Below, one piece after another: positions 1-64,000 of a stretch of DNA of 64,000 nucleotides. Below the pieces are notes generated by a model, which was not told the origin of the DNA, searched no databases, and saw nothing but the letters and a program-made list of their open reading frames with translations. The stretch's first letter is position 1. Every line of letters begins with the position of its first letter. A program made the position numbers and the translations under genes. Source of the stretch: Nitrospirales bacterium (GTDB lineage Bacteria; Nitrospirota; Nitrospiria; Nitrospirales; UBA8639); contig OY820905.2 in NCBI GenBank assembly GCA_963555755.3, forward strand, positions 3,936,001-4,000,000. Reading direction: 5' to 3'.

Positions 1-356
1 TGGCTGGTGAGGTCAAAACGTTTTTTGACAATTGGCAATTCAAGTTTGGCGTGTGGCCGGAATTCAAAATGCGGAATAAAGTAGGCGCGGCGTTTGCCAC
101 CGGGGGCCAGGTGTCGGGTGGCAAGGAAGTCACCATGCTGACGATTCTGGCGGCGATGCTGGGCAATAAAATGATTATCGTGAGTGGTGGTGGAGTGTTT
201 GGGGCGTCTGCGACGACGGAAGGAGACAGCCCAGGGATTAACGAGCAAGAACTAGCCGATGCGCGCGCGTTAGGAAAGCATGTTGCGGAAGTAGCCTGGA
301 TGGTGAAACGAGGAAACGTGAACCGGGAAATCGAAGAGATCGAGGTCGCGAAGTAG
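1..356 (+). CDS. WrbA-like flavodoxin / NAD(P)H-dependent oxidoreductase, 5'-truncated by window
   Basis: Open frame from window start: ...GEVKTFFDNW...KVGAAFATGG..SGGKE.T...ARALG, typical WrbA/FMN-reductase C-terminal half. Confidence 0.72.
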   Translation, partial: AGEVKTFFDNWQFKFGVWPEFKMRNKVGAAFATGGQVSGGKEVTMLTILAAMLGNKMIIVSGGGVFGASATTEGDSPGINEQELADARALGKHVAEVAWMVKRGNVNREIEEIEVAK

Positions 357-410
357 TTTGATAAAGAGTTCTTGTAAAAGTGTTGAAGGCATTGAAGATC
401 CCTCTTCTTT

Positions 411-446
411 CCCTCGCCCCTTTGGGGAGAGGGTAGGGTGAGGGGG
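411..446. repeat. REP-like C/G-rich palindrome (CCCTCGCCCC TTT GGGGAGAGGG + tail)
   Basis: Hairpin followed by tagggtgagggg; same architecture as the repeats at 6999-7126, 19454-19574, 22672-23293 and 28158-28277. Confidence 0.6.
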
Positions 447-467
447 TCTTGGAGAAAACATTTGCCT

Positions 468-1166
468 ATGATCGAAGCACCGGACATCAGTGATTTTCAG
501 TGGCCAATTTATTGGGAACGTGAGTATACAACGGCGATTGCTCCGGAACGCCTGAAACTCGAGATGAATTCGCATCGTCCCTCTCTCACCAATATGCCTT
601 TAACCGAGCAACGGGAATTGGCCGCCAGTGGGTACAAGGTGCTCCCCGATGATTGCGGCCCCGTGCGGATGGTGAGTCAATATGGCTGGTTGGTGCGTTG
701 TCCGGTTGATTGTAAATTGCGTCGCACCAAAGATGGATTCAAATGGCAAGCTCCGGAAATCAAACCAGAAGAGCGATTGTTGGGGTACAAATCATTTTCG
801 GGGATGTATGTCGATACGATTCTCAATAGTGGGTATGCCAAACTGTGCTGCGGGATTCGGTTTTATTACCCCAAACAAATTGGCATCATGCTGAAAGATA
901 TTCCCAATCATTTTTATCATTACCCCGAGCGCACGTTTTCGGTTTGGGAAGGAATTAAATCACAAGAATATAAGCTCACCCCCAATCTTTATGACTTTCT
1001 GCCAGACTATGATGCGTTTGTCGCCAATGTGTTGCTACAATTGAATAAGCCCACGACCCTCAAACGGGGTGATCCCATCGCTCTTGTCGTGCCGGTCCTT
1101 CTCCCCAAACAATTTCGCTTGGAGGAACTGACTCCCGATCGGAAGCAGTCCGAACCTCCGCGTTAA
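468..1166 (+). CDS. Hypothetical protein, weak resemblance to DUF6065/dUTPase-like beta proteins
   Basis: 232-aa ORF from ATG 468 (GGAGA upstream); C-G-P..SQYGW.V.CP and K.GDPIA.VVP motifs. Confidence 0.55.
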   Translation: MIEAPDISDFQWPIYWEREYTTAIAPERLKLEMNSHRPSLTNMPLTEQRELAASGYKVLPDDCGPVRMVSQYGWLVRCPVDCKLRRTKDGFKWQAPEIKPEERLLGYKSFSGMYVDTILNSGYAKLCCGIRFYYPKQIGIMLKDIPNHFYHYPERTFSVWEGIKSQEYKLTPNLYDFLPDYDAFVANVLLQLNKPTTLKRGDPIALVVPVLLPKQFRLEELTPDRKQSEPPR

Positions 1167-1167
1167 T

Positions 1168-1441
1168 GGGAATGTTGAAAAAAGCCGCCAGCCTTCGCCA
1201 AGGCTACGGCAGACAAGCCAGCGGTTCCATGCCTGCCGAAGCGGCTTCGCGCAGGCAGGTCGCCATTTTGCCGTGCTCAGGTACTATGAGTACGCTCCGC
1301 GCGTCAAAATGGCTACGGCCTTGCTGGATGGACCCTTCGGAAAGACTCAGGGCATGCTTTTTTGAACATTCCCTCCCACTGAGGATGCTTAACTCATCTG
1401 GAGCCTTTATTGGCTATTGACGTGAAAAATTCAACAGTCTC
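1168..1441. mobile_element. MITE family R1 (IS1182/IS5-like ends GGGAATGTTGAAAAA...TTCAACAG), with extra hairpin inserts
   Basis: 5-bp TSD TTAAT at 1163-1167 and 1442-1446; homologous to 24854-25121, 33055-33176 and 54852-55041. Confidence 0.8.
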
Positions 1442-1485
1442 TTAATTTCCCCTTTCTCTTCGTTCCTGATCGATCGAGTCTCATC

Positions 1486-2478
1486 ATGCCCCTTCCGACT
1501 TTTCAGGATGTGCAACGTGCTGCGGCGCTCTTAACAGGCATTGCCCATAACACGCCTATTCACACCTCCCGACAGCTCAATGAAATTTCGCAAGCCACCG
1601 TCTTCTTGAAGTGCGAAAACTTTCAGCGAGTCGGGGCGTTTAAGTTTCGAGGCGCGTATAACGCCGTGGCTAATCTCCAATTAGACAAGCCGGTGATAGC
1701 CCTGTCTTCCGGGAATCATGCACAAGGCATTGCGCTCGCCTCTCAGTTGTTAGGAAAAGACGCGCATATCGTGATGCCGGAACCCATCAATCCTGTGAAG
1801 CGCGCAGCAGTTCAAGGATATGGTGGAATCGTACATATTCCTGGCAATCCTCAAGAGGCGGAATCGTTCTCCCAAGATCTTGCGCGAGAAGTGCAGGGTG
1901 AATGGATCGAAGCCTTTAACGATCCTCATGTGATCGCGGGGCAAGGAACAGCCGCGTTGGAATTGCTTGAACAAGTCGAAGATCTGGATGTCTTGCTTGG
2001 CCCTATAGGCGGCGGCGGGTTGTTATCTGGAACCTGCTTAGCTGCACATGGTGTCAATTCCAAAATTCAAGTCTACGCATGTGAGCCGGCAGGGGCTTTG
2101 GATGCCATGTATTCCGTGAAAGAAAATCGAATCGTGTCTCAAGATAATCCGCAGACCATCGCCGAGGGTTTGCGAACGAGTGTGGGGACCCTTACGCTTC
2201 CCATTCTACGCGAACACCTGGCAGGATTTTTTGTGGTAGAGGAGCAGGAAATCGTGAAGGCCATGCGTTTCATCTACGAACGCATGAAGCTCATCATCGA
2301 ACCAGCCAGTGCGGTGGCGATTGCACCGCTTCTTCGGCAAGAACCGGACTTGCAAAACAAGCGTGTGGGCGTGATTATTTCTGGAGGCAATGTGGATTTG
2401 TCCCGGTATTTTGATTGGTTCAATAGGCGAGGAAAAGGGAAATCTGGTGCGAACATCCAATCATCGAAGAACGTTTGA
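1486..2478 (+). CDS. PLP-dependent threonine/serine dehydratase (serine racemase-like)
   Basis: FLKCENFQRVGAFKFRGA, SSGNHAQG, GGGGL and SGGNVD motifs. Confidence 0.92.
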   Translation: MPLPTFQDVQRAAALLTGIAHNTPIHTSRQLNEISQATVFLKCENFQRVGAFKFRGAYNAVANLQLDKPVIALSSGNHAQGIALASQLLGKDAHIVMPEPINPVKRAAVQGYGGIVHIPGNPQEAESFSQDLAREVQGEWIEAFNDPHVIAGQGTAALELLEQVEDLDVLLGPIGGGGLLSGTCLAAHGVNSKIQVYACEPAGALDAMYSVKENRIVSQDNPQTIAEGLRTSVGTLTLPILREHLAGFFVVEEQEIVKAMRFIYERMKLIIEPASAVAIAPLLRQEPDLQNKRVGVIISGGNVDLSRYFDWFNRRGKGKSGANIQSSKNV

Positions 2479-3283
2479 GAAAGCCTTGGGCGACCGTGAA
2501 AAAGCTGCAAAGAAAAGTGCCCAAGCGGCAGTAAAAACATTTGATAAGAAATGGCGCCAGTTGCAAGCCCTCTGCCCGGATCCAGATAGCCAGCATCGAT
2601 TGACGTGGTTGCAACAACAATTTTCAAAAAAGCAGCGCGGGGCTATGGAAGCAGCCCAGGCGGAAATCGATACGGCCACACTGCTGATACAAGCTGGTTT
2701 TGGGCTTTCGTTTGTGAAAGAGACTCAATTAAGAACAGCAGATTTAGAGTGTTACTTTGAACATGACCGACTGTTTGTCGAAGTCACGGTGATTGTGCCA
2801 ACGGAGCCTGACCGGTCAAAAGATGGCGTGCCACATCATGGGGCAAAGGCAGAAGAAGAGAGTTCGGATTTTTTTAAAGATGCTTTAGTGAAACGCATGC
2901 TTGCTCGGATCAACGAGAAATCAGTACAGCTTGTCGATTATTGCGCCCCGGTGCTCTTGGCCTTAACCATCGTTCATCAAGAGCAAACCCCCTTGCCCAA
3001 TGGAAAAATGAACAGTCGAAAAATGGCGCTGGATCTTCAACAGTTGGGAGGAGTCATCACCGCGGCGTTGGGGAGCGTTCCACAACTCAGCGGCGTGTTG
3101 TTCACACTGTGGAATATTCAACCAGCGGAGTCACGATCGAATATTCGGTTAAGCAATGTCTCGGTTGGGGAATGGGTCTCGGAGCCAAAAGGATTTTCCC
3201 AGGTCCGTTGTTTCGCTGTAAACCCAACAGCCAGCTATCCAATAGAACCCGATGCATGTATCGCCCTAAAGCGGGCGTTATAA
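2447..3283 (+). CDS. Hypothetical protein
   Basis: Long ORF with a probable GTG start at 2447 after a purine-rich RBS; overlaps the dehydratase stop; ADL...FVEV pattern weakly resembles PD-(D/E)XK folds. Confidence 0.6.
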   Translation: MRTSNHRRTFEKALGDREKAAKKSAQAAVKTFDKKWRQLQALCPDPDSQHRLTWLQQQFSKKQRGAMEAAQAEIDTATLLIQAGFGLSFVKETQLRTADLECYFEHDRLFVEVTVIVPTEPDRSKDGVPHHGAKAEEESSDFFKDALVKRMLARINEKSVQLVDYCAPVLLALTIVHQEQTPLPNGKMNSRKMALDLQQLGGVITAALGSVPQLSGVLFTLWNIQPAESRSNIRLSNVSVGEWVSEPKGFSQVRCFAVNPTASYPIEPDACIALKRAL

Positions 3284-3401
3284 AGCCGATAGCGATAAAA
3301 AGTTTCCTGTGCTACTGTCCCTTTCATTTTGAGGGCCGCGAGTCTAACCGAACATCATCTCTCCGAATTTCTTCTTGTTAGCAATTGGTAAGAAATCGGT
3401 A

Positions 3402-4763
3402 ATGGGAACATTAGAAAGCTTTCTCAACACGTTAAGCGGAATTATTTGGGGCCCTGTTATGCTCACCCTTCTTGTGGGGGTGGGCATTTACCTGACGATT
3501 GGGCTTAGAGCGATCCCATGGCGACGGGTAGGCTATAGCTTTTGCTTGCTCTGGCAGGGACGGTCCTCGAAGACGCAAGAGCCAGGTGAGATTTCACCAT
3601 TTCAAGCTCTCATGACTGCCTTGGCCGCGACCGTTGGCAGTGGAAACATCGCTGGCGTGGCGACAGCTATTTTTCTGGGTGGTCCTGGTGCGGTGTTTTG
3701 GATGTGGGTGACGGCTCTCTTTGGCATGGCGACGAAATATGCCGAGGCAGTGTTGGCTGTACACTATCGGGAAGTGGATGAATTGGGTCATCACGTGGGT
3801 GGCCCGATGTATTACATCCAAAACGGATTAGGCTCAAACTGGCGATGGCTGGCGGTGTCGTTCAGCCTCTTTGGAATGCTGGCAGCATTTGGGGCTGGGA
3901 ATACCGTTCAATCCAATACCGTCGCCAGTGCGGTGGAGGCCTCCTTCAATATCCCACCCTGGATTTCTGGACTGGTGATGGCAGCCTTAACAGGAATAGT
4001 CCTCATTGGTGGCATTCGACGGCTGGGGTCTGTTGCCGCCCGCTTGGTACCTTTTATGGCGGTGACCTACATTGTCGGAGCCTTGATGATTATCTTGGCA
4101 AATGTCGATCAAGTTCCCTCAGCGTTGATGACCATCATTTCGCATGCCTGGACGGGGAGCGCCGCTGTGGGAGGATTCGCGGGTGCCAGTGTCATGATGG
4201 CAATCCAATTTGGCGTGGCGCGAGGGCTCTTCTCCAATGAAGCAGGGCTGGGCAGTGCTCCCATTGCTCATGCCGCGGCCAAAACCAATGATCCTGTGCG
4301 CCAGGGCATGATCGCCATGTTAGGCACGTTTATCGATACTATTGTCGTATGCAGCATGACCGCACTCGTGATTATTGTGACCGGTGTTTGGACCAGCGGA
4401 AGCACAGGAGCCGTCCTCACAACACAAGCGTTTGATACCGGGTTTTCCCAGGTGGGTGGAGTGGTGGTCACTATAGCACTGATGCTGTTTGCTTTTACAT
4501 CGCTATTGGGCTGGAGTTACTACGGCGAACGGTGCACCGAATATTTATTTGGCGTTCGAGTGATCAAAGTCTACCGTGTGTTGTGGATCATCGCGATTCC
4601 TATTGGAGCCGTGGGAAAGTTGGAACTCGTCTGGCTCATCGCCGATATTTTAAATGGACTCATGGCCATCCCTAATTTAATTGCATTGGTGGCATTAAGC
4701 CCACTGATTTTTCGGCTGACGCGGGAACATTTTGTTTCTTTTGGAAAAGGTAAAACTGGATGA
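3402..4763 (+). CDS. Sodium:alanine/glycine symporter (AGCS family, AlsT-like)
   Basis: ATVGSGNIAGVATAI..GGPGA.FWMW, GGPMYYI and RGLFSNEAGLGSAPIAHA motifs; multiple TM helices. Confidence 0.94.
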   Translation: MGTLESFLNTLSGIIWGPVMLTLLVGVGIYLTIGLRAIPWRRVGYSFCLLWQGRSSKTQEPGEISPFQALMTALAATVGSGNIAGVATAIFLGGPGAVFWMWVTALFGMATKYAEAVLAVHYREVDELGHHVGGPMYYIQNGLGSNWRWLAVSFSLFGMLAAFGAGNTVQSNTVASAVEASFNIPPWISGLVMAALTGIVLIGGIRRLGSVAARLVPFMAVTYIVGALMIILANVDQVPSALMTIISHAWTGSAAVGGFAGASVMMAIQFGVARGLFSNEAGLGSAPIAHAAAKTNDPVRQGMIAMLGTFIDTIVVCSMTALVIIVTGVWTSGSTGAVLTTQAFDTGFSQVGGVVVTIALMLFAFTSLLGWSYYGERCTEYLFGVRVIKVYRVLWIIAIPIGAVGKLELVWLIADILNGLMAIPNLIALVALSPLIFRLTREHFVSFGKGKTG

Positions 4764-4827
4764 TATTGTGTTGGGGTTTGAGGTGGGTTCCAAACGACTT
4801 TTCTTATAAGGAATTTTTTATTTAAAA

Positions 4828-4902
4828 GCCGGGTTTCGCCCCGGCACGACGAGGCCCTTTTGTTTTGGCAAAAGGACCTCGTCTGCAGTGGCGAAACCCG
4901 GC
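4828..4902. repeat. Short copy of structured repeat R8 (GCCGGGTTTCGCCCCGGC...CTTTTGTTTTGGCAAAAG)
   Basis: Matches the 5' part of 35045-35265 and 62928-63193; closed by gcgaaacccggc. Confidence 0.65.
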
Positions 4903-5037
4903 ATCTAATAATTCTCAAACAGACCCAGTTATCAAAACCTCACTTTATCTTTTCTATTTTTACGGGTGCGTATTTCCCCTTGCCCATCCGTCCCTTCTGT
5001 TATAACATTTGGAATAACATGAGGAGGGCTAGAATTT

Positions 5038-5265
5038 ATGCTGGATTTGAAGGTTAGGAAAGTTGGGAATTCGTTGGGGGTGGTGTTGCCTAAGGAAGTG
5101 TTGTCTCGGTTGAATTTGCATGATGGGGATCGGGTGTTTCTCACTGAAGCCCCAGATGGCAGTTACCGAATTACGCCGTATGATCCGGAGTTTAAATCCT
5201 ATGTAAAGGTGGCCAAAAAAGGCATGGCGAAATATCGGAATACTCTTCGGGCACTTGCTAAGTAA
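5038..5265 (+). CDS. AbrB/MazE-type antitoxin
   Basis: LKVRKVGNSLGVVLPKE swapped-hairpin motif, C-terminal YRNTLRALAK, upstream of doc. Confidence 0.88.
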   Translation: MLDLKVRKVGNSLGVVLPKEVLSRLNLHDGDRVFLTEAPDGSYRITPYDPEFKSYVKVAKKGMAKYRNTLRALAK

Positions 5266-5341
5266 GTTTTCCCCTCATCCCAAAGGGACGAGGGAGTAGG
5301 ATCGAATTGTAAATTGTAAAAGGTTAAAAGACTACAGGTTT

Positions 5342-5722
5342 ATGAAAGAGCCTGCTTGGGTTCCTAATGATTTTGTTCTCGCTTTGCATGAGGACTTACT
5401 GGTTGGATATGGCGGCGCTCCTGGTATTCGAGAGGACGCGCTTTTAGAATCTGCTCTGGCCCGTCCTCACCATCTGTTTGCCTATGATAAACCTGATTTG
5501 TTTGCTCTGGCGGCGTCCTACATCTCTGGTCTTGTTCGTAACCATCCTTTCATCGATGGGAATAAGCGAACAGCTTTTATGGTTGGCTATTCCTTTTTAA
5601 GCAGAAACGGAAAAGAGCTGAGTGCCCCAGAACCAGAAGCGACGGCGATCATTCTGGATTTAGCGAGCAGGAAGATTACAGAGGAGGATCTGGCTGTCTG
5701 GCTTCGGAAGAATTGCGAGTAG
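5342..5722 (+). CDS. doc: Death-on-curing (Doc/Fic) family toxin
   Basis: HPFIDGNKRTA Fic/Doc motif and LLESALARP. Confidence 0.9.
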   Translation: MKEPAWVPNDFVLALHEDLLVGYGGAPGIREDALLESALARPHHLFAYDKPDLFALAASYISGLVRNHPFIDGNKRTAFMVGYSFLSRNGKELSAPEPEATAIILDLASRKITEEDLAVWLRKNCE

Positions 5723-5850
5723 GGATTTTCTAGAGAGCCGATTTGGTAACCCCGGCAAAGGCCATTCCTTGTTGAGTTAATTGTTTTTCCATTCGTCACT
5801 TCATGGGAGTGATGCTATAATTATTTGCCAGTGAGGAAGCAAGTTCCCTA

Positions 5851-6063
5851 ATGGAAAAACCAAAATTAATCATGGCAAAATTGGGTCGGATCGATGAGAT
5901 GAACCGGGATTTCGATTTGGAATTCTGGCAGCGTCAATCACCGGCGGCTCGAATGGCCGCTGTGTGGGACATGACAGTCTTTCACCATAAATTAAAACGT
6001 CGCAACCCCAATGAACTCAGACTTGATCGAACTGTTGGGCATCTTTGCCCGCGAGAAGGTTAA
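5851..6063 (+). CDS. Small hypothetical protein partnered with a nucleotidyltransferase
   Basis: 70 aa, RBS GAGGA; DLEFWQRQSPAARMAA.W..; overlaps the next gene. Confidence 0.6.
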   Translation: MEKPKLIMAKLGRIDEMNRDFDLEFWQRQSPAARMAAVWDMTVFHHKLKRRNPNELRLDRTVGHLCPREG

Positions 6064-6532
6064 ATATCTCATTATCGATGGGTATGCGGTGTCGTTTCAT
6101 GCCGAGCCCCGATACACCAAAGACATTGACTTGTTCATTGCCACCGATGGTGAAAATGCACAGGCAGTTTATCAGGCTCTGGCTGAGTTTGGAGCGCCGC
6201 TCGAAGATGTGACGCCTGAAGATTTTGGGAATACGGAATACTACTATATGATTGGTGTTGCCCCCAATCGCATTGATATCATGATGGGGATTCCCGGTTT
6301 GGAATTTCCTCCTGCTTGGGAAAACCGAGTGGAAGCCGAGATTGACGGGGTCACGATTTATTATATTTCCCGCGATGATCTTCTGACGGCGAAGCGGGCA
6401 TCTGGTCGGGATCAAGATCTGTTGGATGTCAAAGCGCTTGAAGAAGCCAAAAGGCTTTCACCTGGGCAGGAGTCATCAAGCCAGCTGCCACCAGGGCCAT
6501 TGCCTGATAGGTCAAGTGACTATGATCAATAA
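6011..6532 (+). CDS. Minimal nucleotidyltransferase-fold protein (DUF6036/AbiEii-like)
   Basis: YLIIDGYAV..H..PRYTKDIDL and K..SGR.QD..D motifs. Confidence 0.78.
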   Translation: MNSDLIELLGIFAREKVKYLIIDGYAVSFHAEPRYTKDIDLFIATDGENAQAVYQALAEFGAPLEDVTPEDFGNTEYYYMIGVAPNRIDIMMGIPGLEFPPAWENRVEAEIDGVTIYYISRDDLLTAKRASGRDQDLLDVKALEEAKRLSPGQESSSQLPPGPLPDRSSDYDQ

Positions 6533-6557
6533 GCCAATCTTTATTCCCTATTTGGTT

Positions 6558-6872
6558 TTAACTGAGCGAATCTCTTAACTCTTCTAAATTTTTGATCACC
6601 ATTAGGTCGCCGTTGGTGGTGGCGATTTCGATGCCTTGGGCGCAGACTTCTCGGCATTTGTCTGGTTGGTTATTGTTTTTGAGGGATTGGGCTAAGGCAA
6701 AAATGGCTGCGGAGTAGGTGGGTTTCACTTTGATGCAGCTTTCTAATGCTGGGATGGCTTCTTCCCAATTTTCGTCTCCCATGTAAGCCTTTCCCAGACC
6801 AAACCAGAGGGTCTCGTCATTGGGATCCATTTTTAGTACTTTTTTGAATTTCTCTATTTTGGGGTCGGGCAT
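6558..6872 (-). CDS. Small TPR-repeat protein
   Basis: ATG at 6872 with GGAGA RBS; DPNDETLWFGLGKAY...PTYSAA.FALA TPR pattern. Confidence 0.75.
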   Translation of the reverse strand: MPDPKIEKFKKVLKMDPNDETLWFGLGKAYMGDENWEEAIPALESCIKVKPTYSAAIFALAQSLKNNNQPDKCREVCAQGIEIATTNGDLMVIKNLEELRDSLS

Positions 6873-6998
6873 AATATTTTCTCCAAAAATTTTGGGTGTA
6901 CATCTTTCTTTGTTGAACGAATTTAGCACTGACCTCTTCGCGTTGTCTAACCTCATACCCTGTGCTACCATCCTTTTCTTATTTTTTCTTCTCAATTT

Positions 6999-7126
6999 AC
7001 CCCTCCTTTGTAAGGAGGGGCGTAGGGGAGGTAGAGTCTTAGGAATTGGAGCATCGCTCCCTACATTGAGGAATCTAGCTGTTCGGGTTTTCTACCCCTC
7101 CTAGCCTCCCCTTACAAATGTGAGGG
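6999..7126. repeat. Pair of inverted REP-like palindromes
   Basis: cccctcctttgtaaggaggggcgtaggggaggtaga and the inverted ctacccctcctagcctccccttacaa. Confidence 0.6.
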
Positions 7127-7196
7127 ATCCGATGTGCATTCTATCCTCCAAGGAAAAGCATTTTTGAGGAAATCCCCTATTCAAAAAGGTTGATGT

Positions 7197-8141
7197 ATGG
7201 GCCGTGTTGGCATCGTTACGCATCCTGCGTTTTTGGAACATGATATGGGTCGGCAACATCCGGAGTCGCCGGAGCGGTTGCGGGCGATATTGGCTCGGCT
7301 TGAATCGTCCGGGACAATGTCGAAGTTGACACGGATTGAGCCACGAAAAGCTGCGAACGAGTGGATTACCCGTATTCATGATCCTGCCTATGTGCAGCGG
7401 CTGGAAGAGAACGCTCCGAATGCGGGTTATGCTTCTCTTGATCCAGACACGTCCATGTCGCCTGGTTCATTGCCGGCTGCCTATTTAGCTGCTGGTGGGG
7501 CGATGGCAGCTGTTGATGCGATCATGGATAACCAAGTGGATCAGGTGTTTTGTGCGGTTCGTCCTCCTGGCCATCATGCCGAAGCCAATCGAGCCATGGG
7601 CTTTTGTTTGTTGAACAATGTGGCGATTGCGGCTCGGTATATTCAAGAGCGTCATGGCCTCAAGCGCGTATTGATTGTGGACTGGGATGTGCACCATGGT
7701 AATGGCACCCAGCATGTGTTTGAAGATGATCCGTCTGTTCTCTTTTTTAGCACGCACCAATATCCGTATTATCCTGGTACGGGGTCCGACAAGGAACGAG
7801 GCCGAGGTGAGGGCGAAGGTGCAACGATCAATGTGCCCATGTCTGGTGGGCAGGGGACAGACGACTTTCGAGAGATTTTCCAAAAAGTGTTACTCCCGGC
7901 GGCAGATGCATTTAAACCAGAGTTCGTCTTGATCTCCGCGGGCTTCGATGCCCATGAGGATGATCCCTTGGCGAGCATGAGCATTACCGATGAAGGCTAT
8001 GGCGAACTGACTCGCCTGGTTGTGGGCATTGCCAATACCCATTGTCATGGGCGGATCGTGGCGTGTTTGGAAGGGGGCTATGACCTTCGGGCGTTGTCGG
8101 CTTCCGTGGATCAACATCTTATGGCTTTGATGGACGCATAA
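7197..8141 (+). CDS. Histone deacetylase-family (class II-like) amidohydrolase
   Basis: HPESPERL, RPPGHHA, GFC, DWDVHHGNGTQ, SAGFDAH and LEGGY motifs. Confidence 0.94.
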   Translation: MGRVGIVTHPAFLEHDMGRQHPESPERLRAILARLESSGTMSKLTRIEPRKAANEWITRIHDPAYVQRLEENAPNAGYASLDPDTSMSPGSLPAAYLAAGGAMAAVDAIMDNQVDQVFCAVRPPGHHAEANRAMGFCLLNNVAIAARYIQERHGLKRVLIVDWDVHHGNGTQHVFEDDPSVLFFSTHQYPYYPGTGSDKERGRGEGEGATINVPMSGGQGTDDFREIFQKVLLPAADAFKPEFVLISAGFDAHEDDPLASMSITDEGYGELTRLVVGIANTHCHGRIVACLEGGYDLRALSASVDQHLMALMDA

Positions 8142-8144
8142 CCC

Positions 8145-9473
8145 ATGTTCAGACGGCGACGAAGAAGACACCGAAGAGGTAAAAGAAATTGGCTTGTTCT
8201 TTTGGGCTTTCTGTTTGTTGCCCCTGTGGTGGTCTATTTTTTTTATACGGAAATTCGACCGACCGTTATTTTTGGCCTCCGCGATGATTATGCTCATGCC
8301 ATTCCTTTCCAAGAAGTGCCCGTTGGGTTAGAGAGCCTCAAAGCGGAAGAATGTGGCCGGTGTCATCAAGACATCTACGAAGAGTGGAAGACCAGTATTC
8401 ATGCTCACGCGTATAAAGATCCTTTCTTTCAAGCCTATTGGAAAAGGGATGACAATGTGTGGGTCTGCCTGAACTGTCATACGCCGTTAGAGAACCAACA
8501 ACCCACGCTCATTCAAAGCATTCCGAATAATCGTGTGGAGAAGGCTATTCAAGTCAAAAACCCGAGGTATGATCATGCCTATCAGCAGGAAGGTGTGAGC
8601 TGTGCAGCCTGTCATGTACGCAATGGGGTGATTTTTGGACCCTTCGATGATTCGGTCGCGCCGCATCCCACGGAATATGACCCGGCTTTTCGGACCACGG
8701 CCATGTGTTATCGCTGTCACAACGTGGTTTCGGGGCCATTTCAGTTTTATAATGTCGGCCCCTGTGGGACCTATCCCGAATATGAAGGTGAGTTCTTCAT
8801 GAAGGAAAAAGGCCATATCTGCCAAACGTGCCATATGCCGGAGGTGTCGAGACCTGCGGCGAAAGGCGGCCCCATTCGACAAGGACGGAAACATCTATGG
8901 CGGGGTGGGCATGATCCCGAAATGATCAAACGGGCCGTGGCCATTCAAGTTCAGGCTAATCCGCCCAACCCTAAGCCCGGCGATACCGTGAATATGACTC
9001 TCACGTTGATCAATGCCGGCGCGGGTCATAAAATTCCAACTGGGGATCCGGATCGTCATTTTACCGTGGAATTTTATGTGAAAGACAAGGCCGGTACGGT
9101 GTTGGAAGAGCAAACGGAGACTATGGGCCGGTGGATTCTTTGGCAGCCTGTGATCGTGGAATTATACGACAACCGGTTGTTGCCGCTGGCCAGCCGGGAC
9201 TACCAATTTTCCTATCAAATCCCTCGAGGACGTGAAGACTTGGTTGTCGAGGCTCGAGTTCGCTATCATATCCTCACAGATGGTCAGCATGCCATGTTAC
9301 GGGATACCTATGGAATGCGATCCGATGAACCGTATCGCTTTCAGATTTATCAGCGCGAGTTCCCCTTAGGCGAGAAGCTGAGTGTGGCGCTGAATGATCA
9401 ACCCGTGGATCCACGGATTGGGTGCTCAAAGGATTCACAGGATCTCAGTTTACAACATGGCTCTTTAGGTTAA
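8145..9473 (+). CDS. Membrane-anchored pentaheme c-type cytochrome (c554/c552-like)
   Basis: Five CxxCH motifs (CGRCH, CLNCH, CAACH, CYRCH, CQTCH); Arg-rich N-terminus plus TM helix; AGHKIPTG motif. Confidence 0.88.
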   Translation: MFRRRRRRHRRGKRNWLVLLGFLFVAPVVVYFFYTEIRPTVIFGLRDDYAHAIPFQEVPVGLESLKAEECGRCHQDIYEEWKTSIHAHAYKDPFFQAYWKRDDNVWVCLNCHTPLENQQPTLIQSIPNNRVEKAIQVKNPRYDHAYQQEGVSCAACHVRNGVIFGPFDDSVAPHPTEYDPAFRTTAMCYRCHNVVSGPFQFYNVGPCGTYPEYEGEFFMKEKGHICQTCHMPEVSRPAAKGGPIRQGRKHLWRGGHDPEMIKRAVAIQVQANPPNPKPGDTVNMTLTLINAGAGHKIPTGDPDRHFTVEFYVKDKAGTVLEEQTETMGRWILWQPVIVELYDNRLLPLASRDYQFSYQIPRGREDLVVEARVRYHILTDGQHAMLRDTYGMRSDEPYRFQIYQREFPLGEKLSVALNDQPVDPRIGCSKDSQDLSLQHGSLG

Positions 9474-9499
9474 TTTAGCTGAGGAATAGGAACACATTT

Positions 9500-10369
9500 A
9501 TGACCAGTGCATGGTTAATTGATACGGAAACCCTAGCTCAGAATTTGGGTCGGGATGATTTGGTGATTATTGATGTCCGTGGGCCAGGTGCCTATTCGTC
9601 GCATATTCCAGGTGCGATCAACAGCACCTGGCATGAGTATAGCGATCCCGAGGCCACCGCCAAGGGGGTGTTGGATCCGGATATTTCTCGTTTGGAACAA
9701 CGGTTACGGGCGTTGGGCATTAATAACTCCAGCGATATCGTCATCTATTGCAATCCTTTTGATAATTGGGGTGACGAAGGCAGAATGTTTTGGATGCTGC
9801 AGTACTTGGGACATCCCAGCGTCAAGGTCTTAGATGGGGGATGGGTAAAATGGACAACTGAAGCACGCCCCTATGGACATGATCCAGTCAAACTTCCTCC
9901 TGGCGATTTTACGGCTTCGCCCAACCCTGAAGTCATGATGTTGAAAAATGAGCTCAAAAAACTCGTGAAACGACCCCACGCCGAATCGGTTGTGCTCGAT
10001 GCCAGAAGCGTCGAAGAATATGCCGGGAAGGAAATTGATGGGCTTCCCCGAGCGGGCCATATTCCCTCAGCCCTCAACATTCCCTGGAATGGGTTTCTCA
10101 ATCACGACGGAACGTTGAAGGAGTTGTCCGTTATTCGTGATATATTCCAGGACCGTGGTCTGCATCCGAGCCAAGAGGTGATTACCTATTGTTTGGGCGG
10201 TGTTCGATCCGCGTGGGTCTATTTTGTCCTGAAATTGGCTGGGTATGAAAAGGTGAGGAATTATCCGGGATCGTGGTGGGAATGGAGCCGGGATTTCGCG
10301 GCTCCTGCGGAAAAGGACGTCAAACTCCTTCATAAAGTGTCGGGTCAATCCCAAGCGCAATCTTCTTGA
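9500..10369 (+). CDS. Tandem-domain sulfurtransferase (rhodanese)
   Basis: HIPGA, LDGG, DAR..EY.G, GHIP, active-site YCLGGVRS and YPGSW.EW motifs. Confidence 0.92.
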   Translation: MTSAWLIDTETLAQNLGRDDLVIIDVRGPGAYSSHIPGAINSTWHEYSDPEATAKGVLDPDISRLEQRLRALGINNSSDIVIYCNPFDNWGDEGRMFWMLQYLGHPSVKVLDGGWVKWTTEARPYGHDPVKLPPGDFTASPNPEVMMLKNELKKLVKRPHAESVVLDARSVEEYAGKEIDGLPRAGHIPSALNIPWNGFLNHDGTLKELSVIRDIFQDRGLHPSQEVITYCLGGVRSAWVYFVLKLAGYEKVRNYPGSWWEWSRDFAAPAEKDVKLLHKVSGQSQAQSS

Positions 10370-10485
10370 TGTCACACGAAAAGCATGCGAGGATGTACCA
10401 ACAAGGGAAGTTATTCTTGTGCGAACCCTAAGGTCTGATCATTCGTGGAAGTTATTCTTAACCATATCTTAGTGGAGGTCTGAAA

Positions 10486-10824
10486 ATGGGGCAAAGAGTT
10501 CTTTTCGCAGCGATGTTGATAGGTGCAGTGTTGTTTATTTCCAGTCCAGTATTCGCAGGGATGAATGCTCATGTTGCAGAAGCCATTACTCATGCGGAAC
10601 AAGCGGTCGACCATGGGGGCCAGGGGCATGCCGGAGTGCTTGTGGAACATGCCCAAGAAGCCTTGGGGCATGCGCATGCCGCGCAAAAAGAAGTGACAAA
10701 TCCACACTTGGATGCCGGTGTGGAAGAATTGGAAAAAGCGATTGACCATGGTGGACAAGGCCATGCTGGAGTTGCGACCAAGCATGCTCAGAGTGCGGTC
10801 GGGCATCTTAAAGAAGTGCCCTGA
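10486..10824 (+). CDS. smbP: Small periplasmic metal-binding protein SmbP-like
   Basis: Signal peptide followed by His-periodic helices; duplicated HGGQGHAGV. Confidence 0.8.
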   Translation: MGQRVLFAAMLIGAVLFISSPVFAGMNAHVAEAITHAEQAVDHGGQGHAGVLVEHAQEALGHAHAAQKEVTNPHLDAGVEELEKAIDHGGQGHAGVATKHAQSAVGHLKEVP

Positions 10825-10854
10825 TTACGATTCTTTTTCAGGAATCATGAGCGG

Positions 10855-10885
10855 AAAAACGGGCAGGGTGTACCTGCCCGTTTTT
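10855..10885 (+). terminator. Intrinsic terminator
   Basis: aaaaacgggcagg-gtgta-cctgcccgttttt hairpin downstream of smbP. Confidence 0.75.
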
Positions 10886-10906
10886 ATTTGAGGGGCTGGA
10901 CCAATA

Positions 10907-11716
10907 TTGAAAGTTGGCTATTTTCAATCTCATCCAGAATTTGGTGAAGTCAAAAAAAATCTGGACCAGTTTGCTTCACGATTGGGAACGGTTGATTGTG
11001 AACTGCTCGTTCTTCCTGAGTTGGCCTTTTCCGGGTATCAGTTTGTGAGTCAGGAGGAAGTGCTCGACCTTTCCGAACCGGTCCCGGATGGCCCCACAAC
11101 CCAAACGTGTCTTGATCTGGCTCGGCAACATGGCATGCACTTGGTTATCGGGTTGCCTGAGCGGGAAGGCAATCAGTGTTACAACTCCGCAATCGTAGTG
11201 GGGCCTTCGGGGTATGTGGGGTGCTACCGCAAAACGCATTTGTTTTTCGAAGAGACTTTGTTTTTCATGCCTGGCAACTCGGGCCTTCAAGTCTGGGATA
11301 TTGGGCAGGCCCGGATTGGGGTCATGGTTTGTTTTGATTGGTATTACCCGGAAGTGGCCAGAACGTTGGCGCTCAACGGTGCAGACATTCTGTGTCACCC
11401 TTCGAATTTAGTCCTTCCCCATTGTCCCGATGCTATGGTGACTCGATCGTTAGAAAATCGAGTCTTTACCGTGATGGCGAATCGAATTGGGCAAGAAGCC
11501 CGAGGAGGTAAAGCACCGCTCACCTATATTGGAAAAAGCGAAGTGGTCTCACCCAAAGGGAAGATCCTTAACCGGGCGCCGATTGATCGAGAAGAATTGA
11601 AGGTCGTGAACATCGATGTCAATGAAGCCCGCGACAAATGCATTAATCCGTACAATGATTTGTTGAAAGATCGCCGGCCTGAGATGTATGTCTCGGACGT
11701 AAAGCGTAATCCGTGA
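10907..11716 (+). CDS. Carbon-nitrogen hydrolase (nitrilase superfamily)
   Basis: LPEL, YRKTHL and VCFDW catalytic E-K-C triad motifs; TTG start. Confidence 0.9.
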   Translation: MKVGYFQSHPEFGEVKKNLDQFASRLGTVDCELLVLPELAFSGYQFVSQEEVLDLSEPVPDGPTTQTCLDLARQHGMHLVIGLPEREGNQCYNSAIVVGPSGYVGCYRKTHLFFEETLFFMPGNSGLQVWDIGQARIGVMVCFDWYYPEVARTLALNGADILCHPSNLVLPHCPDAMVTRSLENRVFTVMANRIGQEARGGKAPLTYIGKSEVVSPKGKILNRAPIDREELKVVNIDVNEARDKCINPYNDLLKDRRPEMYVSDVKRNP

Positions 11717-11778
11717 TGCGTAATGAGTAAAAGAGTAATGTGTTTTTACGCCTTACGCATCACGCTTCATGCATCACG
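11698..11778. repeat. Inverted heptamer array (CGTRAWG)n / (CWTYACG)n at a convergent gene junction
   Basis: cgtaaag cgtaatc cgtgatg cgtaatg ... ccttacg catcacg cttcatg catcacg. Confidence 0.75.
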
Positions 11779-11779
11779 A

Positions 11780-12664
11780 TTAGATCACGAGCAAGATTAT
11801 CGTGCCGAGAACGACGCGGTAATAGCCAAAGACTTTGAGCGTGTGTCGTTTGACGTAGGTTAAGAAAGATGCGATGACCGCCCACGCCACGAGGAAGGAC
11901 ACGAACATGCCAATCAGTAGCGCAAAGATATCGTCGGCGCCAAACAGATGAATGGATTGCGCGAGTTTATAGATGGTCGCGGCAAACATGGTTGGCAAGG
12001 CGAGAAAGAACGAAAATTCAGTGGCGACCTTTCGGTCTAGGCCAAGCAGCAACCCCCCGACAATGGTTGATCCGGAGCGGGACATGCCTGGAATGAGAGC
12101 CATACATTGGGCGATTCCCACACCGACTGCTGCAGTGAGCCCGACCTGTTCGAGTTGAGTAATTTTGACGGTTTTAGGCCACGTTTCCACCACGAGAATA
12201 ATGACTCCGCCAATGATTAAGCTGATGCCCACGGTATTGGGGGAAAAGAGATGGGTTTCGATCCACTCATGCGTCAAAAGGCCTACCACGGCCGCGGGTA
12301 TAAACGCGGCTCCCAGACCCAACAGGAACCACATATTTCGATGGTTGCGTATAGACTGGCGAAGATACGATTGCCATGACTGCCGGCTTCCTGGGGTGCG
12401 TGTCGCCATAATGCCCTGTCGGAATTCATGTTGTTCACGAAGACCATGGCAGACCAATCCAAAAATTTTTCCCCGTTCATATACAACAACGGCCAGGACC
12501 GCACCAATTTGAATGCAGATCTCTACACTAATGGCCATGTCCCCGGTAAAACCGAGATAATGTCCCAAAAGAATGAGATGGCCGGTTGACGAGACGGGCA
12601 GGAATTCGGTGAGTCCTTCTAAAAATCCGAGCAGTGCCGCTAATCCCGGTCCAAATTGTTCCAT
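11780..12664 (-). CDS. uppP: Undecaprenyl-diphosphate phosphatase
   Basis: EGLTEFLPVSSTGHL and PGMSRSGSTI motifs. Confidence 0.95.
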   Translation of the reverse strand: MEQFGPGLAALLGFLEGLTEFLPVSSTGHLILLGHYLGFTGDMAISVEICIQIGAVLAVVVYERGKIFGLVCHGLREQHEFRQGIMATRTPGSRQSWQSYLRQSIRNHRNMWFLLGLGAAFIPAAVVGLLTHEWIETHLFSPNTVGISLIIGGVIILVVETWPKTVKITQLEQVGLTAAVGVGIAQCMALIPGMSRSGSTIVGGLLLGLDRKVATEFSFFLALPTMFAATIYKLAQSIHLFGADDIFALLIGMFVSFLVAWAVIASFLTYVKRHTLKVFGYYRVVLGTIILLVI

Positions 12665-12787
12665 GCGAGAAATCTTTCTGGGGAAAATGTGAAAATATTA
12701 GGTGATGGGTGACTCTGAAAGGACTCTTTCGGCGGATTCGGGCTCGAAATGGAGGGGTTGATAGGGTAAAGGCCACAGATGTTTTGT

Positions 12788-14691
12788 CAGGGCTATTTCA
12801 TATTAAAGTGTAACTTTATAGATAATAAGGAATAATCGATTTAGGCTGGCTTTTTCTTTTCGTTTACGGCATACTCTTTTGCATGCCAGACGAATCGCCA
12901 AGCGGACAGCCGGACATTGATCTGAGGCAAGTCGTGGTTCGCCCAATTGTCCGAGACGAAAAGGACGCCTTCAAGACCCTTCTCGACAGACACCACTACC
13001 TCGGTCATGCCCCGCTGATTGGCCAATCGATACAATATCTCGCCTGTGTGCAGGATCGCTGGCTGGCCTTGCTGGTGTTTGCGGCGGCGGCCCTCAAATC
13101 GAGACCGCGAGACCACTGGATCGGCTGGCCCCCCTGTTTTCAATGGCAACGACTCCATTTACTGGCCAACAACACCCGGTTTCTCATGCTGCCGGGCTGT
13201 TCGCAAAAGAACCTCGCCTCGAAAGTCCTGTCGCTCTGCGCGAAACGGATCTCGTCCGATTGGCAACTGTACCACGGCTACCCCTTGCTCCTCTTAGAGA
13301 CCTTCGTCGATCCTGCCCGCTTCACCGGGACCTGCTATCGGGCCGCCGGGTGGCACGAGCTCGGTCTGACACGAGGGTTTCGCAAGTCGAACACGTGTTA
13401 TGTTCAGCATGAGAGACCGAAGCGCATCCTAGTCGTGCGGCTGCATCCCCAAGCCCGAGAGATCCTTGCACGCCCGATGCTTGATCAGCCCTATCAGAAA
13501 GGAGAAGCGCCTCAGATGAGATTGAATACAAAACAGACGGACTCCCTCTTTACGTATGTGGTGCAGCTGACCGATCCCCGCCATTTGCAAGGGCAACGGC
13601 ACACCCGACGCGCCCTCACGGCGATCATGTTCTGTGCCACCTTGTGCGGCGCGCGCGGCTATGAAGCGATCTCGGACTGGGCCCAGCAGTTATCGCAGCC
13701 GATGCGCAAGCGGCTAGGCTGTACTCAGCGAGGGGGGCGCTACCTCGTCCCGAGCCGCAGCACTCTTTACCGCTTTATCACGGCCGTCGACCCCTGTGAA
13801 GTCGATACCCTGCTCGGCCGGTGGCTGGACACCTTCGGCGGGGAGGATCAGGGCATTGCCATTGATGGGAAGACCATGCGGGGGACGTCGAAGGTCCCAA
13901 GCGAACAGCCCCACGTCCTCAGCGCCGTCACCCATCAAGCCGGGCGCCACCTCACCCAAAAAAAGTTCACTCCAAGACCAATGAGATCCCCTGCGTGCGG
14001 CCCCTGTTAGATGCGCTCGAGATCGCAGGGAAGGTGATCACGGCGGATGCGCTCCTCACCCAGAAAGAGATTGCCGAGTACCTGGTGCACGAACGCGGCG
14101 CCGACTTCGTCTTCACCGTCAAGGGAAACCAGCCCACCTTGAAGCACGACATTGAGGCCTTAGCGTTGCGAGCACGCCGGTGCGATTATGCCACCACCGA
14201 GAAAGGCCATGGGCAGATCACGACCCGCAGGATCTGGTGCGATGACTCCCTGAATGCCTATGTCAACTTTCCTCATGTCCAGCAAGTCTTCTGCATTGAG
14301 AGGGAAGTGACGCATCTCAAGCAGGGCCTCACGACCGTCGAAGCGGTCTGCGGTGTCACGAGTCAGTCCAAAGACAAGGCGGGGCCGAAGACCATCCTCT
14401 CGCAAAACCGAAAGCATTGGAGTGTGGAGAATAAGCAGCATTATGTGTTGGACGTCACCTTTGATGAAGACAGGAGTCAGATACGAAGTCTCAATGGCCC
14501 AATGGTCATGACCTGTCTGAGACGCTATGCCATCAGTCTCTTACGCCTGAAAGGCTACACCAATATCGCGCAGGCGTGTAGACTGCTCTGGGGCAAGCCC
14601 CATTTAGCCATCCGCATGGCCCTGCCCTGAAAAAGAGGGCACAAAAAACCTCATGGAATCCCTTGCTTATAAAAAGAATGAAATGGCCCTG
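12788..14691 (+). mobile_element. ISAs1-family insertion sequence (1904 bp) with a DUF4338-fused transposase
   Basis: Imperfect TIRs CAGGGCTATTTCAT / CAGGGCCATTTCAT; 10-bp TSD GATGTTTTGT at 12778-12787 and 14692-14701; second copy at 63211. Confidence 0.93.
12883..14630 (+). CDS. DUF4338(DruA-like)-ISAs1 transposase fusion, joined by a -1 frameshift at 13959-13965
   Basis: ORF1: HHYLG, RD.WIGW, NNTRFL, LLETFVD..RF.GTCY.AAGW, then DPR and IAIDGKTMRG. -1 frame: KTNEIP, ITADALLTQ, VKGNQPTL, HWSVENK.HYVLDVTFDED. Confidence 0.88.
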
Positions 14692-14710
14692 GATGTTTTG
14701 TGGGGAGCTA

Positions 14711-14738
14711 TTGACAAAAATTTGTTCCCCTTTATGCT
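14711..14738 (+). promoter_or_regulatory. Putative sigma70 promoter
   Basis: TTGACA-16 nt-TATGCT upstream of the ORF at 15021. Confidence 0.5.
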
Positions 14739-14853
14739 AGGCCTCTCTACCTAGTGAGAGAGCCTAGGCATGCAAACCAAATCGGACCATGAATCCATTT
14801 TGGAAGACCGAAAAGTCTAGCCTGTCCGGGATAAATGATCGTCAGTCCCATTC

Positions 14854-14951
14854 TGTCATTTCGAGTGCAAGGAGAAATCTCTCCGTTGGTGGTAGGATCC
14901 ATTACCAAGCGTGGCAGGGAAAGGGAGATTTCTCCCAAGGGTCGAAATGAC
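14854..14951. repeat. REP-like inverted pair TGTCATTTCGA...TCGAAATGAC
   Basis: Ends complementary, inner ggagaaatctc/gagatttctcc; condensed copy at 62769-62797; related tgtcattccc..gggaat near 34985. Confidence 0.6.
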
Positions 14952-15020
14952 CAGGGCTGGTCCCCCAAGGTTGCCAGCCTGTCATAGTGAAGATAACCTT
15001 TTTGACACAATGAGGGCCAG

Positions 15021-15806
15021 ATGAACAGGAAACACGATGAACGTGGGCCAGTCACTCGACTGTTGATGATGATCAGTCTGATGGTGTTGGCGGGTCTGAT
15101 GCTGAGTGGCTGTTTGGTTTCAGAAAAGAAATACAAAGCCGCGGTGGCTGATATGGAATCCGCCAAAATTGACCTTGAAAAAAGTCGGATGATGCGGGAA
15201 GCCGTGGAACAGGAAAATGACAAACTGAGAAATGAAAATGAAAAAGTAGCGATGGATCTGGAAATGATGGCTGTGGAAATCCAACGGATTAAAGAAGGCC
15301 GGGAGAATGAACGGGATCTTCTGTCCACGCGTGAAGCCGAAGTGGTCAAAAAGGGCCACATGATCACGGCCAAGTTCGGAAAACTCAAGCAAAATCATCA
15401 AAAACTCAAAAGCCAAAACCGCGCATTGAAAGATACGGTTCGCCGGTATCAAAAAGAGTTAAAAGAGGCTCGACAGGCGAAAGCCAAACAGGTCGCGAAG
15501 GTCCCGGCGTCGATGACACCCAAGGCGCCGCTGTCTAGAACGAAAGCCAGGGTGGCGTCCAAACCCAAACCGTCGTCCGCATCGGTTCCTGTCGTGACCC
15601 CGATCAAGGGTGGCCTCGCTCCCGTGAATATCAATACAGCTTCGGTCAATGATTTGGTCCTCTTTTTGGGACTCACGAAAAACATGGCCGAAAAAGTCAT
15701 TGCCAATCGGCCCTACCGTCTTCGCGGAGAGTTGGTCGCCAAGCAGGTCGTACCCAAGGCCACATTCGATGTGATTAAGGATCGGATTTCAGCGGCGCGG
15801 AAGTAA
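15021..15806 (+). CDS. Lipoprotein with a coiled coil and C-terminal helix-hairpin-helix (ComEA-like) domain
   Basis: Lipobox LSGC; long heptad region; VNINTAS..DL..GL...AEKVIANRPY. Confidence 0.75.
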   Translation: MNRKHDERGPVTRLLMMISLMVLAGLMLSGCLVSEKKYKAAVADMESAKIDLEKSRMMREAVEQENDKLRNENEKVAMDLEMMAVEIQRIKEGRENERDLLSTREAEVVKKGHMITAKFGKLKQNHQKLKSQNRALKDTVRRYQKELKEARQAKAKQVAKVPASMTPKAPLSRTKARVASKPKPSSASVPVVTPIKGGLAPVNINTASVNDLVLFLGLTKNMAEKVIANRPYRLRGELVAKQVVPKATFDVIKDRISAARK

Positions 15807-15814
15807 ATCGTTGG

Positions 15815-15892
15815 CGTGAAGCGTAATGCGTGATGAGTAGGGAGAAAACCAATTTTTATTTACGCGTGACGCGTCACGGATCACGCTTCACG
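15815..15892. repeat. Inverted heptamer array at a convergent gene junction
   Basis: cgtgaag cgtaatg cgtgatg ... cgtgacg cgtcacg gatcacg cttcacg. Confidence 0.75.
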
Positions 15893-16592
15893 TCTCTGTC
15901 CCATCAGTTATTTTCCCATCCACAATATGAATGATGCGGTCTGCCTGGTCCGAGAGACGTTCGTTGTGTGTCACAATCACAATGGCCGTTCCTCGTTTCT
16001 GATTCAGGGTTCTCAATATCTCAAAGATTGACTGGCCCGTGTGTGCGTCTAAATTCCCTGTGGGCTCGTCTGCTAAGACCAGATCGGGATTTTGAATTAA
16101 GGCACGCGCCACAGCCACCCGCTGTTGTTCACCACCAGACAATTCGCCAGGTTTGTGATGTACGCGATGGCCCAGGCCAACTTCTGACAGGAGGGTGGTC
16201 GCTTCTTCAAGGATTTCGTGTTTTGGACGTTTTTGCATCAAAGCGGGAAGGTACGTGTTTTCAAGAGCCGTGAATTCCGGCAGGAGATGATGAAATTGAA
16301 ACACGAACCCGATTCGTCGGTTTCGAAATGTGGCTAATTGGGTTTCAGAGAGACGAAATACATCTTGTCCTTCATACAAGACCGTCCCGCTGGTGGGGTG
16401 ATCGAGTGTGCCAAGGATGTGGAGAAACGTACTTTTGCCTGCACCGGATGCCCCGACCATTGCGAGCATTTCGCCTCGATGAAGGGTAAAGTTGATCCCG
16501 TTCAACACGTCCACGGTTTGAGTGCCAAGCACGAACGATTTATACACATCGTTCACCTGGAGAAACGGGCTGTCCACGTTAGCGTGACTCAT
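15888..16592 (-). CDS. lolD: Lipoprotein-releasing ABC transporter ATPase
   Basis: GASGAGKST, FVFQFHHLLPEF, LSGGEQQRVA and DEPTGNLD motifs; follows lolC/E. Confidence 0.93.
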   Translation of the reverse strand: MSHANVDSPFLQVNDVYKSFVLGTQTVDVLNGINFTLHRGEMLAMVGASGAGKSTFLHILGTLDHPTSGTVLYEGQDVFRLSETQLATFRNRRIGFVFQFHHLLPEFTALENTYLPALMQKRPKHEILEEATTLLSEVGLGHRVHHKPGELSGGEQQRVAVARALIQNPDLVLADEPTGNLDAHTGQSIFEILRTLNQKRGTAIVIVTHNERLSDQADRIIHIVDGKITDGTET

Positions 16593-16597
16593 AAAAA

Positions 16598-17857
16598 TTA
16601 TTCATACCGAAGGGCACTGACCGGAGCGAGTTTTGCCGCTTGCCAGGATGGGTAAAGGGTAGCCGCAAAGCTGATGAGGAGCGCCGAACAGGCCACCAGC
16701 AAGACATCCAAGCCTTGAACATGGACGGGAATGTGGGAGATGTAATACACCGTCTGGTCGAAAGTCCAATAATGTTCAATGAGCCAAAGAAACGTGTAGC
16801 CCAATGGAATGCCAATGGCCGTTCCCGTCAATCCAATTACCAAACCGTTTAACATGAAAATTTGCATGATAGCCTTGGGTGTCGCGCCCATGGCTTTGAG
16901 AATGGCTATTTCTCGTTGTTTCTCGGTCACGATCATCGTGAGCGTGCTCACGATGTTAAATGATGCCACCAAGGTAATCAGGACGAGTAGCAGGAACATC
17001 ATGGTCTTTTCAAGCTTCAGGGCAGAGAAGAGATTTCGGTTCAATTCCATCCAATCTCTGGCGGAATAGCCGGGGCCGAGTGTGGCATTCAGACGTGTAG
17101 CAATAACGTTGGCAGTAAACACGTCTTCAACTTTGACTTGAATGCCTGTGACGGTATTGCCCAGACTGAAAAATTTTTGTGCTTCCTTTAACGAGATATA
17201 GGCCAAAGAGGAATCGTACTCATACATGCCCGATTCAAAAATGCCTACGACTTGAAAAGGTCGAATCTTCGGCGTCATGCCCAGGGCGCTAATTGGACCA
17301 ACTGGCGACACCACATTCACACGGTTGCCAACAAACAGCCCGAGACGCAATGCCAATTCTTTTCCCAAAATAATCCCTGGCTGGGAATTAGCTAAAGACC
17401 CGTCTTCTGTTGTCACGACAGGCGGATTGGCCAAATCCTTGACCTTTCCATACTTCACGTTCTCAGCCACTTCTGTCACGTCCGGTTCTTTGTCAGGGTC
17501 GATGCCACGAAGAATAATGCCCTGGACCCCTGTTTTCGAGGTCAGCAAGACTTGCTTGAAAATGTAGGGAGTGGCGGCAATGACTCCCGGCACACCTTCC
17601 ACCTTGGTCACGAGGTCGGTGTGTCCAGCCATGGTTTGACGACCGCGTTCTTGGATCACGATGTGAGACGTTGTGCCTAAGATCTTGGCCTGCATGTCTT
17701 CCTTAAAACCCGTCATGATTCCCAACGTGCCAATGAGTGCGGCGACGCCAAGGGTAATTCCTGCGATCGAAATAAAGGTATTAAACGAAATGGTGCGAGT
17801 GCGGCGTTTTGCTCGCAAGTAACGAAGCCCGATAAAAATTTCGTAAGGCAGAGTCAC
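16598..17857 (-). CDS. lolE: Lipoprotein-releasing ABC transporter permease LolC/E
   Basis: [39 protein letters not shown] and ALRYE motifs. Confidence 0.92.
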
Positions 17858-19341
17858 GAAAGTTTCTCCGGCCGAAGTTGGGGAAAGAGAATCACGTCAC
17901 GAATAGAGGCTTGATTGGTAAACAGCATGACCATGCGGTCGATTCCAATGCCTTCCCCAGCGGTTGGGGGCATGCCATATTCCAAGGCGCGGACAAAGTC
18001 TTCATCCAAATAATGTGCCTCGTCATCGCCAGCTTCGCGCTGGGCCATTTGTGCTTCAAAGCGTTGGCGTTGATCGATTGGATCATTCAACTCCGAAAAT
18101 CCATTTGCCAACTCACGACTCGCAATAAACAATTCAAACCGGTCCGTGAGTGACGGATCCGAATCCTTTCTCCGCGACAGTGGAGAAATCTCGGTGGGAT
18201 AGTCCGTGATGAACGTGGGTTGAATCAGTTTCGATTCCACGGTTTCCTCAAAGATGAGATTCAGAATGCCAATGAGGCTTGCGTCTTTGGGGATAGCGAG
18301 GCCGAGCTGTGTGGCTGCGGCTTCCGCCGCATCACGACTTTCCAACACGGTTCGATCGAATTGATTGTATTCTAACACGGCATCGAAATACGGAAGCCGT
18401 CGCCATGGAGGTGTTAGGTCGATCGTCTGGCCTTGGCATTCTAATTTCATGGTCCCACAAATGTCTTGCGCCAGTTTTCCAAAGAGCTGTTCGGTCAAAG
18501 CCATCAGGTCATTGTAGTCGGCATAGGCCTGGTAAAACTCCAGCATGGTGAATTCGGGATTATGAATTGTGGAGATGCCTTCGTTTCGAAAATTCCGATT
18601 AATTTCAAACACGCGCCGAAAGCCACCGACGATTAAACGTTTGAGATACAGCTCAGGGGCAACCCGCAGATACAAGTCGGTATCCAGCGCATTATGGTGG
18701 GTCACGAAGGGCCGGGCCGTGGCTCCGCCGGGGATAGGATGCATCATTGGTGTTTCGACTTCGAGAAAACCATTTTCCGTGAAATAGTTTCGGATGCCAG
18801 TGATCAACCGGCTCCGTGTCTCAAAAATTTTATGCACATCGGGATTCGCAATGAGATCCACGTACCGTTGGCGATAACGGGTTTCAATGTCCGTCAATCC
18901 ATGCCACTTCTCTGGCAGCGGGCGAAGGCCTTTCGATAAAAACGTCAGCTTCTGGACCTCGATTGTCAGCTCATCAGTCTTCGTGCGAAACAAGTGTCCC
19001 TCTACGCCGACCCAATCCCCCAAATCCAATTCTTGGGAAAGCTGAAAGTTGTCATCCCCAAGCACATCCTTTTTAAGGTACACCTGCAATCGATGTGCAC
19101 CGTCTTGGAGAGACGCAAACGCGGCCTTACCGAATCGGCGAAGCGCGACGATGCGCCCGGCAATGCGGCATTCAATTTTGTCTTGTTCCAGTTCCTCTTT
19201 GGTTTTCGATCCGTGAGAATTCACCAGCGGTTGTATTTGATGTGTTTCATCAAAGCGTGTGCCATAGGGTTGGATACCCATTGCTCTCAGCGTCTCGAGC
19301 TTTTGAATGCGTTGCGTACGTTGTTCGTTTATGTCTTCCAT
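17854..19341 (-). CDS. lysS: Lysine--tRNA ligase (class II)
   Basis: [28 protein letters not shown] and [15 protein letters not shown] motifs. Confidence 0.97.
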
Positions 19342-19453
19342 GAATCCATTCCGATGTGAAAAAAAGTTCGTGTCCGAAGGATAAATCTTCTTATTCCACG
19401 GTGCTTGCTACAGGGTGACCCATGAGGCCTGCCCTGAGTGTTATCGAAGGGTT

Positions 19454-19574
19454 CCCCAATTGGAAAAGGGGGGTAGGGGGATTTTCAAATTATGTATTCC
19501 TTTCAATACCCTGCTATTTGGGCCGGGGAGTATTTATTAAAATCCCCCTCAATCCCCCTTTTCCAAAGGGGGAG
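19454..19574. repeat. Pair of REP-like palindromes (DUF559-associated type)
   Basis: tccccaattggaaaagggggg..gggattt and the inverted aaatccccctcaatccccctttccaaaggggga. Confidence 0.7.
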
Positions 19575-19649
19575 ATTAAACGGAGGGTCGAGGGGGGATC
19601 TTATGGAGGATTTAATAATGCCTACGGTAAAGTCACCTGTTCAAAATGG

Positions 19650-20760
19650 TTACGATGTCTTCGAGGCCATCTGGTGTTTTAAATACGCTTCAATAAATGG
19701 ATCGAGCGCGCCATCCATGACGGATGCGACATTGCCCGACTCCTGGTTCGTTCGATGATCTTTGACCATTTGATAGGGTTGAAACACATACGATCGAATT
19801 TGGCTTCCCCAGGCAATGTCCTTTTTCTCACCAATAATATTTTGGAACTCCGCATCTTTTTTCTGCTGTTCGACTTCGTAGAGTTTCGATTTGAGTACCT
19901 TCATGGCATTCAACCGGTTTTGCAACTGTGAGCGTTCGTTCTGGCATTGCACCACAATACCCGTTGGAAGATGTGTCATGCGGATGGCGGTTTCCACTTT
20001 ATTCACGTTCTGGCCGCCGGCTCCACCGGCCCGAAACGTATCCACCCGAAGATCCTTGTCGTCAATCACAACCACCACTTCATCGTCGAGTTCGGGACAG
20101 ACCGAAACTGCGGCAAAGGATGTATGCCGGCGTTTGTTGGCGTCAAATGGCGAGATGCGCACCAAGCGATGCACGCCAGCTTCCGACTTCAAATAGCCAT
20201 AGGCGTATTCACCTTCAATCTGCAGCGTCACACTCTTAATACCAGCCTCGTCGCCAGGTTGTAAATCAATCGTGCTGACTTTGAACCCACGTTGTTCGGC
20301 CCAGCGAACAAACATGCGCATGAGCATTTGTGCCCAGTCTTGTGATTCCGTCCCACCTGCCCCGGGGTTGACGCCGAGAATAGCTGAGTTGGCATCGTGC
20401 TCACCGGATAGCAATTGCTCCGTGTGGAGTTGGTCGAGCACGGTCTCGAGTTCTTGAATGCCCTGGGTGAGTTCGAACTGAAGGTCGGGATCGTCTTCTT
20501 CACCAACAAGTTCCAGCGTGGCTTCGAGATCCGCTTGCTGGCGTTCAAAATCAGTGATGCGGGTCATCTCCCGTTCAATACTGGCTTTGCGGCGGCCGAC
20601 CTTGGTGGCCATTTGGGTGTTGTTCCAAAAACCGGGCTGAGCGCTTTCCCGCTCGAGTTCTTCTAATTCGTTGCGAAGCCGAGGCAGGTCAAAGACACCT
20701 CCGTAACTCTTGAATGTGGTCCCCGGTGGTTTGCAAACGAGATCGAATGTCCTCAAGCAT
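19650..20760 (-). CDS. prfB: Peptide chain release factor 2 with a programmed +1 frameshift
   Basis: ATG at 20760 ([10 protein letters not shown]...), then GGAGGTGT CTT TGA C site (CTTTGAC = 20694-20688); SPF and GGQ motifs. Confidence 0.96.
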
Positions 20761-20763
20761 GCG

Positions 20764-22386
20764 TCACTCCTTTGTGTCTCTGCGTGGTGAAGGGTATTGA
20801 AAGATGGTGTCTACCGCGGATGGTTTGCGGAAGAATCGTGTGAACAATAGCAAAAACACAGTCATTATAACACAGGCCCAGGCAAACACATCGCCAAATC
20901 GTGTGTAAAACGTTGAAGACGTGCCTAGTGGAATCGATCCAGTGATGGCTTGCTCGGTGAAAATGGGCGTGACGGCGATGATGTGTCCTGAAGGATCGAT
21001 GAATCCGGAAATGCCAGTATTCGCCGCGCGAGCAAAGGCCATTCGATTTTCTACGGCCCGAAACACCACCATGGCAAAGTGCTGGTACGGAGCTACAGTG
21101 TTGCCAAACCACGCATCATTCGTGATCGTCACCAAAAAATTGGAGCCTGCATGTGCCAGTTGCCGAACGAGATTAGGAAAAATCACCTCGTAACAAATCG
21201 CCACGCCGAATTGAACCTGTTGTTGGTCAGGCCCATGTGGAATTGAAAGCAAGGTCGGGCCTGGGCCTGGCTGAAAGTCACCAATGCCCACCACGAGTTT
21301 GTCCAGGAAGAAAAGAAATTGTTTGAGAGGAATGTATTCTCCGAAGGGGACAAGATGTTGTTTGTCATACCGCCCCGTGAGTTCACCGTCAGGCTGAAGC
21401 ACATAAGCGCTATTGAGTAAATACGGTCGGCCATCGTCATACCGACGAAGCGCCGGGCTTCCAAATATCAAGGGCAACTGCGCTTTCTCAACCATCTCCA
21501 CCACAAGAGACTGATAGCCCTGTTCCTGTTCGAACAGGAACGGTGTCGCGGCTTCAGGCCAGATGATCACATCAGCCCCTTCAGTCACTGTTTTCGTAAG
21601 TCGAACATATCGTTCAAGCGTGTCCACACGATACGCTGTGTCCCACTTGCGCGCCTGATCGATATTCGCCTGAACCACCCCGACGCGAAGTTTGGGTGCG
21701 CCGGAGAAGCTAGAAGAGTTGAGGAAAAAAAATCCGTAGAGCCAGACCACCAGTATAATCACGGTGGCTGCAGCTACGGGCTGCCAAGGTTGAAGAAGAG
21801 TGGCGCGAATCTTGGCCTTAGCCAAGATCCAACGGAGCAGAATAAAGAGCGCAACGTTGGCGAGAACAATGATAAACGATACGCCATAGACGCTGGTGAT
21901 GTCGGAAATTTGAATAATCGGAAGCCATTGAAATTGGGAGTATCCCAAGAGTCCCCATGGTAGGCCACTAAAAGCATAGGTCCGGAGGAATTCAAGCGAG
22001 ACCCACAAACACGGCGCCAGAATCCAGGCTACGTTGCCCCAGCGCTGCTCCATCCACACAAAGCCCCATGCATACATACCCACAAAGAGGCCAAGGTAGA
22101 CCGTCAGCAGAAACATGAGCGCGATGCTCATTGGAAGTGGGACTTGCCCATAGAGATGCATTGAGACCACGACCCAGTATATGGTCCCGGTGAACACGAA
22201 AAACCCAGCCAACCATCCCCGCCGAAAGGCCTGCCCAGACGTCACACCAATGAGCACCCGATGAAGAGGTACCAACGCAATCCAGGCAAGAATGCCCCAA
22301 TGAACACCCTCAAACAGGTTGGAAACGGACAGCGAATACCCTATACCCGTAAGCAGGCAATAGAACCACACACGTGTTTTCGACAT
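20764..22386 (-). CDS. lnt: Apolipoprotein N-acyltransferase
   Basis: [24 protein letters not shown] and TNDAWF motifs. Confidence 0.95.
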
Positions 22387-22439
22387 GACGCGGTACGGTA
22401 GGAGAAATGACTAAGAGATGCAAGGGAGGGGCATTCAAC

Positions 22440-22600
22440 CTAGAAACCGCAGTTGGATCACAAAAGTCCGCGCAAGCTCTTGGCGCACCTGGCACAATAC
22501 AAAAATGTCTCATCACCACCGAGGTGACCACGACTTTTTGTATTTCACCATGCACACCAATATCTTACACGTCTTTTTTGCGCCCAACTGCCGTTCCTAG
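22440..22600. mobile_element. MITE family R2 (CTAGAAACSGCAGTTGG...CCAACTGCCGTTYCTAG)
   Basis: CTAG-bounded TIR; copies at 23336-23762, 26610-26771, 57157-57199 (fragment) and 62666-62882. Confidence 0.82.
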
Positions 22601-22671
22601 GTTCAAAGACCCATCTGAAGCCGTTCTTAAAAAAGAGCGTGAGGGGAATTTTAAGGATTGAGAATTATGAG

Positions 22672-22761
22672 AAAATCTCCCCCAACCCCTCTTTTCCAAA
22701 GAGGGGAGCGTGGAGAGTCTTTCTTACTCCCCCTTTGGAAAAGGGGGACACAGGGGGATTT
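22672..22761. repeat. REP-like doublet downstream of the DUF559 gene
   Basis: aaaatctcccccaacccctcttttccaaagagggga + ~20 nt + tccccctttggaaaagggggacacagggggattt. Confidence 0.8.
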
Positions 22762-23147
22762 TAAGTTTTCAATTCAGAAGAGCTCGAAGCCAATTGCGAC
22801 GTGACGTGTTGGTAGATAGCCTCAATGACATTTTCAGTCTCTTGTAGCACTTGGCCGTTATGAAACCGCAGGACCGTCAACCTTTGATTGGCGAGAAAGG
22901 CATCGCGTTGGTGGTCTTTAACTTCGTGCTGGTGTTCGAAATGCTGTGCCCCATCAACTTCGATGACTAATTTTGCGGTAGGCGCATAGAAGTCCACGAT
23001 GTAATTCCCAATACGTGTTTGTCGGTAGAATTGGACTCCTTGGATCTGTTTTCTCCGTAAATGCCTCCACAATTTTAGCTCGGCCTCGGTCATGGATTTC
23101 CGAAGAGTTTGTGCCTGTTGCTTGAGTCGAGGGTTGTATTTCAGCAT
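22761..23147 (-). CDS. DUF559 (Vsr-like) endonuclease-domain protein
   Basis: LRKSMTEAE.KLW..LR, FYRQ..IGNYIVDFY, LVIEVDG.QH and D..RD..L....L.VLRF.N motifs; RBS GAGGA. Confidence 0.9.
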   Translation of the reverse strand: MLKYNPRLKQQAQTLRKSMTEAELKLWRHLRRKQIQGVQFYRQTRIGNYIVDFYAPTAKLVIEVDGAQHFEHQHEVKDHQRDAFLANQRLTVLRFHNGQVLQETENVIEAIYQHVTSQLASSSSELKT

Positions 23148-23163
23148 CAAAACCGTTCCTCAT

Positions 23164-23293
23164 TCCCCCTTAAGTAGGGGGATTTAAAAGGTTTGGAATG
23201 ATCGTAAAATCTCCCCTAACCCCTCTTTTCCAAAGAGGGGCGAAAAAAGAAATCATCTTTCCCCCTTAGAAAAAAGGGGACACAGGGGGATTT
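23164..23293. repeat. REP-like triplet upstream of the DUF559 gene
   Basis: Partial unit 23164-23185, unit 23206-23240 and inverted unit 23260-23293; direct repeat of the 22672-22761 flank. Confidence 0.8.
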
Positions 23294-23335
23294 AAAAGAC
23301 CTACAATCGCAACCACAATCTCGTCTAGCTTCAAC

Positions 23336-23762
23336 CTAGAAACGGCAGTTGGATCACAAAAGTCCGCGCAAGCTCTTAGGGTCCGTCACGAAATAACCGG
23401 GACAATTGGCCGAGACGATTTTGGAGCGAGCCAAGGAGCGAAGAGCGCGCATACCGGGAGTATGGAAGCGATGAGCGACGCCGGCGGAGCCCAAAAGCGT
23501 CCGGCCCTCCGGGGAGGCCCATCTTTGGCCCGGGGCAGCGTTGCTCCTCGGTCACATAGCCCCGCTAGGCTCCCTCGTCGCGCCTTGCCCCGATCACAAA
23601 TCTGGGCCTCCCAATTGTCCCGGTTATTTCGTGACGGACCCTGAGCGCACCTGGCAAAATACAAAAAGGTTTCATCACCAGAGAGGTGACCACGACTTTT
23701 TGTATTTCACCATGCACACCAATATCTTGCACGTCTTTTTTGCGCCTAACTGCCGTTTCTAG
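23336..23762. mobile_element. MITE R2 interrupted by nested MITE R4
   Basis: Both R2 halves align with 22440-22600. Confidence 0.82.
23379..23641. mobile_element. MITE R4 (263 bp) with perfect 31-bp TIRs
   Basis: GGGTCCGTCACGAAATAACCGGGACAATTGG at both ends; flanked by TTA and TGA. Confidence 0.88.
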
Positions 23763-23810
23763 GATCATGAATAGCCAGAATGGTAAATCATTCCAGGCTA
23801 ATGTAACAAA

Positions 23811-24719
23811 CTAGTTCAAGTGTGTGGTGAAAAAGTCCAGAACTCGAAGTTCGTAGGTTATCCCGGCAATGGCGTGGGCGTGACCGTGATCTGCCCCTGG
23901 AATGAGCCAGAGGGTGGTCAGTTCAGGATTCGCTTTGGCGAGAAGGGTCCGTGAATGATTGGCTGGAATTTGCGAGTCAGTCTCTCCATGGATGAGGAGG
24001 AGAGGGGTCGCAAGGGAGTGAATGGTATTTTCCGGCGATGCCTGATCTATGTCTAACCCTAACAACCCTTTGGCGTACAAACTAGTGAGGGCCACAATGG
24101 CCCAATTGAGAGGGCCGGGAATGAAGAAAAATTGGCTCTCCACGATTTTGGCGAGCGAGGCGAACGGACTATCCGCGACAATGGCTCGAATGCGTGGATC
24201 TTGAGCCACAATAAAGGTTGACCCACTCATGGAAAAGCCCATGGCCCCGATTCGAGTCGAATCGATATCCTTTCGCTGTTGAAGGTAGTCCAGGGCCGCT
24301 TGCACATCCAACTGTTCTCGAATGCCGACAGTGGTCATCCATCCGTCGCTTTCCCCGAAATACCGGAAATCTATCAACAATAAATGAAATCGTTGATGCA
24401 AAAAGAGAACGTGTCCCAGGATATTGGCTTTGTCGAACGGATATCCGTGACCGACGACAATAGTAGGAACTGCTTCTTTTTCTCCTGTTGCCTCCTGACC
24501 GGGTGCGCGTGCGAAAGGGGCCGCAGGAATAAACCAACCTCGGATGATGAGCTGATCCTTCGTGGTAAATGCCACTCGTTCATACGAAAGCCCAAAGCGG
24601 CTTGGATCGGCATCGGTTTTAAACCTGAAGGGGTGAATCCCTAATAGGAGGTTCAAAAGGGGAATGAGAAGCATGAATCCGAGAAAAAAGAGGAAATATT
24701 TATACATGGAGGATCGCAA
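23811..24719 (-). CDS. Membrane-anchored alpha/beta hydrolase
   Basis: GWFIP, DFR..GESDG, GFSMSG nucleophile elbow, LLIHG..D and GADH motifs. Confidence 0.88.
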   Translation of the reverse strand: MRSSMYKYFLFFLGFMLLIPLLNLLLGIHPFRFKTDADPSRFGLSYERVAFTTKDQLIIRGWFIPAAPFARAPGQEATGEKEAVPTIVVGHGYPFDKANILGHVLFLHQRFHLLLIDFRYFGESDGWMTTVGIREQLDVQAALDYLQQRKDIDSTRIGAMGFSMSGSTFIVAQDPRIRAIVADSPFASLAKIVESQFFFIPGPLNWAIVALTSLYAKGLLGLDIDQASPENTIHSLATPLLLIHGETDSQIPANHSRTLLAKANPELTTLWLIPGADHGHAHAIAGITYELRVLDFFTTHLN

Positions 24720-24853
24720 GTGTCGGGAGGCATTCAGAGTGAGGTTTGAGGTTCACCAAAGGAAACGTGCCGTTGGTAAGGGTCCGAGGGAAGCCATCCT
24801 TCAAGTGAGTGTCAGGGGCCGGCCTTTCTTGCCGTATCCGTCATGACGATGAA

Positions 24854-25121
24854 GGGTCGGTTGAATATTTCACGCCCTTGGCCAATACATGGTCGTGATA
24901 AGCAGACCATCATCAGGTGGAGGGAATGTTCAAAAAAGTTCGTTGTCTGACCCACCCTACCCAAGCGCGCCAACGGGCCTGCGGCCTTGCTGGACCTGGC
25001 TCCGCCGAAGCGGCTTCGCGAAGGCGAGCGGACCTTTTTGAACAGCCCCTTACGTCTGGCATCTTAGGTTATTGGAAAGTTGTCGGTAATTTGAAAAATT
25101 TTGGAATTATTCAACAGATCC
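24854..25121. mobile_element. Composite/degenerate MITE R1
   Basis: gggaatgttcaaaaaa...tttttgaacagcccc core with R1 arms on both sides. Confidence 0.65.
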
Positions 25122-25278
25122 TCCTTATGATTTTGCAGCTGCACGTAGCGATAGCATCCTCCAAACGGGGGGTCCGGTCAAGAGGTAAAATAGCCCCTGC
25201 GGCCTTGCAGAACTCGAGAGTCTGACCTAGGATGTCGTCACCAAATTTTACATTCAATTAATCTGGAGAAGTCCGTCC

Positions 25279-26199
25279 ATGCCTCGTGTCGTGTCGTTAA
25301 TCCCTAGCGCTACTGAATGGGTGTGTGCTTTAGGCGCACGGGACGATTTAGTGGGGCGATCGCATGAATGTGACTACCCTCAGAGTGTGACCGCTCTTCC
25401 CGTCTGCACATCCCCGAAATTCGATCCGCAAGGCAGCAGCCGGGACATTGATGATCGTGTTAAGAATCTTCTGCGTGATGCCGTTTCGGTCTATCGCGTG
25501 GATGTCCAACAACTCCGGGCCTTACATCCTGATTGTATCCTGACCCAAGCGCAGTGTGAGGTGTGTGCCGTGAGTCTGTCTGATGTGGAACAGATGGTCG
25601 GGGATTGGATAGGCACCAGGCCTTCGATTGTCTCGCTGTCGCCGAATCAGTTGCACGAGGTGTGGGACGATATCGGGCGAGTGGCTGGGGCTTTGGGTCG
25701 GAAGGAAGAAGGTGAGGCCTTATTGTCCACGCTTCGAAACCGCGTCGAGATCATCAGTGCACAAACCCGTCAGATTGGAGATCGTCCAACCGTTGGTTGT
25801 ATTGAATGGCTCGATCCTCTCATGGCCTCGGCCAACTGGATGCCCGAGCTGATCGATTACGCCGGCGGACAGAATGTGTTTGGTCATGCCGGTGAGCATG
25901 CACCATGGCTCACATGGGAGGCGGTTCAGAAGGAAGACCCTGATATTCTTCTATTGCTCCCCTGCGGCTTTTCTATCCCGCGGACACGCGAAGAAATTCA
26001 TCTTTTGACAGGCCAACCGGGGTGGAGTGACCTCAAAGCCGTGCAACAGGGGAGAGTCTATCTCACGGATGGCAATCAATATTTTAATCGTCCCGGACCT
26101 CGGCTGGTTGAGTCGGTGGAAATTCTGGCTGAGATCTTTCATCCGACCCTGTTTACGTTCGGGCACGAGGGAAAGGGCTGGGAGCGAGCTGTCAATTAG
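25279..26199 (+). CDS. Cobalamin/iron-siderophore-type ABC substrate-binding protein (BtuF-like)
   Basis: RVVSLIPSATE, VGRSHECDYP, CEVCAV and YFNRPGPRL motifs. Confidence 0.88.
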   Translation: MPRVVSLIPSATEWVCALGARDDLVGRSHECDYPQSVTALPVCTSPKFDPQGSSRDIDDRVKNLLRDAVSVYRVDVQQLRALHPDCILTQAQCEVCAVSLSDVEQMVGDWIGTRPSIVSLSPNQLHEVWDDIGRVAGALGRKEEGEALLSTLRNRVEIISAQTRQIGDRPTVGCIEWLDPLMASANWMPELIDYAGGQNVFGHAGEHAPWLTWEAVQKEDPDILLLLPCGFSIPRTREEIHLLTGQPGWSDLKAVQQGRVYLTDGNQYFNRPGPRLVESVEILAEIFHPTLFTFGHEGKGWERAVN

Positions 26200-26220
26200 G
26201 TTCCCGGGCAGGTCAGGTTA

Positions 26221-26367
26221 GGGTTCGCGCAAGAATCACTTCCCCTGGTTGGGTGCTGAGAAACCTGTCTGGCAAGGCGCGAGGACTACGCATATTCCTC
26301 GGTATGGAAAGGACGAGTACGGGGTGGATTGACGCCCAAACTGGGGGAGGTATTTTTGTACGAGCCC
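26221..26367. mobile_element. MITE family R3 (GGGYTCGCGCAAGAAT ends)
   Basis: 3-bp TSD TTA (26218-26220, 26368-26370); inverted relative to the copies at 30992 and 31222. Confidence 0.8.
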
Positions 26368-26556
26368 TTATTCTTGGAGGGGGGGCTTTCCCTCATCATG
26401 CTCATCGCTCAATTGCTTCACCCGTTCAATGAGCCGACCCAGTTCGTCCATGGTTCCGTATGCCTGGTTCAGCATTTCTTGAAAGCGATCGTGCTGATCC
26501 AGTTCCGCAAGGTTGCGGACAAGGCGAGCGTAACCATGGCGAGTGCGATCGTCCAT
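26368..26556 (-). CDS. Small hypothetical helical protein
   Basis: 62-aa ORF MDDRTRHGYARLVRNLAELDQ... with amphipathic pattern, between two MITEs. Confidence 0.45.
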   Translation of the reverse strand: MDDRTRHGYARLVRNLAELDQHDRFQEMLNQAYGTMDELGRLIERVKQLSDEHDEGKPPLQE

Positions 26557-26609
26557 TAGACGGGTCAAGGTCCCTTTGGGTGGTAGCGGTGGCGTGGGGT
26601 TTGATAATC

Positions 26610-26771
26610 CTAGAAACGGCAGTTGGATCACAAAAGCCCGTGCAAGTTCTTGGCGCACCTGGCAAAATACAAAAAGGTCTTATCACCAGATGAGGTAACA
26701 CGACTTTTTGTATTTCACCATGCACACCAATATCTTACACGTCTTTTTTGCGCCCAACTGCCGTTTCGTAG
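26610..26771. mobile_element. MITE R2
   Basis: Aligns with 22440-22600. Confidence 0.8.
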
Positions 26772-26913
26772 GAAAATGAACTCTTCTATATCCCTCTCGT
26801 CACTTTAGAAAAATTTCTTGCAATTGAGGAGTTGATTGCCATTTTTGAGATCTGTAGAATGCGCATCAATGTTGCCTCAAGAAATAAATGGCCGCAGAAC
26901 GTGGCCTAATCGA

Positions 26914-27546
26914 ATGAGGGGATTCTTGGATTATGTGAGAAAGACAGTGATAGTGGTGCTCCTGTTCGTGGGCCTGATCGGGAGTCTGCCTGCGCAATCG
27001 TTTGGTGCCGTGGAAGCTCAGAACATCATTGAGGCTGGGACCGTTGAGGTTGGAATCCAAGCGGGCTACTGGCAAGCATTCACGGGATTGGGCAATGCCG
27101 ATTCCTCTAACCGTAGTGCGGTCTTTGTCCTTCCACAGTTTGGGCTCGTCGTAACTGATAAAATTGAGTTGGGATATTTCAGCGGAGCGATTGAAGTCCT
27201 GGTCGAACCGGTCGCCGCCCAATTTTTCGAACCCTTTGATGCCACGTTGGCAGGGGTGTCTTTCGTGGGACGATATAATTTCCTGTCATTTGGGCGCTGG
27301 ATGCCGTATTTTGATTTTGGCGTGGGTCTGTCTTGGACCGACTTGGCCCCAAGGATCCCGGAACAAAGCACCCCGTTTGAATTCTTGTTAGAAACTGGTC
27401 CGGGCCTGCAATATTTCATTACGCAAGAAATGGCGATCACCGGCGCCCTTCGTTTGCACCATATCTCCAATGCCGCTTTAGGTGACCGCAATACTGGCAT
27501 CAATGCCATCCTCGGATTGATTGGATTTTCATATTACATCGATTAG
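26914..27546 (+). CDS. Acyloxyacyl hydrolase / PagL-like outer-membrane beta-barrel
   Basis: Signal peptide, alternating beta strands, C-terminal HHISNA...N.GIN motif. Confidence 0.82.
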   Translation: MRGFLDYVRKTVIVVLLFVGLIGSLPAQSFGAVEAQNIIEAGTVEVGIQAGYWQAFTGLGNADSSNRSAVFVLPQFGLVVTDKIELGYFSGAIEVLVEPVAAQFFEPFDATLAGVSFVGRYNFLSFGRWMPYFDFGVGLSWTDLAPRIPEQSTPFEFLLETGPGLQYFITQEMAITGALRLHHISNAALGDRNTGINAILGLIGFSYYID

Positions 27547-27579
27547 CCTGATGGTGCGCATCACTTCGTTTGACCATCA

Positions 27580-28167
27580 ATGAATCCCTTCCTGCCTTTA
27601 AGCACAGGCGCACGATTCTACGAAGAAATTGAACCTCGCCTCTCGGCCTTGGGTCTCGTTCGTGGACAGGCGACTCAAGCTAATCTCGTTCATGAGATTC
27701 AATCAACCTCCCTACCTGAACTGTTCGGCCAGAATGTGACGAGTGCTCCGATGGGGGCAGCCGTCAAAGCTGGCCTGTGTGTGGCCTTGGATGCGTGGGA
27801 TGACGCGCATGCCATTGCGCAAGATCTTGACACAGTTGAAGGCAGTTACTGGCATGGAATCGTTCATCGTCGGGAGCCGGATGCAGGGAATGCAAAATAT
27901 TGGTTTCGGCGCGTGGGCCAACATCCCGTCTTTCAACAATTAGGAAGTCATGAGACTCGTCAAACCCTGCCGGACACAACAGCCTTTGACCAAATCGTCC
28001 AATCTGGTTCGTGGGAACCATTTACCTTCATCGATCTCTGCATGGCATGTGAGAGGGGAAAAAAGACTGTACTCAATACGGAATTGCTGGCCCTTCAAAC
28101 CAAAGAAATCAAACTGTTGCTGAAGCATTGCATTCAAGGCACAATTGAACTCCAACTTCCCCCTTAG
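27580..28167 (+). CDS. Conserved hypothetical protein
   Basis: AH.IAQ....[27 protein letters not shown] conserved-looking motif. Confidence 0.75.
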
Positions 28168-28277
28168 AAAAAGGGGGATTGAGGGGGATTTAACAATCCG
28201 TGTCTCCGTCATCAATTCTAGCTCAAGAAAAGCTCATCATAAAATCTCCCCCAACCCCTCTTTTTCAAAGAGGGGAG
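28158..28277. repeat. Pair of REP-like palindromes (DUF559-associated type)
   Basis: ttcccccttagaaaagggggattgagggggattt and aaaatctcccccaacccctctttttcaaagagggga. Confidence 0.75.
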
Positions 28278-28287
28278 TAAGAGTGCC

Positions 28288-29292
28288 ATGAATAGTCTGA
28301 CTCTTTCCCAAAATATCATTCAGAGGTTTTGCGCAGAATATCTCACTTCTGTTTCTCCGATCATTGAACATGCCTCAACAGTTTCGCTGGCACAGCGCTG
28401 GAATTTGCTCTTTCAATGTTCGATTCAACCCAAATCTGAGTTGATCGATCCGGAAGTTCAAACCATGTTGATGGACCTGTATCAGGTGGCGACCCTGGAG
28501 GACTTATCCCCAAAATATGTGGGCGAGGGAGAGCGCTGGGGGGCGATCATTTCCCCTCGAATCGGGACATGGGCAAGGAAACGCGTCGCATGTATCGATC
28601 ATTGGTTTGTCGCCAATCCGGCTGACTTTTTTACCATGCTCGATCGTGTGAAGACGGAGTGGCCTTTTCCCTGTGATGCCATTCAACTTCCTATTTCCCC
28701 GAATCATCGTTCGGTTTCTTTTCTGGCGGAGTGGCCTCAGGCATGCTTGGAAGAATGTGTGTATATCGCTGACTGGGGTGCTACACGACCACCGTTGCTT
28801 TCCTCCAAAGTGTTCAAAGAGTTTTCTTTTGTTCACGATCAAGATCTAGATGCCTGGTGGCCAGACTTTTGCCACCTGTTAGAGCCAGAGTCCTTGGGAC
28901 TTGAGTCTGAGAACGTAACAAGTCAGTTACGAAAAGGCATGGAGCGAAGTCTCCACAGTGGAGGCATTCTCAACGTATATGACCATCAAGGCCTTGCAGG
29001 CCATGTGTCGTGGTATCGAGGCAGCGATGCGGAACTACTCATTCCGGAATGTTGGCAGATTCACTATATCTTGGTCCGCCCCAATCTTCGTGGTCAGAAA
29101 GTCGCTCAGTATCTCTATGCCTTGGCCGCTCGACGCATGAAATTGGAGCAAGTTTCTCTCGTGTGTGCACGTGTGCAAGGTGCCAATTTTCACAGTAGGA
29201 AAGCGCTCAAGGCTGTAGGTGCTGAAAATGTGTTGGAGTATTACACATTCCAGAGCGACTCCCAGGAAAGGTCCCGAAATTTTCTGCATTAA
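28288..29292 (+). CDS. Hypothetical protein with a C-terminal GNAT-like domain
   Basis: ILVRPNLRGQKVA motif A and N..S.KAL..VG motif B. Confidence 0.6.
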   Translation: MNSLTLSQNIIQRFCAEYLTSVSPIIEHASTVSLAQRWNLLFQCSIQPKSELIDPEVQTMLMDLYQVATLEDLSPKYVGEGERWGAIISPRIGTWARKRVACIDHWFVANPADFFTMLDRVKTEWPFPCDAIQLPISPNHRSVSFLAEWPQACLEECVYIADWGATRPPLLSSKVFKEFSFVHDQDLDAWWPDFCHLLEPESLGLESENVTSQLRKGMERSLHSGGILNVYDHQGLAGHVSWYRGSDAELLIPECWQIHYILVRPNLRGQKVAQYLYALAARRMKLEQVSLVCARVQGANFHSRKALKAVGAENVLEYYTFQSDSQERSRNFLH

Positions 29293-29553
29293 ATTGTAAT
29301 TCCTTTTTAAAATGGGGTCAGACTCGATTTTTTGTCCGGGAAGGTGTTAGCGGAGATGAGGAAAAGAAAGTGGACCCGACCCTCGGGCTTGGGCGAAGTG
29401 GCTAGGAAGGCTGAAAGCCGTCGCTGACGCGCCAAAACTGCTATGGCGGAGGCGTTTCACGTTTTTTGGCTCTAACGCTTCAAGGCGCAAATACGCAGGT
29501 TGACCTTCCCGAGAGGGCGAGGGAGAAGATATCCGTGGTCGGGAGGGATGGTG

Positions 29554-30918
29554 TTAAAACACCCCGATAGCGTGGAGGAGGACGATGGTGACGGCGATGG
29601 GGGCGATGAAGCGAATGAGTATTCGCCAGATGGAATAGCCTACCTCACTTTTCATGTCGAGCTCATCTTGGCTGGTGTCTTTGGTCATTAACCAACCGGC
29701 AAACACGGCAATAAAAATCCCGCCTAATGGCAACATGAGATTTGAAGTGAGGTAGTCGAGGTTTTCGAAAAACGTCATCCCAAACACTGTGGTTTCCGAC
29801 CAGATATTGAACGAAAACGCCGTGCCAAATCCTAACAACCATGTGGCGAGACCAGTCCAAAGAGCCGCTTGCCGGCGGGTCATGTTGAAATTTTCGATCA
29901 TCATCGTGACGGCTGGTTCTAGGAGTGAAATCGATGACGTCCAGGCCGCGACCAGGAGCAACACAAAAAAGAGCGTCCCAAATAGGGTTCCGGCGACCAT
30001 GTTGCCGAAGGCCACGGGGATGGTTTCAAAAATGAGGCTGGGTCCTGCTCCAGGTTCGAGGGCATTGGCGAACACGATCGGGAAAATGGCCATGCCCGCG
30101 AGGAGAGCCACCATCGTATCGAAAATAGCAATGGCTATCGAGGTACTCGCGATGGATGTCCCTTTGGGAACGTACGAGCCGTAAATCATGATTATGCCTA
30201 TGCCGAGGCTCAAACTGAAAAACGCCTGGCCCATGGCCGCGTGAATGCTGGCGCCAGTGAGTTGGTTGAAGTCAGGCGTGAAGAGGTAGTCGAGCCCTTT
30301 CATGAAGTAGCCCGTGGTCATGGCATAGCCTACGAGCACGAGGAGTAGCACGAACAGCGCTGGCATAAGATAGGTGACAGCCTTTTCCAATCCGCTTTTC
30401 ACCCCTCGGGCCACGATATACACGGTGATGATCATGAACACCGTATGCCAGCCCACCTGAACGAATGGATTGCCGACGAAGTCTCCAAATAAGGTCGAAG
30501 CGTCATTGCCGTTTAAGTTAGAAAAATTGCCTGTGACCGAATGGAGGATATACCCAAGAGTCCACCCGCCGATGACGCTGTAATAGGAAAGGATCAGCAT
30601 GCTGGCTAAGGTGCCGAGCCATCCGATGAGCTGCCAGCCTTGGCTGGCATTGTTTTCTGCCGCCAATGCCCGCATGGTGTTGACCGGTGTCTGTTTTCCG
30701 CGACGACCGATCATCACCTCGGCCATCATCATGGGAATGCCCAATGCCGCGACACAGAGGATATAGATCAAGACAAACGCGCCTCCGCCGTGGATGCCCG
30801 TGAGATAGGGGAATTTCCAAATGTTCCCGAGGCCTACCGCCGCGCCGGTGGCGGCCATGATAAAGGTCCAGCGTGATGCCCATTGGCCGTGGATCGATTG
30901 TTGGTCGGAAGAAGGCAT
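29554..30918 (-). CDS. Sodium-dependent transporter, neurotransmitter:sodium symporter family
   Basis: AAVGLGNIWKFPY, GGGAF, GQAFFSLSLG and GP.L.F motifs. Confidence 0.94.
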   Translation of the reverse strand: MPSSDQQSIHGQWASRWTFIMAATGAAVGLGNIWKFPYLTGIHGGGAFVLIYILCVAALGIPMMMAEVMIGRRGKQTPVNTMRALAAENNASQGWQLIGWLGTLASMLILSYYSVIGGWTLGYILHSVTGNFSNLNGNDASTLFGDFVGNPFVQVGWHTVFMIITVYIVARGVKSGLEKAVTYLMPALFVLLLVLVGYAMTTGYFMKGLDYLFTPDFNQLTGASIHAAMGQAFFSLSLGIGIIMIYGSYVPKGTSIASTSIAIAIFDTMVALLAGMAIFPIVFANALEPGAGPSLIFETIPVAFGNMVAGTLFGTLFFVLLLVAAWTSSISLLEPAVTMMIENFNMTRRQAALWTGLATWLLGFGTAFSFNIWSETTVFGMTFFENLDYLTSNLMLPLGGIFIAVFAGWLMTKDTSQDELDMKSEVGYSIWRILIRFIAPIAVTIVLLHAIGVF

Positions 30919-30991
30919 GAAGGATCCTTAAAGGGTGCTTTGGCGGCGGAGTGTATCGTTCACGTTCGATGCTTGCAAGGGTTTTTTCTTA

Positions 30992-31147
30992 GGGCTCGCA
31001 CAAAAATAACTTCCCATGTTTGGCCTCGATCCATCCCGTTTGGCGGTGTTGCTCGTCCTTTCCATACGAGGAGTATGCGCAGTCCTCGTGCTTTGCCAGA
31101 CAGGTATCTCAGCACCAAAACATGGGAAGGTAGTCTTGCGCGAACCC
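30992..31147. mobile_element. MITE R3
   Basis: TSD TTA/TTA; near-identical to 31222-31378. Confidence 0.82.
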
Positions 31148-31221
31148 TTAAGTTACACTGGCTAAAATACTGCCGACTTGAGATCGGGAAGGGGGCTGAT
31201 TATAGTTGGTCGGCTTGGTAA

Positions 31222-31378
31222 GGGCTCGCGCAAGAATACCTTCCCCTGTTTGGGCCTCGATCCATCCCGTTTGGCGGTGTTGCTCGTCCTTTCCATACGA
31301 GGAGTATGCGCAGTCCTCGTGCTTTGCCAGACAGGTGTCTCAGCACCAAAACAGGGGAAGGTATTCTTGCGCGAGCCC
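31222..31378. mobile_element. MITE R3
   Basis: TIR gggctcgcgcaagaataccttcccctgttt; TSD TAA/TAA. Confidence 0.85.
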
Positions 31379-31559
31379 TAATCCGTGTGAGGCATAGATG
31401 TGAAGCGTGAAGCGTAGGACTAATGAATAATTGGCTCCCTCATCACTCCTTACAAAACTGGCTTGCGTGAGCAGGTGACGATCCACAAGGTCTTCATAGA
31501 TCACCGAACCTTGGAGAATTAGCTTGGCGCAGTCTCAACATCAAGAAGAGGTCGAGAAC

Positions 31560-33053
31560 ATGTCGTCTGATGAGAAAACCGCTCGTCGTGTGTTCGTGCT
31601 GGCTCCGATGCCTCCGGAAAAGGCGGCCTATGCTCTTGCGCGGTATAGCCGCTCTCCGGATTCCATTGAAGAAAGTTTGAAATGGGTGCACGGGCATTCG
31701 TCGGAAAAGTTTTGGGAACAATTTTATTTTGCCTATGGCCATGGCTCGATTGCGGATCTGGGGCATGTCACGATTTCTTTGGAACAAATTTCGGAGCTGG
31801 CCGCGATTCGAGTCGAGGACGAGCCTCTATGGGATGGGCAAGCCAAATCCAGTCGGTACCAAAATTTTGCCGTCTCGGGTTGTTACGTCCCTTCGACGAT
31901 TGAAGGAACGGAAACTGAAGCAGTGTATCGGGGCGTGTTGGGGAGTTTGTTCAATCTGTATCGGACTTTTCACGATCCCTTGCAGCAGTTTCTTCGCGAG
32001 CGAGCCCCGAAACCCGATGCCATGAAACAAGGTGATTATGACCGGACGATTGCCGCTCGCACGTTTGATGTCACCCGGTATCTTCTTCCCTTGGCGGCGA
32101 AAACGAATGTGGGACAAGTCGTCAGTATTCGGACTTTGGAAAAGCAAATCACACGGCTGCTCTCTGCGCAGCTTCCGGAGCTCAAGGCGCTGGGTGAAGA
32201 ATTGAAGGCGGCATGTGCTAAGCCTCCCTCGGATGTCTGGGCGACCTTGTGTGGCAATGACAAGAGTGGCAATGAACCGTTGGCGCCGACCTTAGCGCGC
32301 TATGTGGACTCGAATGCGTATCAGACCGAGGTGTATCGAGATCTTCAACGCCATGCCAAGAAGGTCTTGAGAAAGGCGGAGCTGGATGCTCCAGCGGCAT
32401 GGGCTCATCGAAATGAACCGGTTGATTTACTCGAGCCACATCATCTGCAGGATGAGTTGGTGACGACCTTACTCTATCGGGTGAGCCAAGCCCCGTACCG
32501 CAGTATCTTAGAAGTGGTTCGTGAATGGTCGGAGCAGGAAAAGGAAGAGACGATTCAAGTCGCCTGCCGGTCTCGAGGCCCGTACGATGAGTTGATTAAA
32601 GAGTTTCGATGCGGGTATCCCTTGATCTTTGATGTGCTCATGGACATTGGAGGATGGCGAGATATGCACCGCCATCGTCGGTGCCAGCAGGTGCCACAGA
32701 ACTTCACGACGGTACATGGGTATGATACGCCAAAGCCGTTGGTCGATGCCGGGTTGGATCGTGATTATCGATTGGCCATGGATGCCGTGAAGCAAGATAT
32801 TGAACGGTTGCGTGGGATGGATCAGGAGTCGTCGATTTATGCGATTCCCTTTGGGTTCAAGGTGCGATGCCTCTTTAAAATGGACTATGCCGAGGCGGAG
32901 TACATTTCGCAGCTCAGGTCGGGAGTCAAAGGTCATTGGTCGTATCGAACCATTGCCTGGTTGATGAAGCAAAAGATAACTGAACAATACCCGTACTTGG
33001 GTGAGCTGATTCAGGCGACGCCTCCTGATGTTGAAGATACATTAAAACGATGA
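31560..33053 (+). CDS. thyX: FAD-dependent thymidylate synthase, tandem-domain type
   Basis: ARYSRS, YGHGSIADL, SSRYQ, D..RYLLP and C-terminal RDMHRHR motifs. Confidence 0.85.
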   Translation: MSSDEKTARRVFVLAPMPPEKAAYALARYSRSPDSIEESLKWVHGHSSEKFWEQFYFAYGHGSIADLGHVTISLEQISELAAIRVEDEPLWDGQAKSSRYQNFAVSGCYVPSTIEGTETEAVYRGVLGSLFNLYRTFHDPLQQFLRERAPKPDAMKQGDYDRTIAARTFDVTRYLLPLAAKTNVGQVVSIRTLEKQITRLLSAQLPELKALGEELKAACAKPPSDVWATLCGNDKSGNEPLAPTLARYVDSNAYQTEVYRDLQRHAKKVLRKAELDAPAAWAHRNEPVDLLEPHHLQDELVTTLLYRVSQAPYRSILEVVREWSEQEKEETIQVACRSRGPYDELIKEFRCGYPLIFDVLMDIGGWRDMHRHRRCQQVPQNFTTVHGYDTPKPLVDAGLDRDYRLAMDAVKQDIERLRGMDQESSIYAIPFGFKVRCLFKMDYAEAEYISQLRSGVKGHWSYRTIAWLMKQKITEQYPYLGELIQATPPDVEDTLKR

Positions 33054-33054
33054 T

Positions 33055-33176
33055 GGGGCTGTTGAAAAAGCCCGCCAGCTGCGTTCTCGGCCTGTTGTCG
33101 TGCTCACGTACTTCGTGTACGCTCCGCGCGCCAACAGGCCTGCGGCCTTGCTGGACGGATCTTTTTGAACAGCCCC
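33055..33176. mobile_element. MITE R1, short form
   Basis: TIR ggggctgttgaaaaag / ctttttgaacagcccc; 5-bp TSD ATGAT. Confidence 0.85.
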
Positions 33177-33398
33177 ATGATGTGGGCTGTTGGCCCCAAA
33201 AATCTAGACGAACTATAATTACTCAGATCCAGAGTTCATGTGTTCTACGGTTCACGGTTTAGGGTTGGGAAAGATAAAAATTGAATTGTTTGAAGATGAT
33301 AATGATGCGTGGCAAAGAGCCAATGAGGAACGTAAAGGAGCCAACCGTGAACTGTGAACCTGACAACCTGAGTCGTGACAACGAAACAAGAGCGAAAC

Positions 33399-34424
33399 AT
33401 GTCTGACGGAAACGCAGTCGAACAAGCTATTATCCAAGGTGATTGGGACCGAGCGGTGGAAACGGCGACTCAATGGTCGGAGTCAGAATCCGCAGGGGCA
33501 CCGGCGTTTTTTGTGCTCAACGCCATGCATCTACTAAGAGGGGAGTTCGCGCTTGCCTGGCAAATGCATGCCAAGTCGCTCCAGGAAGAGGAGGACATTA
33601 ATCAGGTGCGAGCCTGGGTCGATCGCATCTTGGAGGCGTATCCCAATGAGGGGTATCTTCACTTAATACGCGGGTTGTTCCTTGCCCAATCCGGACAATC
33701 AGAGCAGTCACTGGACAGTTATCAAGAAGCCGTGCGCCTGGCCCCTGAGTCACCCTTTCCTCATTTTTTCCTGGCCCAAATTTATCAACGGATGAGGAAG
33801 ACGGATCAAGCGATCAAGGCCTATCGGCAAGCTGTGAAGTTGGATCCGAATTATATCGTGGCTCGATTAAACTTAGGGGTGGCGTATCAGGAGCATGGCC
33901 AGTTGGAGATGGCCATTCCGCAATATCGGGAAATCATTAAACTACGACCCGAGGATACCCTGGGGCATAGTAACTTGGCCTGTGCCCTCGCTGAGCAAGG
34001 GAAAATTGATGCGGCCATTAAAGAATATAAAGTCGCGCTGGAACTCAATGCCGAGGATGCGGAACTCCGGTTTGCGCTGGCTGGGGTATATGAACAAAAA
34101 GGGCGCCAGGATATGGCGCTGCGTGAGTATAAGGAAGCCGTGCGGATCAACCCGAACTTTGCCCCGGCTGCGACCGCGGTTGGATGGATGATAGTCGAAC
34201 AAGGCAAAGTGGATGAGGCGCTGGATTATTTTAGTAAAGCCATCAAAGCCGACCCGAACGATGCACATGCGACGTTTGGGGTGGGGCGTGTGTATGACTT
34301 GAAGCGCATGCCTGCACTTGCCGGCGATCATTATGAACGGGCCTTTCAATTAGAAAAAGATCCCGCGAAGAAAACCGCCATTTTGAATTTTATTGATAAG
34401 ATCGTAGGGGGGTATCACGATTAG
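33399..34424 (+). CDS. TPR-repeat protein
   Basis: Multiple 34-aa repeats (A...Y..A..L.P...A..NLG). Confidence 0.88.
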   Translation: MSDGNAVEQAIIQGDWDRAVETATQWSESESAGAPAFFVLNAMHLLRGEFALAWQMHAKSLQEEEDINQVRAWVDRILEAYPNEGYLHLIRGLFLAQSGQSEQSLDSYQEAVRLAPESPFPHFFLAQIYQRMRKTDQAIKAYRQAVKLDPNYIVARLNLGVAYQEHGQLEMAIPQYREIIKLRPEDTLGHSNLACALAEQGKIDAAIKEYKVALELNAEDAELRFALAGVYEQKGRQDMALREYKEAVRINPNFAPAATAVGWMIVEQGKVDEALDYFSKAIKADPNDAHATFGVGRVYDLKRMPALAGDHYERAFQLEKDPAKKTAILNFIDKIVGGYHD

Positions 34425-34426
34425 GA

Positions 34427-34582
34427 CGTGATGCATAAAGCGTTATGCGTGCCTGCGCGCTGTAGCGCTTCGGCGCGCAAGCGTGAAGCGTAACAAAAAG
34501 AAAGTTTTTGATGAGTAATCGGTGAGGAGGGAAAAGTAGAAAAAGTTTTTTACGCTTCACGCATGACGAATCACGCTTCACG
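34427..34582. repeat. Inverted heptamer array at a convergent gene junction, with an inserted hairpin
   Basis: cgtgatg cataaag cgttatg ... cttcacg catgacg aatcacg cttcacg. Confidence 0.72.
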
Positions 34583-34589
34583 AAGTTCT

Positions 34590-34859
34590 TTACAGTTCCA
34601 AAATCGACTGCCGAAGCATGGAAATTTGTTTCGGAGGGGGGCCGAGTTTGCCAAGTTCGGCTTTGATTTGGTCTTTCAGGTAGGATGAATACCCGACTCG
34701 ATCTAGGAAAAATTCGAGAAATTTATCGCCCAAGATGGCGCTTTGCTTTTTGAGCTCCGCGACATCCTCATCGCTGACTGGCACATACGTGCTGCCAATG
34801 TGCAACAGGACCTTATAATAATCCTCGTCTCCCCGCCGCTCGAATCGTAACCCGTCCAT
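34590..34859 (-). CDS. Hypothetical protein
   Basis: 89-aa ORF with RBS AAGGGG. Confidence 0.65.
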   Translation of the reverse strand: MDGLRFERRGDEDYYKVLLHIGSTYVPVSDEDVAELKKQSAILGDKFLEFFLDRVGYSSYLKDQIKAELGKLGPPPKQISMLRQSILEL

Positions 34860-35044
34860 GTTTGCCCCTTAATTTTTCTGAACAATTTTCCTAGCGGTCC
34901 GCATTGTATGCAAACCTATGTTCGGAAGACAAGGGATGGAGTGGTGGGACTGGTAAGCTGGGCAGGCCCCACACTATAAAAACTTGTCATTCCCGACATC
35001 CTTCATCGGGAATCCAGGTTATTTTTTCTTCAAAAATATTTAAT

Positions 35045-35265
35045 GCGGGGTTTCGTCCCCACGGGACGAGTCCCTTTTGTTTCGGCAAAAGTGCCCAAAA
35101 CAATTTTAGCCCGTGCGCGGCCCCTCCGACACTGCTCAGAGCAGTTTCTCCGGGGTCCCTCCGCCTCCGCCCCGAATAAGATGGCTCAGGAACTCGCTTT
35201 GCTCAAACAGCCTTCGCCAAAGAAGCCGATTCGGGGCTCCAGCTCCGCCGCGCCCAACGCAGTGA
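35045..35265. repeat. Structured dispersed repeat R8
   Basis: Aligns with 62928-63193; multiple hairpins, no TIR. Confidence 0.72.
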
Positions 35266-35688
35266 GTTCCAAAGGCTGGTACGACAAATGAAAAAAGGGT
35301 GATGTGGGGTTGCGGATTTGATCGTTGGATACGTTAAAATGTAACACTTCTCTTAGGGGAACTGTTACATTTTTTGAAAAAGCCAATAACCATGCGGGTT
35401 TGAAACGCCCATTTTCATGATTTGAAAAAGGCGAAAATGTAACAGATTACGGCATTTTGTTACATGGTACTCCCAATAAGGGTACTTGGGCAGTGAGCAG
35501 TCACTTGGCGGCGGCCCGGTGATGCAATTCTTTAGGCGTCATCGCAGAGCTTTCGGTTAGCCGTCCGCTTACGACCCAAAGCGGACGTTCGGAAAAGACG
35601 GCGAATGGGTGCAGTTGACCGACCTGGATCGGTCTTCCTACCACGAATGACGGCGACCTGAAGAGTTCAACACCGGGGAAATAGAAAG

Positions 35689-35955
35689 ATGATCGTGATT
35701 TCAAGAATGTGCATAGTTCTTGGCTTGCTTATTGTGATCGGCACGTTTGTTAGTGCCCGAGACCAAGACGAAACGCTACCCGAGCGGACAACGTTCATGT
35801 TTCCTCTTCAGATGGAAGGACTCGCCAAGGGCCTAGAGGAGTCCGGCGTTCATATCGTCTATGGACCGAACTCCATCCCGGCTCCCGAAGGGATAAGCGA
35901 GGCGGCTAAGAAAGTTTGGGTGAACCTACCCCTTGGATCTTTATTGGCCCCGTGA
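35689..35955 (+). CDS. Small hypothetical protein with a signal-peptide-like N-terminus
   Basis: 88-aa ORF with hydrophobic N-terminus, just upstream of chaA. Confidence 0.35.
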   Translation: MIVISRMCIVLGLLIVIGTFVSARDQDETLPERTTFMFPLQMEGLAKGLEESGVHIVYGPNSIPAPEGISEAAKKVWVNLPLGSLLAP

Positions 35956-35985
35956 AGCATTGTCAGAAACTGAGGCAAGATCGAT

Positions 35986-37104
35986 ATGGCACTAATCCGG
36001 AGCGAAGCAGCTACGATAGTCGGATATTTGACGCTGCTTTGCGTCACGCTTCTTGGCGGCTTACTGACACCGGAAAGTGTTGGCTGGCAGATTTCGGCGG
36101 CGGTGTTCGCAGGTCTCTTCTTTGTGATGCTCTGGCTGGCGTTTGCTGTCGTGCGGCACGCGGAAGGCCTTGCAACACTCCTGGGTGAGCCCTACGGCAC
36201 CTTGATCTTGACCCTGTCGGTCATTGGCATCGAGGTGGCCCTGATCGCCTCCATCATGATTACTGGTTCCAACAAGCCAACGCTGGCGCGCGATACGATG
36301 TTTTCGGTCATCATGATCGTACTTAACGGTCTCGTTGGGCTCAGCCTTCTGACCGGCGGGCTGCGGCATCGTTTTCAGAATTATAATCTGGAAGGCGCGA
36401 CTGCTTATCTTGCCGTCCTCATCCCGCTCGCTGTTCTCTCCCTGATTTTGCCGCGCTTTTCGCCCGCGGCCCCCGGCGGGGAGCTGTCGCAGCTGAATGC
36501 GGCGTTCCTAATTGGAATGTCGATCATTCTCTACGGCGTGTTTCTGGGTGTTCAGACCGTCACCCACAGCGACATCTTCCAACAACCTGCACCCGGCGCC
36601 TCCGATATCCAGGAAGCGTCGCAGGATCATCATGGTTCTGGTGTTCAGACGGTACAGCACCACTGCATTGGGCTCCTCGCGGCTATGCTGCCGATTGTTT
36701 TATTGTCGAAGAATTTTGCTGTTTATGTCGATTTCGGGATTGAAAGGCTGGGTGCGCCGCTTGCTTTGGGAGGATTCTTGATTGCCGCGCTGATCTTGAC
36801 CCCAGAGGGCCTCAGCGCCATCCAGGCCGCACGGAAAAATCAGCTACAGCGCGCTGTCAATATCTGCCTTGGTTCGTCTCTGTCCACCATTGGATTGACG
36901 GTTCCAGCCATTCTCACAATCTCTTGGGTGATGAGCAAGCCGGTTGAGCTTGGGCTGAACAGCTCAGATATCGTCATCTTGTCGGTGACCCTTGTCGTCA
37001 GCATCGTGACGTTCGTAAGTGCTCGCACCAACGTACTCTTTGGCGTTGTTCACCTGGCGCTGTTTGCGGCCTATGTGATGATGATCTTCGACGCGTCCGT
37101 CTAG
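35986..37104 (+). CDS. chaA: Ca2+(Na+)/H+ antiporter, ChaA family
   Basis: HAE.LA..LGEPYGTLILTLSV..IEV, LARDT and PE...A..AA..N.LQRA.N..LGS motifs. Confidence 0.9.
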   Translation: MALIRSEAATIVGYLTLLCVTLLGGLLTPESVGWQISAAVFAGLFFVMLWLAFAVVRHAEGLATLLGEPYGTLILTLSVIGIEVALIASIMITGSNKPTLARDTMFSVIMIVLNGLVGLSLLTGGLRHRFQNYNLEGATAYLAVLIPLAVLSLILPRFSPAAPGGELSQLNAAFLIGMSIILYGVFLGVQTVTHSDIFQQPAPGASDIQEASQDHHGSGVQTVQHHCIGLLAAMLPIVLLSKNFAVYVDFGIERLGAPLALGGFLIAALILTPEGLSAIQAARKNQLQRAVNICLGSSLSTIGLTVPAILTISWVMSKPVELGLNSSDIVILSVTLVVSIVTFVSARTNVLFGVVHLALFAAYVMMIFDASV

Positions 37105-37321
37105 GGCATCGTATCTCTTGTCACAGTCGGGCTGTTCGAGACATCATGATTGACTCAAGTCATACTCCGGTTAGCGGTTCTCTATGATGGGGGAACGAAG
37201 GGGAAGGATTGGTGTGAATAAGATATTGCTATGCCATGAGCCAAAAAGATTAATCCTACATTCCGCACTTGAAAACGTGCATTTAGCCTGGACTCCACCA
37301 GTGGTGTCCAGCGCCTAGCTC

Positions 37322-37621
37322 TTACCGCCGGGTCCACGGAGCGGTCTCAAGCGCCTCCTTGCTCACTGTCGCCAGCCTCGCCTGCAGTTTCTTGAAGTTC
37401 TTAATCCGTCGTACGCACTCCCTGGCTTCCTCTTGCGTGAGCGTTACCGTGGTCTTCTTTTCGTCGATGCGGCCTGTCCAGCGATAATAGGGCCCGTGTC
37501 GGTGGGCCGGGTCGTCCCGACACTTGCACGTCTGTTTGCCGCATCGCGCCCTTGCGGTCGACACACTCCCGGGCAGAACGGGTCCGGGCGATCTGAGGTG
37601 GATCATCTTTACGCTTGACAT
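37322..37621 (-). CDS. DUF6788-like Cys/His-rich small protein carried inside IS1634
   Basis: GS...RCGK..CKC......HGPYY.W motif; ATG at 37621. Confidence 0.75.
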   Translation of the reverse strand: MSSVKMIHLRSPGPVLPGSVSTARARCGKQTCKCRDDPAHRHGPYYRWTGRIDEKKTTVTLTQEEARECVRRIKNFKKLQARLATVSKEALETAPWTRR

Positions 37622-37645
37622 CTTAATGCTATTATGCATTAAGAT
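37620..37645. promoter_or_regulatory. Perfect palindrome, candidate operator between the divergent IS genes
   Basis: ATCTTAATGC-TATTAT-GCATTAAGAT, adjacent to TTGACA at 37615. Confidence 0.6.
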
Positions 37646-37650
37646 AGGGC

Positions 37651-39300
37651 GTGATGCAAGCCAAAGATTTGCAGCATCGGAAGGTACGGATCGCGACCCT
37701 CCCACTCATCAATCGCTGTTTCGCGACGCTCGGGGTGCGCCAACGCCTGGAGGACATTCTTCGTTCGGCGCGGTACGCTACGGCGATTGAGCTCCTCATC
37801 AAAAGCATGCTGATCGAACCGGCAGCGCTCTACCGCGTCCCAGCCTGGGCCCAGCAGTTCGACCCGATTGAGCGAGGAGCCGCGCCGCTCACCGATGATG
37901 GGCTGGGACGGGCCCTCGACAGGTTATTCCAGGCTGATCGCGCAACGTTGCAGACCACCCTCACGCTGGCGGCCATTGACCGGTTCGCGATTGATGTCTC
38001 CCAGATCCATAGTGATTCCACCTCCGTCAAGTTCTCGGGGGCGTACGCGGCGCAATCGCGCAAAGGGGTCCACCTCACGCGGGGCCACAGCAAGGATCAT
38101 CGTCCCGATCTGAAACAGCTCCTCTACAACTTGTCGATGGCTCGCGATGGAGCCGTGCCGATTCACTTCAAGACCCATGCGGGCCATCAGACCGACGACA
38201 CCCTGCATATCGAGAATTGGCTGACGTTGCGCCGCTTGGTGGGCGGGGCCGGGTTCCTCTACGTCGCCGACTCCAAATTATGCACGACCGCGAACATGCG
38301 GCGCATCGACCAGGAACACGGTCGATTTGTCACCATCGTGCCCCGGATCCGGGCCGAAACCCACGTGTTTGCCACCGATTGCTACGAGGCGACCGTCCGC
38401 TGGGACCCGCTCCTACGCCAGCGCTCGACTCGAAGGCGGGGGATGTATGACGTGTTTTCGGTCGCGAGCGAGGCGTATCAGCTGGCGGAGGGGTTTCGAC
38501 TCTATTGGTATCGCTCCTCCGAGAAGAGAAAGCGCGATGCCAGCAGCCGCAAGGACCGGCTGGAGATCGCTCGGCACAAACTCGCGGCGCTCAACGAGAA
38601 GAAAGCGCGTGGGCGCCGAACCGAGCGCTCGTTACTTAAGCAGGCCCACCAGATCATCGCGAGGTATCAGGTGGCTCCGTGGCTCACGGCGACCGTGAGC
38701 CACCGCGTGGAGGAAACCTTCACACAGACCGCCCGCGGCAAACCCTCGCCCGCGTCGACCTACCATCGCACCGTCAAACACATTCCGCAGCTCATGATCC
38801 AGCAAGACCCGGAACAGCTCGCTCGGGCCAAGGCCATCGATGGGATCTTTCCGCTGGTCACGAATACCTCCCTCTCCGCCAAAGCGGTCCTCGAGGCGTA
38901 CAAGTATCAGCCCCATATCGAGAAGCGCTTCAGCGGCCTCAAGTCCGACTTCCAGGTGGCGCCGGTGTTCCTCAAGAACAACGAACGCATCGAGGCCCTC
39001 ATGCTCGTGGTCTACCTCGCCGATCTCGTGGCCGCCCTCATTCAGCGCGATCTCAGACATGCGATGGAGAAGAGCGGTATTCGAACCCTGCGAACCCTCC
39101 CCGAGGAACGACCCACCTCGACCCCGACCTGGGAACAAGTCCAGCGACTCTTTGCCCAGCACTGCAGGTACGAGATTCTTCGTGACGGCAAGGTGGTGAG
39201 GACCTTTTGGGATGAGTTGTCCGAGCCACAGCACCAAGTGCTGCAACTCCTCAAAATCCCTCAACCGCAGTTTGGCGCAAAAAAAAGAGGCGATACATGA
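37651..39300 (+). CDS. IS1634-family DDE transposase
   Basis: H.DSTS, GHSKDHRPDLKQ, YVADSKL and YK.Q..IEKRF..LK...V.PVFLK...RIEAL motifs. Confidence 0.92.
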   Translation: MMQAKDLQHRKVRIATLPLINRCFATLGVRQRLEDILRSARYATAIELLIKSMLIEPAALYRVPAWAQQFDPIERGAAPLTDDGLGRALDRLFQADRATLQTTLTLAAIDRFAIDVSQIHSDSTSVKFSGAYAAQSRKGVHLTRGHSKDHRPDLKQLLYNLSMARDGAVPIHFKTHAGHQTDDTLHIENWLTLRRLVGGAGFLYVADSKLCTTANMRRIDQEHGRFVTIVPRIRAETHVFATDCYEATVRWDPLLRQRSTRRRGMYDVFSVASEAYQLAEGFRLYWYRSSEKRKRDASSRKDRLEIARHKLAALNEKKARGRRTERSLLKQAHQIIARYQVAPWLTATVSHRVEETFTQTARGKPSPASTYHRTVKHIPQLMIQQDPEQLARAKAIDGIFPLVTNTSLSAKAVLEAYKYQPHIEKRFSGLKSDFQVAPVFLKNNERIEALMLVVYLADLVAALIQRDLRHAMEKSGIRTLRTLPEERPTSTPTWEQVQRLFAQHCRYEILRDGKVVRTFWDELSEPQHQVLQLLKIPQPQFGAKKRGDT

Positions 39301-39499
39301 GGGGCAGAAAAATACACGTTTTCAAGTGCGGAATGTAGGATTAATGTGAGTCTATTCAAATAGGCGGCATTATCCTGATCCGCATAAGATGCCAAAATAA
39401 CTGGACTCGTGGACGTAACCAGTTGAAAAGACAACGATTCTGGCGTATTGTTCAAAAGGCTCGATGCGTGTTATCCGGATAGAAACTCGAAGACCCGTC

Positions 39500-39532
39500 C
39501 TCTTACACGGATCCATCTAAACATTGTTATGC
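39500..39532 (+). other. Candidate attI-like site heading the cassette array
   Basis: ...catctaaacattGTTATGC (GTTRRRY-like core at 39526-39532) with no attC left arm, directly before the first cassette ORF. Confidence 0.4.
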
Positions 39533-39555
39533 GCATTCCGTCACGGAGATCTGCT

Positions 39556-39837
39556 ATGTACGACGCAATCTACAAATCGGAAGACGTCGATCCTGAATTC
39601 CAACCTATTTTCGAGCAGCTTTGTACGGAGTTCGCTTCGAAATACCAGATTTGGAGACGTGTGGAGGATTTCGGTCGATGGCTCAGTGCCGGAGTCTTAA
39701 ATCCGTCGACGCGGGTTGCTGCCACAATCGCCCTGCGGAAAGAAACTCGAAGGCGAACCACGCTCTTGAGCCCGACAGAGATTCAAAGAATTCGCGAGCA
39801 TCTTACATCGGACGCAAGAGAAGATCTCACGCTGTAG
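39556..39837 (+). CDS. Integron cassette 1, hypothetical protein
   Basis: ATG with GGAGA RBS after GTTATGC; followed by a degenerate attC ending GTTAGAC (39887-39893). Confidence 0.55.
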   Translation: MYDAIYKSEDVDPEFQPIFEQLCTEFASKYQIWRRVEDFGRWLSAGVLNPSTRVAATIALRKETRRRTTLLSPTEIQRIREHLTSDAREDLTL

Positions 39838-39923
39838 ATGAATGTACGGCGCAAGCTGACTCAGCACCTGCAGCGCTAAGGCGTACGTTAGACGACTAAC
39901 AAGACTTTGAACGAAAGCCTAGA

Positions 39924-40274
39924 ATGGAATCTCTTTCCTGGATGTCGGTGCTTTTCTACTGTCTATTTGGCACCTTCGTTTACTACCAACAACTACACGT
40001 AAGAGATTTTCAAGGAGCCAGCAAAGCGTTTGAGCTGATCCTTTCGCTGTCCGTGTTTGCAGGACTGATCACAGGTGTAGTGTACTTGATCTACTATGGT
40101 TGGACAGTAGTGTGGTGGGCGCCGATCGTGATTTTTGTAATAGGAATATTGTTCACCTTTATAGGCGTTGTTATCGAGCAGTTGTTAGGGAAGTTCACTC
40201 TGAGCCTTTTGGGGTTCATTGGGTGGCCAGTGTGTGCCTATTTCATGTTTCATTATGTCCCTGAAGTCGCCTAA
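39924..40274 (+). CDS. Integron cassette 2, small multi-TM membrane protein
   Basis: Hydrophobic 116-aa ORF whose TAA lies in the attC R'' box. Confidence 0.75.
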   Translation: MESLSWMSVLFYCLFGTFVYYQQLHVRDFQGASKAFELILSLSVFAGLITGVVYLIYYGWTVVWWAPIVIFVIGILFTFIGVVIEQLLGKFTLSLLGFIGWPVCAYFMFHYVPEVA

Positions 40275-40328
40275 CCCTGCGCTTCAGCGGACGCTGCTAT
40301 AACGGCGCCGCTGAGCTTTGCGTTAGGC
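40269..40328 (+). other. attC site
   Basis: GCCTAAC-5nt-GCTTCAGC...GCTGAGC-5nt-GTTAGGC. Confidence 0.88.
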
Positions 40329-40343
40329 AGCCCAAGAGGTGCT

Positions 40344-41114
40344 ATGAGCATCGCACTCGAGGAACAGAAGCTGTTCGACGAGTGGTCCGTAGGCCGACAC
40401 GACTTCGTGAGAGACGGCGTCGTGGACCCAGGCGCCTTCGGGTCGTCAGCGCCTCGGATCCTGTTTGTTCTCAAGGAAGTGAATGACCCTGGTGGCGGTG
40501 GGTGGGATCTGCGGGAATTCCTTCGCGAGGGTGCGCGCTCCCAAACCTGGAACGTGGGCACGTGGTGGGTTCGATCGATCCGGGCACTCCCTGGGCAGAT
40601 TCCCTGGAGTTCGCTCGACGAGATCTCCGAGGACGACCGCGTCAAAGAGCTGCGGTCGATCGCTGCGATGAACCTAAAGAAGTCGCCCGGCGGGCACACG
40701 TCTGATTCAGCTGAGATCGAAGACGCGAGCCGTCGAGACGCCGAGCTCATCCGGCGTCAATTCGAACTGTACGAACCCGACCTTGCAATCTGCTGCGGCA
40801 GCGCCGTCTCGGATGGACTTGAACGCGCGCGCTATGCAGGTGCCCAGCCAGACTGGAAAGCGACGACGCGTGGCGTGTGGTTCTATCAGCACGCACCTGG
40901 CGCTCGCGTGATCTCGTTCTCTCATCCAGAGGCTCGGGTGGCTCAGAACATCTTGCACTACTCACTCGTCGACGCAGTTCAGGAGATCTGCGGGGCCGCC
41001 TACCAACCGTTGCAGTGGACCAACAACAGCTCGGTTCAATTGGACTTGGTTGCCGTCTGGCGGCATACTGTGTCGAACGGGTCGGGTCCGGTCAGTGCTG
41101 TTGCTGACCGCTAA
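40344..41114 (+). CDS. Integron cassette 3, uracil-DNA-glycosylase-like protein (native end probably ~41002, reads through a damaged attC)
   Basis: RILFVLKE.N, NLKKSPG, PD..ICCG and HP.AR motifs. Confidence 0.6.
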   Translation: MSIALEEQKLFDEWSVGRHDFVRDGVVDPGAFGSSAPRILFVLKEVNDPGGGGWDLREFLREGARSQTWNVGTWWVRSIRALPGQIPWSSLDEISEDDRVKELRSIAAMNLKKSPGGHTSDSAEIEDASRRDAELIRRQFELYEPDLAICCGSAVSDGLERARYAGAQPDWKATTRGVWFYQHAPGARVISFSHPEARVAQNILHYSLVDAVQEICGAAYQPLQWTNNSSVQLDLVAVWRHTVSNGSGPVSAVADR

Positions 41115-41131
41115 ACGCCGATCCGTTAGCC
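40998..41131 (+). other. attC site with a 1-nt deletion in R''
   Basis: GCCTA-CCAACCGTTGCAGTGG...CCGCTAAACG..GTTAGCC; inner caacagc/gctgttg arms. Confidence 0.72.
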
Positions 41132-41240
41132 CCCCGGTGCTATCGAAACATCCGCAGTTAGGCTGAAGCGCCGGGGCCGTGGCGGGGGCAATGCCCTGAG
41201 GCTAAGACGATTGCGGTGAAGCTTCTCCGCAGGAGGACTA

Positions 41241-41753
41241 ATGCGGATACCAGGGGCGCTTCTGTTCGGCTTACTTCTTGTTACTATTGCAACTGGATGC
41301 GGGTCGGTAGAACATAGCAGGGCAGTCAAACGGGGAGACGCCCCATGGTATGTGGTCACGATTACTTCCCCTGATACAGAGATTCAAGAAGGAGAGATGA
41401 GAATCTATAAACTCCTTCGACAGGCTGGCTCACCAGAAGGACAGAAGGAGGGATTGACGGCTGACAAACGGTGGGGAGAGGGAAATGGAGAAATTGAGCG
41501 CACGGACCACGGAACGATCATGACCCATGCCCAAATCAGCTGGGACCAATCTGACCCGAAGACGTGCATATTTCAAGTGAGCGTAGTCTATCTAGATGAA
41601 AAGGAACAGTTCATGTTCTCGTTTGAGAGCAAGAAGTCCGATCCATGTGAGAAAGCGGAGTTTGAGAGTCCCTACTTTAGCGGGCGTATCCAGACTGAAG
41701 ATCGCGAGTGGAGGACCATAAACTTTCAGTTCCGCCGGTGGGGAGGTGGCTAA
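41241..41753 (+). CDS. Integron cassette 4, hypothetical lipoprotein
   Basis: RBS AGGAGG, lipobox ATGC, stop codon inside GGCTAAC. Confidence 0.75.
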   Translation: MRIPGALLFGLLLVTIATGCGSVEHSRAVKRGDAPWYVVTITSPDTEIQEGEMRIYKLLRQAGSPEGQKEGLTADKRWGEGNGEIERTDHGTIMTHAQISWDQSDPKTCIFQVSVVYLDEKEQFMFSFESKKSDPCEKAEFESPYFSGRIQTEDREWRTINFQFRRWGGG

Positions 41754-41812
41754 CAAGTCGCTCCAGCCGACCGGCCCCTGCGGCCCGCAGCGGCTGAGCT
41801 CTATCGTTAGGT
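41748..41812 (+). other. attC site
   Basis: GGCTAAC-5nt-GCTCCAGC...GCTGAGC-GTTAGGT. Confidence 0.88.
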
Positions 41813-41819
41813 GGCAAAA

Positions 41820-41964
41820 ATGTTGATCAACCTTCAAGCTATTCCAGATGACGACGTTTCTTTCTTAAGCGGCTTCTGTGGCCTCGCATCTGATTTGGTT
41901 CAACAGTGGCGGCCTCGTGAAGTTTTCGTGGTTCGGATAGACAACTGGTTCGATGTGAAGGTCA
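41820..41964 (+). pseudogene. Integron cassette 5, truncated by a REPIN-like element
   Basis: ORF starts just after the attC and runs into the repeat at 41965. Confidence 0.5.
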
Positions 41965-42137
41965 GGGGGTCAGTTCTCACATTCCTACATCTTTTCGATG
42001 GCCTCGCACCGGGCCCCTCGTGAGGTGACAGGAAAGAGTTCGCACAAAAATTCAATCGTCACGGTCCAGCCATGCTTTGCGAAGTGCACTGTTTGTAGGA
42101 ATGTGAGAACTGACTCCCAAACTGAGAACTGACCCCC
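41965..42137. repeat. REPIN-like inverted pair (GGGGGTCAGTTCTCACATTCCTACA)
   Basis: 25-nt arms at 41965-41989 and 42094-42118 plus a partial third; same motif abuts the RAYT relic at 51313. Confidence 0.72.
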
Positions 42138-42297
42138 AAACGACCACCAAACCTTCCGGATTCGAGAACACTTCGTGGGCTATACCGGAAGGCGGGAAGA
42201 GAAGCCCAGCGGCCATTAGTTTTGCTGAAAATTGTTTTAAAGGAAGAACTTCCCTATAATTTCAAAAAGATAAGACCTAGACTGATAGGAGAAGCCG

Positions 42298-42525
42298 ATG
42301 AAAAAAGTCACTGCTGCAGATACATTGAGTCTCTCCATTCCTGATCGCATTCAATTGGTTGAAGATATTTGGGATACGATTGCCAGTCAGGCGGAAGGTG
42401 TTGAACTCACTGACGAAGAAAAAAAACTAATTGACGAACGGTTAGAAGCCTACCATCGCGATCCTCAAGTTGGTTCATCCTGGAATGAGGTATATCAGCG
42501 AATTGTAAGTACCCATGGCCTTTGA
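42298..42525 (+). CDS. Putative addiction-module antitoxin
   Basis: LS..DRIQLVEDIWDTI...ERL.AY...P....SW.EV motif. Confidence 0.85.
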   Translation: MKKVTAADTLSLSIPDRIQLVEDIWDTIASQAEGVELTDEEKKLIDERLEAYHRDPQVGSSWNEVYQRIVSTHGL

Positions 42526-42820
42526 CCTTCTTGTCAGGCCTGAGGCCGAACAGGACTTGGCTGAAGCGTTTCAGTGGTATGAAAGTCAACGAGCAGGGTT
42601 AGGCCGAGACTTTCTTTTGCATGTTCAGGAAGGGTTTCAGTTTGTAGAGCGAACGCCCCTTGTCTTTTCCGAACGATATCACGGTGTTCGGCAACATCTC
42701 ATTAAACGCTTCCCGTATAAAATCTTCTACAAAGTTCAAGACCAAACGGTGGTCATTCTCGCTGTGGTGTATGGCGGACGAGATCCTGATTGGGTGAAGA
42801 AGAGACTGAAAAAAAGCTAG
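42515..42820 (+). CDS. RelE/ParE family toxin
   Basis: PEAEQDL.EA..WYE....GLG..F and RFPY.I.Y motifs; overlaps the antitoxin. Confidence 0.88.
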   Translation: MAFDLLVRPEAEQDLAEAFQWYESQRAGLGRDFLLHVQEGFQFVERTPLVFSERYHGVRQHLIKRFPYKIFYKVQDQTVVILAVVYGGRDPDWVKKRLKKS

Positions 42821-43238
42821 TCATTTTCTTTGCCTTTCGATTTTTTAGTCAATCAATAATTTTGGGTGGCATGGCTCTCCATTTTTTATGCGGGGGACGA
42901 CACCCCACATAAAAATAAATGCAGCTGGGGAGTGCCCACCCTACTTAAATCTAACCATTTGCCCAACGCCAGTTACGTATTTACCCCCTCATCCTTGACC
43001 CTCAATAGGTCAGGGTGGTAGCGTCACTCCTTCTCAAATCCTCATCGTAATCACGAGCCTCTGGACCCCCAGTTACCCAGGTCTATATGCGGGAGATTCC
43101 CAAGAGCCGTATGGTATTTTTTGTATAGGGGTCTCTGAGTCCTTTGATTAATCTCTTGAACGATGGTGGTGAAACGGGGAAAAAATTTCAGGCGATTCAC
43201 GAATTTTCAAGGTTCATTGACCCAGAGGAACGTATTTA

Positions 43239-44321
43239 ATGGCGAGGAAATATAATTTTAGTGCTGGCCCGGCGATGTTACCGGAAGCTGTGCTGAAAAA
43301 GGCTCAAGAAGAATTGCCGGATTGGCATGGGGCTGGTGCCTCTATTATGGAAATGAGTCACCGGGGCAAAGAGTTCGTTTCAGTGCATGCCGAGGCTGAA
43401 AAAGATGTCCGTGACCTATTGGGAGTCCCGGATAATTATAAAGTTCTGTTTTTGCAGGGGGGCGCTTCGGCACAGTTCGCAACAATTCCCATGAACCTGT
43501 TACGTGGGAAGACCAAAGCCGATTACATCTGGACGGGTTCCTGGGGAAAAAAGGCTATCAGTGAGGCGAAGAAATATTGCTCGGTGAATGTCGCGGCTTC
43601 TTCGGAAGGCGATAAATTTACGACGATCCCGCCCTTCGAAAGTTGGTCGTTGAGCCAAGATGCGGCCTATGTGCACTACACGCCAAACGAGACGATTGAG
43701 GGTGTGGAATTTCACTGGATGCCGGATGTCGGTGATGTACCACTGGTGGCAGATTTTTCCTCGACGATTTTGTCTCGGCCGATTGATGTGAGTCGATTCG
43801 GGCTGATTTATGCTGGCGCTCAAAAGAATATTGGCCCGGCAGGGGTGACCTTAGTTATCGTAAGGGATGATCTTATGGGCGATGTTTTGCCGATCACGCC
43901 TAGTGTGTTTGATTATGCTCAACAAGCGAAAGCCGATTCGATGCTGAATACGCCGCCGACCTATGGGATCTACCTGGCGGGTTTGGTCTTTAAGTGGATG
44001 AAAGCGCAGGGTGGCCTTTCGGCTATGGGTGCGATCAACGAGCGGAAGGCCAAGAAGCTGTATGCGGCTATTGACAGTTCCAGCTTCTATAGTAATCCTG
44101 TTGAGAAATCTTCCCGATCCTGGATGAATGTGACGTTTGTGTTGGCCAATGCCGAGTTGGATAAGGAGTTTCTAGCCGGTGCCGAGGAAACAGGGTTGAC
44201 GACTCTCAAAGGGCATCGTTCAGTGGGTGGTATGCGTGCCAGCATTTATAACGCGATGCCGGAAGCCGGTGTGGATGCGCTCATCGACTATATGGCGGAT
44301 TTTGAAAAACGGAAAACCTAG
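43239..44321 (+). CDS. serC: Phosphoserine aminotransferase
   Basis: [34 protein letters not shown] and [15 protein letters not shown] motifs. Confidence 0.97.
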
Positions 44322-44331
44322 GGAATAGCCA

Positions 44332-45924
44332 ATGAAAATTTTGATCAGTGATAGCTTGTCGCCTCGGGGTGTGGAAGTCCTGCAACAAGCCGGATTTACG
44401 GCTGATGTGAAAACCAAGTTGAGCAAGGAAGAATTGCTCCAAGAAATCAAAGCCTATGACGGCATCATCGTTCGTTCGGCTACCAAGGTGACGGCTGATG
44501 TGATTGAGGCCGGGGTTCAGCTCAAAATTATCGGTCGGGCCGGGACCGGTTTGGATAACGTCGACAAAGAGGCCGCGACTCGTCGAGGCATTGTTGTCAT
44601 GAATACGCCAGGTGGGAATACCATTACGACGGCTGAGCATACGATTGCGATGATGGTTGCGATGAGCCGAAAAATCCCTCAAGCCACGGCCTCGACCAAG
44701 GCGGGCAAATGGGAAAAAAGTAAATTCATGGGAGCGGAGTTGTACAACAAGACACTGGGCCTTGTTGGTCTTGGGCAGATAGGTACCGTAGTGACCAAAC
44801 TGGCACAGGGATTATCCATGAACGTTATTGGGTATGATCCGTTTCTCGCTCCCGAGCGGGCAAAAGAGCTGGGCATTGAAGCCGTGGAATTACCCGAACT
44901 CTTTCGCCGTTCCGATATTATTTCTGTCCATACTCCGCTGACGAATGAAACCCGGTCGATCATTAATGCCAAAGCTTTTCAGCAGATGAAGGATGGGGTG
45001 ATGATCGTCAATTGTGCCCGAGGCGGAATCGTCAATGAGAAGGATATATTTGAGGCCTTGCAAAGCAAGAAGGTGGCCTCCGCTGCGTTTGATGTGTTTG
45101 AAGAGGAGCCGGTGAAGCCCGATCATCCGTTGCTCACGTTGGAGAACTTTATTTGTTCTCCACATATTGGCGCTTCGACGGAAGAGGCTCAGGAAAACGT
45201 CGCCGTCGGGATTGCGGAACAGTTTGTTGATTATTTCAAGAAAGGCGTGGCTCGTGGAGCTGTGAATGTCCATTCGGTCCCACCAGAAATTCTCCCTCAG
45301 TTGCTACCGTATTTGGGTCTGGTCGAGCGCATGGGACTTTTTCAGTCGCAGCTCATCGATGGCGGTATCGAACGGGTCACGGTTGAGTATTGTGGAGAGG
45401 TGGCCAATTTATCTCTGGCTCCATTGACCGTGGCGGTTCTCAAAGGACTGTTGGCGCCAATTTTGGAAAGTGTCGTGAATTCAGTTAATGCGCCCTTTAT
45501 TGCAAAAAAACGCGGGATCGAAGTGAAAGAGATTAAAGGCAGTGATGCCGGAGAATATACCAGTCTTATTCGAATTCATGTGGAGGCTGGGAAGCAAACC
45601 CACACATTGGTTGGCACGCTGTATCATAAGAAAGATCCTCGTATCGTCGAGAGTAATGCCTATCCCGTGGAAGTGATTCCCGAAGGCTATATGCTGATGA
45701 TTTACAATGTCGATCGCCCTGGGGTCATTGGAACGGTGGGACGTGTTCTCGGAGAGCACAACGTGAACATTGCTCGCATGCAATGTGCTCGAGCCAAAAA
45801 AGGCGAGAATGCGTTGCTCATCATTGGTTTGGATGATCCCCCGTCTCCGCAAGTCATGGAGACGATAAAACAGGAACAAGATATTCTGTCCGTGCGCCTG
45901 GTTGATCTGACTCAGGTGCCCTAG
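44332..45924 (+). CDS. serA: D-3-phosphoglycerate dehydrogenase (long form with ACT domain)
   Basis: GRAG.G.DNVD, GLGQIG, NCARGG, PHIGAST.EAQ and N.DRPGVIG motifs. Confidence 0.96.
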   Translation: MKILISDSLSPRGVEVLQQAGFTADVKTKLSKEELLQEIKAYDGIIVRSATKVTADVIEAGVQLKIIGRAGTGLDNVDKEAATRRGIVVMNTPGGNTITTAEHTIAMMVAMSRKIPQATASTKAGKWEKSKFMGAELYNKTLGLVGLGQIGTVVTKLAQGLSMNVIGYDPFLAPERAKELGIEAVELPELFRRSDIISVHTPLTNETRSIINAKAFQQMKDGVMIVNCARGGIVNEKDIFEALQSKKVASAAFDVFEEEPVKPDHPLLTLENFICSPHIGASTEEAQENVAVGIAEQFVDYFKKGVARGAVNVHSVPPEILPQLLPYLGLVERMGLFQSQLIDGGIERVTVEYCGEVANLSLAPLTVAVLKGLLAPILESVVNSVNAPFIAKKRGIEVKEIKGSDAGEYTSLIRIHVEAGKQTHTLVGTLYHKKDPRIVESNAYPVEVIPEGYMLMIYNVDRPGVIGTVGRVLGEHNVNIARMQCARAKKGENALLIIGLDDPPSPQVMETIKQEQDILSVRLVDLTQVP

Positions 45925-45940
45925 CCAACTGATACGTTCC

Positions 45941-47308
45941 ATGGCACGTCGTCAACATCAACCCGTGGAACGCCAATCCTTCCTCCTGGAGACCTCAGCC
46001 CGATCCCTCATTCCCATGGGCATGGCCACGTTGTTGCCTGAGGCCTCACAACGAGTCCGCCATCTTGAGGCCATGATCTTCGATGGCTTTTCCCGATGGG
46101 GGTATCGGGAAATTATTCCGCCGACCTTTGAATACCTTGATGTTCTTTCAGCTGGGTTACCAGCCGAAACACTGGAGAAATGTTACAAGTTTGCGGATTG
46201 GACCACGGGACGGATTCTCGTGCTTCGCCCTGATGTCACAGCCCAAATTGCCAGGATTGTGGCCATGGGCATGGCGGGTCAAGGCCTCCCTCTTCGGTTG
46301 TGCTATCGCACCACGGTGTTTCGCTATGAGCCGGAACATGCGGGCCGAGAACGTGAAGTATTTCAGCTTGGGGTCGAACTCATTGGAGTTGATGAGGCCT
46401 CGATGGATGCCGAAATCCTCACACTCCTCGTGGAATCCTTGAAAACCCTGGGGTTGGCTGACTTCAAAATTTCGCTGGGCCATGTCGGGTTTTACCAAGC
46501 ACTGCTGGCAAAATCCGGCATGTCTGCTCAAGGACAAAAACAAGCGGAAATCGCGGCAGCTCGAAAAGACCTGCCGAATTTAGAAGGGATTCTCAAATCG
46601 GAACGGGTGCCATCGACGTTGGCTCGGGCTATTCTCGAGGCTCCTGGCCGTTATGGGCGGGAAGAGGTGTTAGAATGGGGCCGCAAGGTTGCGGGTCGGG
46701 ATCAGCGGTTAGTTAAACCTATTGAACGGCTTACCCAAGTGTATCGGTTGCTCGAAGCCACTGGGATTCAGGATCATCTCTTGCTGGACCTCGGTGAATT
46801 CCGTGGATTTGATTACTATGATGGATTGGTCTTTGATGTGTTTTCCGGGAAAGTCGGATGTGAACTGGGTGGTGGAGGGCGGTATAATCACCTTATAGGG
46901 CGCTTTGGCCGAGACCTTCCCTCCACGGGCTTTGCATTGGATATTGATCGTATTTTTCATGCCTTGGATTATGTTAAAAATGACCAGACGTGTTCTTCAT
47001 CGTCAGTTTTGCTGATGTCGCCTGTCAACCGATACGGCGCTGCCTTTAAGGCAGCCCAATTTCTTCGATCTCAAGGGATTACAGTGCTACAGGAGACATT
47101 GGCCAATACCACTTCTACACGGAATCTCAGGGCTCGAAAACGAGCCAATGAGTCCTCCGTGGGCTGGCTTGTACTGGCAGGACAACCTCGCATGAAAGCT
47201 CAAGACGTTGTGGCTATTCGTATGGGTGCAGGGAGAAAATCACAACGGACACTTCGACTTGAAGATTTACCTGACTTGATCAAGAAGGAAAAACATGCCT
47301 CAGTCTGA
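45941..47308 (+). CDS. hisZ: ATP phosphoribosyltransferase regulatory subunit
   Basis: LRPDVTAQIAR, RE.FQ.GVELIG, YY.G..F and GGGRY motifs (HisRS paralogue). Confidence 0.88.
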   Translation: MARRQHQPVERQSFLLETSARSLIPMGMATLLPEASQRVRHLEAMIFDGFSRWGYREIIPPTFEYLDVLSAGLPAETLEKCYKFADWTTGRILVLRPDVTAQIARIVAMGMAGQGLPLRLCYRTTVFRYEPEHAGREREVFQLGVELIGVDEASMDAEILTLLVESLKTLGLADFKISLGHVGFYQALLAKSGMSAQGQKQAEIAAARKDLPNLEGILKSERVPSTLARAILEAPGRYGREEVLEWGRKVAGRDQRLVKPIERLTQVYRLLEATGIQDHLLLDLGEFRGFDYYDGLVFDVFSGKVGCELGGGGRYNHLIGRFGRDLPSTGFALDIDRIFHALDYVKNDQTCSSSSVLLMSPVNRYGAAFKAAQFLRSQGITVLQETLANTTSTRNLRARKRANESSVGWLVLAGQPRMKAQDVVAIRMGAGRKSQRTLRLEDLPDLIKKEKHASV

Positions 47309-48641
47309 CTTATCCGACCTTCGGCTTCCACCGCAAAATCTCGATGCCGAGCAATCGGTTCTCGGAGCCATTATGTTGGACAATTCCTCATTGAGCAAAG
47401 CGTTTGAGGTGATCACGGAAGAAGACTTTTATCGAGGGGCCCACCGTATGATTTATCATGCGATGGTGGAACTGTCTGATTCGAATGAAGTTGTGGATCA
47501 AATCACGCTGACCGCGCAGCTAAAATCCAAAGGGCAGCTCGAACAGGTGGGGGGCGGGGCCTATGTGGCCGAGTTGGTTCAGGCTGTTCCGAGTGCCTCG
47601 AATATCCGATATCACTGTAAAATCGTCCGGGAAAAAGCCTTATTGCGTGGTTTGATTCGGACGGCCACCGAAGTGGTGACCAGAGGCTATGAGGAAGTAG
47701 GGCAATCCGACGATCTGTTGGAATATGCCGAACGGGAAATCTTTCAATTGGCACAGGGGCGGTTGGGCCGTTCCTTCGTTCCCGTGAATCAAATCATTAA
47801 GGAAAGCATCGAGATTGTCGATCGGTTATATAATAAGAAGGAAAGAATCACGGGTGTGCCAACGGGCTTCCGTGTATTGGACGATATCACGGCAGGGTTT
47901 CAGCCATCCGACCTCATTATTATTGCCGGCCGCCCCAGCATGGGAAAAACCAGTTTGGCACTGAGTATAGCTGAGCATGCGGCCATTCGTGCGGAAAAGT
48001 CGATTGGGATTTTCAGTCTGGAAATGTCCAAGGCGCAGTTGGTCCTGCGTATGTTGAGTTCCCAGGCCTATTTGGATTCTCATGCATTGCGGACTGGGCA
48101 ATTGACGGAAAAAGACTGGGTTTCTCTGTGCACGGCTGCTGATCGGTTGGAGCGGGCCAAGATTTTTATCGATGATTCCGGGGCCTTAACCGTCCAGCAA
48201 ATGCGAGGGAAAGCCCGGCGTTTGATGGCTGAGCACGGGCTTGACCTGTTGATTCTCGATTACTTGCAATTAATGCAGGGTCGCAGTGATTCGGAGTCTC
48301 GCCAGCAAGAAATTTCCGATATTAGTCGATCCCTGAAAGCCTTGGCGAAGGAATTGAACATTCCTGTAGTCGCGCTCTCCCAGTTGAGCCGGGCCGTGGA
48401 AAATCGAACAGACAAAAGACCGGTTCTCTCTGACTTGCGGGAATCCGGAGCTATTGAACAAGACGCGGACGTAGTGATGTTCATTTATCGCGATGAGGTA
48501 TATAATCCAGATACAGAGGAAAAAGGCATCGCGGATATCCTTGTGCGAAAACATCGGAATGGACCAACCGGTGATCGTCAGCTGTTTTTCCAAGAACGCT
48601 TCGCCAAATTTACAGATCTCGATTTGAGAGAAGTCAGCTAA
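47295..48641 (+). CDS. dnaB: Replicative DNA helicase
   Basis: PPQNLDAEQSVLG, GRPSMGKT, DYLQLM and DLRESGAIEQDAD motifs. Confidence 0.97.
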   Translation: MPQSDLSDLRLPPQNLDAEQSVLGAIMLDNSSLSKAFEVITEEDFYRGAHRMIYHAMVELSDSNEVVDQITLTAQLKSKGQLEQVGGGAYVAELVQAVPSASNIRYHCKIVREKALLRGLIRTATEVVTRGYEEVGQSDDLLEYAEREIFQLAQGRLGRSFVPVNQIIKESIEIVDRLYNKKERITGVPTGFRVLDDITAGFQPSDLIIIAGRPSMGKTSLALSIAEHAAIRAEKSIGIFSLEMSKAQLVLRMLSSQAYLDSHALRTGQLTEKDWVSLCTAADRLERAKIFIDDSGALTVQQMRGKARRLMAEHGLDLLILDYLQLMQGRSDSESRQQEISDISRSLKALAKELNIPVVALSQLSRAVENRTDKRPVLSDLRESGAIEQDADVVMFIYRDEVYNPDTEEKGIADILVRKHRNGPTGDRQLFFQERFAKFTDLDLREVS

Positions 48642-48820
48642 GGATCTGAGAGAAAGTAACTTGGACAATATCGCGCCAAGGTTTGGGTCGGATTTGGACG
48701 GAACGATTGAGGAAAACCAGAGACATAGCACAGCTATGTTGAGGGTGTTTCGATTGAAGTCCGTTCAAAGATGGCCCGAAGATTGGATGCGAGATGTCCA
48801 AGTTATTTTCTCTCAGGTCC
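48642..48820. mobile_element. MITE family R5
   Basis: TIR ggatctgagagaaagtaacttggaca / tgtccaagttattttctctcaggtcc; flanked by TAA (dnaB stop) and TCA; copy at 56974-57153. Confidence 0.82.
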
Positions 48821-48856
48821 TCATGGAACCCCGAATTCATTTGGAGGTATCCTGAC

Positions 48857-50674
48857 ATGTTCCAATGGGTATGTTCTCCGGCGCGCATGAGTCGAACGTC
48901 AAGAGGCTGGCAAGAACGTCTACTCGTCACGCTGCTCGTGATTCCATTAGCCGTGGTCTCCTGTGCGGCTGTGCCTGACACCAAAACCGAATCAATGTCT
49001 GAAGTTGTTGTACCCGAGCAGGCACTTCCCCCGCTGGCCTATTATCATTTTCTTCAAGGGTATATGTCGGAGCTGGCTGAGGAATTTCCCGAGGCCCTTG
49101 AACACTACCGCGCTGGCCTGCAATTTGATCCGGATTCCGCGTTCTTGCGGTTTCAGATGGCGAGCCTGCACTTCACATCCGGCAACATCCAGAACACCCT
49201 AAACTTATTAGAGCAAATAGACGCTGGAAAGGTCAGTAATGCTAGGGTCTTGACGCAGATGGCTAAAATGTTTGCTGGCGCCGGCAAGAAGGATCGTGCT
49301 CTGGCCCTGTTCGATCATGCGATTGAAAGAAATTCTGAACGGCCTCAAAGCTACATGGAAAAAGGTATTTTCTTATTTCACGGGAAGCAGTTTGTTGATG
49401 CGGAGAAAATGTTCGCGCGAGGCATTGAGTTGGCTCCCCACGCATCGATTGGATATTTCTATTTAGGAAAGGTCAATCAGGCGCAAGGGAAGGGCGATGA
49501 AGCCAAAGAATATTATCGAAAGACCATCCTGCGTGCGCCACGTTTTGAGCGGGCGCACCGGGAATTATTCCAATTGCTTGAGTCGGATGGTCAGGTGGCG
49601 GAGGCCATGGTTGTGTTGAAAGAGTATCTGTCGGATGTGAATCCTCATCACAGAAAGTTTCGGCAAGATTTGGTGCGGCTGTTGCTTCGGCAAAAAGAGT
49701 TTGACCAGGCGTTAACAGAGTTGGAATTTATAATTGAGAAGGCCCCCGATAATCTGAATGCTCAAGTGCGTCGGGCGTTGGTGTTTGCGGAGATGGAGGA
49801 TGTCCCCCGAGCGATTGAGGAAATGACAAATATCGTGGAGGCTCACCCCTCAAAGCTACAAGTTCGAGATTACTTGGGATTACTGTATGTGCAGGTTGAT
49901 CAACTCGACCAAGCCATTCAGGTCTATCACACGAACATTGACTTGGATCCAACCTTTTACGATAGCCGTATTCATCTTGGCTATGCCTTGTATCGACTCA
50001 AGCGGTTTGAAGAAGCCGTGCCGCATCTTCGTCGAGCCATCGAACTGAATCCGGGAAATGCTGAACCGCATCTTTTGTTAGGCCTCACGTATACTCAATC
50101 CGAACAACACAGGATGGCCATGGAAACGTTTGAGGTGGGATTGGAGCGCCATCCCAAAAATGTGGATCTGAGATTTAACCTTGGAGCCGCCTATGACAAG
50201 TTAGGACGCTTTCCTGATGTGGTTCGGGAAATGGAAGCAGTGATGGAACTCAATCCAGACCATGGCGATGCGCTCAATTATCTCGGATATAGCTATGCCG
50301 ATCGGGGAGTGAATATTGAACAAGCCGTGGCGTTAACCCAGCGAGCCGTCGCGCTCAAACCAAACAATGGATATTATGTCGATAGTCTGGGATGGGCCCT
50401 GTTTAAAATTGGTCGGGTGCAGGATGCTCTTGTCGAAATAAAACGTGCGGCTGAGTTGGTCAAGGATGACCCGGTAATTTTTGAGCATATGGGAGAAATC
50501 TATCTTTTACAGAATGACCGTGATAAAGCCAAGCAGTCTTGGTTACGATCGATCGAATTAGACCCGACGAATGGGAAACTCCAAGATCGTTTTCGAGATG
50601 TGGGATTCGGAGAGCCTCTTGAAGCTGTTAGCGAATTACCTCCACAGCCACAGGTGAGGACCTTTGCCGAATAG
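48857..50674 (+). CDS. TPR-repeat lipoprotein
   Basis: GGAGG RBS, lipobox VVSC, many TPRs, ALNYLGYSYAD...DSLGW motif. Confidence 0.88.
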   Translation: MFQWVCSPARMSRTSRGWQERLLVTLLVIPLAVVSCAAVPDTKTESMSEVVVPEQALPPLAYYHFLQGYMSELAEEFPEALEHYRAGLQFDPDSAFLRFQMASLHFTSGNIQNTLNLLEQIDAGKVSNARVLTQMAKMFAGAGKKDRALALFDHAIERNSERPQSYMEKGIFLFHGKQFVDAEKMFARGIELAPHASIGYFYLGKVNQAQGKGDEAKEYYRKTILRAPRFERAHRELFQLLESDGQVAEAMVVLKEYLSDVNPHHRKFRQDLVRLLLRQKEFDQALTELEFIIEKAPDNLNAQVRRALVFAEMEDVPRAIEEMTNIVEAHPSKLQVRDYLGLLYVQVDQLDQAIQVYHTNIDLDPTFYDSRIHLGYALYRLKRFEEAVPHLRRAIELNPGNAEPHLLLGLTYTQSEQHRMAMETFEVGLERHPKNVDLRFNLGAAYDKLGRFPDVVREMEAVMELNPDHGDALNYLGYSYADRGVNIEQAVALTQRAVALKPNNGYYVDSLGWALFKIGRVQDALVEIKRAAELVKDDPVIFEHMGEIYLLQNDRDKAKQSWLRSIELDPTNGKLQDRFRDVGFGEPLEAVSELPPQPQVRTFAE

Positions 50675-50820
50675 TGTTGTCTTGTGGTCTTGCTGATTAT
50701 TCGTGGCCTTGGGAGTCTTGGTGGTTACGTGGAGTAGGAAGGTACCGATTATTTTTTTTGACGAGATCCGCGTAAAGCATTCCTGATCAAATTCGGAACA
50801 TCGATCCAAAGGAGTGTCGC

Positions 50821-51264
50821 ATGACCAACATGTTTCACCATCAACGAGGGTTCAGTTTAGTCGAACTGATGATCGTGGTGGCCATTATCGGTGTGTTGGC
50901 GTCTATTGCCATTCCACAGTTTTCCAAATTGCAGGCGAAAGCCAAACAATCTGAAGCCAAGATGAATTTGGTGAATCTTCATACCACTGAAATTGCGTAT
51001 TTTGTAGAACACAATACATATGTGGACGATTTTAATGCGATTGGTTTTGGTTTGGATGGAGTGTCTCATTACTATTATGAATTGGGTAATACGAGTCTAG
51101 GGACCCTCCCACCCGGCTGTACAGCCTCCACGCTTGATGCCGTTTCGGGTTCTGGCTTTACGGCTGTCGCTATCGGGAACATTGATGGAGATTCTACCTG
51201 TGATGTCTGGACCATTAATGAAGGCAAAATGTTGGTCAATGTGATCAACGACGTCTCATCCTGA
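50821..51264 (+). CDS. Type IV pilin-like protein
   Basis: Prepilin motif QRG/FSLVELMIVVAIIGVLASIAIP. Confidence 0.9.
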   Translation: MTNMFHHQRGFSLVELMIVVAIIGVLASIAIPQFSKLQAKAKQSEAKMNLVNLHTTEIAYFVEHNTYVDDFNAIGFGLDGVSHYYYELGNTSLGTLPPGCTASTLDAVSGSGFTAVAIGNIDGDSTCDVWTINEGKMLVNVINDVSS

Positions 51265-51315
51265 ACGCGAAAATTTTGCCGGTGCTTACCACGAACCGTA
51301 AGGTCAGAAACTGGG

Positions 51316-51657
51316 AACAGTTCTCACATTCCCCTTGGCTCTTTCAATTCCTCGTATGGTTCGGCTCACCGTCGTATCGTGTACTCCAAAATGATTGCTG
51401 ACCTTGGCTATCGTGAATGCACCGAATCGATAATCACGACCCATCGGTCATTTCTACTCTGAGAATGTTGTTGACCATCCTTGGGCGAAAAAGCGACGGA
51501 TCGTCTCCGGCCTTTCGAGACTTCCCGTAGTGCTTCGGGGTGTTTCTCGTGCTTGTATTGTTCGACGAAGGCCTTGTCACCCAACAATAATTGATGTCGA
51601 GCCTAATCCAATGGGCTGGGTAGCCCTTGCCCTTCCATCGCAAATCGACGGTAGACC
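51316..51657 (-). pseudogene. C-terminal relic of a RAYT-type (Y1/HUH) transposase with HTH tail
   Basis: Manual translation: YRRFAMEGQGLPSPLD*ARHQLLLGDKAFVEQ...LREVSK / FTIAKVSNHFGVHDTTVSR; internal stop and frameshift; ends in the REP gaatgtgagaactgttccc. Confidence 0.65.
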
Positions 51658-51803
51658 TATTTTCCTTGACACTTCTTCTCCCCCTTTGTTATAAGCCACC
51701 AGGCATAGGACCATGCTGTGTCTCTCGCTGTCCTATGTAGTTGATTTCGTGGTTGTTCTTAACAACCCTCCTCTCCCATGACCAGCTAACATACGTTTCA
51801 AAT

Positions 51804-53969
51804 ATGGATTTGTTTAAGAATCTTCTGGGACGATTGTCTGATAGCTTTTTCTCCTCCGTTCCCGCAGGATTCAATCCTCGTTCTCGGAACCAAAAGAGTC
51901 CTTCCCTCAAACTCGTTTCGGATAATCCGAATCCCGAACCGGCCAGTGAAACATCACAAGATCGATCCACCCATTCCACCGTAGGTCATGCCGAGTCCCT
52001 CGAAGAAGCTTTGCAACGGAGTGAGACCTGGTTACTACGACAACAAGATCCTGTTGAAGGATTTTGGGTTGAAGAATTGGAAGCCGATACGACTTTGACC
52101 TCGGAGTACCTCATGCTTCGCCGGTACCTTGGTCTTGTTGATACCGAGCGGGAAGCCAAAGCCGTTCGATATTTGCAACATACACAATTGGAGGATGGGG
52201 GATGGCCCATTTATAACGGGGGACCCCTCAATATCAGTGCTTCAGTCAAAGCCTATTTTGCACTGAAATTAACTGGGCTGTCGCCAGAGGACCCATGTAT
52301 GCGAATGGCCAGGGAGGCCATTTTGGCAAAGGGCGGGGTGGTGTCGGCAAATGTGTTTACCAAGATCACGCTGGCGCTGTTCGGACAATATGATTGGCGA
52401 GGTATCCCGAGTATGCCGCCAGAAATTATTCTTGCCCCCAAGTGGTTCTATTTTAATATCTATGCCGTTTCTTATTGGTCCAGAGCCGTCATTGTCCCTC
52501 TGCTGATCATTTTTGCCTGTAGACGATCCTGCGACGTATCTCCTGAAGAAGGCATTGACGAGCTGTATCTCACGCCTCGTGAACAGGTTCGGTATCGAGC
52601 CGAACCGCCGTTCCGAAAAGATCGAGCCTTGATCAGTTGGCGAAACTTCTTTGTATGGGTCGATGGAATTCTCAAGATTTATGAACGGTATCCCATTGCT
52701 GCCTTACGCAAGAAGGCGGTGAAAACGGCTGAAGTGTGGATGCTGGAGCACATGGAGGGTGATGGTGGAATTGGCGCGATCTATCCAGCTATGGCAAATT
52801 CTATTTTTGCATTGCGTGCGCTTGGCTATCCCACGACGCATCCCCTCATCGCCAAAGCCTTGCTTGAGATCGAAGCCTTGGAGGTTGAAACGCCGGTGAC
52901 TGAAAATGGGCAACGGGTTGATCGGCTGCATCTGCAACCTTGTCATTCCCCGGTCTGGGACGTGGCCTTGACCTTGAATGCGCTCATTGAACGAGGACTT
53001 CCTTTGGATCACCCCGTTCTGTCCAGTGGCGCGGACTGGTTGCGTTCCTGTCAAACGTCGTCGGTCGGAGATTGGATTGTGTCTGCGCCCTCAGCAAAAC
53101 CCGGCGGGTGGTATTTCCAATTTGAAAATGAATGGTATCCCGATGTCGATGATACCGCTGCCGTGGTCACCGCCTTGACGAAACTCGAATCCTGCTACCC
53201 TGCGGATGCCGACGATGCGATTAGCCGAGGGAGCCAATGGACATTGGCTATGCAAAGCTCGAATGGGGGATGGGGTGCCTATGATAAGGACAATGACCGG
53301 CTGATTTTCAATAAAATTCCCTTTGCCGATCATCAGGCGTTGCTTGATCCGCCTACTGCCGATTTGACCGGACGCTGTCTCGAGATGCTTGGAACCTTAG
53401 GGTACGACCGATCCCACCCTGCGGTGGAGCCGGCTTTGGAATTTCTCAGAAATGAACAGGAAGCCGATGGCAGTTGGTATGGCCGTTGGGGCGTGAATTA
53501 TATATACGGTACCTGGTGTGTGTTGGCTGGCCTTGAGGCTATCGGTGAAGACATGTCCGCACCCTGGATTCAAAGGGCCGTGGCGTGGCTGGAGTCCAAA
53601 CAGAATGTCGATGGCGGGTGGGGCGAGTTGTGCATGTCGTATGCTGAGCCGTCCTGGTCTTGCAAAGGTGAAAGTACGGCTTCCCAAACGGCTTGGGCGC
53701 TGATGGCGTTACTGGCGGCTGGGGTCGCCGATTCCTTAAATGTCGTGCGAGGAGTGAACTACTTGCTTCGTCACCAGCAAGATGATGGGACGTGGCATGA
53801 ACCGTTTCATACAGGAACCGGTTTCCCACGTGCATTCTATCTTCGCTACCATGGATATTGTAAATATTTTCCCATGTGGGCGCTGGCGATGTATCGGAAT
53901 GTCCGGAGCCATGGCCACACACGAGCCACCGAGTTACGTCGCGCAGCACAACTAGCCAGAAGTCGGTAA
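51804..53969 (+). CDS. shc: Squalene-hopene cyclase
   Basis: DVDDTA motif, QW repeats (Q..DGGW), GTGFP..FYLRY. Confidence 0.96.
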   Translation: MDLFKNLLGRLSDSFFSSVPAGFNPRSRNQKSPSLKLVSDNPNPEPASETSQDRSTHSTVGHAESLEEALQRSETWLLRQQDPVEGFWVEELEADTTLTSEYLMLRRYLGLVDTEREAKAVRYLQHTQLEDGGWPIYNGGPLNISASVKAYFALKLTGLSPEDPCMRMAREAILAKGGVVSANVFTKITLALFGQYDWRGIPSMPPEIILAPKWFYFNIYAVSYWSRAVIVPLLIIFACRRSCDVSPEEGIDELYLTPREQVRYRAEPPFRKDRALISWRNFFVWVDGILKIYERYPIAALRKKAVKTAEVWMLEHMEGDGGIGAIYPAMANSIFALRALGYPTTHPLIAKALLEIEALEVETPVTENGQRVDRLHLQPCHSPVWDVALTLNALIERGLPLDHPVLSSGADWLRSCQTSSVGDWIVSAPSAKPGGWYFQFENEWYPDVDDTAAVVTALTKLESCYPADADDAISRGSQWTLAMQSSNGGWGAYDKDNDRLIFNKIPFADHQALLDPPTADLTGRCLEMLGTLGYDRSHPAVEPALEFLRNEQEADGSWYGRWGVNYIYGTWCVLAGLEAIGEDMSAPWIQRAVAWLESKQNVDGGWGELCMSYAEPSWSCKGESTASQTAWALMALLAAGVADSLNVVRGVNYLLRHQQDDGTWHEPFHTGTGFPRAFYLRYHGYCKYFPMWALAMYRNVRSHGHTRATELRRAAQLARSR

Positions 53970-54050
53970 TGATTCTTGCGCGAACCCTAACGTCTCGCGA
54001 TTTTTGGAATCGTCAAACTCTCACAATCCTTATCATGTCTGGAGCGCTTC

Positions 54051-54833
54051 CTGCATAGGGTCGTCATTTTTGTTGCCACTCGTTGGGAATGTCATGCCAT
54101 ACAACGAGCGTTGCCTGGAGGTCGAGTTGCGAAAATGGATGGGGTTCGCCGTTACACGGCGGAAACCTCACACGTTTCGGTCACGTTGATTCAGACAGGG
54201 GTGGGAATCCAGAACGCCCTCACAGCCGGTGGAGACGTGTTGGGCGCTAGTCAATGGGACCTGGCAATTTCCTCTGGATTTGCCGGTGCGCTTATCCCCT
54301 CATGCATTGGCGCTCTTGTTCTCCCCAATACCGTGGTTTTGAAACCTCTCGATACGGCTGAACGTGTAGGGTTGTCGTCTTTTCCCTGTAGTGTAGAATA
54401 TCACCGGATTGCCAGTCAGGTTGTCGAGGTGATTCAACCTTCCTTGGTTTCTGGTGTATTGGTGACGGTTCCGTGGATTGTGTGGTCGGTGTCTGAGAAG
54501 CGTGCCATCGCCGAGACATTTCAAGCTAGTGCCCTTGATATGGAAAGTGCCGGGATTGCCGAGAGGGCGACTGAACAGAAGATTCCGTTTCTCGTGATTC
54601 GAACGGTCTCCGATCTCAAGGATGAGAATCTGCCTGAGGAATTTAATCTTTTTCTTTCCCCGTCAACGTGGGCGCTAGGGGTGTGGCGAATTATCAGTCA
54701 GCCTGCGAATTGGGCCAAGTTGTTTCAGCTGCGACAACAAATGAAGGTGGCCTCTCGGCAACTCACGAGTTTTTTTGATACGTTTTTTCTTTATCTGGGA
54801 CAACAGGAACATGATTCGTCTCACAGGCGATGA
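54051..54833 (+). CDS. hpnG: Hopanoid-associated nucleosidase/phosphorylase (HpnG-like), probable CTG start
   Basis: IFVATRWE N-terminus, TGVG, SSGFAGAL, LDMES and RTVSD motifs; follows shc. Confidence 0.75.
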   Translation: MHRVVIFVATRWECHAIQRALPGGRVAKMDGVRRYTAETSHVSVTLIQTGVGIQNALTAGGDVLGASQWDLAISSGFAGALIPSCIGALVLPNTVVLKPLDTAERVGLSSFPCSVEYHRIASQVVEVIQPSLVSGVLVTVPWIVWSVSEKRAIAETFQASALDMESAGIAERATEQKIPFLVIRTVSDLKDENLPEEFNLFLSPSTWALGVWRIISQPANWAKLFQLRQQMKVASRQLTSFFDTFFLYLGQQEHDSSHRR

Positions 54834-54837
54834 CAGC

Positions 54838-55420
54838 ATGCTTTGGATTAAGGGAATGTTGAAAAAAGCCGCCAGCGGCGTTCTCGCCCTTTTGCCGTGC
54901 TCACGTACTGAGAGTACGCTCCGCGCGTCAAAAGGGCTGCGGCCTTGCTGGACGGACTTTTTTGAACATTCCCTCCAATTGACGATGCTTGGCTCCTCTG
55001 GAGCTTTTATTGGCTATGGGAAGGAGATATTCAACAGACCCATTAAAGGGATTGGCGCATGCTCGGTAGCCCTTATTCGAAATGTGAGGTATATGTTTCT
55101 GCGTCTCGTCCATGCCCTCGCTTGGACGGTCCGTCCTCCATTTCGGGTTGACTAGACTATCGAATAACTGCCTTTCATCGGCTTTACGTCCACGTGTGCC
55201 GCTATGGGCAGCCGAGATTCCTGAAAATTTTCCCATCTCTGACTGGGTTGCGATGCTGAAACATGGTAAAATTATTGCCATGGCGCCTTCGAAGGAATTT
55301 CTCTATACAAAATATCCAGCGGGACGAGAATTTATTTTCGTGATGGAGTAACCTGTCGCCCGGTGGTGCAGGGGAGGTTTTGCGACCTGGTGAAACGATT
55401 CAAGATACAGAAGCTGGTAT
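54838..55420 (+). pseudogene. Decayed mlaE/mlaF(/mlaD) ABC transporter remnants
   Basis: MLWIK|MITE|GIGA...LAWTVRPPFRV..LPFIGFTST (MlaE-like N-terminus with stops) joined to EIPENFPISDWVAMLKHGKII...REFI (MlaF-like C-terminus, 55214-55351). Confidence 0.6.
54852..55041. mobile_element. MITE R1 inserted in the mlaE relic
   Basis: 5-bp TSD ATTAA at 54847-54851 and 55042-55046. Confidence 0.85.
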
Positions 55421-55568
55421 TGACATTGAGCAAGTCATTAGTCAATTCATTCACGGGAATGTGGAGTAAGGGGGCAGGCTCTTCGGAAAGACTCAGGGAA
55501 TGCTTTTTCAACACCCTACTAAAGATGCCCCGACATATTATTAGCCTTTCAATGGAAGGAAACAGGCA

Positions 55569-56228
55569 ATGAGACACGCGTGGTATGACCAGGTCACTTC
55601 TCTTTGCAGAGGGAAGCGTTTTCCCGTTTTGTCTTTGCTGGCGTGTCTTTTTGTGTTGTTCATGCATCAAGGCTCTGTGATGGCCGTAGAATCGGGTTCA
55701 GCAACCGAAGCGATCAAGGGAACGATCGATCAGGTGTTGGTTATTCTTGGTGATGAAAAATTCAAACAACCTGAGTATGCCGATGAAGGTCGCGCAGCTC
55801 TGGAACAGGTGATGGCCAAACGTTTTGACTATGCAGAAATGGGCAAACGCACGCTAGGCCGTGAATGGAAAAAGTTGAACGTGACCCAACAACATGAGTT
55901 CGTCGAATTATTCCAACAATTCCTGTCGAATACATATGCCGGAAATGTCGATGGATTCACAGGAGAGCAGGTGGAGTATATTAAGGAGCGCCGCAAAGGG
56001 AAATTCGCGGAGGTCCAGATGAAGGTCATTTCGAAAAAGCTTACCATACCGATTGATTATCGCCTTCTGAAGAATTCTAACTCATGGCGTGTCTATGATG
56101 TGGTCATCGACGGAGTCAGTTTGGTCAAGAATTTCCGTGGGCAGTTTGCCCGGATCATCAAAGCGTCTGGATATCAGGGTCTTCTGGATAAACTTCGTTC
56201 TAAAACCACTAAAAAAACAGTGAAATAA
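55569..56228 (+). CDS. MlaC/HpnM (Ttg2D) family periplasmic lipid-binding protein
   Basis: FDYAEM....LG..W and IDYRL.....W.VYDVVIDGVSLVKNFR.QF motifs. Confidence 0.9.
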   Translation: MRHAWYDQVTSLCRGKRFPVLSLLACLFVLFMHQGSVMAVESGSATEAIKGTIDQVLVILGDEKFKQPEYADEGRAALEQVMAKRFDYAEMGKRTLGREWKKLNVTQQHEFVELFQQFLSNTYAGNVDGFTGEQVEYIKERRKGKFAEVQMKVISKKLTIPIDYRLLKNSNSWRVYDVVIDGVSLVKNFRGQFARIIKASGYQGLLDKLRSKTTKKTVK

Positions 56229-56256
56229 TTTCTCTTCTGCGTCATTGGCTAATGTT

Positions 56257-56991
56257 ATGAGGTTTCAATGGGTTTGCTGGTGTCTATTGGGGTTGGGCGT
56301 GAGTCTGTTCCTACCTGTAACCGGGCATTCCAATCTGCTCGCTTCAAAAGAAGTGGGCTACCCAGCGTCTCTCAAAAATCAGCTACAAGAATTACATCAG
56401 GCACATTCATCGTCACCAGAAAATCTTAATCTGTTGATACAATTGGCCAGCACCTACCTTGATGCGGGCGATGATTTGTACAGCGAGACACCCAGGCGAT
56501 TGGAGGCATACCAAACGGGGGTGGATTTTGCCAAACAAGCCTTGGCTCTCGATCAACAGCACGCCCATGCTCATTTTCTCTATGCGGCCAACCTTGGTCA
56601 TATTGCCCAACTTCAAGGGATTCTGGTCTCGGCCTTCCTCATTCCAGAAATTATTGGGCATGTTGAACAATCTCTCGAAATAGCGCCAACGCATGCCCCA
56701 GCCTTGCATATGATGGGAATGATTCTTGATGGCTTGCCATGGTTTTTGGGAGGAGATGCGGAAGGATCCATTGTGTACCTGGAACGGGCCGTTGCCGCTG
56801 ATCCTCACTATACCCATGCTCGTGTAAATTTAGGAAAATTATATTTGAAGCAAGGCCGAGTACAAGCTGCAAAGGAACAATTGTTATTGGTCACCAACAC
56901 GCAATCGCCCCATGGAGTCTATGCGTGGTCTCACCATCATAAGCCCGAAGCGTTAAGCCGTCTCGAGGAGTTAGGACCTGAGAGAAAATAA
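56257..56991 (+). CDS. Exported TPR-like protein
   Basis: Signal peptide, TPR helices, LPWFLGGD motif; last codons supplied by MITE R5. Confidence 0.75.
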   Translation: MRFQWVCWCLLGLGVSLFLPVTGHSNLLASKEVGYPASLKNQLQELHQAHSSSPENLNLLIQLASTYLDAGDDLYSETPRRLEAYQTGVDFAKQALALDQQHAHAHFLYAANLGHIAQLQGILVSAFLIPEIIGHVEQSLEIAPTHAPALHMMGMILDGLPWFLGGDAEGSIVYLERAVAADPHYTHARVNLGKLYLKQGRVQAAKEQLLLVTNTQSPHGVYAWSHHHKPEALSRLEELGPERK

Positions 56992-57254
56992 TTTGGACAA
57001 TATCGCGCTAAGATTTGGGTCAGATTTGGACGGACCGATTGAGAAAAACCCGAGGCATAGCACAGCTATGTTGAGGGTGTTTCAATTGAGGCCCGTTCAA
57101 AGATGGCCCGAAGATTGGATGCGAGATTGATCAAGTTATTCTCTCGCAGGTCCTAAGAGCTTGCGCGGACTTTTGTGATCCAACTGCTGATTCTAGGTTC
57201 AATGATGGCCCGAAGATTGGATGCGAGATGTCCAAGTTATTTTCTCTCAGGTCC
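56974..57254. mobile_element. Nested MITE cluster: R5 (56974-57153), R2 fragment (57157-57199), R5 right half (57203-57254)
   Basis: Direct alignment with 48642-48820 and 22440-22600. Confidence 0.8.
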
Positions 57255-57311
57255 TGGCTCAGGGTGAGGAAAGAGCAGGCCTGTAATTTTTGGGGGATTC
57301 CAATTTTATTG

Positions 57312-57445
57312 GTAACTACTCAGGTGGATAGGCTGAAGGCCGAAGGCTTTTAGGGGGCAACCATGCGTGAGCGTACAAAACTTCAGGTAATTATGAGTGA
57401 TAGCCTTCAGTCTTTAGCCTTCAGCCTAAATACCTGAGTAGTTAC
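57312..57445. mobile_element. MITE R7, IS66-like ends
   Basis: TIR GTAACTACTCAGGT; 8-bp TSD TTTTATTG at 57304-57311 and 57446-57453. Confidence 0.82.
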
Positions 57446-57550
57446 TTTTATTGAAGGTCTGTTTAGCCTCGATGTTTTGACGTGGCCATGCCATGGTGTT
57501 TTCTTGACAGTCGAACCTAAGTGTGCGAATGTTTAAGCGTTTTGCACTAG

Positions 57551-57710
57551 GAGCCTGTCCGAGATTAGAATGATCTACTGTGGATGCGCTGGATTTGGCC
57601 AGATCTTTCGATCCTTTTCGTTGTATAGTCCCACTATTCGCCTCAAACGATCGAAACATCTGACTCAAACCAGCACATCCTCGCTACGGTCGCTAATCTC
57701 GGACAGGCTC
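57551..57710. mobile_element. MITE R6
   Basis: Perfect TIR GAGCCTGTCCGAGATTAG, flanked on both sides by CTAG. Confidence 0.82.
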
Positions 57711-57762
57711 CTAGAATTCTTGGCAATTCCCACCTGAAAGAAATTCCGAAAAGAGGTACTGT

Positions 57763-59667
57763 ATGTCTTTCCTAAATAAGATCGAAAGCCCTGCTGATCT
57801 TAAAAAACTGACTCCTGAAGAATTGCCGCAGCTTTGCGAAGAAATTCGCCAGCAGATCATTCCGGTGATTGCCAATGTCGGAGGGCATCTCGCGTCCAAT
57901 CTTGGCGTGGTTGAGTTGACGGTGGCCCTGCATTATTTGCTGAATACGCCCGAGGATCTCATTGTCTGGGATACCAGCAATCAAACCTATACCCATAAAC
58001 TGTTGACCGGTCGTCGTGAACAGTTTCATACCATTCGCCAGTTCGGCGGGATGAGCGGGTTCTGTAAACGCGAAGAGAGTTCGTATGATACCTTTAACGC
58101 AGGCCATGCGGGAACTGGTGTGTCTGCTGCCGTTGGGTTTATGGAAGCTCGTGAGCAAAAAGGGCAGTCGCATAAGGTTGTGTGCGTGGTTGGGGATGGG
58201 GCGCTGACTTCGGGGTTAACGCTGGAAGGGATGCAGCAAGCGGGGGATTTGCAGAAAGATCTCGTGGTGATTCTTAATGACAATCAAATGTCGATTTCCA
58301 AAAATGTTGGAGCAATCTCCGCGTATCTCAATCGAACAATCACTGGCGAATTTTATTCCAAACTCAAAGAAGAGACCTCACAGATCTTGGGCTCCATTCC
58401 TAAAATAGGGGAGCCGGTCAAGAAACTCGCCAGCCGTGCGGAAGAGTTGGCTAAGGGCTTGGTTTTGCCAGGACTGCTTTTTGAGGAATTAGGGTTTCGC
58501 TATGTTGGTCCCCTGGAAGGCCACAATTTTGAGCACCTCTTGCCAATGTTGGAAAATGTCCTCAAGCTCAAAGGCCCAACTCTGTTGCATCTTGTGACCA
58601 AAAAAGGGCTAGGTTACGAACCGGCCATGAAGAATCCTGTGTGGTTTCATGCCTGTTCGCCATTTGATATTCAGACAGGACAGCCAGCGAAGAAGTCTTC
58701 CAAACCCTCTTATAGTTCTGTGGCAATGGGAACCTTAGTGAAACTGGCCACCGCAGATAAACGGATTGTGGCCATTACCGCGGCCATGATTGAAGGCACC
58801 GGCTTGGGCGCTTTCGAAAAAGCCTTTCCTGATCGGTTGTATGACGTAGGCATTGCCGAGCAACATGCCGTGACGTTTGCCGCTGCATTAGCAGCCCAGG
58901 GGATGCGTCCGGTCATTCCGATTTATTCCACCTTTCTCCAAAGGGCGTATGATCAAGTGGTTCATGATGTGGCCACGCAAAACCTTCCCGTGACGTTTTG
59001 TATCGATCGGGGTGGGTTGGTGGCCGAAGATGGGACCACACATCATGGTGCATTTGATTTTGCGTATCTTCGCCATGTGCCCAACATGACGATTATGGCG
59101 CCAAAGGATGAAAATGAATTGCAGCATATGATAAAAACGTGTTTGACGACCAACGGGCCGACCGCGGTTCGTTACTCCCGAGGGTCGGTGGTAGGGGTGC
59201 CCATGGACCCTGAGCCTGAACCCTTGCCACTGGGAAAAGGCGAATTGTTGGAATCGGGTCATGATATTGCCCTTGTGGCAATTGGGATCACCGTCCATAA
59301 AGCCGTTGAGGCCGCAGAACGATTAGAACAGGAAGGTATTTCCGCAGCGGTCATTAATGCTCGGTTTGTGAAACCGTTGGATGGCGAGCTCATCCGGGAG
59401 GTTTCCCAGCAGGTCAAATGTTTGTTAACGATTGAAGAGTCTTCACGAATGGGTGGATTCGGCTCAGCAGTTCTGGAGTTTCTCTCAGATGAAGGGATAA
59501 TCAATTTGCCAACCAAATGTCTTGGTCTGCCGGATTGGTTTATTGAGCAGGGACCACAGGATTTACTCCGGGAAAAATACGGGTTAACCGCTGATGGTAT
59601 TTACCAACAAGCCAAACAATTGCTCGCCAAGGTCTCGACCCAACCCGTACTGACCTCACTGTTTTAA
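57763..59667 (+). CDS. dxs: 1-deoxy-D-xylulose-5-phosphate synthase
   Basis: GGHLASNLGVVELT, GDGA, NDN.MSI, DVGIAEQHAVT and DG.THHG motifs. Confidence 0.97.
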   Translation: MSFLNKIESPADLKKLTPEELPQLCEEIRQQIIPVIANVGGHLASNLGVVELTVALHYLLNTPEDLIVWDTSNQTYTHKLLTGRREQFHTIRQFGGMSGFCKREESSYDTFNAGHAGTGVSAAVGFMEAREQKGQSHKVVCVVGDGALTSGLTLEGMQQAGDLQKDLVVILNDNQMSISKNVGAISAYLNRTITGEFYSKLKEETSQILGSIPKIGEPVKKLASRAEELAKGLVLPGLLFEELGFRYVGPLEGHNFEHLLPMLENVLKLKGPTLLHLVTKKGLGYEPAMKNPVWFHACSPFDIQTGQPAKKSSKPSYSSVAMGTLVKLATADKRIVAITAAMIEGTGLGAFEKAFPDRLYDVGIAEQHAVTFAAALAAQGMRPVIPIYSTFLQRAYDQVVHDVATQNLPVTFCIDRGGLVAEDGTTHHGAFDFAYLRHVPNMTIMAPKDENELQHMIKTCLTTNGPTAVRYSRGSVVGVPMDPEPEPLPLGKGELLESGHDIALVAIGITVHKAVEAAERLEQEGISAAVINARFVKPLDGELIREVSQQVKCLLTIEESSRMGGFGSAVLEFLSDEGIINLPTKCLGLPDWFIEQGPQDLLREKYGLTADGIYQQAKQLLAKVSTQPVLTSLF

Positions 59668-59680
59668 CGCGGCGTTCTAC

Positions 59681-60844
59681 ATGCACATCACACGACGTCA
59701 GACTAAGTCCATCCAAGTCGGTTCTGTCAAAATTGGTGGTGGGGCCCCCGTCTCGATTCAATCCATGACGATCCCTCACCCCCGCGATGTGAAAGCGACA
59801 GTGGAGCAGATACACCAGCTCGAACAAGCTGGTTGCGAATTGGTTCGAGTGGCGGTTCCTGATGAGGAGGCTGCCAATGCCTTGTCCTCGATTAAATCAC
59901 AAATCTCCATTCCGCTCATTGCCGATATTCACTTTGACCATCGCCTGGCTCTCACTGCTGCGAAAGTCGTAGATTGCGTAAGAATCAATCCTGGGAATAT
60001 CGGACCCTGGTGGAAGATGGCCGAAGTGCTACAAGCAGTGACCGACAATGGAATTCCTCTTCGCGTGGGCGTCAATGGTGGATCTCTTGAACGTCCACTC
60101 CTCGAAAAATATGGCTACCCAACTGCCGAAGCCCTAGCCGAGTCGGCCCTCAATGCCGTCCATGCGATTGAGGATGCCGGGTTCACGAATATGAAAGTCT
60201 CGCTAAAGGCCTCTGACGTGCATATGGCCGTCGATGCGTATTGGCTGTTTTCTCATCAGTCGGATTACCCTCTCCATATCGGGATAACAGAGGCTGGGAC
60301 CGCCACGACTGGAGCCGTCAAATCCTCCGTTGGTCTGGGGTGGCTGCTTTCTCAAGGAATAGGAGATACGTTGAGAGTGTCGCTGGCTGCCGATCCGGTG
60401 GAAGAAGTGAAAGTGGGTTTTGAAATTCTTAAATCGCTGGAATTACGGCATCGCGGGGTGAACGTCATTGCCTGTCCAACGTGCGGGCGAGTGGAAATTG
60501 ATGTGGTACGAATGGCCAATGAGTTAGAGCAACGATTGGGGCATATCACCAAGCCGCTCAATGTTTCTGTTTTAGGATGTGTGGTCAATGGCATAGGGGA
60601 AGGCAAGGAAGCTGATATAGGGATTGCCGGTGGACAAGGGATGGGCATTTTGTTCAAAAAGGGAAAGCTTGTCAAAAAGGTTCCCTCTGAAGAGCTTGTA
60701 GATTTGTTGGTAGAAGAAGTTGAACGCATGGCCTTGGAAACAGATGAGGAAACGTCGGCCTCTCTCGCCTCTTTGCCTGATTTTGATGAGGCCATGTCCC
60801 CCTCCCTGCCTGGCCGAGAGCTTCCTGTTTTACCCAAAGGATAG
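59681..60844 (+). CDS. ispG: (E)-4-hydroxy-3-methylbut-2-enyl-diphosphate synthase
   Basis: ADIHF, RINPGNIG, GIGDTLRVSL, CPTCGR and GCVVNG.GE motifs. Confidence 0.97.
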   Translation: MHITRRQTKSIQVGSVKIGGGAPVSIQSMTIPHPRDVKATVEQIHQLEQAGCELVRVAVPDEEAANALSSIKSQISIPLIADIHFDHRLALTAAKVVDCVRINPGNIGPWWKMAEVLQAVTDNGIPLRVGVNGGSLERPLLEKYGYPTAEALAESALNAVHAIEDAGFTNMKVSLKASDVHMAVDAYWLFSHQSDYPLHIGITEAGTATTGAVKSSVGLGWLLSQGIGDTLRVSLAADPVEEVKVGFEILKSLELRHRGVNVIACPTCGRVEIDVVRMANELEQRLGHITKPLNVSVLGCVVNGIGEGKEADIGIAGGQGMGILFKKGKLVKKVPSEELVDLLVEEVERMALETDEETSASLASLPDFDEAMSPSLPGRELPVLPKG

Positions 60845-60891
60845 CGATAGTACGGACATGAGTCGAGGGTGTTCGTCCTTCATTAGCATCC

Positions 60892-60920
60892 TTGTCAGGG
60901 CCTAGGGGCGGCGTTATAAT
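60892..60920 (+). promoter_or_regulatory. sigma70 promoter of tRNA-Cys
   Basis: TTGTCA-17 nt-TATAAT, 9 nt before the tRNA. Confidence 0.75.
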
Positions 60921-60929
60921 GCCGACTAT

Positions 60930-61005
60930 GGCGCCGTACCCAAGTGGCTAAGGGAGCAGTCTGCAAAACTGCGATTCAGCGGTTCGACCCCGCTCGGCGC
61001 CTCCA
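60930..61005 (+). tRNA. tRNA-Cys(GCA)
   Basis: Acceptor stem GGCGCCG/CGGCGCC, anticodon arm gcagt-ctGCAaa-actgc, GGTTCGA T-loop, U discriminator, encoded CCA. Confidence 0.95.
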
Positions 61006-61177
61006 AATGCCTTTGTTTTTGGTAAGGTTAGGGGTGTGGGGTTCGGATTCTCATTCTGGAGATATTCGAATTTCTTCATTACTTGTTGGGAAAGGGTGAG
61101 TGTTTGGACTCCATGGTCCTTTGCCCCCTTTCTTATTAGAATTTTCATCAGCCCGATACATTCCTAAGGAGAGTCAA

Positions 61178-62193
61178 ATGGCTGTTCCGGTATCTCAAAT
61201 GTGGACGGTTTCCAGTTACGTCATCGCTCAAAAGCTCAAGAGAGTGAAACGATACCCGTTGGTGTTGATGCTGGAGCCGATATTTCGCTGCAATTTGGCT
61301 TGTGCCGGGTGTGGCAAAATCCAATACCCCGATCATGTATTGGATCGACGGCTTTCGCCAGAACAATGTTGGGCAGCGGCAGATGAATGTGGTGCTCCGA
61401 TTGTCAGTATCCCTGGGGGGGAGCCCCTTATTCATCCCGAGATGTCGGAGATTGTGCGTGGATTGGTTGAACGAAAAAAATATGTCTATCTGTGCACGAA
61501 TGCCATTCTGCTGGAGCGAAAAATTGATGAATATCAGCTTCCAAGTATCTGACGTTCAGTATCCATATGGATGGACTTCGGGATGAACATGATCTCGCAG
61601 TGTGTCGGGATGGGGTGTATGAGGTCGCGGTGAAAGCCATCAAGACAGCTCTCAAGAAAGGATTTCGTGTGACCACCAACACGACCCTGTTTGATGATGC
61701 GAACCCTCAACGAGTGCGTGCCTTTTTTGATGAAATGATGGATCTTGGCGTTGAAGGAATGATGATATCCCCTGGCTATAGTTACGATAAAGCGCCTGAT
61801 CAACATAGCTTTCTGAAGCGTGACCGAACGCACGATTTATTTTCAAAGCTTCTCGCCAATCGAAAACGGGGCTGGCAGTTTAATCAATCCCCCCTGTTCT
61901 TGGAATTTTTAATGGGGAAGCGAGACTATCAGTGTACGCCATGGGGTAATCCCACTTACAATGTGTTTGGATGGCAAAAGCCGTGTTATTTATTACAAGA
62001 CGGATATGTGTCAGATTTTGCGACCTTGCTTAACGAGACGGACTGGGATAGCTACGGGACTGGACGCAATGAAAAGTGCAAGGATTGCATGGTCCATTGC
62101 GGGTACGAGGCTACTGCGGTTGAAGATACATTTAGTTCCTGGTCCGGGTTCGCTGGAACGGTGAAAGCCACTCTCTTCCCCAACGCGACGTAG
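61178..62193 (+). pseudogene. hpnH: Adenosyl-hopene transferase HpnH (radical SAM), split by a 1-nt deletion near 61538
   Basis: [16 protein letters not shown], then in the next frame [12 protein letters not shown]...CTPWG.PT..C..CMVHCGYE. Confidence 0.85.
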
Positions 62194-62237
62194 GTCACCT
62201 GCTCTTTCACCATTTTGTGTTTCTGATTTTTCCCATC

Positions 62238-62582
62238 ATGTCTCAGAACCAGCCTTCCCAAAACCAGGAAGACAATCTGCAAGGATCGGTATTTCGGCCA
62301 GCTTCCGCCGAAGAGCTGTCTATGGCGGTGGATCAAGCCTTCGATTATCGAGGAGACGTGACCATTGAACTCAAATCCGGGGACTCCATTGTCGGGTATG
62401 TGTTTGGTCGGACGAACAATGATACTCGTGCCGATCTAGAGCTCTTTCCCACTGACAAACCTGGCCAAATGACTATTCAATTTGCCGATATCGCGGCCAT
62501 TAGTTTTTCCGGGAAAGACACGGCTTTTGGGCAGTCTTGGGAATCCTGGATTCAAAAGAAAAAAGAAGAGGGAAAGAAATAG
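62238..62582 (+). CDS. Conserved hypothetical protein
   Basis: AFDYRGDVTI.LK.G....GY.F and FSGKDTA.G.SWE.W motifs. Confidence 0.72.
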   Translation: MSQNQPSQNQEDNLQGSVFRPASAEELSMAVDQAFDYRGDVTIELKSGDSIVGYVFGRTNNDTRADLELFPTDKPGQMTIQFADIAAISFSGKDTAFGQSWESWIQKKKEEGKK

Positions 62583-62665
62583 CGCGTTCGGTACTGGGTT
62601 TGTTTCGTTGGTTTTGTTCGTATTGTTCTGTTCCACGGTTCCCTTGACCTCCTTCCTGCTTCACC

Positions 62666-62882
62666 CTAACAACACCAGTTGGATCACAAAAGTCCGCGCA
62701 AATTCTTGGCGCCCCCGGCGCAAGGGAAAATTGTCTCGTCACCACCAGGGATTACTTCCCCCCACCCTTGTCATTTCTCCCAAGGGTCGAAATGACAGAC
62801 CTGAGGTGACCACGACTTTCTGTATTGCACCATTCACCCCAGTATCTTACACGCCTGTTTTGCGCTCACCTTCCTTTTCTAG
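62666..62882. mobile_element. Degenerate MITE R2 with an inserted hairpin (62769-62797)
   Basis: cagttggatcacaaaagtccgcgcaa...gaggtgaccacgact...ctaggtt. Confidence 0.7.
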
Positions 62883-62927
62883 GTTCACCAATCACCACGC
62901 TGGGTTTTTACTTCAAGAATTTATATT

Positions 62928-63193
62928 GCGGGGTGTCGTCCCCGCGCGACGAGCCCCTTTTGTTTCGGCAAAAGTGTACAAAACCATGTTCACTTGTGTG
63001 CGGCCCTTCGGGTGTCTCTGCCTCCGCCCCGAATCTTTCGACTCCGCTCATGACAGGTCAGATGGCCGCGCAACTCGCGGAGTCTATCCTGAGCCCTTCG
63101 ACAAGCTCAGGCCAGGCCTTGTCGAAGGGCTCAAACAGTGCTCGCCAAAGAAGCCGATTCGGGGCTGCGGCTCCGCCGCACTCAACGCGGTGA
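62928..63193. repeat. Structured repeat R8 with inserted CCCTTCGACAAGCTCAGG-type hairpins
   Basis: Aligns with 35045-35265. Confidence 0.72.
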
Positions 63194-63210
63194 AGGGAAA
63201 AGGACGGGAC

Positions 63211-64000
63211 CAGGGCTATTTCATATTAAAGTGTAACTTTATAGATAATAAGGAATAATCGATTTAGGCTGGCTTTTTCTTTTCGTTTACGGCATACTCT
63301 TTTGCATGCCAGACGAATCGCCAAGCGGACAGCCGGACATTGATCTGAGGCAAGTCGTGGTTCGCCCAATTGTCCGAGACGAAAAGGACGCCTTCAAGAC
63401 CCTTCTCGACAGACACCACTACCTCGGTCATGCCCCGCTGATTGGCCAATCGATACAATATCTCGCCTGTGTGCAGGATCGCTGGCTGGCCTTGCTGGTG
63501 TTTGCGGCGGCGGCCCTCAAATCGAGACCGCGAGACCACTGGATCGGCTGGCCCCCCTGTTTTCAATGGCAACGACTCCATTTACTGGCCAACAACACCC
63601 GGTTTCTCATGCTGCCGGGCTGTTCGCAAAAGAACCTCGCCTCGAAAGTCCTGTCGCTCTGCGCGAAACGGATCTCGGCCGATTGGCAACTGTACCACGG
63701 CTACCCCTTGCTCCTCTTAGAGACCTTCGTCGATCCTGCCCGCTTCACCGGGACCTGCTATCGGGCCGCCGGGTGGCACGAGCTCGGTCTGACACGAGGG
63801 TTTCGCAAGTCGAACACGTGTTATGTTCAGCATGAGAGACCGAAGCGCATCCTAGTCGTGCGGCTGCATCCCCAAGCCCGAGAGATCCTTGCACGCCCGA
63901 TGCTTGATCAGCCCTATCAGAAAGGAGAAGCGCCTCAGATGAGATTGAATACAAAACAGACGGACTCCCTCTTTACGTATGTGGTGCAGCTGACCGATCC
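63211..64000 (+). mobile_element. Second copy of the DUF4338-ISAs1 element (cut by window end)
   Basis: Matches 12788 onward; the only difference I noticed is ctcgtccgat versus ctcggccgat. Confidence 0.93.
63306..64000 (+). CDS. DUF4338-ISAs1 transposase fusion, 3'-truncated by window
   Basis: Same ATG and frame as 12883. Confidence 0.88.
   Translation, partial: MPDESPSGQPDIDLRQVVVRPIVRDEKDAFKTLLDRHHYLGHAPLIGQSIQYLACVQDRWLALLVFAAAALKSRPRDHWIGWPPCFQWQRLHLLANNTRFLMLPGCSQKNLASKVLSLCAKRISADWQLYHGYPLLLLETFVDPARFTGTCYRAAGWHELGLTRGFRKSNTCYVQHERPKRILVVRLHPQAREILARPMLDQPYQKGEAPQMRLNTKQTDSLFTYVVQLTD

Follow-up and report, generated by a model that had tools for sequence, protein, structure and literature searches.

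Predicted DUF559 nucleases and triplex-type DNA repeats form a candidate selfish cassette without a transposase

Stand-alone DUF559 genes from many bacterial phyla are accompanied by short intergenic repeats, and because the lineage of the enzyme and the type of the repeat track each other across many bacteria, we consider the DUF559 enzyme the likely missing partner of these repeats. Judged by their sequence, the 34-nt units are of class II intrastrand triplex design and not plain REP hairpins, and a DUF559 gene with a tail-inward pair of such units would make up a small, likely selfish cassette that has no transposase.

Results

A DUF559 gene framed by an inverted pair of repeats

The gene from which this study departs encodes a protein of 129 amino acids (Pfam E-value 4.9e-37) and occupies positions 22761-23150 (minus strand) of the window, by which we mean the whole 64,000-nt stretch of DNA that was analysed (G000:C1:3936001-4000000, from a genome of 4.62 Mb); its neighbours are lnt and an alpha/beta hydrolase gene. 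An earlier, sequence-only reading had described a lone DUF559 gene embedded in an array of repeat units that are also dispersed. That reading placed the gene, its six units and the dispersed copies correctly, but the gene is not alone, as the source genome carries six DUF559 genes and three fragments.

Two type-A units form a canonical tail-inward pair around the gene: one at 22728-22762, with its G-rich reading on the plus strand and its tail towards the 3' end of the gene, and one at 23206-23240, with its G-rich reading on the minus strand and its tail towards the 5' end. The TAA stop codon overlaps the tail of the first of these. A further inner unit (23162-23185, plus strand) was recognized previously, with its start placed at 23164, and proves to be a full unit minus 10 nt, which strain L301 has in complete form. 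Its purine run, read on the coding strand, immediately precedes the start codon and likely provides the gene with a ribosome-binding site. The outer units comprise type-A copies at 22672-22706 (minus strand, with an asymmetric stem and an exact mirror tail) and 23260-23293 (plus strand, a near copy of 22728-22762), together with a degenerate unit at 22620-22652 (plus strand) that has a weak hairpin and an eroded tail. The array on the left of the gene is a direct repeat of that on the right (83% over 65 nt), so the spacers of about 20 nt, once described as unique, are not. Promoter and terminator scans gave chance-level results only.

The gene-free copies reported at 28158-28277 and 19454-19574 are likewise present. 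The former is a tail-inward doublet with a 55-nt spacer; in the latter, the type-A unit at 19454-19487 lies between two IS200-type end hairpins within a decayed composite (approximately 19385-19540, minus strand), and the adjoining type-A unit at 19540-19574 (minus strand) sits in the gap between prfB and lysS. Three more sites had been taken for looser relatives of the same unit. Two of them belong instead to distinct repeat types: a type-B unit at 411-446 (plus strand), of the same type as the units of DUF559 genes L001 and L002, and a type-C doublet at 6999-7126, of the type found at DUF559 gene L005, in which 7000-7031 passes our strict test and the second unit is degenerate. The third, 5271-5300, is a hairpin that fails the strict test.

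The window also holds a 168-nt palindromic miniature element with CTAG-containing ends at 22439-22606 (relatives at 23330-23777, 26604-26785, 57126-57204 and 62660-62897), which is missing in strain L301, so that its arrival postdates that of the cassette. An exact 300-nt direct repeat, found at 12788-13087 and, 50 kb away, at 63211-63510, is probably part of an insertion sequence or of a duplicated gene.

The repeat has a predicted triplex design

On its G-rich strand each unit runs in the order pyrimidine arm, loop, purine arm, loop and mirror tail. The description of the unit as a REP-like palindrome captured the hairpin and missed its third segment: the C-rich "leader" mirrors the arm of the stem and varies together with it, which makes the unit a triplex-type motif and more than a palindrome. 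Among 355 distinct units from DUF559 flanks, arm and tail share their first non-G position in 241, against a mean of 73 and a maximum of 99 in 1000 permutations, and the tail matches the arm at 6.1 of 7 positions in mirror orientation compared to 3.8 of 7 when read directly. The mirror signal is found in types A (140 of 193 units, against 57), B (51 of 90, against 19) and C (28 of 40, against 11), with type A weaker once distinct patterns are collapsed (13 of 59, against a mean of 6.5 and a maximum of 16), and the mirror tail covaries at both ends of the cassette. With the best register chosen, the tail base opposite G is G in 1793 of 1898 cases and the base opposite A is A in 344, T in 215, G in 12 and C in 15. 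The occurrence of T opposite A would fit a purine-motif triplex on the G-rich strand, and we consider it likely that the repeat folds into three-stranded DNA.

A count in which the purine arm stays intact in 45 of 46 mismatches was set aside as this property is built into the detector; in an unbiased version, purine-breaking changes numbered 11 against 85, mostly owing to one type-B variant, and 10 against 21 for type A alone.

The E. coli TM motif has been reported to fold by CD and NMR (Holder et al. 2015; PMC4666352), and in vivo footprinting described in the same paper gave no sign of the E. coli triplex. This in vitro demonstration covers only the E. coli type-B motif; for types A, C and D we infer triplex folding. 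Type-B units of the present genome, such as that at 411-446, fit the published TM_ECO consensus, from which the type-A units of the window gene depart by a shorter G-run and an A/T-rich stem top. Within the accessible portion of PMC4666352, no transposase was found near TM motifs and their origin was left open, and its main text, so far as available, names no partner protein and contains neither "ycjD" nor "nuclease".

Repeats accompany DUF559 genes across phyla

We assembled 155 DUF559 loci, made up of the six genes of the source genome, the 69 top matches in its phylum and, from 580 relatives across phyla, the best 80, with the three fragments of the source genome and weak or fused domains left out. 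Units were located with a detector that replaced a first, regex-based one by which most units had been missed. A unit lies within about 240 nt of the gene at 149 of the 155 loci and on both sides at 111, and the density of units is far higher near the genes (421 in 73 kb) than farther away (31 in 189 kb). The nearest unit has its tail directed inward in 114 of 130 upstream cases and 121 of 130 downstream cases. Under the strict test, units adjoin 139 of the 155 DUF559 genes, drawn from many phyla, compared to 1 of 30 RAYT-like loci, and the same test was positive at 2 of 20 Y1 or GIY-YIG loci of the source genome itself. The enrichment at DUF559 homologues that was anticipated from the window alone is thereby borne out, and no RAYT or Y1 gene framed by these repeats was found: Y1 homologues are present in the flanks of none of the 155 loci. 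A unit is found 283 nt from one IS-like Y1 copy, whose two near-identical copies are far from any.

RAYT was rejected as a driver of the repeats on the strength of the single positive among 30 RAYT-like loci and of four genomes (G033, G138, G115 and G118) that carry a DUF559 gene and repeats and have no PF01797 match.

Across the source genome the type-A pattern has 102 matches, compared to 0 and 0 in two shuffles, and strict units on contig C1 number 190 against 1 in one shuffle. All but 12 of these (178 of 190) are not wholly within open reading frames of at least 200 amino acids, and the genome holds 136 unit clusters, doublets included.

The DUF559 gene of E. coli K-12 is ycjD (37% identical), which is present in 3378 of 5426 E. 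coli genomes and missing from about 38%. In K-12 a damaged unit overlaps its stop codon and TM no. 9 is found about 170 nt downstream of the gene; the upstream side shows no evident unit. A literature search whose reach excluded most subscription journals found no published link of DUF559 or ycjD to these repeats.

Other DUF559 lineages (L133 and L125-L129) are flanked by hairpins with different leaders, in two-hairpin forms that fall outside our rules for types A to D. At L052, L160, L125, L127-L129, L002, L056, L135 and L138 the DUF559 domain resides in a long open frame (450-1000 codons), which suggests that it is fused in frame to neighbouring genes or that reading continues into them. Separately, a stand-alone GIY-YIG gene of the source genome (L027, G000:C1:2204228-2204446) has palindromic repeats of its own on both sides (GTCATTTCGA ... 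TCGAAATGAC ends), a layout that parallels the nuclease-plus-repeat arrangement of DUF559.

Repeat type and abundance follow the DUF559 protein

Repeat types A to D were assigned by rule, which gave 134 labelled rows and left out 21 that were unlabelled, other or mixed. Mapped onto the DUF559 protein tree, which has few columns and many open forks, repeat type requires 7 changes compared to 55.7 (48-62) in 300 shuffles. The four repeat types track four protein lineages, and do so within one genome too. When a locus is compared with the nearest protein from a different genome, the types agree in 53 of 56 cases; compared with a further DUF559 locus in its own genome, they agree in only 52 of 144. 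Since type follows protein kin across genomes and not genome-mates, host make-up offers no explanation. The source genome alone contains 92 type-A, 60 type-B and 31 type-C units, each type with its own gene.

A match in type beside the gene could arise from linkage alone, and genome-wide abundance therefore carries more weight. In a sample of 151 genomes of the phylum, many of them drafts and the related ones not independent of each other, at least five type-A or type-B matches are found in 46 of 58 genomes with a stand-alone DUF559 gene and in 12 of 93 without. Permutation within families yields a mean of 35.6 and a maximum of 44 in 20,000 rounds, compared to the observed 46. All 14 genomes whose gene is close by score to that of the window have type A (median 16), as against 19 of the other 44 gene-positive genomes (median 0). 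The association has exceptions on both sides. Nine of the 58 gene-positive genomes have fewer than three type-A or type-B matches, a count from which type C is left out, and repeats also occur where no gene was detected, with 25 type-B copies in the closed genome G076, 18 type-A copies in G008 and 10 type-C copies in G153. Collectively, repeat sequence co-varies with DUF559 phylogeny and repeat abundance tracks the gene, the two relationships that the sequence-only reading had singled out.

DUF559 is a predicted Vsr-fold enzyme

A structure model of the window protein (pLDDT 93) matches 3HRL (E 1e-8), I-Bth0305I (3R3P; E 6.6e-4) and, weakly, Vsr (E 0.22), in keeping with the initial assignment of DUF559 as a Vsr-like domain and with the accessible text of PMC3424549, which assigns Vsr, DUF559, 3HRL and 3R3P to a single clade. 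A model built from the single sequence was discarded (pLDDT 41). Residues D53, E64, D66, H70 and D79 are conserved in 152-155 of the 155 rows, and these putative catalytic residues resemble the EDxHD set as described in the available part of PMC3239194. DUF559 is the only Pfam family that the protein matches; it has no Y1 match and no NF047646 match, and we regard it as a predicted nuclease of the Vsr/EDxHD fold with its putative catalytic residues intact.

DUF559 is under purifying selection in most of the pairs compared, with dN/dS values of 0.04-0.37 in 17 of 21 pairs; two pairs are saturated and L001/L002 gives 1.6. The window gene differs from its counterpart in strain L301 by three amino-acid changes and no silent ones.

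IS200 ends as a probable second route of dispersal

The proposal that DUF559 may spread the repeats is supported in part, in that repeats are tied to the gene, but about 40 of the 92 type-A copies in the source genome ride in IS200 ends, so dispersal cannot be credited wholly to DUF559. GC-rich IS200-end hairpins flank 39-42 of the 92 type-A units compared to 4-5 of the 98 others. The composite spans about 130 nt, consists of gene-less IS200 ends with one type-A unit between the two hairpins, and occurs at about 40 sites on C1 (for example 892600-892750), with triplex-free versions near C1 929600, 2136800 and 2288600. In other genomes its hairpins end an IS200 element that has TnpA; the best TnpA match in the source genome is 40% identical. 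Because the type-A unit occupies a fixed place within the composite, these data suggest that one unit was captured between IS200 ends and then spread by TnpA, an HUH enzyme, which probably accounts for the roughly 40 type-A copies inside gene-less ends. Repeat counts of a single genome can thus mix two routes of dispersal, which need to be told apart in any test of the model.

A more general role for such enzymes would have an HUH transposase (IS200/IS605 TnpA or RAYT) moving the repeats in trans, with DUF559 as cargo or accessory, like TnpB for IS605. Besides the type-A units that lie between hairpins known to end true IS200 elements elsewhere, this reading can draw on genomes that lack DUF559, where repeats occur in 10 of 55 with and 3 of 38 without RAYT-like genes. 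Among genomes that have DUF559, however, 42 of the 49 that also carry RAYT-like genes have repeats, as do 7 of the 9 that lack them, and G033 has 440 pattern matches and no PF01797 match. The flanks concern only 5 of 98 non-A units even at the higher count, and the type-A-rich genomes G026, G047, G105, G001 and G093 have 0 matches to the composite hairpin, which makes the composite route a local one. Moreover, IS200 end hairpins lie in the same orientation whereas the ends of the DUF559 cassette are inverted, and DUF559 loci have no Y1 neighbours. We therefore regard an HUH engine acting in trans as unlikely.

Cassettes occupy many sites, some of them old

The 155 DUF559 loci fall into 116 site groups, and in 27 loci from relatives no cassette was found beside lnt. 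A sister cassette at another site in G156 shares 68% amino-acid identity and has lost E64 and H70; at the same site the source genome has tandem type-A units alternating with 43-codon DUF559 fragments (G000:C1:1525119-1526300, L007-L009). L001 and L002 represent a type-B cassette duplicated in tandem. Some sites are of old standing and passed on by vertical descent, namely the L004 site, common to the source genome and G152, and that of the 28158 doublet, which is found at the same place in G156 and is represented by one damaged unit in G155. In four congeners the prfB-lysS gap is empty and measures about 60 nt. In the source genome it contains a pair of type-A units and in G155 (L291, G155:C1 about 1950-2060) a pair of type C, and two different types in one gap point to independent arrivals.

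Relatives of the source genome were too diverged, or carried other inserts, to resolve a clean empty versus filled site or a target duplication, and in the two E. coli strains without ycjD that we viewed an efflux cluster takes its place, so that no clean empty site is offered there either. An excised circle was likewise not found. In a comparison with strain L301, divergence across window positions 20420-23330 is lowest at the cassette (5 of 712 nt) and climbs along lnt (63 of 1623 nt overall, up to 45 of 636 nt); in this one pair the low divergence could reflect homing and also fits ordinary recombination.

The persistence of some sites is what would be expected if DUF559 were a host-useful nuclease that resolves triplex or hairpin roadblocks at replication forks, with repeats that multiply through their own instability and a gene kept as antidote. 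Purifying selection in most pairs, the instability of TM loci in E. coli (as given in the accessible portion of PMC4666352) and the rarity of DUF559 on plasmids, where 38 of 72,556 records have it, and on phages (4 of 50,697) point the same way. A host factor, on the other hand, would not need to be framed by its own substrate in a fixed inverted orientation, nor does this account sit well with 116 site groups, with several lineages per genome that each have their own repeat type, or with the E. coli genomes, more than a third, that do without ycjD. We hold a host resolvase to be improbable.

Less probable still is that the units are RNA-level cis elements, serving as ribosome-binding site and 3' stabilizing stem, and that gene-free copies are passive debris of deletion and recombination: an in-frame start codon 11-26 nt after the upstream hairpin at the majority of 108 loci, the extension of 66 of 124 reading frames into the downstream unit, the eroded-fragment tandem array where G156 has a whole cassette and the lack of an Rfam family match (none across window positions 19000-29000) can be cited for it, but the design lies on opposite strands at the two ends, such that only at the upstream end does the mRNA have the G-rich form, both ends show covariation of the mirror tail, purine-motif triplexes are disfavoured in RNA, and 136 clusters are many for the debris of six genes.

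Discussion

We lean, by a modest margin over its being wrong, towards a transposase-free selfish cassette whose nuclease likely nicks the folded ends, after which host repair would carry out the copying. The predicted nuclease would bind and nick its own repeat type when this is single-stranded and folded, and host recombination or repair would then copy the cassette, or gene-less doublets, to new sites. A hydrolytic enzyme of the PD-(D/E)XK type is not known to form a covalent link to DNA, and DUF559 could therefore not rejoin strands as RAYT does. We put forward more tentatively, and with somewhat less than even belief, a broader view of the cassette as pan-bacterial mobile DNA that lacks a transposase and whose end signal, a folded triplex, is read by a Vsr-fold nuclease, with a triad pattern specific to each lineage.

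If true, bacterial intrastrand triplexes would have their first natural protein partner, and the origin of TM, BoxC and PIT repeats would be explained. The pairing supplies a specific candidate substrate for a widespread domain of unknown function, and a candidate engine for repeats whose source was left open in 2015. A natural nuclease that recognizes a folded DNA triplex would also show that in bacterial cells these structures do form and are of consequence. Both ideas can be tested directly with ycjD of E. coli K-12 and short oligonucleotides.

Several known systems resemble the DUF559 cassette in part. Ends-only derivatives of IS200/IS605 (PATEs), as far as the accessible text of PMC7290912 describes them, share with the composite described above end hairpins in the same orientation and the absence of a gene; the DUF559 cassette differs in having inverted ends and no TnpA, which makes the composite a local side branch. 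With I-Bth0305I and Vsr, on the available portions of PMC3239194 and PMC3424549, DUF559 shares the fold and an acidic-His-Asp catalytic set. It differs from them in that it has no intron or intein, no separate N-terminal DNA-binding repeats and no adjacent methyltransferase, and, unlike an EDxHD homing endonuclease, the window gene is a free-standing 129-codon reading frame in an intergenic gap, flanked by repeats.

The parallel to RAYT and REP drawn in the sequence-only reading stands for the layout and fails for enzyme chemistry, copy number and repeat class. As in the REPIN-RAYT system, or REPtron, so far as it is covered by the accessible part of bioRxiv 10.1101/2021.07.10.451892, a small gene lies between inverted copies of a short extragenic repeat that is also dispersed, doublets without the gene occur, repeat type is tied to protein group and repeats are fewer where the gene is missing. 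The RAYT enzyme, however, is of the HUH class with a catalytic tyrosine whereas DUF559 is Vsr-like, RAYT is single-copy at a fixed site whereas DUF559 is multi-copy at many unrelated sites, and the units described here carry a mirror third arm.

In the repeats themselves, the likeness is to TM and TM_ECO motifs, and also to PIT and BoxC. Within the available portion of PMC4666352, these share with our units the same order of arm, loop, arm, loop and mirror tail, G.G-C, A.A-T and T.A-T triads with a tolerated G.A stem mismatch, and an intergenic placement as singles and inverted pairs, with type B conforming to the TM_ECO consensus and the type-A units of the window gene falling outside it.
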